DNA of 64,000 nt, taken from positions 186,001-250,000 of the forward strand of contig OW569365.1 of assembly GCA_937625935.1 (NCBI GenBank). Direction: 5' to 3'. The first letter of the stretch is position 1. Each line of letters begins with the position of its first letter. Origin of the DNA: Tetramitus jugosus (Eukaryota; Protista; Heterolobosea). Below the pieces are notes generated by a model. It worked only from the letters and a program-made list of their open reading frames with translations, searched no databases and was not told the DNA's origin. Made by a program: the position numbers and the translations under genes. This document shows positions 1 to 64,000 of the stretch, piece by piece.

Positions 1-775
1 AATCAACACTACACGAGAAGAGTGTTAACATACTTCCATATCTGAGAGAAGAAAACTCATGTCATACCCTTTGCCATATTTGTTATTTTGCACAATCTCA
101 GGTGCTAGATACTCAACTGTGCCACAAAAGGTATGAGTTCCGTCATGTTCGATACTCTTTGCTATTCCAAAGTCCACGAGCTTCAGATGTCCATCACCTG
201 ACAGTAATAAATTTTCTGGTTTCTGTGATACCAATGTTCGTCAACAAGTCATCCTAAATACAAGTAGGAAATGAATAGGAAGTACGTACTAAATCTCTAT
301 GTACAATATTGTTTTCGTGAATATAAATGATCGCTTCGAGTAATTCTGCCATGTAAAATCGAATCACTTCTGTCGTTTCCTTCTTCTTTCGCCTTACTCG
401 AACAAACAATTCACCTCCACTAATCAGCTCCGTAATAAAATATAACCTCTTATCATCAGCAAAAGTAAAGTATAATCGTAGCACATTGTCGTGATTCAAC
501 TTCAATAGGATATCTCTTTCTGTCTTCACATATTTTGTCTTTGTTTCCAAGGTTCAGTTAGTGCATGGGTCAGCTAATTCAAGAGATTCTGATATCTCTC
601 TTACCTGATTTTTCTTGATCAAGTTCTCTTTTTGTAAAATTTTAGCAGCATACTGAATGTCTGTGGTTTTGTGCTTGCACAATCTCACTTGACCAAAAGC
701 TCCTTCGCCTAATACTTGCCCAAATTCGAATTGATCTTTCGTGATACCAGTGATATTCGCTCCCGTTCCCTCCAT
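1..775 (-). CDS. AGC-family (PDK1-like) Ser/Thr kinase, multi-exon, runs off the window start
   Basis: Spliced pieces give [55 protein letters not shown]; short GT-AG introns; ATG at 775. Confidence 0.85.
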
Positions 776-992
776 GAACCAAAAATCAGCTACTCTTATT
801 TGTTGCAGATCCAATGTCGTACTGCTGATAAAACGTAAATCTAGATAGTCCGACAGATAGTCGTAGTTTTATGGCCTTTCCCTCCAAAAAAAACGTTACA
901 TTTTGTATGAGAGACATTGTTTTTTTCAATTGGCTGATCATGCTTGAACGAAGATCCCATAAGTGTAACTTGAATCTATCATAGCCAAAGAT

Positions 993-3464
993 ATGCCTGA
1001 AGAGAAAATTCCCAAAAAGGTAGGAAATCAGGTCGTTCTCTCTGATGAAGATCAAGACGAACCCACTCAAGAAGACATTCAAGAGTATGCAAAGTGGCTA
1101 GGGTTGAATCCAGAGAAAGATACAGATTTACTATGGATAGCACTGGAGGGAATTAGGGCTCCACTTCCAGATGGATGGAAACCCATTCAATCTGAGAACG
1201 GTGAACTATACTTTTTCAACTTTAGTACAGGAGAGAGCAGGTGGGACCACCCTCTGGATCAATTTTATAAAGATCTCGCACAAAAAGAACTCGAACAAAA
1301 GAGTCAAAGAAAGGAAAAGAAATCTAGTTCGAAGCTAAGGACCTCTGTCAAGATTGAGAAGAGAAGAAAGAAGTTCTCTCTCGGTGATGCTGAAAGAGGG
1401 AGAAGTAACTCTAAACTACAGCCTTTGCTGTCCTCGAGTATCAAGGAAAAGTCAACAAAGAGTGATGATGAGACCAATAGAGGAACAATGTTGTTAAAGA
1501 ACTTGGATCTGAACAGTTCTGATACTGCACTTCTCTCGAAGACTATATCTCGGGCAAAATCTTCAGCTCATATGTTTCCTAGTAGTGAAGAAGAGACAAC
1601 AAGTGTTTCTAGTGGACATCCCGATAGTGATTTCGAGGATAGCGGAAGAAGCAATCCTCTCGCAAAGCAGAGAGTTTCGGATGAAGATATGGAAAGAGAG
1701 ATTACGAGGAAAGAAAACGAATCTTTACGAATAGAGGTCGAAGAATTGAAGTCGAAATTGATTTTACTTAGCAAAGAAAAGAGTGATGTGGAAGAACAAC
1801 TAGAGGACAGCACGAAGAAAAATGAGATATTACAAAAAGAAAACAGAGAAATCCAAGAAGAATACAAAATCCTGTTGAACCGCCAAGTACAAGAGCAAAC
1901 AGATTACGAGAATGAGTTGCAGAATCTCAATAAGACAAAACTAGGTGTTCAAAAAGAAATTACATCCTTGGAGTTGGAGAAGCGCTCAATTGAAAACTCA
2001 ATAGACATCATGAAGGAAGAAAAGGAACTGTTAGATAGTCAATTCAAAATTTTGGAAAGAAGATCTTCGATCCTGGAAAAAGAGGTTGAAATTAAAGAGA
2101 ACGAGGTGGGTGTGGTTGAATCAATTTTGAAGGGGAAACAAGAAAGTCTGAAGGTGGTGGAAGAAAAGATAAACGAACATGAAGAGAGAATAAGAGTACT
2201 ACAATTGCAAGAATCAGAAATAAGCCAAAAATTGAGCTTGTTCCAGAAGGAACTTCAAAACAAACAACAATCTTCAGAAGACATGATGCAAGCCAACTTT
2301 AGACTATCTTCTCAACTGTCAAGTCAAATTAAACAATTAAGGCAAGAAAAGAATGAAATACGATCCATGGTAGAAGGAGTTTCTGAGTTGATCATTTCTG
2401 AAATGGGCTCTACTGTAGATCTAATCAATTCTCAATGTACAATGCACCTTAGCGAACAAAAAATCAACCATAAGATTGAAGTCGCGAATCTAACAAAGCA
2501 GTTTAATCAGGAAACAGAGCAATTTGAAAAGAGAGTCGCCGAACTGGAGCTCTTGAATAGTAGACTTACGGAGGTGGTGAAAAAGGTTGAAACTAACAAT
2601 CAATCAAAACCTTCAGTATCAGCATTGAATGAAAATCCAATGTCTCATGTTTGGCGAAAGAGCTGCTTAGATAGTATCCAAACAGAATACAGGAGTTTAG
2701 AAAAAGCAAGGATGTTCATAAAACAAGAGAAGAATAGGATCAAACAACAACAAGAATCATTGCAAAAGGCTAGATCTGAGTGGAAACATGACATGAGCAA
2801 TCTGAATCAAAACAAAGAAAACATTGGATCAAACGTGGATCTTACTGCAATGCTCGGTTCTAACAAGATTGCAAAACATATCGATGTTACAGCTCCGAAA
2901 ATGGTCGTTATTCTGAAGGAAGTAAAGAAAATATTGGAAGAGCAGGCTGTTCGACTCAACCTCGAAGTCAGTCAACTTAATCGCATTCAACAATTCGTTA
3001 AATTGAGGGAAGAAAAACTCAAGTTGTTGAAACAAACTGTTGAGAATTACTCGCCCAGTGAAGATACAATGCGTACCAACATAGACTCCTTTATCGAGAA
3101 TTCTTTTGAGAATGATCAATACTTGTCATTTGACAATGTCTCTCCCCATCTAATCGAGAAATTAAGAAACATAGAGAGTGAAATCAAAGTAATTCATGAC
3201 AAAATTGAGAGGGAATCATCTGACATCAAACCAAAGGATGAACCCCACAAGCGCCATTCATCCTTCTCTCAAAAATGGGACGATATCTTATCCATGTACA
3301 ATAACAATGCGAACCAAATTGTTCTGAGGAAGAACAAATTGACAGGATTCAAAGATAGAATCTCGCAGTGGGAATTAGATCGAGGAATTGAATGTCGAGT
3401 ACTGAACAACCATATCCAATGGATGAAAAAACTATATGATGAAATGGGCAAGCAACCGTATTAA
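993..3464 (+). CDS. CEP164: CEP164-like centriolar protein (N-terminal WW domain plus long coiled coil)
   Basis: EYAKWLGL..DLLWIALEGIRAPLPDGWKP..YFFNFSTGESRWDHPLD matches the CEP164 N-terminal/WW signature. Confidence 0.8.
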   Translation: MPEEKIPKKVGNQVVLSDEDQDEPTQEDIQEYAKWLGLNPEKDTDLLWIALEGIRAPLPDGWKPIQSENGELYFFNFSTGESRWDHPLDQFYKDLAQKELEQKSQRKEKKSSSKLRTSVKIEKRRKKFSLGDAERGRSNSKLQPLLSSSIKEKSTKSDDETNRGTMLLKNLDLNSSDTALLSKTISRAKSSAHMFPSSEEETTSVSSGHPDSDFEDSGRSNPLAKQRVSDEDMEREITRKENESLRIEVEELKSKLILLSKEKSDVEEQLEDSTKKNEILQKENREIQEEYKILLNRQVQEQTDYENELQNLNKTKLGVQKEITSLELEKRSIENSIDIMKEEKELLDSQFKILERRSSILEKEVEIKENEVGVVESILKGKQESLKVVEEKINEHEERIRVLQLQESEISQKLSLFQKELQNKQQSSEDMMQANFRLSSQLSSQIKQLRQEKNEIRSMVEGVSELIISEMGSTVDLINSQCTMHLSEQKINHKIEVANLTKQFNQETEQFEKRVAELELLNSRLTEVVKKVETNNQSKPSVSALNENPMSHVWRKSCLDSIQTEYRSLEKARMFIKQEKNRIKQQQESLQKARSEWKHDMSNLNQNKENIGSNVDLTAMLGSNKIAKHIDVTAPKMVVILKEVKKILEEQAVRLNLEVSQLNRIQQFVKLREEKLKLLKQTVENYSPSEDTMRTNIDSFIENSFENDQYLSFDNVSPHLIEKLRNIESEIKVIHDKIERESSDIKPKDEPHKRHSSFSQKWDDILSMYNNNANQIVLRKNKLTGFKDRISQWELDRGIECRVLNNHIQWMKKLYDEMGKQPY

Positions 3465-3465
3465 A

Positions 3466-4533
3466 TTATTCAATAATCATTGGGGAAGAGATTGCTTGTT
3501 GTTCCATATCATCCAATACAATATTTCCTAATTTTCCATCTCGAAACATCTTTAGAACATGAAGACTTCCTTTCTTCAAATCAGGTTCACCTTGAGGTCC
3601 AATGGCTCGTATATGCGAACAAACATTTCCCAAAAACAGTGTAATATCATCAGTTGGCTCTGTCATCTTAAATATACGAACATAATCAAAATTCTGCTTC
3701 CGATTCATCTCATACAGCAGAAAATCAACCAACATCTCTGGTCCAACCGAAAGCAATTCATCTGGCAATGCATTGATTAGAGCCAATCGAAATGCGTGTT
3801 CATGTGTCTCCAAATTGGGGAACAAAACACCAGGAGTGTCCATTAGTAAACATTTAGGATTCGTCGAGACAACAAACGAGTTCACATCTCTTGTCACACC
3901 AGGCGTCGCGCCGGCCTTTGCAGTTTTCGTCAACCCAGAACGCACTGCACTGTGCGTAAAGTCCAAGCTCGCACCCTGTGCAGACCTTCCCTGTGTATCA
4001 AAATTATGGACCTTATTCTTCAGTCTTAGTGCATTAATAATGCTGGACTTGCCAACGTTTGGAATTCCTGCAATCATAAACATGAACGGAATGGTCTTAA
4101 ACTTTTTTTCGACTGGATATTTCCGCAGAGCCTCCTTGATAATGAACCGAATGTTCGTTCCTTGCTTTGCACTGGTAAACATGGTGGCCAACTTTGGTGC
4201 TTGCCCAGTGGATTGCCTCTCGTGCAAACAACGCCGGATTTGCTCTTGTTGTTTTGCACTGCACAAATCAGCCTTGTTGAGAATGAGAAGTCGCGGTTTA
4301 TTGCGCTTCTGCACTTCTTCATCAAACACGGAATTGACACTCGTGAAGGGCAAACGACAATCTCTCACTTCAATCACATAGTCAACCAGCTTCAACTTTT
4401 CACACATGATACGAGTGGCCTTGACCATGTGACCCGGGTACCAATTGATTCTCTGGACATTTGGAAACTCAAATTGAGATCGAAACACTTGTTTTGTCTT
4501 TGTTGCTGCTGTTCGGCTGATCATATGATGCAA
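3466..4533 (-). CDS. MTG1: Circularly permuted ribosome-biogenesis GTPase, RbgA/MTG1 family (probably mitochondrial)
   Basis: INWYPGHM, EVRDCRLP, NKADL, GIPNVGKSS, PGVTR, DTPG motifs; N-terminal transit-like extension. Confidence 0.88.
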   Translation of the reverse strand: MHHMISRTAATKTKQVFRSQFEFPNVQRINWYPGHMVKATRIMCEKLKLVDYVIEVRDCRLPFTSVNSVFDEEVQKRNKPRLLILNKADLCSAKQQEQIRRCLHERQSTGQAPKLATMFTSAKQGTNIRFIIKEALRKYPVEKKFKTIPFMFMIAGIPNVGKSSIINALRLKNKVHNFDTQGRSAQGASLDFTHSAVRSGLTKTAKAGATPGVTRDVNSFVVSTNPKCLLMDTPGVLFPNLETHEHAFRLALINALPDELLSVGPEMLVDFLLYEMNRKQNFDYVRIFKMTEPTDDITLFLGNVCSHIRAIGPQGEPDLKKGSLHVLKMFRDGKLGNIVLDDMEQQAISSPMIIE

Positions 4534-4643
4534 TTGTTTTTGTTTGAAAGTGTTGACTGGGAAAATGCTGTTTGATGATTGGCGACTTGAACATGCAAAA
4601 GAAAGTGAAAAGAGTTCAGCTGTCCTTCTGAGAAAAAAAGCGT

Positions 4644-6816
4644 TTATCGACGGTCAGTCTTACCGTTTGTTCTCTTACCGGTAACCAAATGCTTTGGTCG
4701 CACATCATAGACAGCTCTATCAGCCTCGCCTCTTCTGGCTTCTTGTTGCAATGGCCGCAACTTCTTGTGACCGAGCTTAATGGCCTTAATCTGAGTCTTC
4801 ACATCCTTGATACCAGACAGCTTATCTGTGGCAGATTGCGTACGTTCTCTGGACTTCAAGTTGGACAAGCTTCTCTTTCTCTTTCCTAGAATAGAATCAG
4901 TCTTGACAGAGGTTTGTTCTTGGACGACTCTTCTCTCAGACAATGATCTGTTTCTTTCGTGGTGTGTTGGATTATTCGTGGATAGAGATTGGGATCTGTC
5001 CAATCTGGCCTTGGATGAACTGCGATCGGTTCGGCTAGTCACGGATCGAGATCTTGCCTTGTCCAAAACTTCTTCAGAGATACCTCTGTCCTTGAGCTCA
5101 TCTGTCAATGCATTCAAGTCTATTGGTCTGTTCTTTGTTGAGAGTCTTGGTTTCGATGATTTCTTTAGGTTGTGCATTTGCTTGTAAATGGCTTGCTTGT
5201 CTCTAATCTTTGCATCCAACCTTTCTTCTTCGGCAGTCACAGTCAAGTCAGTGGCACCAAAGTCAATCGATGCAATCTTCATTCTCTCTTCTTCCTCCTT
5301 CTCCAGTGCGTCCAGTCTCTGCAGAATATCAGCGTCAACAAAGTCGGCAATATTCTTACCGTCCATAAACTCTGGAACTACATCGTACTTCCAGTCTTCA
5401 TTCTTTAGCATGTATCGCTTCTTGTAGTCAGAGCTGTAGACACCGGCACCACCATTCATTGCCTCCAAATCCTTCTCCAAGAGTCTCTTTGGTCTCTCTT
5501 CATCATCCTCCATTGCGTCTTCTCCATTCTTCCTTCTCTCCAATTCTTCAATGACGGATTGAGGGATGGCAGCTGGTCTTTGCTTGTCATCACGCTTCTC
5601 TGGTTGAGCCAAATGAATTCTGCTCAAGATATTCTCAACACTCTTTCCAGTCTTTTGCATCTTTGTTTCTACTCTGTGTTCCAACAGTTTATCACAGGCA
5701 GCTTGCTTCACTTCCATGACACCCTCATCAGTAATGTTACTGATGGCCAATAGCTCATGAGACTCGGATGCCATCGTGTTCAACAACTCCTTCTGCTCCT
5801 CGTTCAAATCACTGTACTTGACCAAGTCACTCTTGGTCATGACAACAATCAATGGCTTTCCAGCAAACAATGGCTTAATGTGCTTAAAGAGATCGACTTG
5901 TTCCTTGATTGAGTAACCACAGTGTTCACTGATATCAATCAAAAAGAGAATACAGGCACGCAAATGAGCCAATGCCGTAATGGATTGCATTTCAATCGTG
6001 TTTCTGTCCTCCAATGGATGATCCAAAATACCAGGAGAATCAATAATTTGCCAATTCAGATACTTGTACTCAGTGTGACCCACAAACAGTGACTTTGTGG
6101 TGAAGGCATAAGGTTGAACATCAACATTAGCTCTCGTCACCTTGTTCATGAAACTGGACTTACCAACGTTTGGAAAACCAGTAAGGATAATGGAACGGGT
6201 GGCAGGGTCAATGCTAGGCAGACGAGCCATGTGTTGTCTGACTTGTTCAAGGTACTTGAATGAACCGTCTTGTCTCCTGAGCAATGTACACATTCTACCG
6301 AGTGCAGCTCTCTTGAGTTGCTTGAGTCTAAACTGTGAATCACCATACTTCATCAAACGAACGTAATCTCTACCAATACCATCAATTAAACTCTTTGCAG
6401 TGTTCAATTGACCTAGAGCAAGCTTATAATGGTCCTTATCGTATAAAACGTTCATCAAATCTGCATAAAATGGATGAATGTCCTGTGTGCAGCAGTAAAT
6501 TTCATTTTGGGCGGCAAAAAAAGCAGCACAAACAAAAATGGGTGGTTAGCTCTCTGCGAACAACAAAAAAAGAGAATGGATATCATGTGAAACATACCTC
6601 AAGTCTAGGGAACTCTTCCAAAATTTGAGACAATTTTTCATGGATGGTAGTTTGGCAGTACTTGACTTTTCTCATGTAAAAACGACGAATTCTGTGAATA
6701 GCATATTGAGGATGGACGACTGTTGGTGTTTTACGTTGTGTTCTTGACAAGACAATGTCAACCAAGTCTTTTCCGTTCGGGACAACGGCAATCTTTTTGA
6801 AATTGTAAACAACCAT
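4644..6816 (-). CDS. NOG1: Nucleolar GTP-binding protein 1; 2 exons, intron 6483-6597
   Basis: [23 protein letters not shown]; GFPNVGKSS; YAFTTKSL; C-terminal GKTDRR; GT-AG intron joins FPRLE to DIHPFYADL. Confidence 0.95.
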
Positions 6817-7195
6817 TTGTGTGTTCTAGTGTTCTTCTTTTAATGTGTGTTTTTGTTTGTTATTTGCCTGTGGCAGAAAGGAGAACAGAGTGTGAAAAGT
6901 TTTTGGCGAGAAAGTTTGGTTGTTTTTTGAGTTGTTGCTTGAAAATGGCGAAGCGCACACAAATTCAAGACACAGCAAGAAGCATGCAACATAATCATGG
7001 ACACAGCAATCGGTGAAATCTTGTGTGCAACAATTTGTTGAACGCTCAATGTTGTAAAAGGAACCGAAATTGAAACCTCAAATTAATGAGCGGATAAAAT
7101 TGATCAATTTACCGATCCCAAAAACAATTCCGCAAGTCAACAAAAAGACATCAGAAAGACAACTTACGCATTCGACGGCTACTAACACCACGACA

Positions 7196-8512
7196 ATGCT
7201 ATCTCAGACTGGAAAGAAACTATCTGTTCAAATGGTGAAGCGATCTCATCTGCCATCACTTTCACACTGTGCTTCTTTGAACAGAAACTCAATATTTTCA
7301 CTCAAGATCAATCATCACTTGTTGTCATCACCAATGATACCTCAATTCACTACCGCCACCAATAACAATAATTATCGATTTTTTCACTCGATCTCTCATC
7401 TGAAGCAAGATCAAACCACCGAAAAAATCGAAGAAACCCCGACTGTAGAATCACCTTTAATTGTCCGACTTACCCGCCAAAACTACCAACAAGAGCTTTC
7501 GAACAGTAAACAGGTGCTTGTGATTGATTTCTATGCGGATTGGTGCGCACCATGCCAAAGCTTCACACCCATTCTCGAAAAGGTCGTCAAGGAAAGAAAT
7601 GGCTTCTTTAAGCTATTAAAGGTGAACTCTGACGAAGAGATGGAGATTGCTTCAGCATTCAAGGTATCTGCTCTTCCAACCATGTTCATTGTCTGGCAAT
7701 CCAAAGCTATTACTCAAAAAATTGAAGGTGGAATATCAGAAGAAGAGCTCAACCAGTTGTTTGACAGTGTAGAGAGAGAATTGTCGAACCAACAACAACA
7801 ACAACAAGAAGACTCATCAGAGTCACAGTCAGAGGAGAGCTTGGATCAAAAAGAACAACAAGCAAAGACACCAGAGCAAAAGTTGGAGATTTCAAAACAG
7901 TTGATTTCAATGGGTCACATGCCAAAAGCAATGTCACTCCTCTCCAGGATATTGACTGATGATGTTCCTACAATGGACGCTGCCACAAAGGAAAAGATTG
8001 TGCCCAATGTCTATTCTCTATTCTCCATGTGTTATCTGATGGATGGAGACTTTGAACAGTCTGGTGAAATGATTGAGAAGATCAAGAAGGACTATCCAGC
8101 AGCAGCAGAGAACACTCCAGAAGTGAAGAGCTCCATTTCCTTGCATGAAATTTATGAAGCAGCTGGCATAGAGATGATGCATCTGGCATCGACACTGAGA
8201 GAGCACATTGAAGTGGCAAGACAAGAGGGTAGAGAATTTGATTTCAATCAAATACCATTGGTGGCTGATCTGAAGGCACGCATTGAAAAAGATCCAAAGG
8301 ATTATGAGGCCTACTTTAATTTGTCACTCTTCTTGTTCCTTGGTGGTAACACAAAGGCTGCAGTCGATCAAGCAATGGCACTCGCTCGCAAGAATATCAA
8401 GTGGAACAACATGGCTACAAAGAGACTCATTCTAAACTATGCAAACATTACAACAGACAAGAAGGAATCGGATGCCATTCGAAGAAAACTGGCTTCCTTC
8501 CTTTATGTGTAA
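7196..8512 (+). CDS. Thioredoxin-TPR chaperedoxin (CnoX/YbbN-like) with predicted mitochondrial presequence
   Basis: IDFYADWCAPC thioredoxin motif, TPR-like helices, C-terminal RRKLASFLY like CnoX; Ser/Arg/His-rich N-terminus lacking acidic residues. Confidence 0.75.
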   Translation: MLSQTGKKLSVQMVKRSHLPSLSHCASLNRNSIFSLKINHHLLSSPMIPQFTTATNNNNYRFFHSISHLKQDQTTEKIEETPTVESPLIVRLTRQNYQQELSNSKQVLVIDFYADWCAPCQSFTPILEKVVKERNGFFKLLKVNSDEEMEIASAFKVSALPTMFIVWQSKAITQKIEGGISEEELNQLFDSVERELSNQQQQQQEDSSESQSEESLDQKEQQAKTPEQKLEISKQLISMGHMPKAMSLLSRILTDDVPTMDAATKEKIVPNVYSLFSMCYLMDGDFEQSGEMIEKIKKDYPAAAENTPEVKSSISLHEIYEAAGIEMMHLASTLREHIEVARQEGREFDFNQIPLVADLKARIEKDPKDYEAYFNLSLFLFLGGNTKAAVDQAMALARKNIKWNNMATKRLILNYANITTDKKESDAIRRKLASFLYV

Positions 8513-8607
8513 AGATATTCTTCTTCTGCATAAACAAAACTCCGTCAAAATTCACACAAAGCAAACGCCAAAAAACAAGCCGAATTAAACCAGCCTCTCG
8601 AGATCAA

Positions 8608-8820
8608 ATGGGAAATCAAGCAACAAAGGACAAGACAGAAGAAGATCCTTGTCACAAATTGGCCTGCAAGATTCAGAGTTGCTTGCAGAACAGCAATTAC
8701 AACATGGAAGCCTGCAAATTTGAACAACAGCAGTACAATGACTGCATCAAGGAAACAACGGCCAAGGCTTGGCAACAGGAACAAGAGAAGAAGCAACAGC
8801 AGCAACAGAAATCCAAGTGA
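8608..8820 (+). CDS. CMC4: Twin Cx9C mitochondrial intermembrane-space protein, CMC4/MTCP1-like
   Basis: DPCHKLACKIQSCLQNSNYNMEAC..C pattern; ATG at 8608. Confidence 0.75.
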   Translation: MGNQATKDKTEEDPCHKLACKIQSCLQNSNYNMEACKFEQQQYNDCIKETTAKAWQQEQEKKQQQQQKSK

Positions 8821-8910
8821 TGAGGAGTTTATTTGCAAGTGAAATTTTTTCAAGCACAGATTATTGCTCAGATCAAGTTTCAACAAGGCCTTCAAATGTT
8901 GTGGTCTGTC

Positions 8911-10815
8911 TTATTCGCTCAATGAAATGTATCTGTCATCGCTATGGGATCCAGTTTCATTCTTTGTTGCATTCACAATAAATGGCAGCTGGAACAGTTT
9001 TTTCAACTCTGGTTCATTGATGTACGACCTGCTCACATCCAAAATTTCAAGGAGTTTGAATTGTTCCATTGCGCTCTCCTTCTTCAATACTTGCAAAATG
9101 GCTTTGACACCGGTTGAGGAGAGTGCACCATTTGAAATATCAATGATACGAACTCTTCTTGCGATTGCAGATTTGAAAATCATTGCACAGATGGTATCAA
9201 TCTTCTGATAGTTTCTCAATCCCAGATACTCCAATCGAGGGAACTTGCCATTCTCCTTTCGAGTAAGCAAGAGACTCTGAATGGAACTGGAAGGAATATT
9301 CAGACCATAATCCGAAGTTCCCAACCAGATCTCCAGATGAGCCAAGTTTGGATAACAACCAGCCATGAGCCCTTTGAAAACAGAGTGATCCAAACCACCA
9401 GTGACAAAAGTCAATGAAACCAAGTTGTGGCTCATGATTGGTGAAAGTTTTAGCTCCATCATGCCCTTTGAGGTCAGGTACAATATGTTCGGAAGATCAC
9501 GCAAGACAGGTGTGATGTCTCCGACTCGAATCCATGAGACTTCTGCTTCCTGTTGTTCGATATCGGCCACAGATAAAGCTCTCAAGTGGTTCAATTCCTT
9601 TGCATGTTCACTCAACCAAGATATCAAGTCGACAAAGGTTTCACTGTCCATAAGATCGGATGGATCCTCCCATACTCCCAATGCGAGTTCCTGATACTTT
9701 TCCTTGTTTTTCAAAAAGTCTTCTTGCTGACATTTGAATGTCTTTTCTTCATCGCAACTGTCTTCCTCTGAGAGTTTAATTCTTGGCAGTTTCTTTTTTT
9801 GGTATTGAAGAAGCAAGTATCTTCTCTTGCACAAGTCCATGATACTTGGCTCATTGAAGTCGTTGACGGTTGGAACAATATCTGCAATTTCTTGCTTCTT
9901 GTCTCCCTCACCGCCTTCCTCATCTTTGTTCTCGTTTTCTTCTTCCTCCGCTTCTTCATCTTCTGGCTCTTCTTCCTCCGGCTCTTCCTCACCCTCCTCT
10001 GCTTCCTCCTCGGGTTCATCTTCTGGTTCATCTTTGTCCTCCATTGCATCTTCTTCCTCCTCTGGTTCATCAACAACCTTCTCTCCCGATAGAGCAACTA
10101 CTTGTGCCTTCTTCATCTTCTCAATAAGAGAGTTCAACTTGTCGTGAGTCATCATCAATCTCTCCTTCTTCGCTTTCAGTTGCTTACCCAGTGCAATCCA
10201 ACTGTTCGCTTCAAACACTTGAGAATCAGTCATGTGATGCAACGTATCAAATAGATTGAGCCATGGTCGAACATACATGTCCTTTGCATCAGAAAAGTAC
10301 TGATAGACATACGGTACATAACCTTCCATGGTCAACTGTTCCTTCAATGCTTTCAATTTTTGTGCCTTTTCCTCCTTTTGCTTCTTCTTCTCTTCGCTGC
10401 CCTCTTCCTCGTCATTCTCATCGTCGTCATTCTCGTTGCCACCGTCATCTTCTTCCTCACCTTTCAATTGTAGTCGTTTCATGAGAATGGAGTCCAATGA
10501 CTCTTCATCAGATGACTTCTTCTGATGACTACTACTACCATCAGTATCATTCAAGTACTCTGCAGATAGGGATCTGTTGAGATCAAACTCTTGTTGGATC
10601 AAATGATTCAATTGAGAGATCCAAAAGTGATCATTCTCCCTGTCCATCAACAAATGATTCCACTTTTTACAAGAGAGGGCCACGCGAGACAACAGAGTGC
10701 CAATGTCCAGGAAGGAGAAGACTTGAATGAGCACATCTTCCATTAAGATATGATGGTTGTCGTTGGTGCTAGTGGGACTCAGTTTTATTCTCTTGCTGCT
10801 TGGCTCTTCAGACAT
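8911..10815 (-). CDS. F-box protein with acidic linker and C-terminal STM4015-like leucine-rich-repeat domain
   Basis: F-box LMEDVLIQVFSFLD..VALSCKKW; C-terminal LRALSVADIEQQEAEVSWI, TGGL, PNLAHLEIWLG, FPRLEYLGLRN, RYISLSE. Confidence 0.7.
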   Translation of the reverse strand: MSEEPSSKRIKLSPTSTNDNHHILMEDVLIQVFSFLDIGTLLSRVALSCKKWNHLLMDRENDHFWISQLNHLIQQEFDLNRSLSAEYLNDTDGSSSHQKKSSDEESLDSILMKRLQLKGEEEDDGGNENDDDENDEEEGSEEKKKQKEEKAQKLKALKEQLTMEGYVPYVYQYFSDAKDMYVRPWLNLFDTLHHMTDSQVFEANSWIALGKQLKAKKERLMMTHDKLNSLIEKMKKAQVVALSGEKVVDEPEEEEDAMEDKDEPEDEPEEEAEEGEEEPEEEEPEDEEAEEEENENKDEEGGEGDKKQEIADIVPTVNDFNEPSIMDLCKRRYLLLQYQKKKLPRIKLSEEDSCDEEKTFKCQQEDFLKNKEKYQELALGVWEDPSDLMDSETFVDLISWLSEHAKELNHLRALSVADIEQQEAEVSWIRVGDITPVLRDLPNILYLTSKGMMELKLSPIMSHNLVSLTFVTGGLDHSVFKGLMAGCYPNLAHLEIWLGTSDYGLNIPSSSIQSLLLTRKENGKFPRLEYLGLRNYQKIDTICAMIFKSAIARRVRIIDISNGALSSTGVKAILQVLKKESAMEQFKLLEILDVSRSYINEPELKKLFQLPFIVNATKNETGSHSDDRYISLSE

Positions 10816-10993
10816 GATGGAACAACTTCTTTTTGCTTTTTGTTATTGAGAAAAAAGTTTCCGATCCCTGAGGGAAAAAGGTATGTGCCACATATTCCAG
10901 TTTTTGCTCGTGTTCAGTGACTTTGCGAACTACCGCATAGGGTGAAAGTGGCACATTACAAGAAAACGGTCTCACATATGGAGTTTTTATTAT

Positions 10994-13900
10994 TCATCCA
11001 GGAAAATGATTCATCGGCTGTGAGTCACTGTCTGCAGAGCTTTGTAAATTCACGTAAGACATGTCTGTTGAGTCTGATAGATCTCTTACGTGGTTGTTGG
11101 CACCAAATCTTCGCAAGGATATGATAGACTTCAACTTGTTCTCGTCTTCATTTTTCACCTTGTGCATCTTTCGAGCAAAGATGGCAAATTGGTCATCCTC
11201 TAGAGACGAAACATTCTTATCAAGAGCAAATTCGAACTTCCAAGCATCCAATTTGGAATGATTTCCCTTCTTCTTCCTCAGCGTGAGCACTTGCCAAAAT
11301 ACAAAGAGAATCATTGGTATAATTGCTGCAATGAACATCAAGAAGAACAAGCTAGCAGCAACCGAGGATATTGCCACAACTACATTCTTGGAATACTGTT
11401 GGATATGTTCAGGCTTGGGTGTTGTGGTGGGTGGCAAATGTTTAGGAATTTTAGTCATATTGCAAATAGAATATTGACATGCAATCCAAATTCGATCAAT
11501 TAGCATTGAAGTATTGGTTGACAAGGAGTTAGATTGCTTTCGATTCATAATATGAGATGGTATACTTTGAGCAATGCCCAAATGACCCACAGACAACATT
11601 TGTTTGAATGTATCAACCTGATTCTTCTCCGTTGCGAGTGAAACCGAGCAAATATGGGAGTAACCTTGCTTCAAATTGACATCAATTCTCCATGGCTCAT
11701 CGGGGATTGGATTAGAGGTATTAGTAGTGATATTTTGTCCAGCGAGCCATTCATTAAACAAGGTCTCATTCGTATTGAGCATCTCAATCTCAGGCCTCAC
11801 CAACGCGAGGGTGATTATATGCGATACTCCTAGTTTGAACCCAGTACACTCTTTTGATTCTGAATGAAATGTTCGGTCTCCCAATTGATAAGATATAGAG
11901 AGAGTTTGAGTACCCGCAGTGTTTACGCCAATACTTGAAAGGACAGAGAAGGATGAATCATTTGCTGATATGTGCCACAATTCCAATAAGTTGCCGACAT
12001 GTTTGGTTTCAATAATAAATTCGACCATAATTTGTTGATCGTTGGTGTTAACGAGAGGAGCTTTGGATGTTATCTTGCCTCTTGTTTGAGAATCGGACAG
12101 GTGTGAGGTGATTCTCGACAAAGATCTACTATAAACTCTGTCAAATGGGGTCCAATCAACAACGCTCTCCTTTGGAATTTCAAAAACATCAGTGAGCGTA
12201 TTATTGTCAAATGAGTCATAGAATGCTACAGATTCAGTTTCAAGGTAGTAAAAGAATGCAGGTGTGTAACCTGACGAGAATTTCCTGTCTAACATAGTTA
12301 CAGTCACTTGAACTCTCTCGTTGTTTGCCCCTTCAAAGCGAGGAACTTTACACTCAATAGAGCGTTGATGTTTGCGGTATGACGATTCGTCTACCAGCAT
12401 CTCTCCTCCATTTACTTTCTTCCAAACAAAGTTGCAGGAAATATTTCTATCGATTGCAAACCACGGACCGTGGATGGATATTATATCGCCATAGTAGGCC
12501 GTAGTTGCACTCAATCTTACAATCTCAGGCTTGAAGTAGACAAGAGATATGGATTGTTGAGGAACTACGGTAGAATTTGAGACGGAGTGCAGTACAATTT
12601 CAGTAAACTCCACACTTCCAACATCAGTGGGCCATGTAAAGTCGGGTTTGAAGCATGCGTCACCTGAGAGACCAAGAGTACTACAATTCACTAGTTGTGC
12701 TGTAGCAGTCACATTTGAGATTGGATCAGTCAGCGTGATCTTTGATTGACCATCGAGCATTAAATACTCACCTTCCAATGTAATCCATGTGGTATTCAGG
12801 GAATCTCCTGGAACTCCAGAGGGAGAAAGTTGCTTAGCTAGAGGTGTCCAGTGACCAATGATCGAAAATGATTTGTCGATAAGATCTTGAGGATAACCTA
12901 GAGGATAAAAGTCCACTGTTTTGTTCTTTTGCATAAACATCAGGAGCCGGTTTGTAGTATCTTGGAGATAGATATGGGAGCGGGTCTCATATTTTACATG
13001 AGCAAAGAATCCACCAAATAAATCACTTACTAGCGTTAATTGATCGCCATTCACCTTTGATAGATAGGTTCTTCTCATAACATGGACTGCACCGTCGACA
13101 AATATAATGCCTTGCACTTCTTCCACCGCGGGGAAAGTCTTAAAAGTTATCAGTTCAGAGAAAGTTCCAGATGATGTGACCTTCAAGATCACCACTTTGT
13201 TGGTGGGCTTACGTGCCAGTATATAAACATCACCACTGATCCAATCGATTGTGGCGAATCGATTGCTGTTTGTTTCGATGAGTGGATAGTAGTTGTTTGT
13301 GGAATAAACCTTGTCTGCATTAGAATTTGCCCAGTCCAGGCAATGAATCTTAATATCATCCACCAAGGAGACAATGACGAGAGATTCGTCCTCCACAAAA
13401 ACTGCAGCTTCATTCAGATTTTTGATCTTTTCTTTGGGTGCAACTCTCAGGAGAGTTAGTGATTGCGAACTCACAGAGTAGAGACCATCTTCCCTCAACA
13501 AGTAAAATAGTTTTGAGATTGTGTTGTAGAAGACGTTGGATGAATTCATAGTTGTGAAACTGTACATAGACTTTCCACAGTTAATATCAACAAGTGAGAT
13601 GTTTTGGGATGAACTTTGAGGAAGTGAAACGAGTAAAAATTCACCACTTGACTCACATTGACTCTTGACAATTTCACACTCGACTCCAGAGAACCGAGCA
13701 TCACACAAGCACCTATCAGGAGCGATGCAGCTGCCTTTCCCACTACAAACGTTGGTATCATTGGATAAAAATCCATGACAAACAGGAATATTACATTCAT
13801 CAGCGACATAACCATGATAGCAGCTACAATGATCTGGTGTCACGCATGAGCCATGACTAGAGCATACAAAGGAGTCGTTGGAGAATTGTCCATAACATCG

Positions 13901-16900
13901 CACGACTCGACACATGTCGCCCACATAACCAAATGGACACACTTCGCACTGAATGCCTGAAGTTCCATTCTTGCAAGCGCACGTGTCAGGTGCTTTACAG
14001 TCTCCAAAATAACTACAAACGCTCTCGTTAGTACCACTAATACCGAAACAGATAGGAGTTTGGCATTCATATCCAGTGTATTCCGGTGAACATCTACATT
14101 CATCGGGCATAGCGCATTGTCCATGACCAGAGCAGACATTTTGATCTGTGCCTTTCAGACCGAAGCACATATTGACTTCGCATTCATCCCCAACTCGACC
14201 CGTACGACAAGTGCAATTGTTAGGAGATGAACAAGTTCCATTCGATGAACAAACTCGGGGGTCAGTGGATGAATACCCATAACAGATAGGAATATCACAT
14301 TTCTTTCCAGTGTATCCCTTCTCTGGAAGACAAACACATGTATCAGGCGAAACACAATGTCCATTTCCACTACAAACGAGGGAATCAGTCTCATTCCTTG
14401 AATAGCAAACATTGAGTTGGCATTGATCACCTGTTCGACCAACAATGCATTGACATTTGTCAACCCCAATACAGGTTCCATTCGCTGAGCATACAGATGC
14501 ATCAGTTTCATTGGTTCCATAACACATTGATAACTGACACTCCAAACCTGTACGTCCAAATGTTCGACTACAGTTGCATGAATCAGCATATATACATGAA
14601 CCCACTCCAGAGCAAGTATCCCTATGATCGTAAGGAATTCCAAAACATATTGGTTCCGAACAATCAGCTCCTTTCCATCCATACGTACAATTACACTTGT
14701 CTACAGAATAACAATCGCCATGGCCACTACAAACCATTGAATCAGTTTCGTTTCTGGAGAAGCACACATTAAATTCGCATTTTGTACCTGTTCGACCGAA
14801 GCCACATTGACAAGTATCTGTGTAGATACATGAACCTCGACCAGAACAAACATCAAGATTAGTAGCCGTAATTCCGAAGCATATTGGAATATTACAGTCA
14901 AATCCAGTCCACTCATTCATAGAACAGTTGCACTTGTGTGGTGCAACACATTGTCCGTGATGATGGCAAGCAAGTTTATCTGTTTCATTGAACCCAAAAC
15001 AGTTGTTCAATTCGCAATTGAGACCCACACGTCCTTCACTACATAGACACACATTCGGTTCATAGCAGAATCCATATCTGGAACAAACAGATGAATTTGT
15101 GCCCCATACACCATAACATCGAGGGATGCTACAATCTCTGCTGACCCACCCATCCGTACAGTTACATTTGTCGGGCTTATAACAAGATCCATGAGTTGAA
15201 CACACTTCCGGATCGGTAGTGTTGACGCCAAAACAACTTGGATAGAAGCAATCCAGACCATAGTAACCATAATGGCATTCACATGTGTCTGGAGCGACAC
15301 ATTCTCCATGATTGGAGCAAACATTTAAGGTGTCGTTTGAGAGTTTTCCATAACAAATGGGATATTGACATTCGTTTCCGGTGTAGCCATCATCACAAAC
15401 GCAATTCTGAGGCGAGCTACATACACCATGCGTTGAGCATACAGAGTGATCCACATCTAGTTTTCCATAGCAATCAATGTATTGACATTCAGTTCCCTTA
15501 TAACCTGTCAGACATTCACATTTATCTGGTTGCGTACAATTTCCCCTTCCATGACACACTTGGGTGTAGTTGTATTCCAAAATTCCATAACATACATTCT
15601 GTTCACACTCCAAACCACCATATCCACGCAGACAAACACAAAGATCAGAGTTAATACAGTTTCCTTGATTCAGTTGAGAATTACAGGCTGGGGGAACAGT
15701 CGTCAAGTTTTTGCCATAGCAAGTCAATGGGACGCAGTTGCCTTGTAAATCCAACTTGGTCAAACATGTACAATTATTTGGGGCAATACACGTTCCATTT
15801 TTGCCGTAATTGCAAGAGGCAGGATTAGTTGCATTCAATCCAAAGCAAATTGGAGTGCTGCAGTAAGCATCCGTAAATCCAGAGTTGCACTGACACTTGC
15901 CGGGTGCAGTGCATTTTCCATGCGCAGAGCAGTCCTTTGCTGTGGACAGAATGAGGTCAGTTGATGTCTCAGGCGCTTGATAAATAGTTTCAATACCAGT
16001 AATCCTATCAAAATATCTGCTCCTGCAAATAGGATAGCTACAGTTGCCACCTGTATAGCCAGGAACAGGAAGTGTATAACACATACAAACATCTGGTGAG
16101 TAGCACATTCCCTGCCCACTACAGACTAATGGATCGTTTGTGTTTCTTCCATGACATATTGTGTATTGACATCGATCTCCATTGTAGCCATGTGTGCAAT
16201 TACATAATCCAGGGCCAATACATTGTCCTTTGGATGAACATGCCTGTGGATCATTAGAGAGGAAGCCGAAACAATTAATGTATTGACATCTATCACCAGA
16301 CCACTTGTTGAGATCGCAGATGCAAGTATTTAAATACCTACACTCACCTCTACCCGTACAAACATTTGCAACATCAGTCATATTGTAACCAAAGCAAGAT
16401 GTAAATTCACAATTAGTTCCAGAGAAGCCTGGTTTGCAAACACAAGTGTCCCAGTCAGTACATGTACCATTACCAGAACAAACATCAGGATCATCCTGAA
16501 GTATGGAAAAGCAAGTAGTTCCGTTGTAGAGGATCATTGAATGTGTCACTCCAGGAGCCATGTATTCTGTCTTCCTCTGGGTGAACTGTGAGCCAACAAG
16601 TTCGGGAAGATTCTTGTTTGTAGTTGAACCTAATCCCAATTGACCATCAGAGTTAATTCCCCAAGCAAACAACATACCGGAATCAGTGAGAGCAAATGTA
16701 GAACCGCCACCAGAGCTGATTCTGACAACATTATAATTGGTCAGTGATTCCACTCTCGTAGGATAGCACTTGTCAGTCGTTGAATTTAATCCCAACTGAC
16801 CTTTGTCATTTGCTCCCCAGCACCACACTTGATTCTTGAGAGTGAGAGCACAACTAAAGAATTCTCCACCTGATACTTGCTGGACTATTTCCGTTCCCAA

Positions 16901-19900
16901 CCCTTTCACAGGAATTGGAACAGAGGAGAGAGATGTAGGACTACCCTGTCCCAGTTGACATCGTGAGTCATCTCCCCAGCTGTACAAAACACCATCGACC
17001 GTTGTTGCTAGTGAATGTGATGCACCAGCAAATAAGGTGGATGCCTTCTTAATTCCAAATATACTGAGCACACGAATGGGCAAGAGTTTAGATTTGAGCG
17101 TGTCAAGTGTTCCATCTCCGAGTTGTCCATTTGAATTACTGCCCCAAGAGTAAAGTTCTCCACTGACACTGAGAGCTAGACAATGGGCCATGCCACAGGA
17201 AGCAAAGGATACTTTGTTCGGAAGAAGGGAGCCTATGACCTTTGGGAGTCCAAATTGAGTATTATCAGTTCCTAAACCTAACTGTCCTTGTTGGTTGCTT
17301 CCCCATGCGTAAAGCGTGCCATTCGGAGTTGTGACCACAACCGAGGAGTAGCCAACAGCAATGCTCGACACAGCCAATCCTTGCTTTGTAAACGTGGTTA
17401 AAATAGGGGTCGAGTTGCTCGTAAAAGTTCCATCTCCTAATTGCCCTAGCGTGTTTGTTCCAACTGAATATAATTTACCATCAACAGTCAGTGCGATGGA
17501 GAATGCACGACCGGCACTGACGTGTCGAATTGGAATTCTATTGAGTGATGCCCTTGCTTTTATGATTACATTTGTGTTGATCACTCGCCCGTCGCCCAGC
17601 TGCCCGCTTGATCCATCACCCATACTGAATAGATAACCAAATCTTGTTTCATTGCAATTCGTTCCCCTGTAATTTGGCTGACACACACAAGTGTTGTTCG
17701 GAATACACACTCCATTGCCAGAGCAAACTAGAGGATCTGTGTTTCTTAATCCATTACAATAATTCACGCTACAGTCTTTATCTGAGAATTGTTCGGTACA
17801 AGCGCACACATCATCACTCACACAGCGACCTCTACCCGAACAAACATTCTCATCATCTGCTAAAAAGCCAAAACAGGATGTACCATTGTACAAGAAGACG
17901 GTATGTTCAGAGGAAGGAGCGATATGAGTAATGTATCGAATCGAATAATGGTTCGCTACTGGAACGGGACTGGCAGTTGAAAGATAACTACCATCCCCTA
18001 TTTGACCTTGAGTATTGTATCCCCACGAGTAAGCTGATCCATTCAATTTCAATGCAAATGCATAATTTCTACCAGCAAATACTGAGCCAGTGCCCATTAT
18101 TCTTGCATCTGAAATTGGGATCGGGGATCTTATTCCCTGGATGCCTGTGATATTGCAACCGAGTTGCCCCTGAGATGTTCCACCCCATGCGAACACTGAT
18201 CCATCAGAAAAGACAGCATAGGAAGATTCCTCTGATCCTTCTATATACACACTTGTTCTTCCTTTGAAATCAGAGCTCAATACTGGTGTTGGCGAGTAGC
18301 GGTCAAAGCCCTTACTGTCTCCCAGTTGACCGAATGAATTTGAACCCCAAATGTAAATGACACCAAAAGGCCCAATACCCATCATGTGATTCCAGCCTGA
18401 TGCGATTCGAAGGATAGGAATATGGTCAATGACTCCTACACCAACTTGCACCGGAACCAAGGATGGCCAATTATCACCATTACCCAATTGACCTTGCGAG
18501 TTCAGTCCCCAGGCATAGATTGTTCCGTCGTCAATTAGAACTGCTGTGTGAGCTTCTCCACACACCGCCTGGACTACCTTTTTGCCGCTGATGCCTGTGG
18601 TGATCAGTGTTGGTGTGAGCTTGTCTGTTAATGAGACATCTCCATTACCGAGCTGACCTCGGTAATTTGTTCCCCAAGAATAAACTCGTCCATCAGAGTC
18701 AACGACCACGGTATGCGCACGACCAGCACATCCTGTGACAACGTGTATTGTATCAAGACCGACAGGAGCTGTAGGATTCAATTTTGTCGTAGTAGTACTA
18801 TCACCGAGTTGACCTTTGTCATTCACTCCCCAACCATACACGCGTCCAAAAGCTGTGATTGCAATTGAAAAGTCTTGACCTGAAGTAACATGAGACACAA
18901 CCTGACCAAACAAGTCTCCAGTGACTGGAACAGGTAATATTTGCGAGAAAGTGTAACCATTACCCAATTGACCAGATGAGCCTTTTCCTAACACAAAAAC
19001 ATATCCATTTACAGCTTGACTACAATCTTCGCCAATGTATCCTGGGCGACACACGCAAGAATCTGCTGCTAAACAAGCTCCTCGACCAGAGCAGGTTCGA
19101 GTATCGTTTGGATAATAGCCAAAGCAGTGGAATGTACTACAGTCAGGTGCATTGTATTTTGGATCACAACTGCAGTAATCTTGAGCGGTACAGTTGCCTT
19201 TGGTGGAACAAACTGTTGGATCATCTGCAAACTTAGAAAAACAAGTCTTGCCATTAAAGAGATAAAAGGAAAAATTATCACCAGCCACGGCTGCTGTGGG
19301 ATAAATGGTTGGAAATTGTTTCTGTACTTGCACCAACCACGGTGTTTTTGTTATATTGTAATCATTATTTCCTAACTGACCAAACGTATTGTCGCCCCAA
19401 GAGAAAGCAGTCTGATTATCAGCAATGGCATGGGCAAATGAACCTCCTGCGCTAATCGTGAGAATTTGCACATTGGAGGGTAAAATGGTAACTTCAGTTG
19501 GTACTTGTTTGTCCACTATGGTACCATCTCCCAGTTGGCCTGCATTATTGGCTCCCCAAGAGTAAACCTTTCCATCAGATGCAATGGCCATCGAGAACGA
19601 CTCACCTGCTGTAATTTGGGAAACAGGTTTGCCATACAATAATCCAGGAACTTGTACTGGTAAAAACTTGTTCGTTTTTGTGCTATCTCCCAATTGGCCC
19701 TTGTCGTTCTTTCCCCATGAATAGACTGTTCCATCAGAACCCAGCGCCATCGAATGATACTTTCCTGCCATTATCTGCACAATTCTCTTATTATTCAAAA
19801 GTGCAGCAACTTTGATTGGCGTATATTTTAGTAAAAATGAATTGTCTCCCAATTCACCATCAAGATTGAAGCCCCAAGTATAGACAGATCCATTCAAAGT

Positions 19901-22900
19901 AAGTGCCATACTGTGGTATCCTCCACATGCTATAGCCACAATCTCTTCCGCCATCAACTCACCGGTAACAGGTGTTGGTGTCAACTGATACTGGTTGGGA
20001 GAATTGATACCTATTTGACCATATTGGTTGGAACCCCACGCAAACACGGTGCCATTTGCTTCCAAAGCCATTGCATGCGATACTCCACCACACAGTCCGA
20101 TGATTTTGGATTCTGCGAGAATATGTTGTTGAAGTCCATTTGAGAATGTAGTGTTATCACCAAGTTGGCCACCAGTGTTTAACCCCCACGTGTATACTTG
20201 TCCATCAAGGGTTTTCACAAGCGAGTATTGATACGCCGGAACTATCAAATTAATTTTTCTCGTTGCAAACATGCTTGCTCTTTCGACGGTTGGTCGAAAA
20301 CCAATTCCTCGACTACCTAACTGAGAATAAGAATCTTGACCTGATGAATACAAATAACCAAGGAAGGCCACTTCACATTTTCTTCCAGAGTATCCCTGGA
20401 AGCAGACGCATGTATCCAACGAAACACATCTTCCTCCACCAGAACATACATTGGGATCTGTTGCGTTTACATCAAAACATTGGGCAACACTACAGTCTCT
20501 GCCTCCATAACTCGGTGGACACTCACAATGATCCACATCTGTACAATTTCCTCTCCAGGAACAAACTGTTGGGTCATCAAAAACGATGCCAAAACAAGAA
20601 ATACCAGAGAAGAGGAACAGAGAATGAGTGGAACCTGTCGAAACACTAGTAATGTATCTCTGGGGTTTCGTATTACCAACAGCAGATGAGTAATTACGAC
20701 TGGTGAAAGTGTAATCTCCAAGTTGACCTCCTGTATTTTGTCCCCAGCCATATGCTGTTCCATTAGATGCCAGTGCGATCGCAAAATTTGAATTCTTTCC
20801 TACAGATATCGAAGTAATTGGATATTCTCCTTGGAAAGGAACGATAGCTGGAATATTACGCGATAAACCGATTGAATTGTCTCCTAATTGACGATTAGGA
20901 GTGTTGGATCCCCATGAATAAAGAGTACCGTTCAGTAAGAGCGCATACGAGCTTTCAATGCCAGCTGCAATTGCCATGACCGGTTCATGTCCGAATAGGC
21001 CGCCAGATCGAACCTCAAAAGGTAAACTTCTGCTATAGTTTGCACCTGATTTTCCATCACCCAACTGCCCCATATTGTTTCTTCCCCACGTGTAAACCGT
21101 TCCATCTTCATTGAGCGCCAGCGAGTGGTATTGACCAGCTGCGACTGAAGTGATCCTTTTAATGTTCAACAAACCTTGAATTTGTTGTGGAACCATGCTG
21201 ATACCACCGCTAATTCCTCTTCCCAATTCTCCATACGTGTTCCTTCCCCAAGAGAACACTCTTCCACTGGATGATAGAGCAAGCGAGTGAGCTTGACCGC
21301 AAGCAATATCAATAACCTTTTCAGATCCGAAATATTGAGTGATATTGGCAGGAATGAGTGATTGCAGAGTATTTCCTGTTCCCAACTGGCCAAATGTATT
21401 TAGACCCCATGAATAGACATTGCTGTTCGAATCAATTGCCAATGTATATCCAGAACAGGCAACAAGTCGAATGATAGGCCGTTCTGGTAGTATCTGAACT
21501 GGGAAATATCGAGTAAAAGTAGTATTGTCGCCAAGTTGACCATAATCATTATTGCCAAAGGCGAAGATACCCTCACTAAGACTCACAGCATAAGAACTGC
21601 CTTCACCAGCGGCTATATAATTGATTGTTGTGAGTGCCAACAAACTTGCTTGTCGAGGATAGTTTTGTGAAACAAAGAATCCATCTCCCAACTGAGAGCT
21701 TGAATCATCCCCAGAAGCATAAAGGAATTGTCTGTCTTTTCCGTTACACATCAGACCAAAGTGGCCAGAATCACAAACGCAAGTATCGGCGAATAGACAC
21801 CTTCCATTGCCTGAGCAAACGAGAGGATTATCAGATGTAAGTCCATAACATTTTGCTATTGAACAATTGGAACCACTGTAACCGAAATCACAGACACAAA
21901 AGTTGTCTTCCACACAAATTCCTCGATATGAGCACACTTTTGGATCATCAGCTAGCACTCCATCACAATATGTACCATTATAAATCAATAGTGAGTGTCT
22001 ATTGCCAGTACCAAACGACACAATAAAACTGACTTGTTGATCGATACGATTCGTATTAAGAGGATATCTAATGATGGGTGTGCTAACATTCAATCCAAGA
22101 TTTTGCTGTGAATTGCTTCCCCAAGAATAACTGACTCCACTACGAGTGGTCACCTGAACAGAAGAACTCCACAAGTTGGCAGACACCAAAGAAACATTTG
22201 TCAAATCATTAATGGTAACAGGGAAGGCTGAAGTCGCAGCAGTTGAATTAATTCCTAGTTGGCCATAACTATTGTCACCCCATGAAATGACTTGTTCATC
22301 CTCAGTAATTGCATATGCGGTTTGGCTTGCTGCTGAAATTTGAGTGGCTGAACGGTTATTAAACAGCCCCTGGATGAGCATAGGAAAGGGAGCGTTGATG
22401 GGGTTCAATGTCCCATCCGCGATTGTTCCCCGCAAGTTTTCTCCCCAGACATACACCTTTCCACGATCTGTTAGCACCATGGAGAACCTGTCTCCAGCAT
22501 CAATTGAGATGACTCTCTTGTTACCCAGTATCTCTCCACTCGAAGTATCAGCATGTAGGAGAACTGGTGATTGAACATACGTTCCATATATTGCTGGAGA
22601 TCCCAACTGTGAATTGGTGTTTTGACCCCATCCATAAATGTATCCATTAGAGGTTAAAGCAAGAGTGTGTTGTGCGCCACAAGCAAGTTCAACAATAGCT
22701 CCGGAATAGCTATTAACTGGTGGATTCACCATGATCGGCGAGTTGCTCCAATAGTATTGACTATTACCTAGAATGCCAGACTTTGCAGGACATCCACTCG
22801 GACAAGGACAAGTCGTATTCTGCACTGGATAAGTGTAGGTTGTACCAGCAGAAGTGAAAGTACAGGAAAGTTGTTGCGACACTGTATTAATACCCCAAGT

Positions 22901-25900
22901 GTAGATAGTATTGTTGTTATCAACAACAGCTACGTGATATGTGCTTACACACATGTGAACAATATTTGTCATAATCATCGCAGGACGATTTCTGATAGCA
23001 AATGTTCCATCTCCGAGTAAACCAACTGAAGCATTAGCGTATACCCATTGAGTGCTCTGTCCCCATGAATATAGCTCACCTTCAGTTGTGAGAGCAAACG
23101 AAATATCGATCCCAGATGATACGTGTTTCACCGACTTCCAATATGTCAATGGATATGCTGGTTGCACTGCTGTCAATTTGTTGTCATAATAATCATCACC
23201 CAATTGACCTTTTGTGTTATCACCGAGAGTATAAAGAAGTCCGAATATGGGTTTCTCACATTGCAAACCAGAATAGTATTTGCGGCAAGCACAACTGTCG
23301 AGAGCAACGCACGATCCGCGACCAGAGCACACATTAACATCAGATTGGTTCAATCCGAAACACATGTTGGTGCTACAATCTGGACCAAAGTAGCCATCAT
23401 CACAAACACACTTATTCTCGGCTACACAAGTACCTCTCGTTGAACAAACATTTTCATCATCAGATAAAATTCCAAAACAAAATGTTCCATTCAAGAGGAA
23501 CATCGAATGAGAGGTTGATGCTGCGACAGCAACATAAAAGCTTGAATTGTACTGATTAATGACGGGAACAGGCGTCGCTCGTGTTACACTGGTACCATCT
23601 CCAATCTTAGAATAAGAATTATCTCCAAAACCGAAAGCTAAACCGTTTGTGGTTGTAACTAAAGCATATTTGCTCCACGTACCTGCTGATATTGTGGCAA
23701 CATTGCTAACACCAGACACTACTGTCGGGATATATTGATTGATTGTAGAATTAATTCCCAATTGACCAACATCATTCTCACCCCATGAGAGCAATGTACC
23801 ATCGAATGTGATTGCGTAGGAGCACCTTGCTCCAGCATTGATTTGTACAACACTGTTTCTGAACAGCAAACCCATGACTTGTCTTGGATGACGATTTGCA
23901 ATTATGGTTGAGTCTCCAAGTTGACCTTTGCTATTGTCTCCCCAAGTGTAAACTTCACCTTTGCTTCCAAGTGCCATACTGTGGTATTGACCAGCAGCAA
24001 TTGCCACAATCTGAACTTCAATAAGCAATCCTTTTATGGGACTGCTTGCTCCAACTCGCACTGGAGTTGTTTCATATCTGCCTAACCCATAGCCAACTGC
24101 TCCATTGGTGGAATCATCTCCAAAACCAAATACTGCTCCCTCCTTTGTCAAAACGATCGTGTGTGACTGACCACAGGCAACAGATATAGGTGTGCCAGAT
24201 ATTCCAGAAACGACAGATGGAGTGTACGAGTATTTTGTGGCTCCAATGCCCATCTGACCTGCCACGATTCCAGTAGTGGTTCCATCGATCGTGTTCACTC
24301 CCCAAGAAAAAACTTCTCCAGTGCTCGAAACAGCAACACTGTGGTATGAGCCACTACAAACACTAATGATTTGTTTTGATAAGAATAGTCTAGCTGGGTA
24401 GAGTATGTCAGAGGTACCTCCTTTTCCCAACTTTCCATATATGCCATTACCCCAGGAGTATAATTCTCCAGAGGGTGTGATGGCAAAGGATGTCTCCACG
24501 CCAGAAACAATGTGTTGAACGAGTGTTCCGTCCTTCAACGGCTCATAGGTTTTCACAAAGTCAGTACTCGATGTGATGTAACCATTTCCCAACTGCCCGA
24601 AGTTATTCCTTCCAATCATTCGCAGAGATCCAAACACACTTACGTCACAATACTTTCCTGTGTAACCTGCTGTACACTGACAAATATTGTAATTCACACA
24701 AGAGCCTTTACCTGAACATGCTTGGCTATCAGTATTATTGTAGCCATTGCAAGTGGTGAATTGACAAAATTCTCCATAAAAGTAATCGGCACACTCACAT
24801 TTATCAGTGTCAGTGCAGTTTCCACGAGTCGAGCATGCCATCACATCATCGAACGGATATCCAAAGCAATACGTGGTGTTTAAAATGAGAACGCTAAAGA
24901 CATTTCCAGTTGTGGCAGCAACAATCTTTCTCGAAGGGAATGGAATATTCACTCGTGTGGGTTCTTTTTTGGACATGATCGATCCATCTATTGCCTGGGA
25001 ATTCGTATTGAGTCCCCAAGAGTATGCCTCACCGTTTGATCCGACTGCAATCACCGTGTTTGAACCTGTTCCAAGCGAAGTGATATTTACACTCGTTAAT
25101 CCTGGAACAAGCGTAGGAATGACAACATAGGGCACAGTGCTATTGATTCCCAATTGACCGTTGGAGTTATCTCCCCAGGCGTAAACCTCTCCGACTGATG
25201 TGAGCGCATAGGAAGCATAATTTCCTGCAGCTACTTGTATAATGGGCAAACTATGGATTGTTGAGAGTACTTGGACAGGATGTCTGCTATTAATCAATGT
25301 TCCGTGTCCCAACTGACCTTTGTTGTTGTAACCCCAAGTATAAATGTCTCCCTTAGAACCGAGCGCGATGCTGTGATAAGAACCTGTCGCGATTTGTATT
25401 GCTTTGAACGTTGAGAACAAGTTTCCTGTTGGTGCACTTACTCCCACTTGAGCTGGTGATACGCTGTTACTCCAATCTCCAATTCCCAATTGACCATAAC
25501 TTCCTGCGCCCCACGAATACAATTTCCCTGACGATCCAGTAGCAACTGTGTGTGCAATACCGCAACTCACTGAAACAATAGGTTCGGGCAGGGAGACCTG
25601 TTGAGGTACACTTGTGAAAAAATAGGAAGCTCCCAAGCCCAGATTGCCAATTTTGGGAGGAACGTAAGCTGCATCCGAACACGCACAGCTTGTAGATGTG
25701 CAATATCGAGTTGGGGAATCAACTAAACAAGTCATCCTACCATCTTGAGTATTGCTTCCCCAAGCGAATACATAACCAGTCGAGTTGACAGCAACACCAT
25801 GATATTGCCCAGCACAAGCGCTCGCTATGGCATGATCTGGAAGAATGAGATATGGTCTCAGAGAGGTTGTAGTAGATCCTATTCCCAAGTTATAATACGC

Positions 25901-28900
25901 ATTGTTTCCCCAAACATACAGCTTATTTCTTCTCGAAATAGCAACAGTGAAATTAACTCCTGCGTCAATGAACTTGACAGGTTCACCGTAAGAGAGAGGA
26001 AACGATGTTCTTGCGATAGTTGATTTACTAAGATAGTAATCGTCTCCCAATTGACCATTGTCGTTACTTCCAATCGAATAGACCTCACCATACAACCAAA
26101 TATTACAATCGGCGCCAGTGTAACCCATCGAGCAAACACAGGCATCATTAGACACGCAAACACCAACACCCGAGCAGACAGAAGGATCGGTAGAATTAAC
26201 TCCATAACATGTAGTTCGACTACAATCTTCCCCAGAGAACTCTGGCGGACAAACACAGGTATCGGTAGCAACACAAGTACCCCTACCCGAACATACATAT
26301 GGATCATCAGAGAAGAGTCCATAACAATAGGTTCCATTAAGTAACAAGAGGGAATGTTGAGCACCAGCAGCCACCGCAACGATAGACCTGTTAGTGTATG
26401 AGAGCGTAACAGGATTTGCATAAAGTGTAAGCATAGGTTGCGGAGCAATGACTGGAGATGTAATGCCATTCACCAATTGATAAGTACTACCAAGTCCCCA
26501 GCCATAACCATCACCGTTCAAATCTCCTGCAATCACGAAATCACTGACTCCAAACCTATTCGATGATATTACGCTGAGAGATGGTTGATTATTCAAATTT
26601 ATCGGAGTGGAAGCCTGCAACATTGTTGAATTAATTCCTAACTGGTAATTATTATTGCGTCCCCAAGCAAACACAGTATTGTTACTACTGACTACATAAG
26701 AAGACGATGTTCCAGCAAATATTGTTTTGATTGGTACTCTGTAAATTGGTGCTTGGATAATCATTTTTGGATAACGACTCAAGTTCGAACTTCTCACAAT
26801 GCCATCGCCAATCTGTCCGTTGTTATTACTTCCCCACACATACACCTCACCCATTGAGCTGAGCGCCATACTGTGATACGATCCAGCAGCAATTGAAACA
26901 ATCTTAACCCCACTAAGAGTTCCTCCTGTAACCAAAGAATAAGCTACACGCACCGGGGAATACTGTTGCTTATTTGCTCCAGAATCACCATTTCCCAATT
27001 GGCCATAAGTATTGTCGCCCCAGGCCCAGACTTCACCATTGACTGTCAACAGTAAACAATGGTACACTCCGCAAGACACTGAAATGGCAACTCCAGAAAA
27101 CCCGATCACTTGTCTTGGTGTAGCACTATAATAGTAAGAAGGACCTAAGCCTAAATAACCAAGGATGGTTGGATTTGGTCCCACATCACAAAATCGAGGA
27201 TCGGTAGGTATACAACATGTAGTTTCTGTGCACTCCTCTAAGAAGACACTGCTAAAGTAATAGCAACATAATCGTGTTCTATAATTAAAAGATGTGACGC
27301 CATTGAAGGTGTTGTCGCCCCACGAAAAAACTCTTCCATCGGTGGTGACTGCAACGGCATGATACTGGGCTGCAGACGCCGAAATAAAGGTCTTGTCAGT
27401 CATGAGTTGCATGGGTTTGATTCTGGTAGTTTTAGTTCCATCTCCTAGGTTGTAATTCGCATTCGAACCCCAGGTGAACAACTCCCCACTGGTGGAGATC
27501 GCCAACGAAAAATCAACTCCCGCAGAGATGTACCTCATGTATTCATTTGTTGATAGGGGCAATGCGGTCATCACGAGAACTGAACGATCTATCTGTAAAT
27601 CGTCTCCAAGTTGACCCAGCGTATTTTTACCCGTACCATAGATGTACCCCATGACTGTTACCTCGCAATTACTTCCAGAATATTGACCATTAGTACACGA
27701 GCATACATCTTGTGCAATACAAGCTCCACGTCCCGAACAAACATTCGATTGATTTGAGAACACTCCATAACAGGAGGTTATTGAGCACTCTGTGCCAAAG
27801 TATCCCGCGTCACATTCACATTGATCATTATCAACACATCTGCCTCTCCAGGAACAGACCCTTGGATCTTGCGCTAACTTTCCAAAGCATACTATTCCAT
27901 CCAATAGGAACACTGAATGAGTGTATCCTGTCCCGACACCTACTAGGTATGTCGATGGATAATTCTTGTTCATCAGTTGAGGTACTGGTTCAGGCCTATT
28001 AACTGCTGTGTCGTCTCCTAATTGTGCATTGTCGTTTATTCCCCAAGCATACCCAGCTCCAGTCGAATTGACAGCAATGATCCAATTATATGTCCTACTA
28101 CCGTACACTGCTTCAATTCGACTTCCTCCCAGATTTTTGACCATACCAGGCAGTGTACGGGACGATCCAGCTGAAGCATCACCGAGCAATCCATTTGTGT
28201 TACTGCCCCACGAGTACACCTTACCCTCATTTGTTACTGCATAGGAACTTTGCATGGAACCAGCAATCTGAACAATCAACTCTTGGGTAATGGCACCAGT
28301 GGTTAGAACAGGAACATTCTTATCAGTTGTTGTTGTGTCAGCTAGCTGGCCCATATTATTTCTTCCCCAAGAGTACACTTCTCCGTATATTCCTAGAGCA
28401 AGCGAGTGAGAATCACCTGCGGCCACCTGAGCAATATTTTTTAGACCCAAGACTTTTTGTCCAGTCCATGAATTGGAAGTTGACCCAAATCCCAGTTGAC
28501 CATATGCTCCATAACCAAACGAGTATACATTGCCTTGTGTTGTGAGAATCAATGAATGATAACCTCCACAAGCCACAGATTTTGGTATATCGCCAACATC
28601 AAATCCAGTGATAGTGGATTTCGTAGTGGACGTACCAGTATTGACTACATATGATCCCCAAGCGATCACAGCACCAGATCGCGTTACGGCTACAACTCTC
28701 GCAACACCAGCACAGCAATCGAGAACATTGCTTAAAGCAACTCGAGGACGATCGTTGGAGTTGGTTGAACCATCTCCCAGTTGGCCATTTGCGTTATTTC
28801 CCCAAGTATACAAATCGCCTGTTGTTGACAACGCGATGGAGAAATATGAACCTCCATCTACTTTGGCAGCCACAACCCCTGACATAATACCTCCAGTTAA

Positions 28901-31900
28901 CAAAGGAATAATTGAGTATCCAATTGCAGGTACATCATCATTCGCTAATACACCATAATCGCCTCTACCAATGGAATAGGTAATACCTCGTACAGTCTTC
29001 TCACAATTAGAGCCCGAATAGCCTGGATCACACAGGCACACATCAAGACCAGCACATATACCCCTACCAGAACAAACACTGGAATTAGCTCTAGAAAAAC
29101 CGTTGCATTCAAAATAATCACAATTCACTCCACTGTAACCGTTTTCACACACACACTGATCAAAACTTGTGCAATTGCCATGATATGAACAAACAGAAGG
29201 TTCGTCAGCCAACACTCCAAAACATGACTTTGTTATGCTGTATACAACTAATGTGTGATAACATCCAACAGAAATACTTTCCACTTCTCGCGCAGGGAAA
29301 TAAATGTGATACTTATTGGGTGCATTTCTTTGAATATTTGTTCCATCACCCAGTTGACCATTTACGTTATTTCCCCACACAAAAGCGATTGAATCAGATA
29401 CGGCACCCACTTGGGTTCCACTATCACACATACCCACATAGACCTGAGCTACTTGGCGACTCGCCAAGGGAGTAATTACTTGCTGATACGTATTTTTCTG
29501 AGCCACAGAGCCAATTCCAAGTTGACCGTACGAATTGCTTCCGGCTGCATAAAGAGAATGATTTGAAATCACATAGGATGAGTAAATACCGGCAGCGATA
29601 CCAGTCACTTGTGTCGAACCTAATCCAGTCGTTAACGCAATAGCACGATATGCATGAGTGGTGGTGCCATCTGCCAACTGCCCATATGTGTTTTCTCCCC
29701 ATCTGTAAACTGTACCATCATCTGCAATCGCCATCGTAAATGAACTTCCCGCCGCAATCTCTGCAACCTTTCGTTTGTACAGTAATCCTGTCAATAGGAC
29801 TGTTTGTGGTAAATATTTTGAGGTGGAAGTACCGTCGCCCAATTGGCCAAAATAGTTGTAGCCCCATGCGAGGATGGTGCCATTCTTGATCATTGCTACA
29901 CTATGATACATTCCACAAGCAACAGCAACCACTCTTTCATTTGTGAGAGCGCCTCCGATTTGAATCGGCGTCGATACTTGAGTAGTGTCGCCAGTTCCCA
30001 ATTGACCATAAGAATTGTCACCAAATGACCATACACCACCCACGTTATCGACAACCAACGAATGACGATAACCAGCACACATGGAAACAACTTGTCCATT
30101 GAAGGTACCCTGAACCATGACGGGACTGGCTCTATTTGTCTTTGTTCCATCGCCCAACTGTCCAAAATTGTTCAACCCTACGGAATAAAGCATCCCACTG
30201 GACAACAATATCAGAGAATAGTACACTCCCGAGGCAGCAGAGTTAATAATTGATCCCGTAAATGCGGAAGACACAATAGGAATCATCCTTGACACTGAGC
30301 TCTTTCCTAAATTATCGGCCAATTGACCATAGCTATTATCGCCTGAAGCATACAAGAAGCCTTCATCTTTGGACTCACAATTTTGTCCTGAATATCCTTG
30401 ATAACACACACAAGTATTTATCGTTAAGCACTGCCCATGGCCCGAACAAACGACTGGATCAGATGAATTCAATCCAGAACATATGGGCAAGCTACAATCT
30501 GCTCCAGTGTATCCTTCGCGACATTCGCAAACATCATTTGCAGTGCAATTGCCATGTTTCGAGCATACCAATGAATCAGTCTTAAAAATTGAGAAACAAA
30601 TGGTTGAATCAATCAAATACACTGAATGATAGGAACCTGGGGCGACTTTGACGATAACACTGGAGGAGAAGGGTGTTCCGATACTCTGACGCACGGCATA
30701 GTTTGTTCCTGTAGCACCAATTCCGAATTGACCGTACGAGTTATAACCCCAACCATAGACAGAATCATCTGAGGCCACAGCGTAGACATTGTCAGCAGAA
30801 AATTCTGAAAAAATGGACTTGACGGTGACATCCATCATAAGGGCCACTAGTACTGGAGAGACCGCCTTTGCACCTGCTGTTGAATTACCTAGCTCGCCAT
30901 TGGCATTGTTTCCCCACGCCATTATGGAACCATCGGCAAGCACTGCAAACGTTGCTCTTCTCGAAGCAGCGATTTTTCGAACTGGAGTGACAGATGAAAC
31001 CAGATAGGGAGATGCTTGAGTTGCAGTGAATGGATTACCATCTCCAATTTGGCCCCAATCACTCGCACCCCAAGTGAATATTTTGCCCTTGGTATCCATT
31101 CCAGCACTATGAACCTCTCCCAGGGCCATATCGGTCCAGAGAACCATTGCTCCACCACTCATACTGAAAACTTGTTGTGGAGTGGGACTCGATGAAGCAG
31201 AACCACCAAGTCCCAATTGACCATACCAGTTTCCTCCCCATGAAAACAAAGAATTTGTTGAGGTTAAAGCCATTGAATGATATTTACCACAGCGCACTTT
31301 GATAATTCCCTGCATTTCTGCAGGACCATTCACTTTTGTAGGAGAATAATAACTGGTACCGGGAGGCACACCCAACCATCCACCGGTTGTTCTTCCTAAC
31401 TCATCGCTGACAGTGTTTGTCCCCCAAGCATAAACATTTCCATCAGAATCGGCAGCTAATCCATGGAACATGCATGCTGCAATAGATACAATTCGCTTAT
31501 TTTGTATGTCTCCTCTCAATAACGAGGGTATTGCTTGAGATGCAGATGTAGCACCTAGACCTAATTGACCATACTGGTTTTGACCCCATGCAAATACTTC
31601 ACCTTTTGTTGTTAGAGCTAATGAAAACGTATCACCAGAAGACACAGATTCTACTCTCATCAATCCAAGATAGTCTCCTACACGAATCATAGTTGTGTAT
31701 GAGGCAGCAGTGACTGGCTCACCTAATTGTCGATAAGTGTTACTACCAGCAGAGAAGAGATGCCCTCCTCTCCTCACAGCACAACTAGGTGACTTATAAT
31801 TATCATGACAAACACAAGTATCTGTCGCAATACAGAAACCATGAGACGAACAAACCAGAGGATCCGTTGCCAAAACACCATCACAAGTCACTTGCGAGTA

Positions 31901-32111
31901 AACTACAAATCACAAAATAAACTGTTGGTAAGAGATATGACTCTACGAGTGGCATCATGAACAAAATCCTATTCAGCATACCATATGTTACATTGCACAA
32001 CAACACAAGAACTGTGATACACATCAACATCGCTGTTGATGTGAGTCTACATGTGCTCATTAGATTAATGACTGCCCTTCTCTTCTTCGCGTTATTGACG
32101 AGGTGCTTCAT
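10994..32111 (-). CDS. Giant (~7000 aa) type I membrane protein: 11 RCC1/BLIP-II propeller modules separated by EGF pairs, ~30 tandem EGF-like repeats, TM helix, short tail; signal-peptide exon with intron 31903-31981
   Basis: 6965-codon ORF; WGxNxxGQLG repeats; CFGxxxxDPxVCSGxGxC EGF units; TM VVVAISSVAASLFFLMFIAAIIPMILFVFW; GTATGC..TAG intron joins a hydrophobic leader in frame. Confidence 0.9.
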
Positions 32112-32537
32112 CCTTTACTTGGCTTTTGAGCACTTTTTGACAATCACACGCTTGAATCTAACTGTTGTTCAAGAAGATTTGTTTGTGAGAGTTCAAAGTA
32201 GTAAGATATAGCAAATAGCTACAGCCTTTTTGCACGCACGCGAGTTAGTCTCAGGCTACCCTATCAAGTCACCTGCAAACACACATTTGGACACTGTAAA
32301 GAAGCGGAGAAAATGGAGTCCCCTTTTCAGTATACGGTTTCTCGCTCGTGAGAAATCTCGATATTAGCTTTACGACTCCGGATCTGTTCACAATGTTGGA
32401 ATCTCCAGTCAATCATTCACCTTGCTTTACTAATCCTGAGATTGTTGCTTGAAATGTTGCTCGGGGAAAAGGCGCCAAAATTTTGCTTTTGGGCTCCAAC
32501 AAAAAACGAAGCTTACTTCTTTGAACAACAAACAAAA

Positions 32538-32839
32538 ATGGTTAATGCGGTGAAAACTGTCCTGTTGGAGTGTGATCCTGCCATTCACGAGTTCGTGCTG
32601 TATCTGAACGCAACCAATCACAAAAAGTTTGGTAAGTGAATGAAATTTATGCTAATGGTGATGATGTTTCTCGTATGACCTGACCTGACCTGGTTGTTAC
32701 TCACACACAATTGATTCTCTTGATAGTTGTTGAAGATTTGGATGGTACTCACTTGTTGGTCGATGCTTCTGTCAGTGATTTCTTACAGAAGAAGATTGAT
32801 GAGAAACTTGATGAGAATCAATACAAGTATTTGAAGTAA
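32538..32839 (+). CDS. TFB5: TFIIH subunit p8/Tfb5; 2 exons, intron 32632-32726
   Basis: Spliced product MVNAVKTVLLECDPAIHEFVLYLNATNHKKFVVEDLDGTHLLVDASVSDFLQKKIDEKLDENQYKYLK; exon 2 is missed by the ORF track. Confidence 0.92.
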
Positions 32840-33028
32840 CAACAAAATCACGGATGGACTTCAACCGGTTGATTCGATGATTCTTATCGAAAGAAGAAAC
32901 AAGTGGTTCATGAACATTGAAATGTTGTTTTCTGATGTGTGTTACAATACAAATAAAATGACAATGGAGACTCCCCATGTTTTTTTCTTGATAGTGTTTC
33001 ATGTACTTGGTTTCAAATAATGACAGTT

Positions 33029-34561
33029 TCACTTACGAGCACTCAAGTCCAGGTTGGTGTTAATCATGGGAGGTTGCTTTGTTTGGTAGACCAAGCAAGT
33101 AGCAACAATCACATTTAAAATGGCCACAGATACGATGCCGACACCAATCATGAGCCACACAATCCCCAAAGGCTTAATGTCTTCCTTTGGCTTGCAGAAC
33201 TGATCGATGAAAAAGTGCTCATCCGTTCCATAGGGCAGTGTGAACTTTGGTGAGACCTTGTGCTGATTAATCAAACAACAATAGTAGGGTTCTATCGTTT
33301 GAGCGCATTTTTTGAAGGGACATGCTGCTGAATCGAACATGACTCGCGTCAGTGTCTCTGTTGTATAAGGAAAATCGCTGTCGGATCCACCGTAGCACTT
33401 GTCCACGACACAGGCACGAATATTAGCGACATCAGCATTTGTAAACTTGCATCCTTGTTCATAGATGGCACAAGTTCCTTCAGCATCCGGATTATCTGCC
33501 TTGCAATTACAATACGATGTCAAGTACTGATGCGTCGCACCAGAGAAACAATTGTTGGATGAATCAGAACACGAGTGCTTCTTCTGACATGTAGACGACG
33601 TAATGTTGCACGACAATCCAAATCCACACACCTCTCTATTCTGAATCTTGAAATAGGGATCAAATTCACATGATTCCTTCTCCTTGAGTGCCACCAAATT
33701 GCTCTGACAAGTAAATTTTCGCCCAATGTCAAACACATCGCTTGGACAATAAAATGGCAATTTGCACGTCGGTGCACCATAACCAAACGAGTTGCACTCT
33801 GATTTGACATCGGCTCTCTGTTGACATGTGCCTTGACCCGTAGATCCTACACCACGCGTCACACATGTTAAATCACGACGACAACTACCGACAGAAGGAT
33901 CCTTGGTGACTTGAGATCCATCGTCCAATGTCTGACAAGACTCACCCAGTGTGTTTCTATGTTGACACGTCAGATCACGTGAACAGTACATGGAGACACC
34001 ACACTCGTTGCTGTTCAAGTAGCGTTGACAACTAGAGTTCAATGGTTTGTTGATGCACTTGTTGGTCCTACTACTACTAGTACTACTTGTAGAGCAAACA
34101 CCGAATTGACATTGACTATTGGAGGTGCAATCGTCACCAATGAACCGAGCTCTCGTGCAATACAGTGTTTGATTGATGGTGATGGGAGTGAGACCATGAG
34201 AGTAACATGTGCTTGGATCAGAGACGATGCGATGGAGAGAAGTAGCAGCAGTTGTTGATGATGATGATGGAAGCAAAGAGAGGAGATCATTCCATTGAGT
34301 GCACGTGTGATCAATGCAATCTAGAAAGGGAGCACAGTGTTGATTGAGTGCTGGTGAACAGGATTCGTTTTGATAGCGGAGTTGAAATGGAGAACATGTC
34401 GTTGTTGTTGTTTTTGCTATGGTGATTGATGCTGTTGATGTGATCATGATGAGAAGGGTGATTGTCATAGAAACATACACAAACATTGTCATTCGTGCTG
34501 GATGATGCATCATCATTGGTATTGGATTTATCGAGTGGGAATGTGCATGATGATGCGTCAT
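33029..34561 (-). CDS. Cysteine-rich single-pass surface protein, unknown function
   Basis: Hydrophobic leader, repeated GxxC..C..C modules, C-terminal TM helix; start codon uncertain. Confidence 0.7.
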   Translation of the reverse strand: MTHHHAHSHSINPIPMMMHHPARMTMFVYVSMTITLLIMITSTASITIAKTTTTTCSPFQLRYQNESCSPALNQHCAPFLDCIDHTCTQWNDLLSLLPSSSSTTAATSLHRIVSDPSTCYSHGLTPITINQTLYCTRARFIGDDCTSNSQCQFGVCSTSSTSSSRTNKCINKPLNSSCQRYLNSNECGVSMYCSRDLTCQHRNTLGESCQTLDDGSQVTKDPSVGSCRRDLTCVTRGVGSTGQGTCQQRADVKSECNSFGYGAPTCKLPFYCPSDVFDIGRKFTCQSNLVALKEKESCEFDPYFKIQNREVCGFGLSCNITSSTCQKKHSCSDSSNNCFSGATHQYLTSYCNCKADNPDAEGTCAIYEQGCKFTNADVANIRACVVDKCYGGSDSDFPYTTETLTRVMFDSAACPFKKCAQTIEPYYCCLINQHKVSPKFTLPYGTDEHFFIDQFCKPKEDIKPLGIVWLMIGVGIVSVAILNVIVATCLVYQTKQPPMINTNLDLSARK

Positions 34562-34701
34562 GTGCGTTTGTTTTTTTTGTTGCTTGTTTTGTTGCTTGTA
34601 GGGAAAATGGTTTTTATATCTTAAACTGATACCAAAATGTGTCCGTGTGTAGTGAGTATTGCTTGGCAATATTGTATGTGTGTGTGTGCTTGTACAAACA
34701 A

Positions 34702-36045
34702 TTACACTTCTCCTTGTTGCTTTGCAATATCACTGCTGCCTTTTTGATGCAGTCCACCATTCTGACTCGAATTACTCTTTTCGTTGTCCTCTCTGGCAAT
34801 CTGATTCACATAGTTGTGAATGGCCTCTGTACTCACATTCATGCCATCAACGTACTCTGATGATTCTTGGCCAATCATTTGCTGTTGCTGTTGCAGCACA
34901 GTTGACAAGAGAACCGTAGCGACAGTGTTCTTCTTCCACGAGTTCACATCAAAGAATTCACCGGTTGATTCCTTGACCCACAGTTGTTGTTCTCTGATCC
35001 ATGTCCAACCACGCTTTTGCAGCTCTCGTGCCGCAATCATTTGCATGGCGTCTCTTGGCATTGAATAAAACATGTAAAACAGTGTGTCGTCCTTGAAGTG
35101 AGACAAGTGATCTTCCTTGACTTCCATTTGACCATGTGTCTTGTAGCATGATGGCACAGAGAACTCTGGCTGTATGAATGATCTCTGTTCGCTCCAGGGC
35201 GATGAAAAACTTGTGTACAGATATTCTCGCGAGTTTAGATTGAGGCCGAGTGTTGTCAGATCGGGTCCCAACTGCAGAATACACATCTCTGGATCTTGCA
35301 TGTGAATGAGAGGCAGCAGACCCATGAGTCCATACTTTGATGTGACTCGTGATGCAGGAGCAGAGGACGATGACGTGACAGATGATGAACTGGCAGAGAG
35401 AGGTGTCGTTGCACCGCCTATCGAACCTGACATTCCCATCAATGATGATTGCTGTTGTTGTGGCAAGCCAAGCGACGATGGCATCATTGCATTCAATCCA
35501 GCACCCTGCTGTTGTTGTTGTTGTTGTTGTTTCTGCATCAACTGCTGTTGCTGCTGCTGCGATGATTGTTGCATGGTGGCCATTGGATTCATTGATGATG
35601 ACATGGCAGATCCTCCTACAACACCACCCATTGACATTTGTTGCTGTTTGTTGAGCATGGAGAGAATATTGTCAGATGGTCGATACGAAGGCGGTATCGT
35701 TCCTGCTCCACCACCAATCGATGAAGACGACAATTGATTCAATGATGATGCGGATGATAGTGATGCTCCACCACCAATCGATGAAGATCCTATTCCTGTT
35801 GAGCTAGGTGGTCGATTAGGTATTGCACCACCGCCGTACACTTGCTGTTGAAACTGTTGTTGTTGTTGCTGTTGTTGCTGCTGTTGTTGTTGTTGTTGCA
35901 ACATGAATGACTGCTGTTGTTGCATGAGCAATTGATGTTGTTGTTGAGAAGTGAGTTGAGAGGGGTGAATGTTTTGATTGGATCCTGGTGTGGATGCATT
36001 GGCTGATCCAAAATTTTGTGAGCCAAAATTTTGCATAAAATTCAT
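34702..36045 (-). CDS. NOT2: CCR4-NOT subunit NOT2 (polyQ N-terminus plus NOT box)
   Basis: KYGLMGLL..LGPDLTTLGLNLNS..LYTSFSSPW..PSCY..DDTLFYMFYSMPRDAMQMIAARELQKRGW. Confidence 0.9.
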   Translation of the reverse strand: MNFMQNFGSQNFGSANASTPGSNQNIHPSQLTSQQQHQLLMQQQQSFMLQQQQQQQQQQQQQQQFQQQVYGGGAIPNRPPSSTGIGSSSIGGGASLSSASSLNQLSSSSIGGGAGTIPPSYRPSDNILSMLNKQQQMSMGGVVGGSAMSSSMNPMATMQQSSQQQQQQLMQKQQQQQQQQGAGLNAMMPSSLGLPQQQQSSLMGMSGSIGGATTPLSASSSSVTSSSSAPASRVTSKYGLMGLLPLIHMQDPEMCILQLGPDLTTLGLNLNSREYLYTSFSSPWSEQRSFIQPEFSVPSCYKTHGQMEVKEDHLSHFKDDTLFYMFYSMPRDAMQMIAARELQKRGWTWIREQQLWVKESTGEFFDVNSWKKNTVATVLLSTVLQQQQQMIGQESSEYVDGMNVSTEAIHNYVNQIAREDNEKSNSSQNGGLHQKGSSDIAKQQGEV

Positions 36046-36463
36046 GATGATTAATAATGCCGCGCAGAATGTGTGAGAGCTCTCTTTGATGAGTGATGGT
36101 GGTGATGATTGCTTTATGTTACGTATGTTTTTTTTTCTTCTTGCAAAAAAAGACAAAATTCAGTGTATCAAATATTGTGGATAAGATGATAATTGCAAGT
36201 TCGTTTTTACAAATGTCGTCGTTTGAAAATGTGATCACAAAATGGTTGCACTGCCGCTGGTTTGATTGGTAGCTTCACTGTCTGAGGATCAAAAAAGCAA
36301 AGAAATTTTTTGCGTTGTTGTTGTTTTTTGGAGCGTAAAACCAAACAGCACCTTACAAAATAGGCTTTTTAGTCCGATTCATTCTCCGTTCCAAAATCGA
36401 GAAGGAAACCAAATAACCATTTGTTTGTGTGAAATTTACTGTTGTTGTTGTTGTTGTTGCAGA

Positions 36464-37411
36464 ATGTCATCCGGTAGGAAGCGAAAGAGAAGTCATGCTT
36501 CCAAACGAAAATCAAAACTCCAAAAGCTTGCAGAGAAAGAAAGCGAAAACGATCAAGTTCCAAGCTCTCATGATTTGAGCTCAAAAGTGGTTCCATTCTC
36601 AGCTGAGAATGAAACAACAAATGAAAATGAAGAAAGTGTCTCGCTCGAAAATGACAATGATGTGGATTCTCTCGTACCGAAATCTGTTCAAAAGTTTTAC
36701 AACATGAGGCTTCGATTGTGGAGTAAATTTGACCAAGGAATTCAAATGGACGAAACAGCATACTACAGTGTGACACCAGAGAAGATTGCAATTCATTTGG
36801 CACAGAGAATTTGTCAGAATGCAAGAATTGTTGTGGTTGATGGATTTGCTGGAGTCGCTGGTAATTCTATCCAGTTTGCATTGCAACCGAATTGTGCTCA
36901 CGTGTTTGCAGTGGAGCTAGACAAGAATCGATGTCGCATGGCACAGCACAATGCTTCCGTGTACGGTGCTCAGGACAAGATTACATTTTTGAATCAAGAT
37001 TTTATGCATGCGATGCAGTTTACTCTACCAGCTTTAATACGGTCGATACAGAAGCAAGAACCTGGTTTGGAGGTGGTTGTTTTCTTGGCTCCACCGTATG
37101 GTGGTACTCATGCTACGTTGACCGATGAGTATGACATGAATGAGATGAGTCCAACAGATGCCGCTACACTCGTCCAGATGTGTATCACTCATTTGTCGAG
37201 TCACATTTGCTTCCTGCTGCCAAAGAATGTTACTCACAAACAGATTGGAGAGATTATAACAAAGAGCAATACAGATACTGCGGAGTACGAGGAGAACAAT
37301 GTGAGTGCCAAGTGTAAAACTGTGTCCTTGTATCTGGGCAAACTTTTGGTTCATCCAGATCGGTGCACAGACCAAGTAGAGCTTTCCGATTTGGAATACG
37401 TGGAAAGTTGA
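36464..37411 (+). CDS. TGS1: Trimethylguanosine synthase (RNA cap methyltransferase)
   Basis: RLWSKFDQGIQMD..YSVTPEKIA, VVDGFAGVAGNSIQFA, FLAPPYGG, LLPKN. Confidence 0.9.
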   Translation: MSSGRKRKRSHASKRKSKLQKLAEKESENDQVPSSHDLSSKVVPFSAENETTNENEESVSLENDNDVDSLVPKSVQKFYNMRLRLWSKFDQGIQMDETAYYSVTPEKIAIHLAQRICQNARIVVVDGFAGVAGNSIQFALQPNCAHVFAVELDKNRCRMAQHNASVYGAQDKITFLNQDFMHAMQFTLPALIRSIQKQEPGLEVVVFLAPPYGGTHATLTDEYDMNEMSPTDAATLVQMCITHLSSHICFLLPKNVTHKQIGEIITKSNTDTAEYEENNVSAKCKTVSLYLGKLLVHPDRCTDQVELSDLEYVES

Positions 37412-37557
37412 ATGTGACCACACACTTGCCTTGCTCCGCTTACGCGAGGCGCGGTACTGCTTTGTGGTCCAATTTCGTACACACTCCCGACCAGAGTACC
37501 ACACACTAGGTAAAAACACAGCCAAAGATCATCACGGGATTTCACCTCATCAAGATA

Positions 37558-38247
37558 ATGAACTCATCTTTGATAAATACGAGAGAATGTGAGATGTGGA
37601 GATCTATTCAGAGAAGTTTTGAGAGACAAACACAAGTATCCATTGACGCAGGAAAGATCTATCAAGGAGTCAAGTCTCTTGATACTCTTGGTCGACTAAA
37701 TCTACCTCTATTAAATATTGCATCACCAATAGACCTACAAAGAAACTGTTCTTTGTCAATGGGTGAGAGTCCTCCCTTAATTTCGAGGTCGAGCAATCGA
37801 TCGACAAACTCTGCATCCAACAGTTCAGTAACGAAGAGTCCCCGATTACTACCACTGTCTCCAACTAGCTCGAATGAAGAAAAACATCTACGGAAGCAAA
37901 GGAGGAGGAAGAATCGAAAGACAACAACAGATGACTCAGGGAGTGTGGCTACGATCAACTCGGCAAACAGCAACGCGAGCTCGAGAGACTCTCATAAGAG
38001 ATCAAAGCGAACCAACAAGGAGAAAAACGAAAATGTAGCTCCAACTGAGAACAACAGGGAGTCATGGCCATCGACTTATGAAGATGTTGTCAGCTTATCT
38101 CAATCCTTTGAACCTCCTCACCCTCCAAAGTATCACTATTATGATCGATCACCCATTCGCTCAGTCTTTGAATTGAACAATTACAAGACTTATCCCATCA
38201 TGGAACGAGAATTCCTGGATAACAGACACCTTTCAGTCCTCATGTAA
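37558..38247 (+). CDS. Hypothetical low-complexity protein
   Basis: 229-aa ORF with ATG; Ser/Arg/Lys-rich. Confidence 0.5.
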   Translation: MNSSLINTRECEMWRSIQRSFERQTQVSIDAGKIYQGVKSLDTLGRLNLPLLNIASPIDLQRNCSLSMGESPPLISRSSNRSTNSASNSSVTKSPRLLPLSPTSSNEEKHLRKQRRRKNRKTTTDDSGSVATINSANSNASSRDSHKRSKRTNKEKNENVAPTENNRESWPSTYEDVVSLSQSFEPPHPPKYHYYDRSPIRSVFELNNYKTYPIMEREFLDNRHLSVLM

Positions 38248-38322
38248 TCCCCACGCACTAAACCAAATTAAAAAAAGTTCATCTCTTTGCTCGAACACAA
38301 AGCACCAATTCCACACAACATT

Positions 38323-39582
38323 ATGAACAAGAGAACTCTGGCCAATGTGCTACAATCAAGTGACATCACCAATCGATCCTCTTCTTCATCCTCACCCTCT
38401 TCAACATCCAACAACAACAACAAGAAAACAACAACAAAAACAACAAGACGTGTCATCTATGTGAGCTCAGCACTTGATGTTGCAGGCAGTAGCTTCATTG
38501 AGCCTTCCACACCACCAGAGGGAATCATCTCTCAAGAGAGTGATCTTGCTCCCACCACAACAACTACTGAGAGTGTTAAAAACACTGTCACTACTGCATC
38601 AACAACACCATTGAAAAGAACTGGATCAAAAGCAGCAATAGGAAGTCAGCAAATGGATCATGGAAATAGTCGAAGACAGAGTAATGATTTTCATCATGCT
38701 TCTTCTTCTGTTTCTTCATCTTCATCATCGTCATCTTCCTCTCAGAGTGAAGTTTTTTCATCAGGTGATTCACTGATAACATCAACAACAACGACAATAA
38801 CAACAACAATGAAGACGAATGAAACAAGTACAGAACTACAACAAGGAGAAGAAGAAGAAGATGAGGAGAGTAGAATAAGAGTGCATTCTCCTCCAGATAG
38901 AAAACGAGCAAAGAGGAGTCATTCCAATGTGATAAACTCTGGTGTAGATGCAGTACGGAAACCAGTGATTACTTATTGTGGTAGTAGAAGAGCATCTACA
39001 GTCGTAGCTAATGTTGTCACTCACAGTACAAACAAGGAGAATGACAATTTAGAAGCAATTGAAGGTGGAGAGGTACTAACTGATGCATTAGTGGACTCAG
39101 AGACAATAGCAAATAGCACAAGAGCAAGAAAGGATAGTGACAGGGCAGTTTTGCAAATAGAGCAACAGAGCAATGTGGCGCAAGAAACAGCGAACGAGTA
39201 CCAAAAAACTGAAATTTATGTACAGAATGATACAAATGTGACAATATCAGTTCAAATCTTTCCTTGTGTGCCTGTGAAAGGGAAGGTGTATGGCGAGAGG
39301 TATATCTTTCCTGGAAAAACACAATTTGTCAAAGTTAGACAGAACAGAAAGTCGAATTGCTTTTTTGTCTCTGTTTTGACAAAGAGTAGGAAACAAATGT
39401 ACCGTGGAATATCATGCCTTGAATTTGCATTCAAGCATGAGCCTTTCCGGTTGGTAGTTCGTTTTGGGGAAGCTATTAAGGCATTCTCAGCAGAAGAAAC
39501 GCGTGTGATTCCATTCACGATTGATGAGCACCAAGGCACACTCAACACGAGCTCAGATAGTGATGAGAGTACTTCCTTTTGA
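38323..39582 (+). CDS. Hypothetical protein with Ser/Thr-rich N-terminus and C-terminal beta-rich domain
   Basis: Long ORF; TEIYVQNDTNVTISVQIF.. globular-looking C-terminus; start uncertain. Confidence 0.55.
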   Translation: MNKRTLANVLQSSDITNRSSSSSSPSSTSNNNNKKTTTKTTRRVIYVSSALDVAGSSFIEPSTPPEGIISQESDLAPTTTTTESVKNTVTTASTTPLKRTGSKAAIGSQQMDHGNSRRQSNDFHHASSSVSSSSSSSSSSQSEVFSSGDSLITSTTTTITTTMKTNETSTELQQGEEEEDEESRIRVHSPPDRKRAKRSHSNVINSGVDAVRKPVITYCGSRRASTVVANVVTHSTNKENDNLEAIEGGEVLTDALVDSETIANSTRARKDSDRAVLQIEQQSNVAQETANEYQKTEIYVQNDTNVTISVQIFPCVPVKGKVYGERYIFPGKTQFVKVRQNRKSNCFFVSVLTKSRKQMYRGISCLEFAFKHEPFRLVVRFGEAIKAFSAEETRVIPFTIDEHQGTLNTSSDSDESTSF

Positions 39583-39700
39583 GGGATCTATGGTTGATTA
39601 ATCTTTGACTCACTTTTACAGTTATTTCCCTCCGACTGGATGTTTTTTGGGCCAAGACAAAAATGGAATTTGCCATTTTCGTTTTAACAACATACAAAAT

Positions 39701-42700
39701 ATGTTAAGAAAGGTACTCACATGCATCATACTGGTGCTTATGTACCCATATGTTACTTGTAACATAGTGCAACTTCATAACTCCTTAGTCGTTAGTTGTG
39801 TGTATATGAAAGATATTTCTTGTGTTGTTAATTTCGGTTCGCTAAGTTTCTCTTTTAGATTCATTATTCCAAGTTTTTACAGACATTCACGATATCCAAA
39901 TTGGATATCCTATCATCAATGAATATGGATCTATTTGTCAAACTCCTCCCTTTACATATAAGTCTCTTCCGATAGGTGTTGTTCCTGAGATAGTAGGGAC
40001 ACTTCGAAATTTGAATGGATCAGCAGTTGGTTTGTGGTACAATGCGAATAATTGTTATGTTGTTCCCTACTCAAATAACAATACATGTACAAAATATTCT
40101 TTTTCAAATCGATTATCTGAGTGTGACAATGATATTAGATTGCAGTTGAATGCGGGAAAAGCTGGTTTTAGTGTGATAAAAGATCTACAAGACACTCGAT
40201 TGTTAATTGAGAAGCTGACAGACAGCCTGTATAATATTCAATCTTTGGACAAAAGGAGTGTGATACTAACTGGAGCTCCAAAGTCAGCATTATCGAGGCA
40301 AATACAAAGCCTCCTCAACACCTTTAAGATTCACAGTGAAACTTATATAGACAAGATTGATGCATACGTACGTCAAGACTTGCAATATATCGAGGAGGTT
40401 GGACAAGAGGCATCGCTCGATACTCAAACTCTCACACAAAGTGTACAAATGGGCTCAGCATTACTTCGCTCCTTAAGCCGAGGAGAACTCAATCAATCTC
40501 ATGTTGATGAACTATCTGAACTTCATCTCTCTGATTTCAGCTTCGATTCGATTTTTAACTCGTCTGAGAGTGTAGAAGCTAACTCGTGGTTTCCAATATT
40601 ACAGCTTAAACGAGTTGCTTTTCACTCAATTGTGGTGTCCATGTCAAATATGATTCATCAAGCCAATATGTATCAAGTAATGAATGATTCATGTCTCAAC
40701 TTTGAATGTAAGAACCAAAACGCGAGAAAATTATTCGATTTTGACATCTTAGGTTTTCTTCAGAATATCACCAAGTTCAATTCGGAACGCATCGGTCCTT
40801 GTGGCAATTCAATCATCGAAAAAGCTATGGGATCTGTTTACCAGATGTTGGACTCTCAGTCAAAGTACACTGAACCAGATTATTCTCTCCCTTTTCAATG
40901 GCATAAGTGCTTATCTCAACAAACGCTATCCCAACATGAAGCTTTTTCACTCGACCTCTCAGGAATGGAGGTTATTCCATTCTCCAGGACAACAGATATT
41001 AATTCCGAGCAAGGACATCATGGATTATTGCTTCTTCCTAGGTCTTCTATTGTATATGTGCATCATGAAAAATTTAATAGAGCGATTGATCTTTCGCGAT
41101 TGAGCTCCAATTCTTTGATTGAAACCAATTTTGGATACAAAGAGGCACCCTACAGTCCAGATCCACAACCTGAACAAGTTCCTCCTCCCTCAGTGAGTCC
41201 ACTATTCCTGTGCCCACCAGGTCGATATGGTAAAGATTGCTCTGTGTGTCCTATCGGTTCGTGGTCAAATGATGGATTTCTCCACTTATGCTCGAATGCT
41301 CCAGACACTGACGCTGAATACTTCGTGCATAACTGGCCAACTCCTAATTGTCCTTTTCGATGTTTGAACAACAAGTATCGAGTTAATAATACCTGCCAGG
41401 TGCCACCTGATGGTTACTATCCATTAAGTAATCAGTATCAGATTGATAGATGTCGAACAGAATTCCCTTCCAATTTTATATCATATTCATCTCACGGCCT
41501 GACTGGTAGGCCATTTTCGTGTTCCGTGGAAGCCCATCATGTATTAGAAATGGAATATAACATTACTAGTATACTAGTTGAATCATTCTCTATCGAGATA
41601 TGGATCAAAGTCAATGTTACTGGTTTGCTTAGAGCATGTGATTCACATCTATGCGACCAAATGCGCTTTGGTATTCTCGACACAGAATTATGGTCATTGT
41701 ATCTATCCCTTCATGATTCGATGGTCAGGTTAAATGTTGCTGATAATATCGGAGCGGCTGCTCAAAGTAAGCTCCTTAGACTAGACAATGATTGGCATCA
41801 ACATGTAATCCAATACGATGCAAGACTCAAACTTATTTATTTCTCAGTTGACTCTGTTCCTATTGGGGGAGGTTGGTATAACTCACCGAAGAGTAGTAAC
41901 AACATTGATAACCTTATAATAGGAGGAGCAAGATCGGATTATCCTTTGAAATCCAGAATCCTACCAGCCCAAATTGCAAGAATGCATATTCGGTCGTCAG
42001 TATTCCCAATGGAAACATTCCCTATGGATATCAGTTCAATAATGAAACGATGCCCAGATGGCCTATATTGGCACTCTCACAAATGTATTCCTCTTTGCAG
42101 ATCAGAAGGGCTCTTCAACATTGCTGATTGCCCATGTACTTGGGGACAGTTCTTCAATACTCAAACAAATCAATGTTCTTGGTGTCCAAGCTCTTCAGTT
42201 GGTAGTGTATTTCCACATTTTAGAAACAGTGATTGCATCTGCGCTTCTGGATATATATGGAGTTATTCAGAGAACTCATGTGTTGTTGGCAAACCCTCTC
42301 TGGTCGAGCCTGATGTTGACTATTATTTTGATCCGATTCCAGAAGCTATCGAGAATATTGAAGGAATTGTCATACCTCTCAATGCAACTCTAGTTGTTCA
42401 TTCTCCATCTCAAAATGCAGCTCTCCTATCTCTAAGAAAAATCGTAGAAACAACAGATGGTGTCGTTCTTGATATCACTATATTGTCTGGATTGCGTATT
42501 GTTCTGAAAGAGCAAATACCTTTTGAGGAATTACCCTTTCACTATTGCTTTTCAGAAGGTGGTCGTTATCGAATTGAAGCACAATTCAATAAGCCAGGAC
42601 ATTTGCTTGGAACAAAATACTCTCAGTTGGTTGTTGTACAAGCACGTGCTTTGCCTCCTTTCATACGGCCCTCAGATCCGAGGTTAAACGGAACAACCCT

Positions 42701-43592
42701 CTTTCAGATAGCTTCACAAGAACCATCCGAAAACAGTGTACTTTATTCATTTGATGGTATATCATTTATGATATATGATAAGCGCAATCCACCAGCTGCA
42801 TCTCCTCCCGTATCAATCTATATGTATACAAAACCCCTTGCATCGACAGTATTACCAAGTCAACTTCTCAAAACTAACTTCACTTGGAACACTGAGTCAG
42901 AGAATTACAAGTACGCTTTAGCGTATGAGAGGGCCCCTGAAAGTAACACTTCTAATGTACAATCGAGGACCGTCACATTTCTAGTTTGGTGCCAAAAAAG
43001 TATTCCAAATTGCATTCTTGCTTTGGTAATACCCATTGTATCCTTGGTGGTTATCGGTTTGGGAATTATTCTAACATTGGTGATTGTCAGAATTGTTATC
43101 AAGAGAAGAAAGACGCGAGGCATTCATGGCACGAAAGATTTTTCGCCAATCGAGAAGGAAAAGAGACCAAAAAAACCAGAGAATGCTGTCAAAGACTGTC
43201 GAACATTAAAAGAAAGAAGAAATAGAGCCTTTGGTGATATTGTATGTAATATGGACCCTTGCAAAAAGCTTGCTCGATTTCGCTGTTGGAATTGTCAGCT
43301 GTATCTTTGTAATTCTTGTCAAAACACCCACCCAACAGATCATGAATGGATAAGAATAATGATATGTGATATATGTAGAAGGAAGAGTAAGAGGCTGGCT
43401 GTATTCTCAACAAAAAAGAACTGTCTCTTTAAGTATGTTTGCTCTCATTGTGTTTCCAATCTCTCGCTACCTCCATCGGTTCGAGTAATCCAGGCTTGTA
43501 CCCAATGTAAGGACGAGCAAACATTCTCTAAGGAGAGCCAACATCTCTGCAAAAGTTGTATTGTATTGTCTAACCTAAATACACCTCGATAA
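39701..43592 (+). CDS. Large type I membrane protein: Cys-rich repeats, LamG/ConA-like domain, TM, cytosolic B-box-like Zn motifs; first exon uncertain
   Basis: Frame open from ~39858; leader MLRKVLTCIILVLM at 39701; SFSIEIWIK..DNDWHQHVIQYD..LIIGG; TM; CxxCQLYLCxxC..H..H tail. Confidence 0.65.
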
Positions 43593-43818
43593 ACAACATT
43601 GTTCAGACCATGTAACATATCTCTTCAGAACAATCTCTAGCTCTTGGTGAAGCCAACCATTGACCTTAGTGTATTTTCCTCGTGAGGTGCCAAACGCCAA
43701 GTAGTCATACCTCGTTTAGAAACTTCCGAATATGTCACGTAATATGAGATCCTCTTTTCCTCATGAAAAACCTTGTTGCACCTTGGCCTATCCACAAAGA
43801 ATCAACACAAATTGAAAA

Positions 43819-44265
43819 ATGCTCGAATCCTCAACCCCTGAACAGCGGGAAGTTCAGATAATTCTATTAAGAAAACAACTCGAGCAATTGAAAACAGAAA
43901 CTCAAGAAGTTCATGAACAAAATCAACTAAGGAGAATTGAACTTGACAATCAAAGGAAGTTCAATGAAAAGTTGACAATGAAAATCAAAGGCCAAGAACA
44001 ATTAACCCAAGAGTTAGAGGAGAAGTTACAAGTGGAAAGAGAAGGAGGAACGGATAAGTTAGCAACTCTGGAAACTCTTCAAGACTCGTACCTTGAAATG
44101 ATTGAACAAGAACTTGATCAGGTTGAATTGGATGTAATGAGTATAGGAGATTTAAGTCGATTGTTGGTCATCCTACAGGATCAAATGGTCCGGGTTAACA
44201 AAGAAAGAGACAGGAGGAGCACATACCTACATAAAAAGATCGATAGATTGGAGAGAAATGAATAA
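43819..44265 (+). CDS. Hypothetical coiled-coil protein
   Basis: 148-aa E/Q/K/L-rich ORF. Confidence 0.55.
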   Translation: MLESSTPEQREVQIILLRKQLEQLKTETQEVHEQNQLRRIELDNQRKFNEKLTMKIKGQEQLTQELEEKLQVEREGGTDKLATLETLQDSYLEMIEQELDQVELDVMSIGDLSRLLVILQDQMVRVNKERDRRSTYLHKKIDRLERNE

Positions 44266-44407
44266 ATTTCGAATTTCAGCCGGACATGCAACTATTCGCG
44301 AAGAAAGAATAGAATTCTTCAATAAGTACTCGTGTCAGATTCAATAAAATAGCTTCTCAGGTTATGATTGTCGTTCGGAGGTTCCTGTTGATCTTAAAGA
44401 GAAAAAA

Positions 44408-45604
44408 CTACAATCGAGAAAAAATGGGAAATTCCCTCAATACAATGGGGTTGTGTTTCTGAAACTCGACTATCTCCCTTCGTGATCTTTGCTCTTGTTT
44501 TAACTGTTCTAACTGTGCTTGCCTTGGAAGCCCTTTCTCCACTGTTTCATTGGTGACCTTCATCTTTGTTAATTGTGATTCATTTGGTTTAATAAAATGG
44601 TTGTATAGGTATTCTTTCCACGGATTGACTTCATTTTCTGATCGCTGGTTGCTAACTGTTTGATACAGTTTGTGTTCCCTCATCATCTGCCGTAAAAGCA
44701 TCAGTTGTCTTCGATTCACTCCAGCCTCTAGTTCACGATGACTTCCTATTCGTTGTTCGTTGATGTTCGATATTGTTTCACTCAGCCCCTCTATCCCCTT
44801 ATTGTTCATTATGTTTTTTAGATATTGCAGATCGGGCACAAGTGCCTGAATCTCAATTGATGAGTCATCCTTGTCTTTGTTTTGTGTACTTGGAGTCAAA
44901 CTATTCCGCGAACTTGTGTCTGAAGTTGAATCTCTTCCATATACTTCAGATAACAATTCACTTTTATCTTTTTCGCTCGTCAGTTGGCCTGATTTGCGTT
45001 CAAATTGGTACAGCATGTGTAATACAAGTGGTGAGTCCATTTCTCTCTTGTATATCTGATCCAACAGAGACATAGGTGGATGTTGTAAGAACTCCTTTTG
45101 AAGTTCACCCAGCTCCTTGGACGATTGATCGTACAAGGAGATCCGATGTTTTTGAAGTGGATGAATCACTTCTCTCACATAACGTCTCTTTTCCTCCTTG
45201 TCCTGTTTTTCTTTTTGTTCTCTTGCGGCTTGTTCCCTTGCTACCTTTTCTATGAAATGCTCCTTTGTGGTGACAGTGGATGGTTCTGGATAATGAATGC
45301 TCGTTAGGAAAGCAGTTCTCTGCCGCCTGGCGTGGCTATTATTGTTCAGTCGCTCCACAAACTGTTTTTGGGCCAATACACGAGACATTTTGTTCAACGT
45401 CGTGTTTGGTTGCTGATCCACGAAATTTTGAGGCACCGTGGCTCTTGTTTGTCTGTCAGAACTTCGAGGGATAAAGTAATGTTCTGGCAAAGAATCAATG
45501 AGATCTTTGAGGTGAGTGGGCAATCCTCTTCCATCGAAATTCGTCTCAATCGGTTGCATAGTCTGATCTGTTTTGTTTGTTTTTTGTGAAGAGAGGAACA
45601 CCAT
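44408..45604 (-). CDS. Hypothetical protein
   Basis: 398-aa ORF, no recognised motif. Confidence 0.55.
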   Translation of the reverse strand: MVFLSSQKTNKTDQTMQPIETNFDGRGLPTHLKDLIDSLPEHYFIPRSSDRQTRATVPQNFVDQQPNTTLNKMSRVLAQKQFVERLNNNSHARRQRTAFLTSIHYPEPSTVTTKEHFIEKVAREQAAREQKEKQDKEEKRRYVREVIHPLQKHRISLYDQSSKELGELQKEFLQHPPMSLLDQIYKREMDSPLVLHMLYQFERKSGQLTSEKDKSELLSEVYGRDSTSDTSSRNSLTPSTQNKDKDDSSIEIQALVPDLQYLKNIMNNKGIEGLSETISNINEQRIGSHRELEAGVNRRQLMLLRQMMREHKLYQTVSNQRSENEVNPWKEYLYNHFIKPNESQLTKMKVTNETVEKGLPRQAQLEQLKQEQRSRREIVEFQKHNPIVLREFPIFSRL

Positions 45605-45656
45605 GAATCTAATAATTATTTACAGATGTACAATGCATTCGCATGCACAAATTGAA

Positions 45657-46742
45657 TTACAACTCTTGCTCTGATTGGGCGCCTTCATCATCTTCACTGG
45701 CCTTCTTTCCTTTGCCCTTCTTGGTTGCCTTGGTTGCTTTGGCTCCCTTCGTCTTGACTGCGGCCTTCTTGGCAGCAGGCTTTGCCTTCTTTGCTGGTGG
45801 CTCCTCGTCTTCAGAAGCAGCTTCTTCGACCTCTTCTTCAGTGTCCTTGGATGCTTGCTCAACTGCCTTTCTGATTCTCTTACCAGTCACCTTTTGTAGC
45901 TTCTTGTATTCTTCCTTCTTCTTTGACTTTTCAGCTTCAAGAATATTGTTGGCCAATTCTCCCAAATTTTCCAATGGAAGATTCTCCGAGCCAATGTCTG
46001 CCTTGACGTTATAAGCTTCTAGGATACGGGCCATTGGATACGAGGAGTGAATTCCGAAACCTTCACGAGGGTTATACATCTTCTTGATCAATGCAGCAAG
46101 CATGAAATCACCCTTTTGAACCGTAATCTTCTTGTGAGTGAGGCGGAGACAGTTGGCAATGAACATGGTTTCAGTCATTTCATATTCGAGAACTTCATGG
46201 ATCAGATTGAATGCAGCAAGACTCACACGGAAATCAGGGTGTGTCTCTCTAATGATATCCTTGATCAATCGCAAAACAGCATTCTTGGTAAAGATTCTCT
46301 TGCTTCCAGTCATGAGATCATAGGCCTCTAGTTCACCCTTTGTGTATTCACCATTGAGCACTTGGTACTTTCTTGTTTTTCTCACGCCCTTCTTCTTTTG
46401 AGCAGCTGCTGGAGCTTCTGTTGTTGCTGCAGCTGGAGCTGCGGCGGCGGCCTTCTTCTTCCTAGTTTCAACCTTGTCAGTGGAAGCAGAAGCTGCTGAT
46501 GGAGATGTCTCAGTCAAGCCTAGGTCAAACACCTCACCAGCCTTCTTGGCGGCTCTTCTCTTTGGTGTGGAAGCTACAGCTTGAGACTGGACATCAATGT
46601 CCTCGTCTCTCTCAACAGAGGAACCACTGAGGAGTCTATTGGTTTCTTCTTGGGAGGAAGAGATCTCTTGAGAGCTACTGACCACTTGCTTAGTCTTCTT
46701 TGCTGGCGTCTTCTTTGTTGGCTTGGTCTTTTGCTTGGCCAT
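45657..46742 (-). CDS. Highly divergent histone H3-fold protein with long N-terminal tail and ~140-aa C-terminal extension ending in an H1-like K/A-rich tail
   Basis: IFTKNAVLRLIKDI..PDFRVSLAAFNLIHEVLEY..ANCLRLTHKKITVQKGDFMLA aligns by eye with H3 [54 protein letters not shown]. Confidence 0.75.
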   Translation of the reverse strand: MAKQKTKPTKKTPAKKTKQVVSSSQEISSSQEETNRLLSGSSVERDEDIDVQSQAVASTPKRRAAKKAGEVFDLGLTETSPSAASASTDKVETRKKKAAAAAPAAATTEAPAAAQKKKGVRKTRKYQVLNGEYTKGELEAYDLMTGSKRIFTKNAVLRLIKDIIRETHPDFRVSLAAFNLIHEVLEYEMTETMFIANCLRLTHKKITVQKGDFMLAALIKKMYNPREGFGIHSSYPMARILEAYNVKADIGSENLPLENLGELANNILEAEKSKKKEEYKKLQKVTGKRIRKAVEQASKDTEEEVEEAASEDEEPPAKKAKPAAKKAAVKTKGAKATKATKKGKGKKASEDDEGAQSEQEL

Positions 46743-46890
46743 TTTGATCTTGGTGTTACGTCTAAGGTGTGTGCGTTGGTTTGTTGTGTTTTTGGTGACG
46801 TGTGGACTCGACTCTATGGAGACAATCTTTAATAGCGCTGATGGGCGTGGTCAGGGTTGACTTCAGCTCTATTACCCCGATTCAATTTGT

Positions 46891-49449
46891 TTACAATAGA
46901 TCGTTCCCCGATCGTGGGCTCATTGGGATCGGTGGTCGTTTTTTTTTGTGCACCTTCAATTGGAGGTGCAATTTTTCTTCGGGAGACAACTGCCTTCGTT
47001 TTTTCTGCCGCTCCACCTGCGCTCTCAGTTGAATCGCTTCGTTCCGCAACTCCAAATCTCTCTCTTCGAGTCTTTCCAACTGAGTTAGTTCTTCATCTTT
47101 GAGTTCAATTCTGCGATTCTTTGACTTCTTTTTAGGTGGGGTGATCAATGATACATCATCCCAGTCAACTATGCTCTCCTCGTCATCTTCGAGTGCTTTC
47201 TTACGCAGTTCCCTCTTTCGTTTCTTGGTCTTCTTCTCTGCTTCCGCTTTTCTGTTCCTTCTTCTCTTGATAAGACAAACAATGATCAAGATGAGGATAC
47301 CTACAACTGACAAGATGATGAATCCAATTGACAATCCACCAATCACTTTCATATAGAGTGGTAGGGCTGATAGAGAGCTCGCAATACTCGAACTACTGCT
47401 ACCAGATGCCTTCCCACTACCAGAACTCGAGCCAGATGGAGTGTTTTCAGCAGTTTTCTGGGCTTGTTTGTTGCACCATTGTATATTATTCGTTTGAGTC
47501 CAATCGGTGAAATATCCAGAATTGCATATGCAAGTCTCACCAGAAGCAGACACAGTTCCATGGGCACCACAATCAGGCTTAGCTATGCCCGCGAAAGCAT
47601 CTTGCTCACTCTTTGGTTGAGTAGTACCTGATCCACTGCTACCTCCTGAAGAGCCTCCAGAACCTGTCTCATTTCCTACTGAGCCTCCACTCGATGGCCA
47701 AGGTTTTTCATCACATTGATTCGTGAACGGATTATACTCTTGAGTACCATTTGTACAGATAGAAGTGGTTTCACAGAATCCAGTATTTTCATTCCAGTAG
47801 TTTCTGTACCCTTCATAAGCAGCAACGCAATTTGGTGCGATACATAAACCCTTATCAGGATCCCACAATTTTTCTCCCAAACAGGGAGGTCTACAGTATC
47901 TCCTTCCTTCACGAACATACATGATATTTGCCTCTCCTTTGCATGCATCCGATTCGAGTGGAGTTGAACCAGATTCTAAGGGCGTTTTTGTAGTCAGTAC
48001 AAAATCAACCCTTGTAGTAAGATCTACTGTTCCATGTTGGGAAATATCAACATAACAATAACCACCAGTTTTCCCAATTATCTCCTATAATAACACAGTA
48101 CGACAGAATAGGTCAGTTTTGATATCAATAGTTAAGGCGACTACAAAAAGGCTCCTTACCGTTGCTACGATTAAGAACTTAATTCGCTCTGTTGAAGACG
48201 CCTTGATAGTTTGACTTTTCTTCTTCTCAATCCTTAACGCTTCATCTTTTAAAGTACAGACGGACGACGAGCAACAAGTCTTTGGTTCAAGAAGGAAGTC
48301 TCCCTTGTAAGAGTTATCAATATTCATGATATCAATAAACATCACAATATTAATATCACCTGGCGTGTAGGGCAATAAACCGCTATCGACAACATGAGGT
48401 TGACCAAATAATCGAATTAATTTAAAGTTGTTCGCGGCTTCTAGCTCAAAATATAGCATGATCGATACTTGATCTCGAAACACGAGCGATAATTGTCCAG
48501 AGTTTTCCATTGAGGCCACGGCACCAACCTCCATCTCCATTCCATTTAAATTGCTCATTGATCTTAATGTTGTTTTCCTGAATGAGCTGAACTGATCATA
48601 TATCGAACCTCCTTCTACAGACACTTGCTTTTCGAAATCTTTGGAGCATACTAAATCTGAGGTCATTTGCATTCCAATGGTATTGGTCCTCATATGCGGA
48701 TACAAGGCTGTATTGGGCACAAAAAAGGGCTCTGGTACATAGTTTCCAAGGTTTGGATTCGCATAGACAGATTCATGAACGAGGACTCTCCCAGGATTGT
48801 TCAACCGATAATTTGCTTGGATCAGATTATGAGTGACTTGTGCTTTCACTGCTTGTGATTGAGCAATTAAGACATCTTGGTTGAGCCGCAATACATCAGA
48901 TACAGTATTCTGATATACTCTGACGAAAATGTCAAAGTATTGCTTCATCGGTACATAATCGAGGCTGTAGTACGTATATTTGGTAGCATTATTTTCCAGG
49001 CCATATTGCATACCATTACAACAGAGTGAAGATGGTGGACACTGGGAAGATGCAGGGAGCGCCTTCTTGGTAGCATATGTATTGAACAAATATCCTCTCT
49101 GAGTAATATCGTACTTGAATGTGAGTGGAGACGTATCAACCTCGACCAGAATGGGTGTCTCTGGAGCATAGGGTCTACCACTGCCATCACTAATCTGAGT
49201 ACTCTGGTCAATAGTGAAACTAAAGCTGTAACCATCACCTCTAATAGGAGTAATTCCTTGAACAGCTATGATACTTCGGCAGGCGCTCGTAATGTTCGTA
49301 CCCAGATCACACCTCTGAAATTGGACACTAGGTATGAAGACCCCATTCACAGTGCATTGTCGTAGGACACAAATCGCTGTGAGTAGTAATGCGACAATAT
49401 GGATGATAAGTCGAAGAATATGGTCATTAGAGCTATGCATTATGTACAT
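46891..49449 (-). CDS. Divergent HAP2/GCS1-like (fusexin) membrane protein, ~827 aa; 2 exons, intron 48085-48159
   Basis: Signal peptide; SVQFQRC..AC..PILVEVDTSPLTFKYDI; FFVP..NTIGM; IMLYFELEAANNFKLIRLFGQ; Ig-like domain III; EGF-like; TM; basic tail; GTAAGG..TAG intron joins the two track ORFs in frame. Confidence 0.6.
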
Positions 49450-49557
49450 CGAGTATGTTTTTTCCAACGAGCAGTCAGTTGTTCCATTGATTGCTCTCAC
49501 ACAAAAGACACGAAAAACAAAAATGGTAATTTACATTTTCGGAAAAAGACAAACAGT

Positions 49558-50313
49558 TTATCTGGAGTGCAGAGTAAACAAATGGTGATATAGCCGCTTC
49601 TGACTCTTTGTTATCTTTTTTTCTATAGAAGAATGAGACTTGTTAGAGCTAGAATAATCAATTAAAAACATACAAAGCTCTCGTCAATTATCATAATTGA
49701 CAAAAACAAGAACACACATACGTGATTCCATAAACTTGTTCAAAGATTGCACCAGAGCTTCATTCGTCGTTACATCCACATGACTACCCTTGTTAATTGT
49801 ATTCTTCTTACTCCTCTGTTCTTTCATTTTGTTCTGTTTTGTGACGCCTGGCGCATTTTTTGATTTTTTGGCGCCAGAACTGGTTGCACCAGCAGCAGCG
49901 GCAGTCGTCGTTGTTGTTTCTATTGGAATCAAATGCAGTTCATTCTGATCTTCTGTCTCTTCTCCATATTCTTCCTCATCGTCCGCTTCATCCTCATCAC
50001 TCAATGCATCAAAATCTTGAAAATCATCATCAGATGCAATATCCAATTCTCTCTCTAAAATGGACTCGTCACTTGCAATGGATGCATTGTCTAATTCCTC
50101 ATCTGATGAGTAATCATTAATGTCCTCACTTCTTTCATCATCATCATCATCTCCCTCGTCTTCATCATTTTGACTGTTGATCCTCTCTTGTTTCATTTGT
50201 TCAATGTCTTTCAGTTTCTTTCTGAGTTCTTCTTCATCTTTGATCAATTGATGTCGTTGTTTGGTAATTGCTTTGAGTGAAGCCTTTCTTTTCAATGATG
50301 TTTTCGAGACCAT
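49558..50313 (-). CDS. Acidic/basic, probably nuclear or nucleolar hypothetical protein; 2 exons
   Basis: D/E-rich core with Lys-rich ends; GTATGT donor near 49720 and short last exon (QKKITKSQKRLYHHLFTLHSR*). Confidence 0.55.
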
Positions 50314-50749
50314 ATTTTGTTGTTGTGTTGGGTCGTTTGTGTGTCTTCAATTTTTTTTGTGAACTGTTGTGTGAAAAAGTGGCAAGGGAGCCTTGCTTTC
50401 TGCATTATGGTTCCCGGAAATCCCTTTCGCTCTTTTTATTATGTTGATCTTTGCTAGTGACTGTTTGTCGAATAAGTTGAATAGTGTTAGGTGGAAGGTA
50501 ATATGTAGGTTGTCATATGCATATGAATGATGGTAGATGTAGAGAAAGAGCACGACGACAGCGAGCCACAGAAGGAAAAAAGAGAGCGCGCCACGCTCCC
50601 AAAAAAATTTCTGTGGTACACCGTGGAGCGAAACGTCGTTCTTCAGATAATTGGATAAGTGTCTATATAAAGGTACATATGTACAGCTGTGTGACCTCAC
50701 TCATGCGAAGAGATGAACAAAATATCACACATCGGCTTCCATGAATTGC

Positions 50750-53420
50750 CTACTGGTTCTTTTGTCCAAGAGTCGACAGAGACTCAAGCTTTTCTTGCAA
50801 AAACTTGTCGGCCGACTCAAATTGTTCGAGAATTGATGCTCCATAGGCATCCAATCCGGACTTGGCACCGTACAAAGCACGCACCATATCGACAGTTTGA
50901 TTCCAGAAAGGAACTGCTCTATCACGGAAGTCAGCAAGTACATCAACACAAGATGTAAACTTCTTTGGTAGCTGATCCACACTGAGAGTGTCAACAGGAG
51001 TCTCGAGCAAGTATCGAGCAACGACACCCATGGCGGTGTTTGTCTCCTGGAAGAATGGTAGGTGAATAGAGAGACGAGTCAGACACAAATTTTGAGTGAG
51101 CTCTAAATCACAGTGGCCTTCGAGGAATGTGGCGGCTAGCAGCATCTCAATTACTTGACGCATAGACTTATAGAGTATCTTGACAATGGAGTTGTAGCAA
51201 AGGAGATCTTGACTCACACCAGCTCTCTCACCCCATTGGATAAATTTGAATGTCATTGGTACCATGCTCATAACGCGTTCAATAAGTATTAACTCAGCTT
51301 GGAACTTGCTCTTCTTGACTGGAGCAGTAATAGATGCTGCGTACTTCTTAAATACTAAGCTGAATCGGCGAGTGGTCATTGCTTGATTTCTCAACAATTC
51401 TAGTATGATGATTGCCTGATCAGGATATAGTTTGGCTCTCTGTAATGCTCTTGCATAGGGATTAAGGTCATAGCTGGATCTAGTTTTAGTAAAGTATCCG
51501 AGCACATCTAATGTTTTAAGCAGTAAGAATGACCTCAACTGTTCTGGTGTTGTGAATTTAGTTGTTAGTGAGGTAGATGGTGCTAGTTTCCAGTTGAGGC
51601 AGAATTGGAAGTCAATTGCCTGAGATTTTTGAAGTTTTAGTTGTTTTTGAATATCAGCATCCGATAGTTGCCAGCAAAGGCCATCTGTAATCTTTAAGAT
51701 TGATCTATCAAGTTCTTGAGTAGGGATGTCGCCTGCTGGCCAATAAATGACACTCTATACAAGCAACAACAAAAATGTATTAGAATGAATGAGAATCATT
51801 TTCAAGAATCCATTTTCACACACATACTATTGGTTTCTTTTGGAAGTATTCATTCAATGGCGTAGTTAATAAGTTGAATGAAGCAGATCTGAGATGTGAG
51901 AGAGATGAAATCAGAGCATGATATTCTTGAGAATCCGCTAGTGGTTGAGTCTCTAAAACAGCACCAGCTACTAAGCTACTGAGTGCCTGTGGAGATATAA
52001 CTGATTGAGATAATAAATAGTACAAGTCATTGGGAAGTTTTGGTCCAATTACTTCGTTATAATCTTTTGGAACACTTCCTGGATTCAAATGACCTGCAGT
52101 GCCATCCGACTCCAGTATCACATGATTGTTGATGAGTGCTTTCGAAAATAAAAATTGAGTGGCGGAATCATGATCGAATTGAGTCACTACCAATCCAGAT
52201 CTATAGACTTGCACCATTTCAAGAGCAACTATGGACACAATACAAAAAAATAGATAGATTGAGTTGTGAACATGACGCACGTGCACACTAGCAAATATAC
52301 AAAACAGACTCGATCAAAAATCAAATTGTTTTCAAATATAATGACACATACTTGCAAAAGCCTTCTTGTCACTATCCTTTTTGACAAATTCTGCAATATG
52401 TGGCATCGTTTTTCCAAAGAATGATCCTGCGAGTAAGCAACAATCCAAGAATTGACTCTCATTCAATCCCAAATTCGCTAAAATTTCATTCTTGTCAACA
52501 TATCTGAATATTTCGTCTTCAAAATTGACATCCAATATTAATTTTGGTACGTTAAACATAATTTGTTCGTCTGCGGCATAAATGGCGTGAATCATTGGTT
52601 CTTTCTCGTTCATAAAATGAGCCAGCTGTTGGTTTATATAGAGTCATCATCCACATTCAATTAATTATTTGCGTTTGTTTCGATATCATTCATTTTTTTG
52701 AACATCAACAATCATGCACAGAGAAAACAACATACCTGTCCCCACGTAACATATGGAGCTCTAAAGAACTCGATATTGTGCTCAGTAAAATATTGAAATA
52801 GATAATTGATAAAATCTGTTGGTAGAGCACTTGCAGTAACTGTGTATATGCATATGATGAGACATATTTTATAGATCACACATCAATTGATTTTCAATGA
52901 ATCACAACAAAAAAAACAACAAATGTCAACAATGATCTCATTCATTCATTCATGAATTGTACTGCATGAAGAAAAATACCAAACACCAAATCACAAACAA
53001 TAGCAACAACAATACAAAAAATAACATACTGAATAATGCACTGGCTTCTTTGACTTGACCTCTCTCAAATGCATTAAAGGCCGATCTTCTCTTTCTCTCC
53101 AACTCTTCTGCCACGACAAATGTGTGTGCTTTGATTGGTGATGGACCAACATCTACCTTCTTGTGAGAGATACCATTGAAGACAAACACTGGTGTAATAC
53201 CAGCACTCTTCCATCTGTTAATCTCTTTTTCAATCTTGTTTGTTAGTGTGATTGGGAGTCCACCCATGGCCACTTGGAATGGCTCTGTTCGTTCATGCAA
53301 TAGTTGAGTAAGCCAATGGAAGCCATCAACACCAATTCTGGTGTTTTGAAGTGCTGTTAGTTTTTGTGAATGAACAAGGTTTCGCTCCTCGAGGTATTTT
53401 CGAAGGTCTCGTACAGTCAT
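50750..53420 (-). CDS. MKT1: MKT1 post-transcriptional regulator (XPG/PIN-like N-terminus plus MKT1 C-terminal domain), about 5 exons
   Basis: LRKYLEER..IGVDG..EPFQVAMGGLP..ITPVFVFNG; QFLDCCLLAGS; PKDYNEVIGPKLP; LLCYNSIVK..LPFFQETNTAMG. Confidence 0.85.
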
Positions 53421-53686
53421 GCTTTCTTGTTGCTGTTGTTTTGCTAGGAATAAAGCTTTTTTTTCGTGATCGCTTTTTTTTTGTTCTTGTCGGGGGTCGA
53501 TTTTTTGGGTGGCGGATGATTGACGAGTGTCGGATTTATTCTGAGTGGATTTTTCGCAAGGTCCGCTTCGTATTACGTGGGCAGGTGTTTCCGACCCTGG
53601 ATTTTCCCCATAAAAACTTTGGTGTGATCCATTTCAAAGAGTCTCACACAAACAAAAAACAAAAAAGCATTTCGAAACACTACACA

Positions 53687-54490
53687 ATGACCACAACTCG
53701 ACTCTTTTCATTGAATGAGAGTAAAGCTTGGGGAGACAAATTCTTTCTCTTCTATGCTCCTCTATGGATCGGTTACTTTGCCTTCTTGATCGGCACAGAT
53801 TATTACAATGGAGCAAGCAGACTCGAATGGACCATGTATGGTGTCATTATGGTGATCCCCCTGTTTGCTTATCCATTGCTGTTCCCTGGTAAAGCAGATC
53901 GCAACCTTCCAATCACTCAGCGCTACTGGTTCAAGGCCAACGTTTGGATTGCCATTTTTAACTATGTCGGAAATTATTTTTGGACTCATTACTTTTACAA
54001 TCTTTTGGGCGCGGAATACACCATGGACACGCACAGGATTAACAATGTGCCTTGGCTCATGTTCTTAGCTACACAAGCATACTTTACCTTTTATCACTCA
54101 TTGACCAATGTGTTTTTGAGATTGATCTATACCACTTGGCCAAAGTCAACCAACACACGTTTCATCTGTATTGCTCTGTTCATTTTGGTGTGGGCAGTGT
54201 TTACTGCCTTTATGGAGACATATTCCATCCAGTACTTCCCACACTACACTCACAAGGACAAGTTTTTGATGTACACTGTGGGATCTGTGTTCTACTCAAT
54301 TTACTTTGTTGTCAGCTTCCCAATGTTCTACCGATTGGATGAACATCCAGAGGAGCAACCATGGCCAATGTCCAAGGTCATTATTGACTCTTTGGGATCT
54401 GCCATGGCTGTTACCATTATGCTTGACCTTTGGAGATTGTACATTGGTGGTATCATTCCCAACGTGCCAGAATGTGTTCCCTTCTTGTAA
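53687..54490 (+). CDS. CPI1: Cycloeucalenol cycloisomerase (sterol biosynthesis)
   Basis: SKAWGDKFFLFYAPLW, QRYWFKANVWIAIFNYVGNYFWTHYF, MYTVGSVFYSIYFVVSFPMF, LDLWRL. Confidence 0.92.
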   Translation: MTTTRLFSLNESKAWGDKFFLFYAPLWIGYFAFLIGTDYYNGASRLEWTMYGVIMVIPLFAYPLLFPGKADRNLPITQRYWFKANVWIAIFNYVGNYFWTHYFYNLLGAEYTMDTHRINNVPWLMFLATQAYFTFYHSLTNVFLRLIYTTWPKSTNTRFICIALFILVWAVFTAFMETYSIQYFPHYTHKDKFLMYTVGSVFYSIYFVVSFPMFYRLDEHPEEQPWPMSKVIIDSLGSAMAVTIMLDLWRLYIGGIIPNVPECVPFL

Positions 54491-54599
54491 TGATGTCTAC
54501 ACATGTGATTAAAGTTGATTCAGATATTTCTGAAATGACGTTTTATTTACTTAAGAAGTTAGTTTGGTGATCATGGTTTGTCATGAGGTATCCGCCACC

Positions 54600-56144
54600 T
54601 TAAAAGAAGTTAGTAAAAGTTTGGTGAGCACTGCTTGCTCTCCTTCTCATCTTCTCCTGTTCCATTTGTTTGTTGAGCCCTGACATGTCCAGTAAGTCTG
54701 GAGAAACAGGTGCAGAACTCAAGGTTGCTTGTCCTCCTGGACCTGGTTGAAACTTGGTTGGTGTTCCTGTCGAATCAAATCTGATCATGTCAGGTATTAC
54801 CAATGGAGATTGAGAAGTGGTTGTGCTGGTGCACTGTAGCGGATCCATGGGGCTCTCTTCTTTGGCTTGAGCTGGCTTCTCATGGATTCGAACATTTCGA
54901 AGTGAAATTGCAGGAATGGATTTGGATCTTGTTCTCACATGATACGATCGGTTCTCCAATTTGTCTCTCTCCTGGAGCATTGTATCATCTTTTGCTTGTT
55001 TCTTGATTTGTAGTTCCTTGACAAGCTTGGAGAATTTCTTTTCTTCTAGTTCCTGATGCTTCAATTCATTCATAATGTCTGCATTCTTGTTGAGTGGCAA
55101 TTCATACACGCCACTCAACATTTCATTCTCTTGATTCTTTCCACCAAAGAAGAACAATCGATGATGCTCCGAATCATATCCACACACCATACCAACAGCC
55201 TTTGGCATATAATTACCGAAATAGGAGGTTAACTTTGTCCATTTGTTGCCCTGCGCCGTGTTGCAAACATACACGTGCTGATCATACTTTGTCCTGGATA
55301 GCAAGTCTCCACCACCAGCCACAAATATCAAATCATGTATGGCGTAGCTCACGTGACAACATCTCGCATGTGGTGTCGATCCACTCTGAATTTCTTTTCT
55401 CCATGTGAACATGTCCAAATCCACACTGTACATCTCATTGATTACATGTTGATCCTTGTATGAGTTTCCTGCGGTCAACCCTCCAAAAAGATACAATCGA
55501 TTGTGAACGAGAACACCAGAGTGACAACACAGTCTCTCTGGTTTATCTCTGGCACCAAACGTCTCTTGACACGACCATTCTCTCTTTTTAATGTCGAAAC
55601 GGAACAAGTCTCCAAAGAAGATTTGTTTGCCTTGAGAACCGCCAAATATCCATAGGAAATCATTGTAATAGACCATGCAACAAGCAGCTCTTGGATCAGG
55701 TGATACTCCAGTGCACTCCAAGTGATCCCATCTTTCTGCTTCTGTGTCAAAGACGTACATGCCGTTGAATACTGTGTGAGGTACATCCGTGTGCACTTGA
55801 TAACCTCCAAACACGTACACCTTGTTTCCAACGGCACAACAACAGGAGAGACATCGGGCACTGGGCACCTTTCCTGTCGATTTCAATTGACTCCACCTAC
55901 CAGTCTCAATATTAAATATATGAACATCTGAATGATTCTATAGATTGAGTAAGATACACAACAAAGATCGTTAGAAAAGTGAGACGGATTGCGAAAACTT
56001 TTTGAACTTCAGATAACTCAAACTTACTTTTCCGTTTGGTTTCATTCCCAAAAAAACATAAATGTTGTGACCAATGGTTGCGGCACAATGGTATACGAGT
56101 GGTCCTGGAGCAGATCCCACCTGCTTCACTTCGGTCAGATGCAT
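54600..56144 (-). CDS. Kelch-repeat protein; 2 exons, intron 55938-56027
   Basis: PxARxxH..YVFGG..W repeats; exon 1 MHLTEVKQVGSAPGPLVYHCAATIGHNIYVFLGMKPNGK splices in frame to NHSDVHIFNIETGRW. Confidence 0.85.
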
Positions 56145-56367
56145 TTTGTTGTTATGTTGATTCGCAAGAAAAGTGGAATATTTAGTCTCAAGTGGTTCTC
56201 TTTTACTTTATGAAATTTGGAGGTGAAACAAGAACCAGAGTCTTGTCTCTTCGAAAAAATAGTCACATACTTTTTTGATTGTAAAAATACAAAAATCGTA
56301 TTTTAGGAAGTCAACCGACATCCAAAAAAACCAGGTAATCTGAACTGGCAAGAACTCACAAAGTTGA

Positions 56368-57123
56368 TTAATGGCTCTCCAGAATCTCTGCGATCGACTT
56401 TAACAATATTGATTCTTTGGGCAGGGACGGGTCGACATGACAACGACACTCTGGACACTTGTGTGCCGAATCCATACATCGTTCAACACACTTCTTACAA
56501 TAAGAATGACCACAGTGGAGAGTAGTTGGTTGTTTAAAATTCTCAAAACATATTGGACATTCAAGGAGTTCGCCTATACTCTGTATCCTATCATCTTGCT
56601 TTTCGCTTTTGTGTAGAAGAATTGCGTAATCGCGTTTCTCTTGCATTTTATGGGCAATAGCTATTTGTGCTTTCAGTCCCTCCTGTGCTTGTTCCATTTG
56701 GTAGATCCTCTTTCTCAGGGTTGTGGTATTGTGTTTTAGCTGAGTAATTGTGTTTGTTAGCTGAGCAATCCTTATCTTCTGTTCCTTGTTAATGGTTGTC
56801 AATGATTCCACATAGGTTTCATATTCCTCACATTTCTCCTGTGACGCCTCACACTCCTCTTCTTTCTCCTGTAACAGAGATTGTAAATTAATATAATGGG
56901 ACACAGCAATGCTCTTTTCAATAACCATTTCCTTGAGCTGCAACAAAGAGTTCATTTGACTACACTGCTTCTTCAGTGTGATACATTCTTCTTCTTTCTC
57001 TTCCTTCTGTTGCAGCAATGACCAGCGAAGTTGCCCCAATTCCCGATACTGTCGCATGAGTGCATCAAGCGACTCTTGTTTGTTCTGCAACAAAGAGTTC
57101 ACTTGGCTGCACTGCTTCTTTAA
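56368..57123 (-). pseudogene. 3' part (coiled coil plus C3HC4 RING) of a RING E3 ligase gene interrupted by the transposon
   Basis: CPICFENF..LHCGHSYCKKC..CPECR; the frame runs LKKQCSQVNSLLQ from the TTAA at 57120-57123. Confidence 0.85.
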
Positions 57124-57138
57124 GGTGGCCGTCCACTG
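57124..57138 (+). repeat. Left terminal inverted repeat
   Basis: GGTGGCCGTCCACTG directly after TTAA. Confidence 0.88.
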
Positions 57139-57243
57139 AAGAAATCGTATAAATAGGAGAAATAGTCAATTTACCCATCGGATTTGTTCATTGATTTTTT
57201 TCATCTCAAAAAAACTTGAGAAACACATCAACTCGCTTTCCTA

Positions 57244-57986
57244 TTATAATGAATACTGCCTCATGGTTCTGTTGGTGTTGGTTGTGTCACAAATTGTCAC
57301 AGGAGACTGCGAAGGTGATGTGCCCGTGCACATTTCATTGTTGATGGATTCAGAAGAGGATATCTCTGTGATGTCCTCTGTTTCGTGAAGACCTCGCATC
57401 AGTTTCTCAAGATCGTTTGTTTCTTCCTCAGTGTTGTTGCTGCTGTTGTTCTCAACTTCCCTTGGTGTTTGTGTTTTTTAAGGGCATATCGTGAAGCTGC
57501 AAAAGAAGGATTTATATCCGTTGCACGTGCAATCTATTCAAACGCTCTATCGGAATTCCCCACTAAAGCCATACAACTTGATCATCTGAATCTTTGCCTC
57601 CCTCGTCTTCTCATCAGGTATATTCTTGACCCAACTACATCATTTGTCAACAACATCACATACACAATTATACTCAAAAACAACAAGTATGGGCAATTGC
57701 AGCTATATACATACTCTGGAACGAAAAATCTTGACTTCCTATCAATGTACTTTTGTGTCCGATTCACTAATCGTTCACTCATCAACTGTAAGCATTCTGA
57801 TTTTTCAACCCACCACAGTGTACACATCGGGCACTGTTGCATTCGACGATAACTTGACTTCACAATTGGCAGGCAACCCCGCAACCACCTTCTTCACACT
57901 ACAATTAAAAAACATATACAAAACAATAGTTTAACTTTACAAAAACATTCTTACAAATTGTAATACACAAAACAAAAAATACATAC
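57244..57986 (-). pseudogene. Decayed multi-exon coding remnant inside the element, possibly a continuation of the chromodomain gene
   Basis: GTATGT..TAG intron-like segments at 57899-57986 and 57635-57714 flanked by coding-like stretches with stops and frameshifts. Confidence 0.35.
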
Positions 57987-58007
57987 GCCTTTAACAAATC
58001 ATTCTGT

Positions 58008-58493
58008 TTATTGATTAACAACTCTCCACCCTCCAGGGACCAATTCAAATTGTTCCCATGAACATGTCAAGTAGAATCCCTTCCACTTCACATAACCATA
58101 CCAAGAACCATTTTGATACTTCCAATCCAGAACATCATCAATTTGATAGAACTGTCCATTGGAGGTGTAGTTTTGGTGAATGTGACAGTACTGGGTTCCA
58201 CGTTTCCTTTGCAATTTGCACGGTAAGCCTGACTTGCAAACGGCCAAACAGTATGAGTACAAATTGTCCATATAAGACCTTATTGTTGATAGATTATTGA
58301 CCATCGAAGATCGAAAATCCCGACACGTCAATACCAAATTCAACACATCTTCTACACCAAGGAACGAACCAACTAGATACACAAATAAATCAATATGTAT
58401 ATCGGTTATTCTTACTTTTCTTTTGACTCCAAACTTTACCAATTGTTGGTGTTGGTTATGTCTTCTTTTGGCGCCTTTTCCTTGTTTTCCCAT
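58008..58493 (-). CDS. Cargo protein (161 aa): basic NLS-like segment, F-box-like motif, CCCH-type Zn finger, chromodomain
   Basis: ITDIHIDLFVYLVGSFLGVEDVLNLVLTCRDFR; CLAVCKSGLPCKLQRKRGTQYCHIH; YQIDDVLDWKYQNGSWYGYVKWKGFYLTCSWE. Confidence 0.65.
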   Translation of the reverse strand: MGKQGKGAKRRHNQHQQLVKFGVKRKVRITDIHIDLFVYLVGSFLGVEDVLNLVLTCRDFRSSMVNNLSTIRSYMDNLYSYCLAVCKSGLPCKLQRKRGTQYCHIHQNYTSNGQFYQIDDVLDWKYQNGSWYGYVKWKGFYLTCSWEQFELVPGGWRVVNQ

Positions 58494-58502
58494 TTGTTCA
58501 TT

Positions 58503-58779
58503 GATTTTTTTCATCAAAAAAACTTGCAAAAAACAGAAAACAAACACTCTGAAGGACATCGTGAGAGCGAGTGACCTGATGATGAGTGTGAGTTTTCTGA
58601 CGTTTGTCAAATTCTGTCCTACTATTGATACCATTAGAGATTTTTTCATCAAAAAAACTTGCAAAAAACAGAAAACAAACACTCTGAAGGACATCGTGAA
58701 TGCGAGTGACCTGATGATGAGTGTGAGTTTTCTGATGTTTGTCAAATTCTGTCCTACTATTGATACCACCATTAGAGAG
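58503..58779. repeat. Tandem duplication of a ~135-bp unit (2 near-identical copies)
   Basis: TCATCAAAAAAACTTGC at 58511 and 58646; copies differ by a few substitutions and small indels. Confidence 0.92.
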
Positions 58780-59423
58780 GTGTTGAATTGTCCGATAACT
58801 TGAGTATTCAGATCTCATTGATGACACTTGCTCTTCAAACATATCCTGATAACACTGACGATGTCAACAAGATTATTAATAACATTGCTAGTCAATTGAA
58901 TAGCACTGCACTTGCTTCGAATGAAATTGTAGACATGTTGAAGCGATTGTTGTTGGTGCCACTCGAGTCATACAACAATGTGCTAACAGTTTTGAAGTTG
59001 GAGAAGTATGGTGATATTATTCATTCTCTTGGATATGAACAGAGAAAGTTTATTGCACTGAGCATTGTGAGATGCGCACTTGACAATGGACACAAGATTT
59101 CAACATTTGAACAAGTGAACAAACTGTTTGATTTGATTCGTCCACTGTTGAAGGATGAGGAAGACCAGACAACATTCTCACCTTCTGACGACTCACCAAT
59201 AGCTGCAACATTGCTCGAAGATTTCGAAGAAGAACAGAACTTGATTGCCAGATTGGTTCATTTGTTTGATAATAGCGATTCTGATCAATTGTTTAAAGTT
59301 TTGGCCGCAGCCAGAAAGCACTTTGGTCAGGGTGGTGTCAAGAGAATTCAATACACATTGGTACCGCTTGTATTCTCCTACTTGAAACTTGCTCAGAGAA
59401 TCTACAATGCACACTGCAAATAG
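58780..59423 (+). pseudogene. VPS35: Captured internal fragment of retromer subunit VPS35
   Basis: SIQISLMTLALQTYPD..LLLVPLESYNNVLTVLKL..EDFEEEQNLIARLVHL..ARKHFGQGGVKRIQYTLVPLVF; no ATG at its 5' boundary and lacks both termini of the ~800-aa protein. Confidence 0.85.
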
Positions 59424-59697
59424 ACACCTCTTGTCGACTCTCCATCTTTTTTGATTGATTTGGTTGTTGTTGTTGATGTTCGTTGTGCGACTTGTGTTTT
59501 TCGTTGTTGTTGTCGCGTTCAAGATTGGATAGATAGGTGGATATATTATAAAAAAATACAATAAATGTTGTATCAGTTTCCTCTAAGCTGCGGAATTGGT
59601 GCAGTTGTAAAAATTTCCGTTGAGACTGTCTTTACAACGGCAACGGCCATCTACCTCGGTTTAAAAAGCGCTGTCTTTTTCGCTGTTTGATTCATCT

Positions 59698-59750
59698 CAC
59701 ACAACAAATACAACACAACAAATACACCACACAACAAATACAATAACATT
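59698..59750 (+). promoter_or_regulatory. Three copies of CACAACAAATACA directly upstream of the Fanzor ATG
   Basis: Seen in sequence; A/C-rich leaders also precede host ATGs in this window. Confidence 0.4.
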
Positions 59751-61664
59751 ATGCCACGAGGCGTGCCTAAGGACGGTAAGAGAAAGAGAAAGAGAGAGAC
59801 TGTCAAAAAGAATGAATACTCATCACATTACGTGGTCAAGGTCGGTCTGAAGTCTCTGTTGTTGCATCATCCAACTCTGTTACCAATCATACAAACTCAA
59901 GCTCTGGAGATTACAAGGATTGCTCTTCGACTCACAAGATTTATAAACATATTTGTTTTGAGGCACTTGGAGAACAATTGTGATATCCCTCTCTTGAATC
60001 AAGGATTTATTCAACGAATCGGTTCAGTGTTGTTTGGACGCAAGTCGAAGACAAGAGACGATAATGTCAACCTCATCAACGGGTCAGTCAACATGGATGA
60101 CGTAATAATCAAGCTAAGGAAGATTTGTGAGAAGTTATCCAAATCCATCAATTACGTTGCCAAGTCTCTCAATGTCAATATTTCTAACATGCTCAAGTTC
60201 ACATTGGAACAAAGACTGAGAAAGTACTTGAGAGTGAGGATGGCTCAATTGCACAATGGTCAATCAATCCCCAGGTCTGAATACAGAAGAGTAGTAGAAT
60301 ACATCATCAGAAAGTTGACATTTGTCACTCCAGTTTATGATTTTGTCAAACTGCCTCCAAAAGAGTTGATAGAGACTATTCCTGTGTTGATCCAAGAGGT
60401 TCGAACATTTGTTGGTGCTGAAACCGACGAAGTGGTTGATGAATCGTTTGTGAACAACAACACCAATAACATGCTGAAGTTTTACTGGCATGTTCAACAG
60501 TTTCTGATTGTCAATGGAACAAAATCATTTGCATTGTTGCCCTTGTCCCACTTTAAATGTAGATGCATGGAGATAGGTACAACGGACCTGATAGACATGC
60601 TCCAACAGAAGAAGAAGGGAAATGTACAAGTAATTGAACCCATTGAATTGAAGTATAATCTCAAGTGTTTGAATGTTGGAACAAAGAAGATTCAAATCGA
60701 CTCAATCAGAACAGACGGTATTCAGGCCTCTGTTGTTCTCAGACATCAACTCGTTGGCATCCACAAGAACAATAAGGCAAAGGTATCCAAGGGCCAGAAA
60801 GAAGCAAAGAAGATGAAGAAAGAAGCAACTATTGTTGATCAAAATGCAGATTACTTGATTGGTATCGATCCTGGTATTGTCACATTGATGAGTTGTGCAG
60901 ATTCAGATGGTAAAAAGTGGGAGTTCTCCAATAAGGCATACAGACGACTGTCTCATCATTCACAGAACGCCAAACGTTTGTTGAAATACAAAGCAAAATG
61001 GAACACGAAAACTGGAAAAGATTTAGATGAACTCCATAACTCGATCAAACAAGCCAGTGTATCGACAAGTGATCTGTTTATCGAACACATTGATTCTGTT
61101 TTGAAAGTCGAAGATGACTTGCTTGGTTTTTATTGCACTCCAAAGGTGAAGAGACTGAATTGGGACAGCTATATTATGAGAGACAAAACAATTGCTGGAG
61201 TAATGAATGATTTTCACAAAAGAGCAAATGGAAGAAAGATGGTCATTGGCATGGGCAATGCTGGTTTCAAAAATAGTTACAGAGGACATGCTTCAACGCC
61301 CAAGGGCAAGCTGTTGAAGAAACTGAATGAACGATTTGAAGTGAAAATGATTGACGAATTCATGACCAGCCAAAAATGTTGTGCTTGCCATTCCCATTTG
61401 AAGCCAGTCAAGCACAAACGAATGGACAAGAAAGGTGTATCGGCAATCTCTATTGTACGAGGAGTTAAGCAGTGTGCAACCACTAAATGTTTAGTGACTC
61501 ACAACAGAGACATCAATGCGGCCAAGAACATGCTCCATCTACTGAGAACAGAAATGGATGGACAGTCACGTCCCAATGCCTTCAAGAGGAAGAAAAAGGT
61601 CGCAAAAGAATTAATCAAAATGGTGGAACACCTCCAAGGCTCACTCCATCAAGCTGCTATGTAA
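59751..61664 (+). CDS. Fanzor1-type RNA-guided endonuclease (eukaryotic TnpB relative), 637 aa, intact RuvC
   Basis: VVKVGLKSLL, FALLP, IRTDG; RuvC-I GIDPG (D373); GNAGF..GHASTP; shifted RuvC-II IDEFMTSQKCCAC (E536); C..C; RuvC-III NRDINAAKNM (D587); basic NLS-like KRKRKR and KRKKK. Confidence 0.92.
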   Translation: MPRGVPKDGKRKRKRETVKKNEYSSHYVVKVGLKSLLLHHPTLLPIIQTQALEITRIALRLTRFINIFVLRHLENNCDIPLLNQGFIQRIGSVLFGRKSKTRDDNVNLINGSVNMDDVIIKLRKICEKLSKSINYVAKSLNVNISNMLKFTLEQRLRKYLRVRMAQLHNGQSIPRSEYRRVVEYIIRKLTFVTPVYDFVKLPPKELIETIPVLIQEVRTFVGAETDEVVDESFVNNNTNNMLKFYWHVQQFLIVNGTKSFALLPLSHFKCRCMEIGTTDLIDMLQQKKKGNVQVIEPIELKYNLKCLNVGTKKIQIDSIRTDGIQASVVLRHQLVGIHKNNKAKVSKGQKEAKKMKKEATIVDQNADYLIGIDPGIVTLMSCADSDGKKWEFSNKAYRRLSHHSQNAKRLLKYKAKWNTKTGKDLDELHNSIKQASVSTSDLFIEHIDSVLKVEDDLLGFYCTPKVKRLNWDSYIMRDKTIAGVMNDFHKRANGRKMVIGMGNAGFKNSYRGHASTPKGKLLKKLNERFEVKMIDEFMTSQKCCACHSHLKPVKHKRMDKKGVSAISIVRGVKQCATTKCLVTHNRDINAAKNMLHLLRTEMDGQSRPNAFKRKKKVAKELIKMVEHLQGSLHQAAM

Positions 61665-61773
61665 GTCCCGATTATGTAGGAGCGTTAAGGTGTCTTATCG
61701 GGAAATCATAATTTTTTTATTATGGTTTGATCGACAGTGGACCGCCACCTTAAGGTGACACATTCTTCTTCTT
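61665..61773 (+). ncRNA. Predicted Fanzor omegaRNA: scaffold ~61665-61753 plus guide from flanking DNA (61754-~61773)
   Basis: Stem TCCCGAT/ATCGGGA (61666-72/61697-703); stem AAATCATAAT/ATTATGGTTT (61703-12/61719-28); loop TTAAGGTG (61685-92) complementary to CACCTTAA (61746-53). Confidence 0.7.
61735..61749 (-). repeat. Right terminal inverted repeat
   Basis: CAGTGGACCGCCACC followed by TTAA. Confidence 0.88.
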
Positions 61774-62008
61774 TCACTTGATGAACATGTTCCAAAGCTT
61801 GGTACCGTTTCTCCCACCAGAGGCATTTCCCTTCTTTCTCCCGTTCCAACATAAACAAACGTATATATTCCCTATCCAAAGATAGATACTGTTCTTGCAT
61901 CGTATCATAAATGAGCTTTGCTATCCCTAAAATCACAAATATTGTGATCCACAAAAAAATTGTCAAACCTGATGGAGGATTCTCAGTTGTTTGCAGATCG
62001 GGTACCAT
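61750..62008 (-). pseudogene. 5' part (TM helix and start of coiled coil) of the interrupted RING gene
   Basis: MVPDLQ..LTIFLWITIFVILGIAKLIY..VKEEECVTL joins KKQCSQVNSLLQ, matching the internal repeat EEECITLKKQCSQMNSLLQ. Confidence 0.85.
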
Positions 62009-62097
62009 TTGAAGTTGTTGTTTGATCGAATTTTGAGGGTTCCTTCATCTTTAGCAAAAGAAAACTACGACATGTCACGCAACGATGGATAAAATTT

Positions 62098-64000
62098 TTA
62101 TACTGCTTCAAAGAGTTCTGCCCATTTCTTCTGCAATTCACCAAAGTCATCCACAATCTCCTGAATCTCTTTCACACGTCTCACAATTCTCAATCTCCTT
62201 CCCTTGGCTTTGATGTTGAACTTTTCTTCCCACGTTGATTCACAGTCTCCACTAATCGAGAGCAAATCTTTCACAGTTTCGATGCATTCCTCCTCAAATA
62301 CAGAGAAGATGGTTTCAAGTCCTTCAGGTTTGTCTTCCCCGGCCTCTGAATCCTCAGTTCCATTGGTTGTACTCTCCTTCTTGACAGGAGTAGACACTTC
62401 TGTCCACCACTTGTATTCATTATTCAAATCCAAAATCCAATCTTTGGCCTTTTGCATTGCCTTCTTTGGACAATAATCGAACAGATCGGTATTCTCATCC
62501 AACTTTGGACACACTTCACCAGTATAAATGTTAATGAGATCTTGTGGAGATGGTACTTCCAGATGATGATTAGGTGGGTTGATCAAATGTTCGTCCACCT
62601 TACTCAACAGCTCCTCCAAAACGTCTACTCTCTTGTCAGCAGTACTTGTATAGTATCTTTGCTTGAAAATGTTGAGGAATTGTTTTAACTCCATAAAACT
62701 GATATCTAACTTAGAAACAGACCCAACCAATCTCTTAACAATGACATCAGGCACATCGACAAAATGGAACTTGAATAATCTCTTGACTTCAGCTGGTGTA
62801 ACAAGTTGGAAATCTGCCATAGCAGCCTTCTCGTTGCTCAAGACATCAGTAATTCTGTTTATATCAGCAGAAGCAGACACACCATTCTGAGTAAAGAGTT
62901 GAGTGGAAGGCTTTGCGCCCAAGTCAAGCACTGTCTTAACTCTGTTCTTCTTGAATGCTTGAATTTGTCTTGCAAATCCAAGACGTTTCAACCACTCTTC
63001 AATTGTAACAGCCGAAATGTTACGCTCCTCCAGTGTATATTGTCGAATGCGCTTAATGAATCCATCCTTCACATTCTCAATACTACCTTCAGGATCTCTC
63101 TTGAATCTGCTAAGATGAGAAAGAATTTGAGCCATGGTCAATTGTTCTCCCTCAGTTTCAAGAGCAACACAAAATCGTTCTGCTTGCTCTTCGGTCGCGT
63201 TCTTATAGAAATGAAGGAAAGCTCCCTTCATCTGTTGTCTTGTAGCATAGGTGAACTCTACCTTGACATCGCAACGTCCAGGCCGTATCAATGCAGGATC
63301 CAGACGTTCAATATGATTGGTAGTCATAAAAAGCAGACGACCAGATTCAGGAGCAGCGATACCATCAATAGAATTAAGCAGTCCAGCAAATGTCACAGAT
63401 CTCTTGTTCTTGTTGGCATCCGGTGTGTTTCTATTCGTGAAAACAGCATCAATGTCCTCCAAAAGGATAACACTTCTTGGAGGAGCAGATTGCATTCTCT
63501 GAGCCAATTCTTCATCACCAATCAATCCACTAGACAAATCCAAGACACAGATATTGAGGTTCAATCTCGATGCAAGCGCAGAGACGAAACTGGACTTACC
63601 TATAAAAGTAAAACAACAAGCAACAGGTTAGAGACCAACAACAATACACAACCAAATAGAACAATAAAAAAATTTCAATACATACCTGTACCCGGAAGGC
63701 CATACAGGAGATATCCTCTTCTGAATGGAATTCCCTTTTCTCTGTACCACTCTTTTCTCTTCAAGAACTGAACAGCATCATCTGATAGTTTCTCTGCTAG
63801 ATCCTTGTCCAAGATCACAGATCCAAAAGGTCTCTTATTCTTTGCGAGTGCCAATGTCCAACCACCCCACTGTTGAGCCACATAGATTCTCACAACATCA
63901 CAGCTGTTGGCCATGGTTGACTTCATTGCTTCTTCAAACAAGTCCAATAGAATTTGTCGATTGCTCATCGACTTCATCGTACCAAACATGTTGAGAGACA
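62098..64000 (-). CDS. BCS1-like AAA ATPase with C-terminal SAM-like domains; 5' end outside the window; intron 63600-63685
   Basis: KRPFGSVILD, WYREKGIPFRRGYLLYGLPGTG|KSS, ILLEDIDA, VTFAGLLNSIDG, MTTNHIERLDPALIRPGRCD; TIEEWLKRLGF SAM-like. Confidence 0.85.

Follow-up and report, generated by a model that had tools for sequence, protein, structure and literature searches.

A Fanzor1-carrying, transposase-less DNA transposon inserted at TTAA in a RING gene of Tetramitus jugosus

The stretch of Tetramitus jugosus DNA analyzed here, hereafter the window (64,000 nucleotides), contains at 57124-61749 a real transposon of about 4.63 kb with a terminal inverted repeat (TIR) and TTAA at both ends. 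Its TIRs and target-site duplication (TSD), several insertion sites, an empty site, and the lack of any detectable transposase domain, as already suspected by a sequence-only reading of the window, define it as a non-autonomous DNA transposon. Insertion at TTAA with duplication of the target, the occurrence of many copies, and polymorphism between samples are directly shown by the data below. On balance, the whole is probably best explained as a young cut-and-paste element with Kolobok-type ends, mobilized in trans and carrying a Fanzor engaged in restorative homing.

Element ends, further copies, and the interrupted RING gene

As proposed by the sequence-only reading, inverted repeats face each other at two TTAA sites. 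The left TIR (57124-57138, plus strand; 15 bp, starting with GG) and the right TIR (61735-61749, minus strand; ending with CC) agree at 14 of 15 positions, with the TTAA copies immediately outside (57120-57123 and 61750-61753). No other TTAA pair in the window has one mismatch or fewer, and only about 0.001 pairs of this quality are expected by chance among its 15,225 pairs of TTAA sites. The left TIR is identical in copies L004 and L022, including the mismatched base, which is therefore a family feature and not a sign of decay.

The same termini with different flanks were recovered elsewhere, as anticipated. TTAA likewise precedes other left ends (L004 and a loose end in X10), ten more right ends occur at other sites, and the last 9 nt of the right TIR are identical in L001, L019, and L020. 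A pattern scan of metagenomes added 11 junctions, and TTAA was present at 10 of the 12 junctions found without requiring it; the two others read TCAA (L001) and TTCA (one X15 contig), each with the inner dinucleotide changed and the outer bases unchanged. Across families with 43-79% protein identity, all four TTAA bases are constant and the TIR interior varies; terminal CC-TTAA is retained in relatives down to 43% protein identity, and GG..CC termini were found in all copies and relatives compared. Right ends outnumbered left ends by 10 to 1 in the pattern scan, an excess also seen in contig depth, a rough measure, and in L006 and L013 the right end is joined to the middle of the Fanzor gene, giving ghost-like derivatives. 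The base before the left TTAA was A or T at all five sites (P 0.11), with C at a degenerate remnant near 54.5 kb. As side observations, GG was slightly in excess after the right TTAA (4/18, P 0.006; post hoc and unused), and insertions appeared biased to the 3' ends of host genes (11/11), a trend left unused because the contigs concerned may be transcript assemblies.

The insertion splits a minus-strand host gene into a 5' part of 85 codons with one strong hydrophobic segment (61754-62008) and a 3' part with coiled-coil repeats and a C3HC4 RING (56368-57123; Pfam zf-C3HC4_2, E 9e-10). Both halves are still open, and the joined frame deduced by the earlier reading was reproduced by script: removing 4630 bases restores one 1011-nt frame (336 aa) with a single terminal stop, with a junction that copies the gene's internal repeat (63 of 81 nt matching). 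The empty allele predicted on this basis exists, as contigs of a DNA run and an RNA run from two other samples omit exactly these 4630 bases (X4, in a 686-nt contig whose shorter side measures 255 nt, and X15), and X2 contig 21 contains the filled right junction. A second locus is likewise found filled and empty (L008 versus L052), with a single TTAA at the site. Further copies, empty alleles, and TTAA junctions thus support the description of a young, non-autonomous, TTAA-specific element, and one allele of the RING gene was probably knocked out recently by this copy. Domain and homologue searches were run with the two halves separately and returned no database homologues, so that the E3 activity of the product is putative and read from the domain.

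The Fanzor1 gene, its predicted RNA, and the cargo

The Fanzor1 gene (59751-61664, plus strand) encodes 637 aa without introns and, as formerly placed, its stop codon lies 85 nt from the right end. The RuvC triad and C4 zinc finger are intact (D373-P-G, E536, C543/C546/C575/C580, R586-D587). The DPG-motif RuvC, the shifted glutamate about six residues ahead of the C4 zinc finger, and the RD motif are those of Fanzor1, and the size (within 600-700 aa) and enlarged REC are closer to Fanzor1 than to Fanzor2 or TnpB. A structure model built from an 82-sequence input reached a pLDDT of 91 (a 6-sequence model, with a pLDDT of 41, was set aside), and its best Foldseek match was SpuFz1 (E 1e-25), with TM values of 0.71 for SpuFz1, 0.66 for PpFz1, 0.60 for GtFz1, and 0.21 for the mimivirus Fanzor2. 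The 637-aa ORF is thus an intact Fanzor1 by sequence, with a modelled fold resembling SpuFz1. Membership of the IS607EU/Fanzor2 group, which would need a serine recombinase, the absence of a TSD, and a Fanzor2 protein, was rejected. The dN/dS ratio was about 0.13 (0.12-0.15), including the comparison with L020, a near-identical end of the same family, and the ORF had almost no coverage in one RNA run. The nearest relatives of this Fanzor (64-79%) are found on virus-like, gene-dense metagenome contigs (L001-L003), and in L002 and L003 they occur without these element ends. Close relatives were very few among billions of proteins; the protein forms a new compact Fanzor1 lineage with a predictable AT-rich TAM, the core of which is predicted to be the TTAA seen at 57120-57123.

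Folding and alignments predict an omegaRNA scaffold at 61653-61753 (plus strand), composed of a 5' hairpin, a long central hairpin, and a closing helix, with the right TTAA as its last bases. In the predicted closing helix, an internal TTAAGG (61685-61690) pairs with the terminal CC plus TTAA. Fold z-scores were -3.0 here, -3.9 in L001, and -5.2 in L019. Double changes affect 6 of the 11 pairs of the 5' hairpin; the closing-helix pairs are invariant in the 7 alignment rows, and covariation therefore lends no support to their pairing. The position and fold of the scaffold are conserved, ending exactly at the TSD, and Rfam returned no match for this right-end RNA. The right end is thus predicted to fold like an omegaRNA that includes TIR and TSD, and a Fanzor1 end RNA taking in the TSD has been reported (PMC10711439). 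By analogy with described systems (PMC10711439, PMC10432273), the guide is predicted to be read from the host flank at 61754-61768 (plus strand). It matches both the sequence that immediately follows TTAA in the empty allele and the filled right junction; since the latter combines TTAA with a full guide match, the TAM must extend past TTAA if the element is not to be cut by its own nuclease. The retention of TTAA and target at the filled junction makes the question of self versus non-self a sharp one.

Contrary to what had been stated, the Fanzor gene is not the only long intact ORF: there are two further open frames, a Vps35 fragment of 200-211 aa and a minus-strand ORF of 158 aa. The former was captured from the interior of the host's Vps35 gene (58774-59413, plus strand; open frame 58788-59423; Pfam Vps35 E 1e-43, profile positions 330-526 of 726). 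RNA contigs depart from the element at both limits of this fragment and continue for at least 255 letters. The fragment is common to L021, L022, and L051, with 4-6 differences in 603 nt; a neighboring 135-bp tandem duplication (58506-58768, plus strand; 97% alike) occurs in this copy and not in those three. The 158-aa ORF (58008-58484, minus strand) has weak F-box-like, CCCH finger, and chromo-like Pfam matches (E 0.002-0.3), homologues only in copies of the element, and an Atlas lead (0.78) to giant-virus F-box clusters. A shorter subfamily holds only the first 59% of it. The segment 57272-58202 is subfamily-specific and contains decayed coding remnants with frames full of stops; many copies have a short stretch in its place, the joint 57271-58203 being found in X4, X10, and X15 and the shorter form also in L004 and L022. 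Closer to the left end, and facing out of it, the motif found ahead of the start of the cargo ORF occurs in another copy (57182-57227, minus strand; repeats D7, D14). The Vps35 piece and the small ORF would be Pack-type passengers, acquired once and copied with the family.

Mobilization and the role of the nuclease

Kolobok elements are defined by a TTAA TSD and 5'-RR..YY-3' ends, and piggyBac ends are YY..RR (PMC9587614). The element has a 4-bp TTAA duplication, for which a TA reading is formally compatible, and GG..CC termini, and shares its terminal hexamer GGTGGC with KolobokP-6, -N2, and -N4_CGi. The earlier preference for Kolobok over piggyBac agrees with this rule and with the hexamer, and is drawn from the ends; piggyBac was rejected, the termini being GG..CC and not YY..RR. 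The TA duplication with AGG..CCT ends, once judged equally consistent, is less likely, as all four TTAA bases are constant. A partner transposase was sought by a metagenome TIR scan (11 real ends and 4 prokaryotic chance matches, none with an internal transposase), a viral-contig TIR scan (chance matches in prophage genes only), and a protein-based scan of viral contigs (nothing); the superfamily is therefore one that we infer, and mobilization in trans would be due to a DDE transposase specific for TTAA, with Kolobok as its most likely superfamily.

Judging from work on SpuFz1 and SfAV, the Fanzor1 would bind the right-end RNA, in which the scaffold ends with the duplicated TTAA and the host flank supplies the last 14-15 nt, and would cut TTAA plus flank, that is, the empty allele or the excised site. 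Repair from a filled copy would restore the element, and incomplete repair would leave 5'-truncated right ends. Such restorative homing, which in eukaryotes is a model and not a demonstrated fact (PMC10432273, PMC13565253), is proposed as the reason why a passenger nuclease is under purifying selection. A separate degenerate remnant (54551-54627, plus strand), about 2.5 kb from the element, is made up, in order, of an imperfect copy of TTAA and flank, 29 nt with a terminus resembling a right end, then TTAA and flank. As one degenerate example with the layout expected from one-ended homing, it is a candidate footprint of an aborted event. Only tentatively would we extend this to a first Kolobok-mobilized OMEGA element that is now active in a cultured and widespread protist, the genome of which retains natural traces of cutting by Fanzor and subsequent one-ended homing. 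If true, these traces, each a 5'-truncated right end set between duplicate copies of TTAA and the first part of the guide, would show directly and in vivo that a eukaryotic Fanzor drives the spread of its transposon.

Other explanations differ in which part of this account they replace. Somewhat unlikely is the same Fanzor biology with another mobilizer: a TA-duplicating transposase of the IS630/Tc1/mariner type, preferring TTAA and acting on AGG..CCT ends; an enzyme resembling those of piggyBac or Sola3; or the unclassified family that accounts for the TTAN elements of insect viruses. TTAA and T-TA-A are indistinguishable from insertion data alone, SpuFz1, the closest characterized Fanzor, resides in TA-flanked elements, unclassified TTAN elements with 13-bp TIRs exist, and GG ends, present in several superfamilies, are not unique to Kolobok. 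A TA duplication is compatible on paper, with the outer T and A as constant as the inner TA; the persistence of TTAA across families while the TIR interior changes and the two deviant junctions, both altered in the inner dinucleotide, speak against it. The YY..RR ends of piggyBac, with the known TTAA Fanzor element MCi-3 starting with CAGG, and the GAG ends of Sola3 argue against these two. Far less credible still are an assembly artefact, chance repeats, or an 8-bp hAT-like duplication (TTAAGGTG). Eight letters do fit either side of the joint, and no single contig covers the whole element, but filled and empty alleles were both recovered (X2 contig 21; X4 and X15), and the chance expectation stated above is low. 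The 8-nt repeat is specific to the RING locus, other flanks differing past TTAA; hAT and P elements (8-bp TSD) were rejected, since TTAA is all that further copies have in common with their flanks. Together with the second locus found filled and empty, these results already refute this group of readings.

A last alternative, which we consider improbable, retains the element and its end RNA but not homing: the Fanzor would be a passenger through recent horizontal arrival, for instance from giant viruses, or have a different function, for example in gene regulation or in the cleavage of viral DNA, and the truncated ends would have arisen by ordinary deletion. The virus-like surroundings of its closest relatives, the L002/L003 Fanzors without these ends, the self-target problem at the filled right junction, and the little RNA coverage all fit this proposal. 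Against it stand purifying selection also relative to L020 within the same family, a scaffold whose position and fold end exactly at the TSD, and the remnant at 54551-54627. For a test of restorative homing, the family offers an intact nuclease, a guide and a target that can be read, named sites with both filled and empty alleles in existing samples, many young copies, and candidate repair footprints.

Comparison with known systems

Pack-MULEs and other Pack-type elements are non-autonomous TIR elements carrying near-identical host gene fragments; the present element also carries an RNA-guided nuclease and targets TTAA. With Spu-1/SpuFz1 of Spizellomyces punctatus (PMC10432273; PDB 8gkh), it shares Fanzor1 fold and size, a single intron-free ORF between TIRs, the absence of a transposase, ghost-like derivatives, and, as predicted here, a scaffold of about 75-100 nt over the right TIR with a guide from the flank. 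The proteins are only about 19-25% identical, and Spu-1 has a TA duplication and 30-nt inverted repeats, in contrast to TTAA, 15-nt GG..CC TIRs, and 2.4 kb of captured cargo here.

The combination of TIRs, Fanzor, and cargo had not been recognized as a described one, but reports of transposase-less TTAA/TTAN TIR elements with a Fanzor1 go back to 2013 (PMC3627910), and those flanked by TTAN are already known from insect viruses. The latter (HAmv-1, SFav-1, HVav-1, HAgv-1, PUgv-1; PMC3627910, PMC10711439) are likewise non-autonomous, with short TIRs, a 4-bp TTAA/TTAN duplication, a TSD predicted inside the RNA scaffold, and no transposase for superfamily placement. They differ in being viral, with 1-5 copies, about 1.95 kb, no cargo, and a looser TTAN target, and in that their proteins bear an N-terminal zinc knuckle, which the present one lacks. 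MCi-3 of Mucor circinelloides and Repbase piggyBac-Fanzor entries (PMC3627910; PMC13565253) are also TTAA-flanked TIR elements with a Fanzor1, but MCi-3 has a pyrimidine end, a 39-bp TIR, and a 1304-aa protein. The Fanzor Helitrons CRe-1,2,3 of Chlamydomonas share the 3'-end excess, and their 5'-truncated copies are bracketed by variable-length duplications beginning at the target motif (PMC3627910), an arrangement tested here in one degenerate example; they have Helitron ends and a TTTT target, unlike this TIR element. Kolobok elements, reported from protists including Naegleria, share the TTAA duplication, RR..YY termini, and short imperfect TIRs (PMC9587614), but no Kolobok transposase lies in or near the element, nor does it have KolobokP's long terminal direct repeats. 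The Fanzor carriers enumerated in a 2026 review (PMC13565253) do not include Kolobok, which, if the link is true, would be a new carrier superfamily.

Element in the RING gene and its mobility

The element (57124-61749, 4.63 kb) splits a minus-strand RING gene into two parts (61754..62008 and 56368..57123). Its 15-bp terminal inverted repeats (TIRs), the TTAA on both sides and the rejoined reading frame were confirmed at exactly the positions proposed in the sequence-only reading. By chance, the window should hold about 0.001 inverted 15-bp pairs of this kind flanked by TTAA; the element's pair was the sole one found. With the element excised, the frame comprises 336 codons with one stop, and the joined product has a hydrophobic segment near its start, coiled-coil repeats and a C3HC4 RING. 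Neither half of the gene has lost its open frame, consistent with a recent insertion. The element is genuine, and there is good evidence that it is a young, non-autonomous TTAA transposon carrying a Fanzor1 together with Pack-type cargo. The gene immediately upstream of the RING gene (62098-63995, minus strand) encodes a BCS1-like AAA ATPase with a SAM-like extension; elsewhere on the minus strand, a single open frame of ca. 6,900 codons with abundant cysteine repeats occupies 10997-31909.

Public contigs were aligned to 56300-62200. In a 686-nt contig from groundwater DNA (X4), ca. 2% divergent from the window, the joint skips 4630 bases. The same joint occurs in RNA sequenced from soil (X15), and the predicted empty allele therefore exists in other samples. 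In a sample of the window's own organism, one contig spans the filled right junction, and some contigs track the element up to the TTAA and then diverge into unrelated DNA. Other copies with the same termini had been anticipated, and a pattern scan located further ends at other insertion sites, of which 10 are right ends and one is a left end. The site occupied by one copy (L008) is empty in a different sample (L052), where only one TTAA marks the insertion point. Among 12 junctions collected without requiring TTAA, 10 carried it, the remaining two being TCAA and TTCA. The element is mobile and polymorphic.

In all 11 junction contigs (L004, L006-L010, L012-L015, L017), a host ORF faces the element and ends 3-89 nt away, its stop codon lying within the TTAA in three; this orientation may reflect a bias from transcript assemblies. 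Internal deletions in L006 (1031-1171) and L013 (2-135) fuse the right end to mid-Fanzor with loss of the closing TTAAGG, yielding ghost-like derivatives. The Fanzor copies L051 and L020 have ends near-identical to the window and are ca. 87% alike overall, and another run (X2) shows many joints within the Fanzor gene, a pattern that suggests mosaic copies formed via gene conversion between subfamilies.

Fanzor1 protein, cargo and relatives

The long ORF (59751..61664, plus strand; 637 aa) is a Fanzor1, its earlier identification being borne out by a sequence match to SpuFz1, by a confident structure model whose best fold matches (SpuFz1, PpFz1 and GtFz1) stand far above Fanzor2 or TnpB, and by an intact D373/E536/D587 triad and zinc finger. 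Its dN/dS is 0.12-0.15 against two relatives, and its clade is small, with five proteins at 59-85% identity and the next at ca. 30%.

As the sequence-only reading held, domain search and inspection of frames found no transposase within the element. The cargo includes a 640-nt internal piece of Vps35, judged nearly identical to the host gene because RNA contigs match it and extend past both its limits. Its identical placement in three other copies indicates that it was captured once, then amplified. The minus strand also holds a 158-aa ORF with weak matches to F-box, CCCH and chromo domains; a homologue search found none outside the element family. Segment 57272-58202 and a 135-bp tandem repeat are subfamily features. 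In the X15 RNA run, the stretch holding the tandem repeat and the Vps35 cargo (58467-59450) has far greater contig depth than the Fanzor ORF. Such depth cannot rank expression, but many copies may contribute transcripts of the cargo.

The host is an intron-poor protist, possibly a heterolobosean, occurring in groundwater, springs and soil. A complete, cargo-free 2166-bp element (L001, 399-2564) shares its terminal 10 nt with the element in the window and lies between a left-hand TCAA and a right-hand TTAA; its contig is gene-dense with virus-like genes, and host-virus transfer is possible. Two contigs from the same sample (L002, 2437-4521; L003, 1631-3862) encode Fanzors 63-64% identical to that of the window, with no matching TIR and a different conserved 3' end of ca. 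35 nt past the stop; by sequence, these are members of this Fanzor clade borne by a different carrier. The three contigs may plausibly be of giant-virus origin.

Predicted guide RNA and a possible homing footprint

The element's last 100 nt fold better than shuffled sequences, here and in two divergent relatives. All share a 5' hairpin showing compensatory changes, a central hairpin, and an internal TTAAGG pairable with the terminal CC and duplicated TTAA. This closing helix is invariant even in L024 (protein 43% identical, TIR interior different), an invariance that cannot prove pairing, and the helix is sometimes absent from the lowest-energy fold in L001, L020 and L024. The predicted layout agrees with published Fanzor1 RNAs, whose scaffold includes the TIR and the target-site duplication and which extend ca. 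15 nt beyond (PMC10711439; PMC10432273). Bases 61754-61768, the predicted guide, match two sequences: the empty allele immediately after TTAA, and the filled right junction. The TAM must therefore read bases preceding TTAA; the CATA around the TA of Spu-1 is a comparable extension. At five sites the left TTAA follows A or T, and the right-junction TTAA always follows C (P 0.11), a left/right distinction that is suggestive only.

A degenerate, solo right-end-like remnant (54551-54627) lies at a TTAA forming the stop codon of a Kelch gene. Within it, 12 nt are identical to the right terminus (three such matches in the window against 0.22 expected), the 17 nt before them partly resemble the element end, and in front of these stands an imperfect copy of TTAA and 24 nt of the following flank, an equal score occurring in 0/2000 random places. 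SpuFz1 cuts 16-21 nt past the TAM. Were the Fanzor to cut an empty site at that distance, and were only the far end to copy the filled allele before the ends rejoined, repair would leave, in order, TTAA, a portion of the guide target, a right end truncated at its 5' side, a second TTAA and the full flank. Such one-ended homing predicts the layout at 54551-54627. It would also account for right ends being in excess, and it is reminiscent of the duplications of variable length that flank truncated CRe-1 copies. The remnant, which is old and imperfect, may be an aborted-homing footprint or an unrelated duplication.

Kolobok-type ends compared with known Fanzor carriers

TTAA duplication together with RR..YY ends defines Kolobok elements and sets them apart from piggyBac (PMC9587614). 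The sequence-only preference for Kolobok stands as regards the ends, which fit this rule: all KolobokP consensus ends examined start with G and end in CC, and three share the element's starting hexamer. A partner transposase was sought by TIR scans of metagenomes and viral contigs and by a protein-based scan of viral contigs; none was found, and the element is therefore described as having Kolobok-type ends rather than as a Kolobok. KolobokD carries a DEDDh exonuclease as an accessory domain, and P-like transposases fused to such an exonuclease would be the first candidate partners. The sequence-only reading did not recognise the combination of TIR, Fanzor and cargo as one already described. 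Its general design is known: Fanzor1 elements lacking a transposase and flanked by 4-bp TTAA/TTAN duplications had been reported from insect viruses and Mucor (PMC3627910). Kolobok is absent from the Fanzor carriers of a 2026 review (Mariner, Sola2, MuDR, Harbinger, Helitron, Crypton, hAT, EnSpm and piggyBac; PMC13565253), outside which a literature search did not find Kolobok and Fanzor mentioned together. New with respect to these known systems are the scale and youth of the family and its polymorphic empty sites, together with Kolobok-type ends as a putative carrier trait and possible homing footprints.
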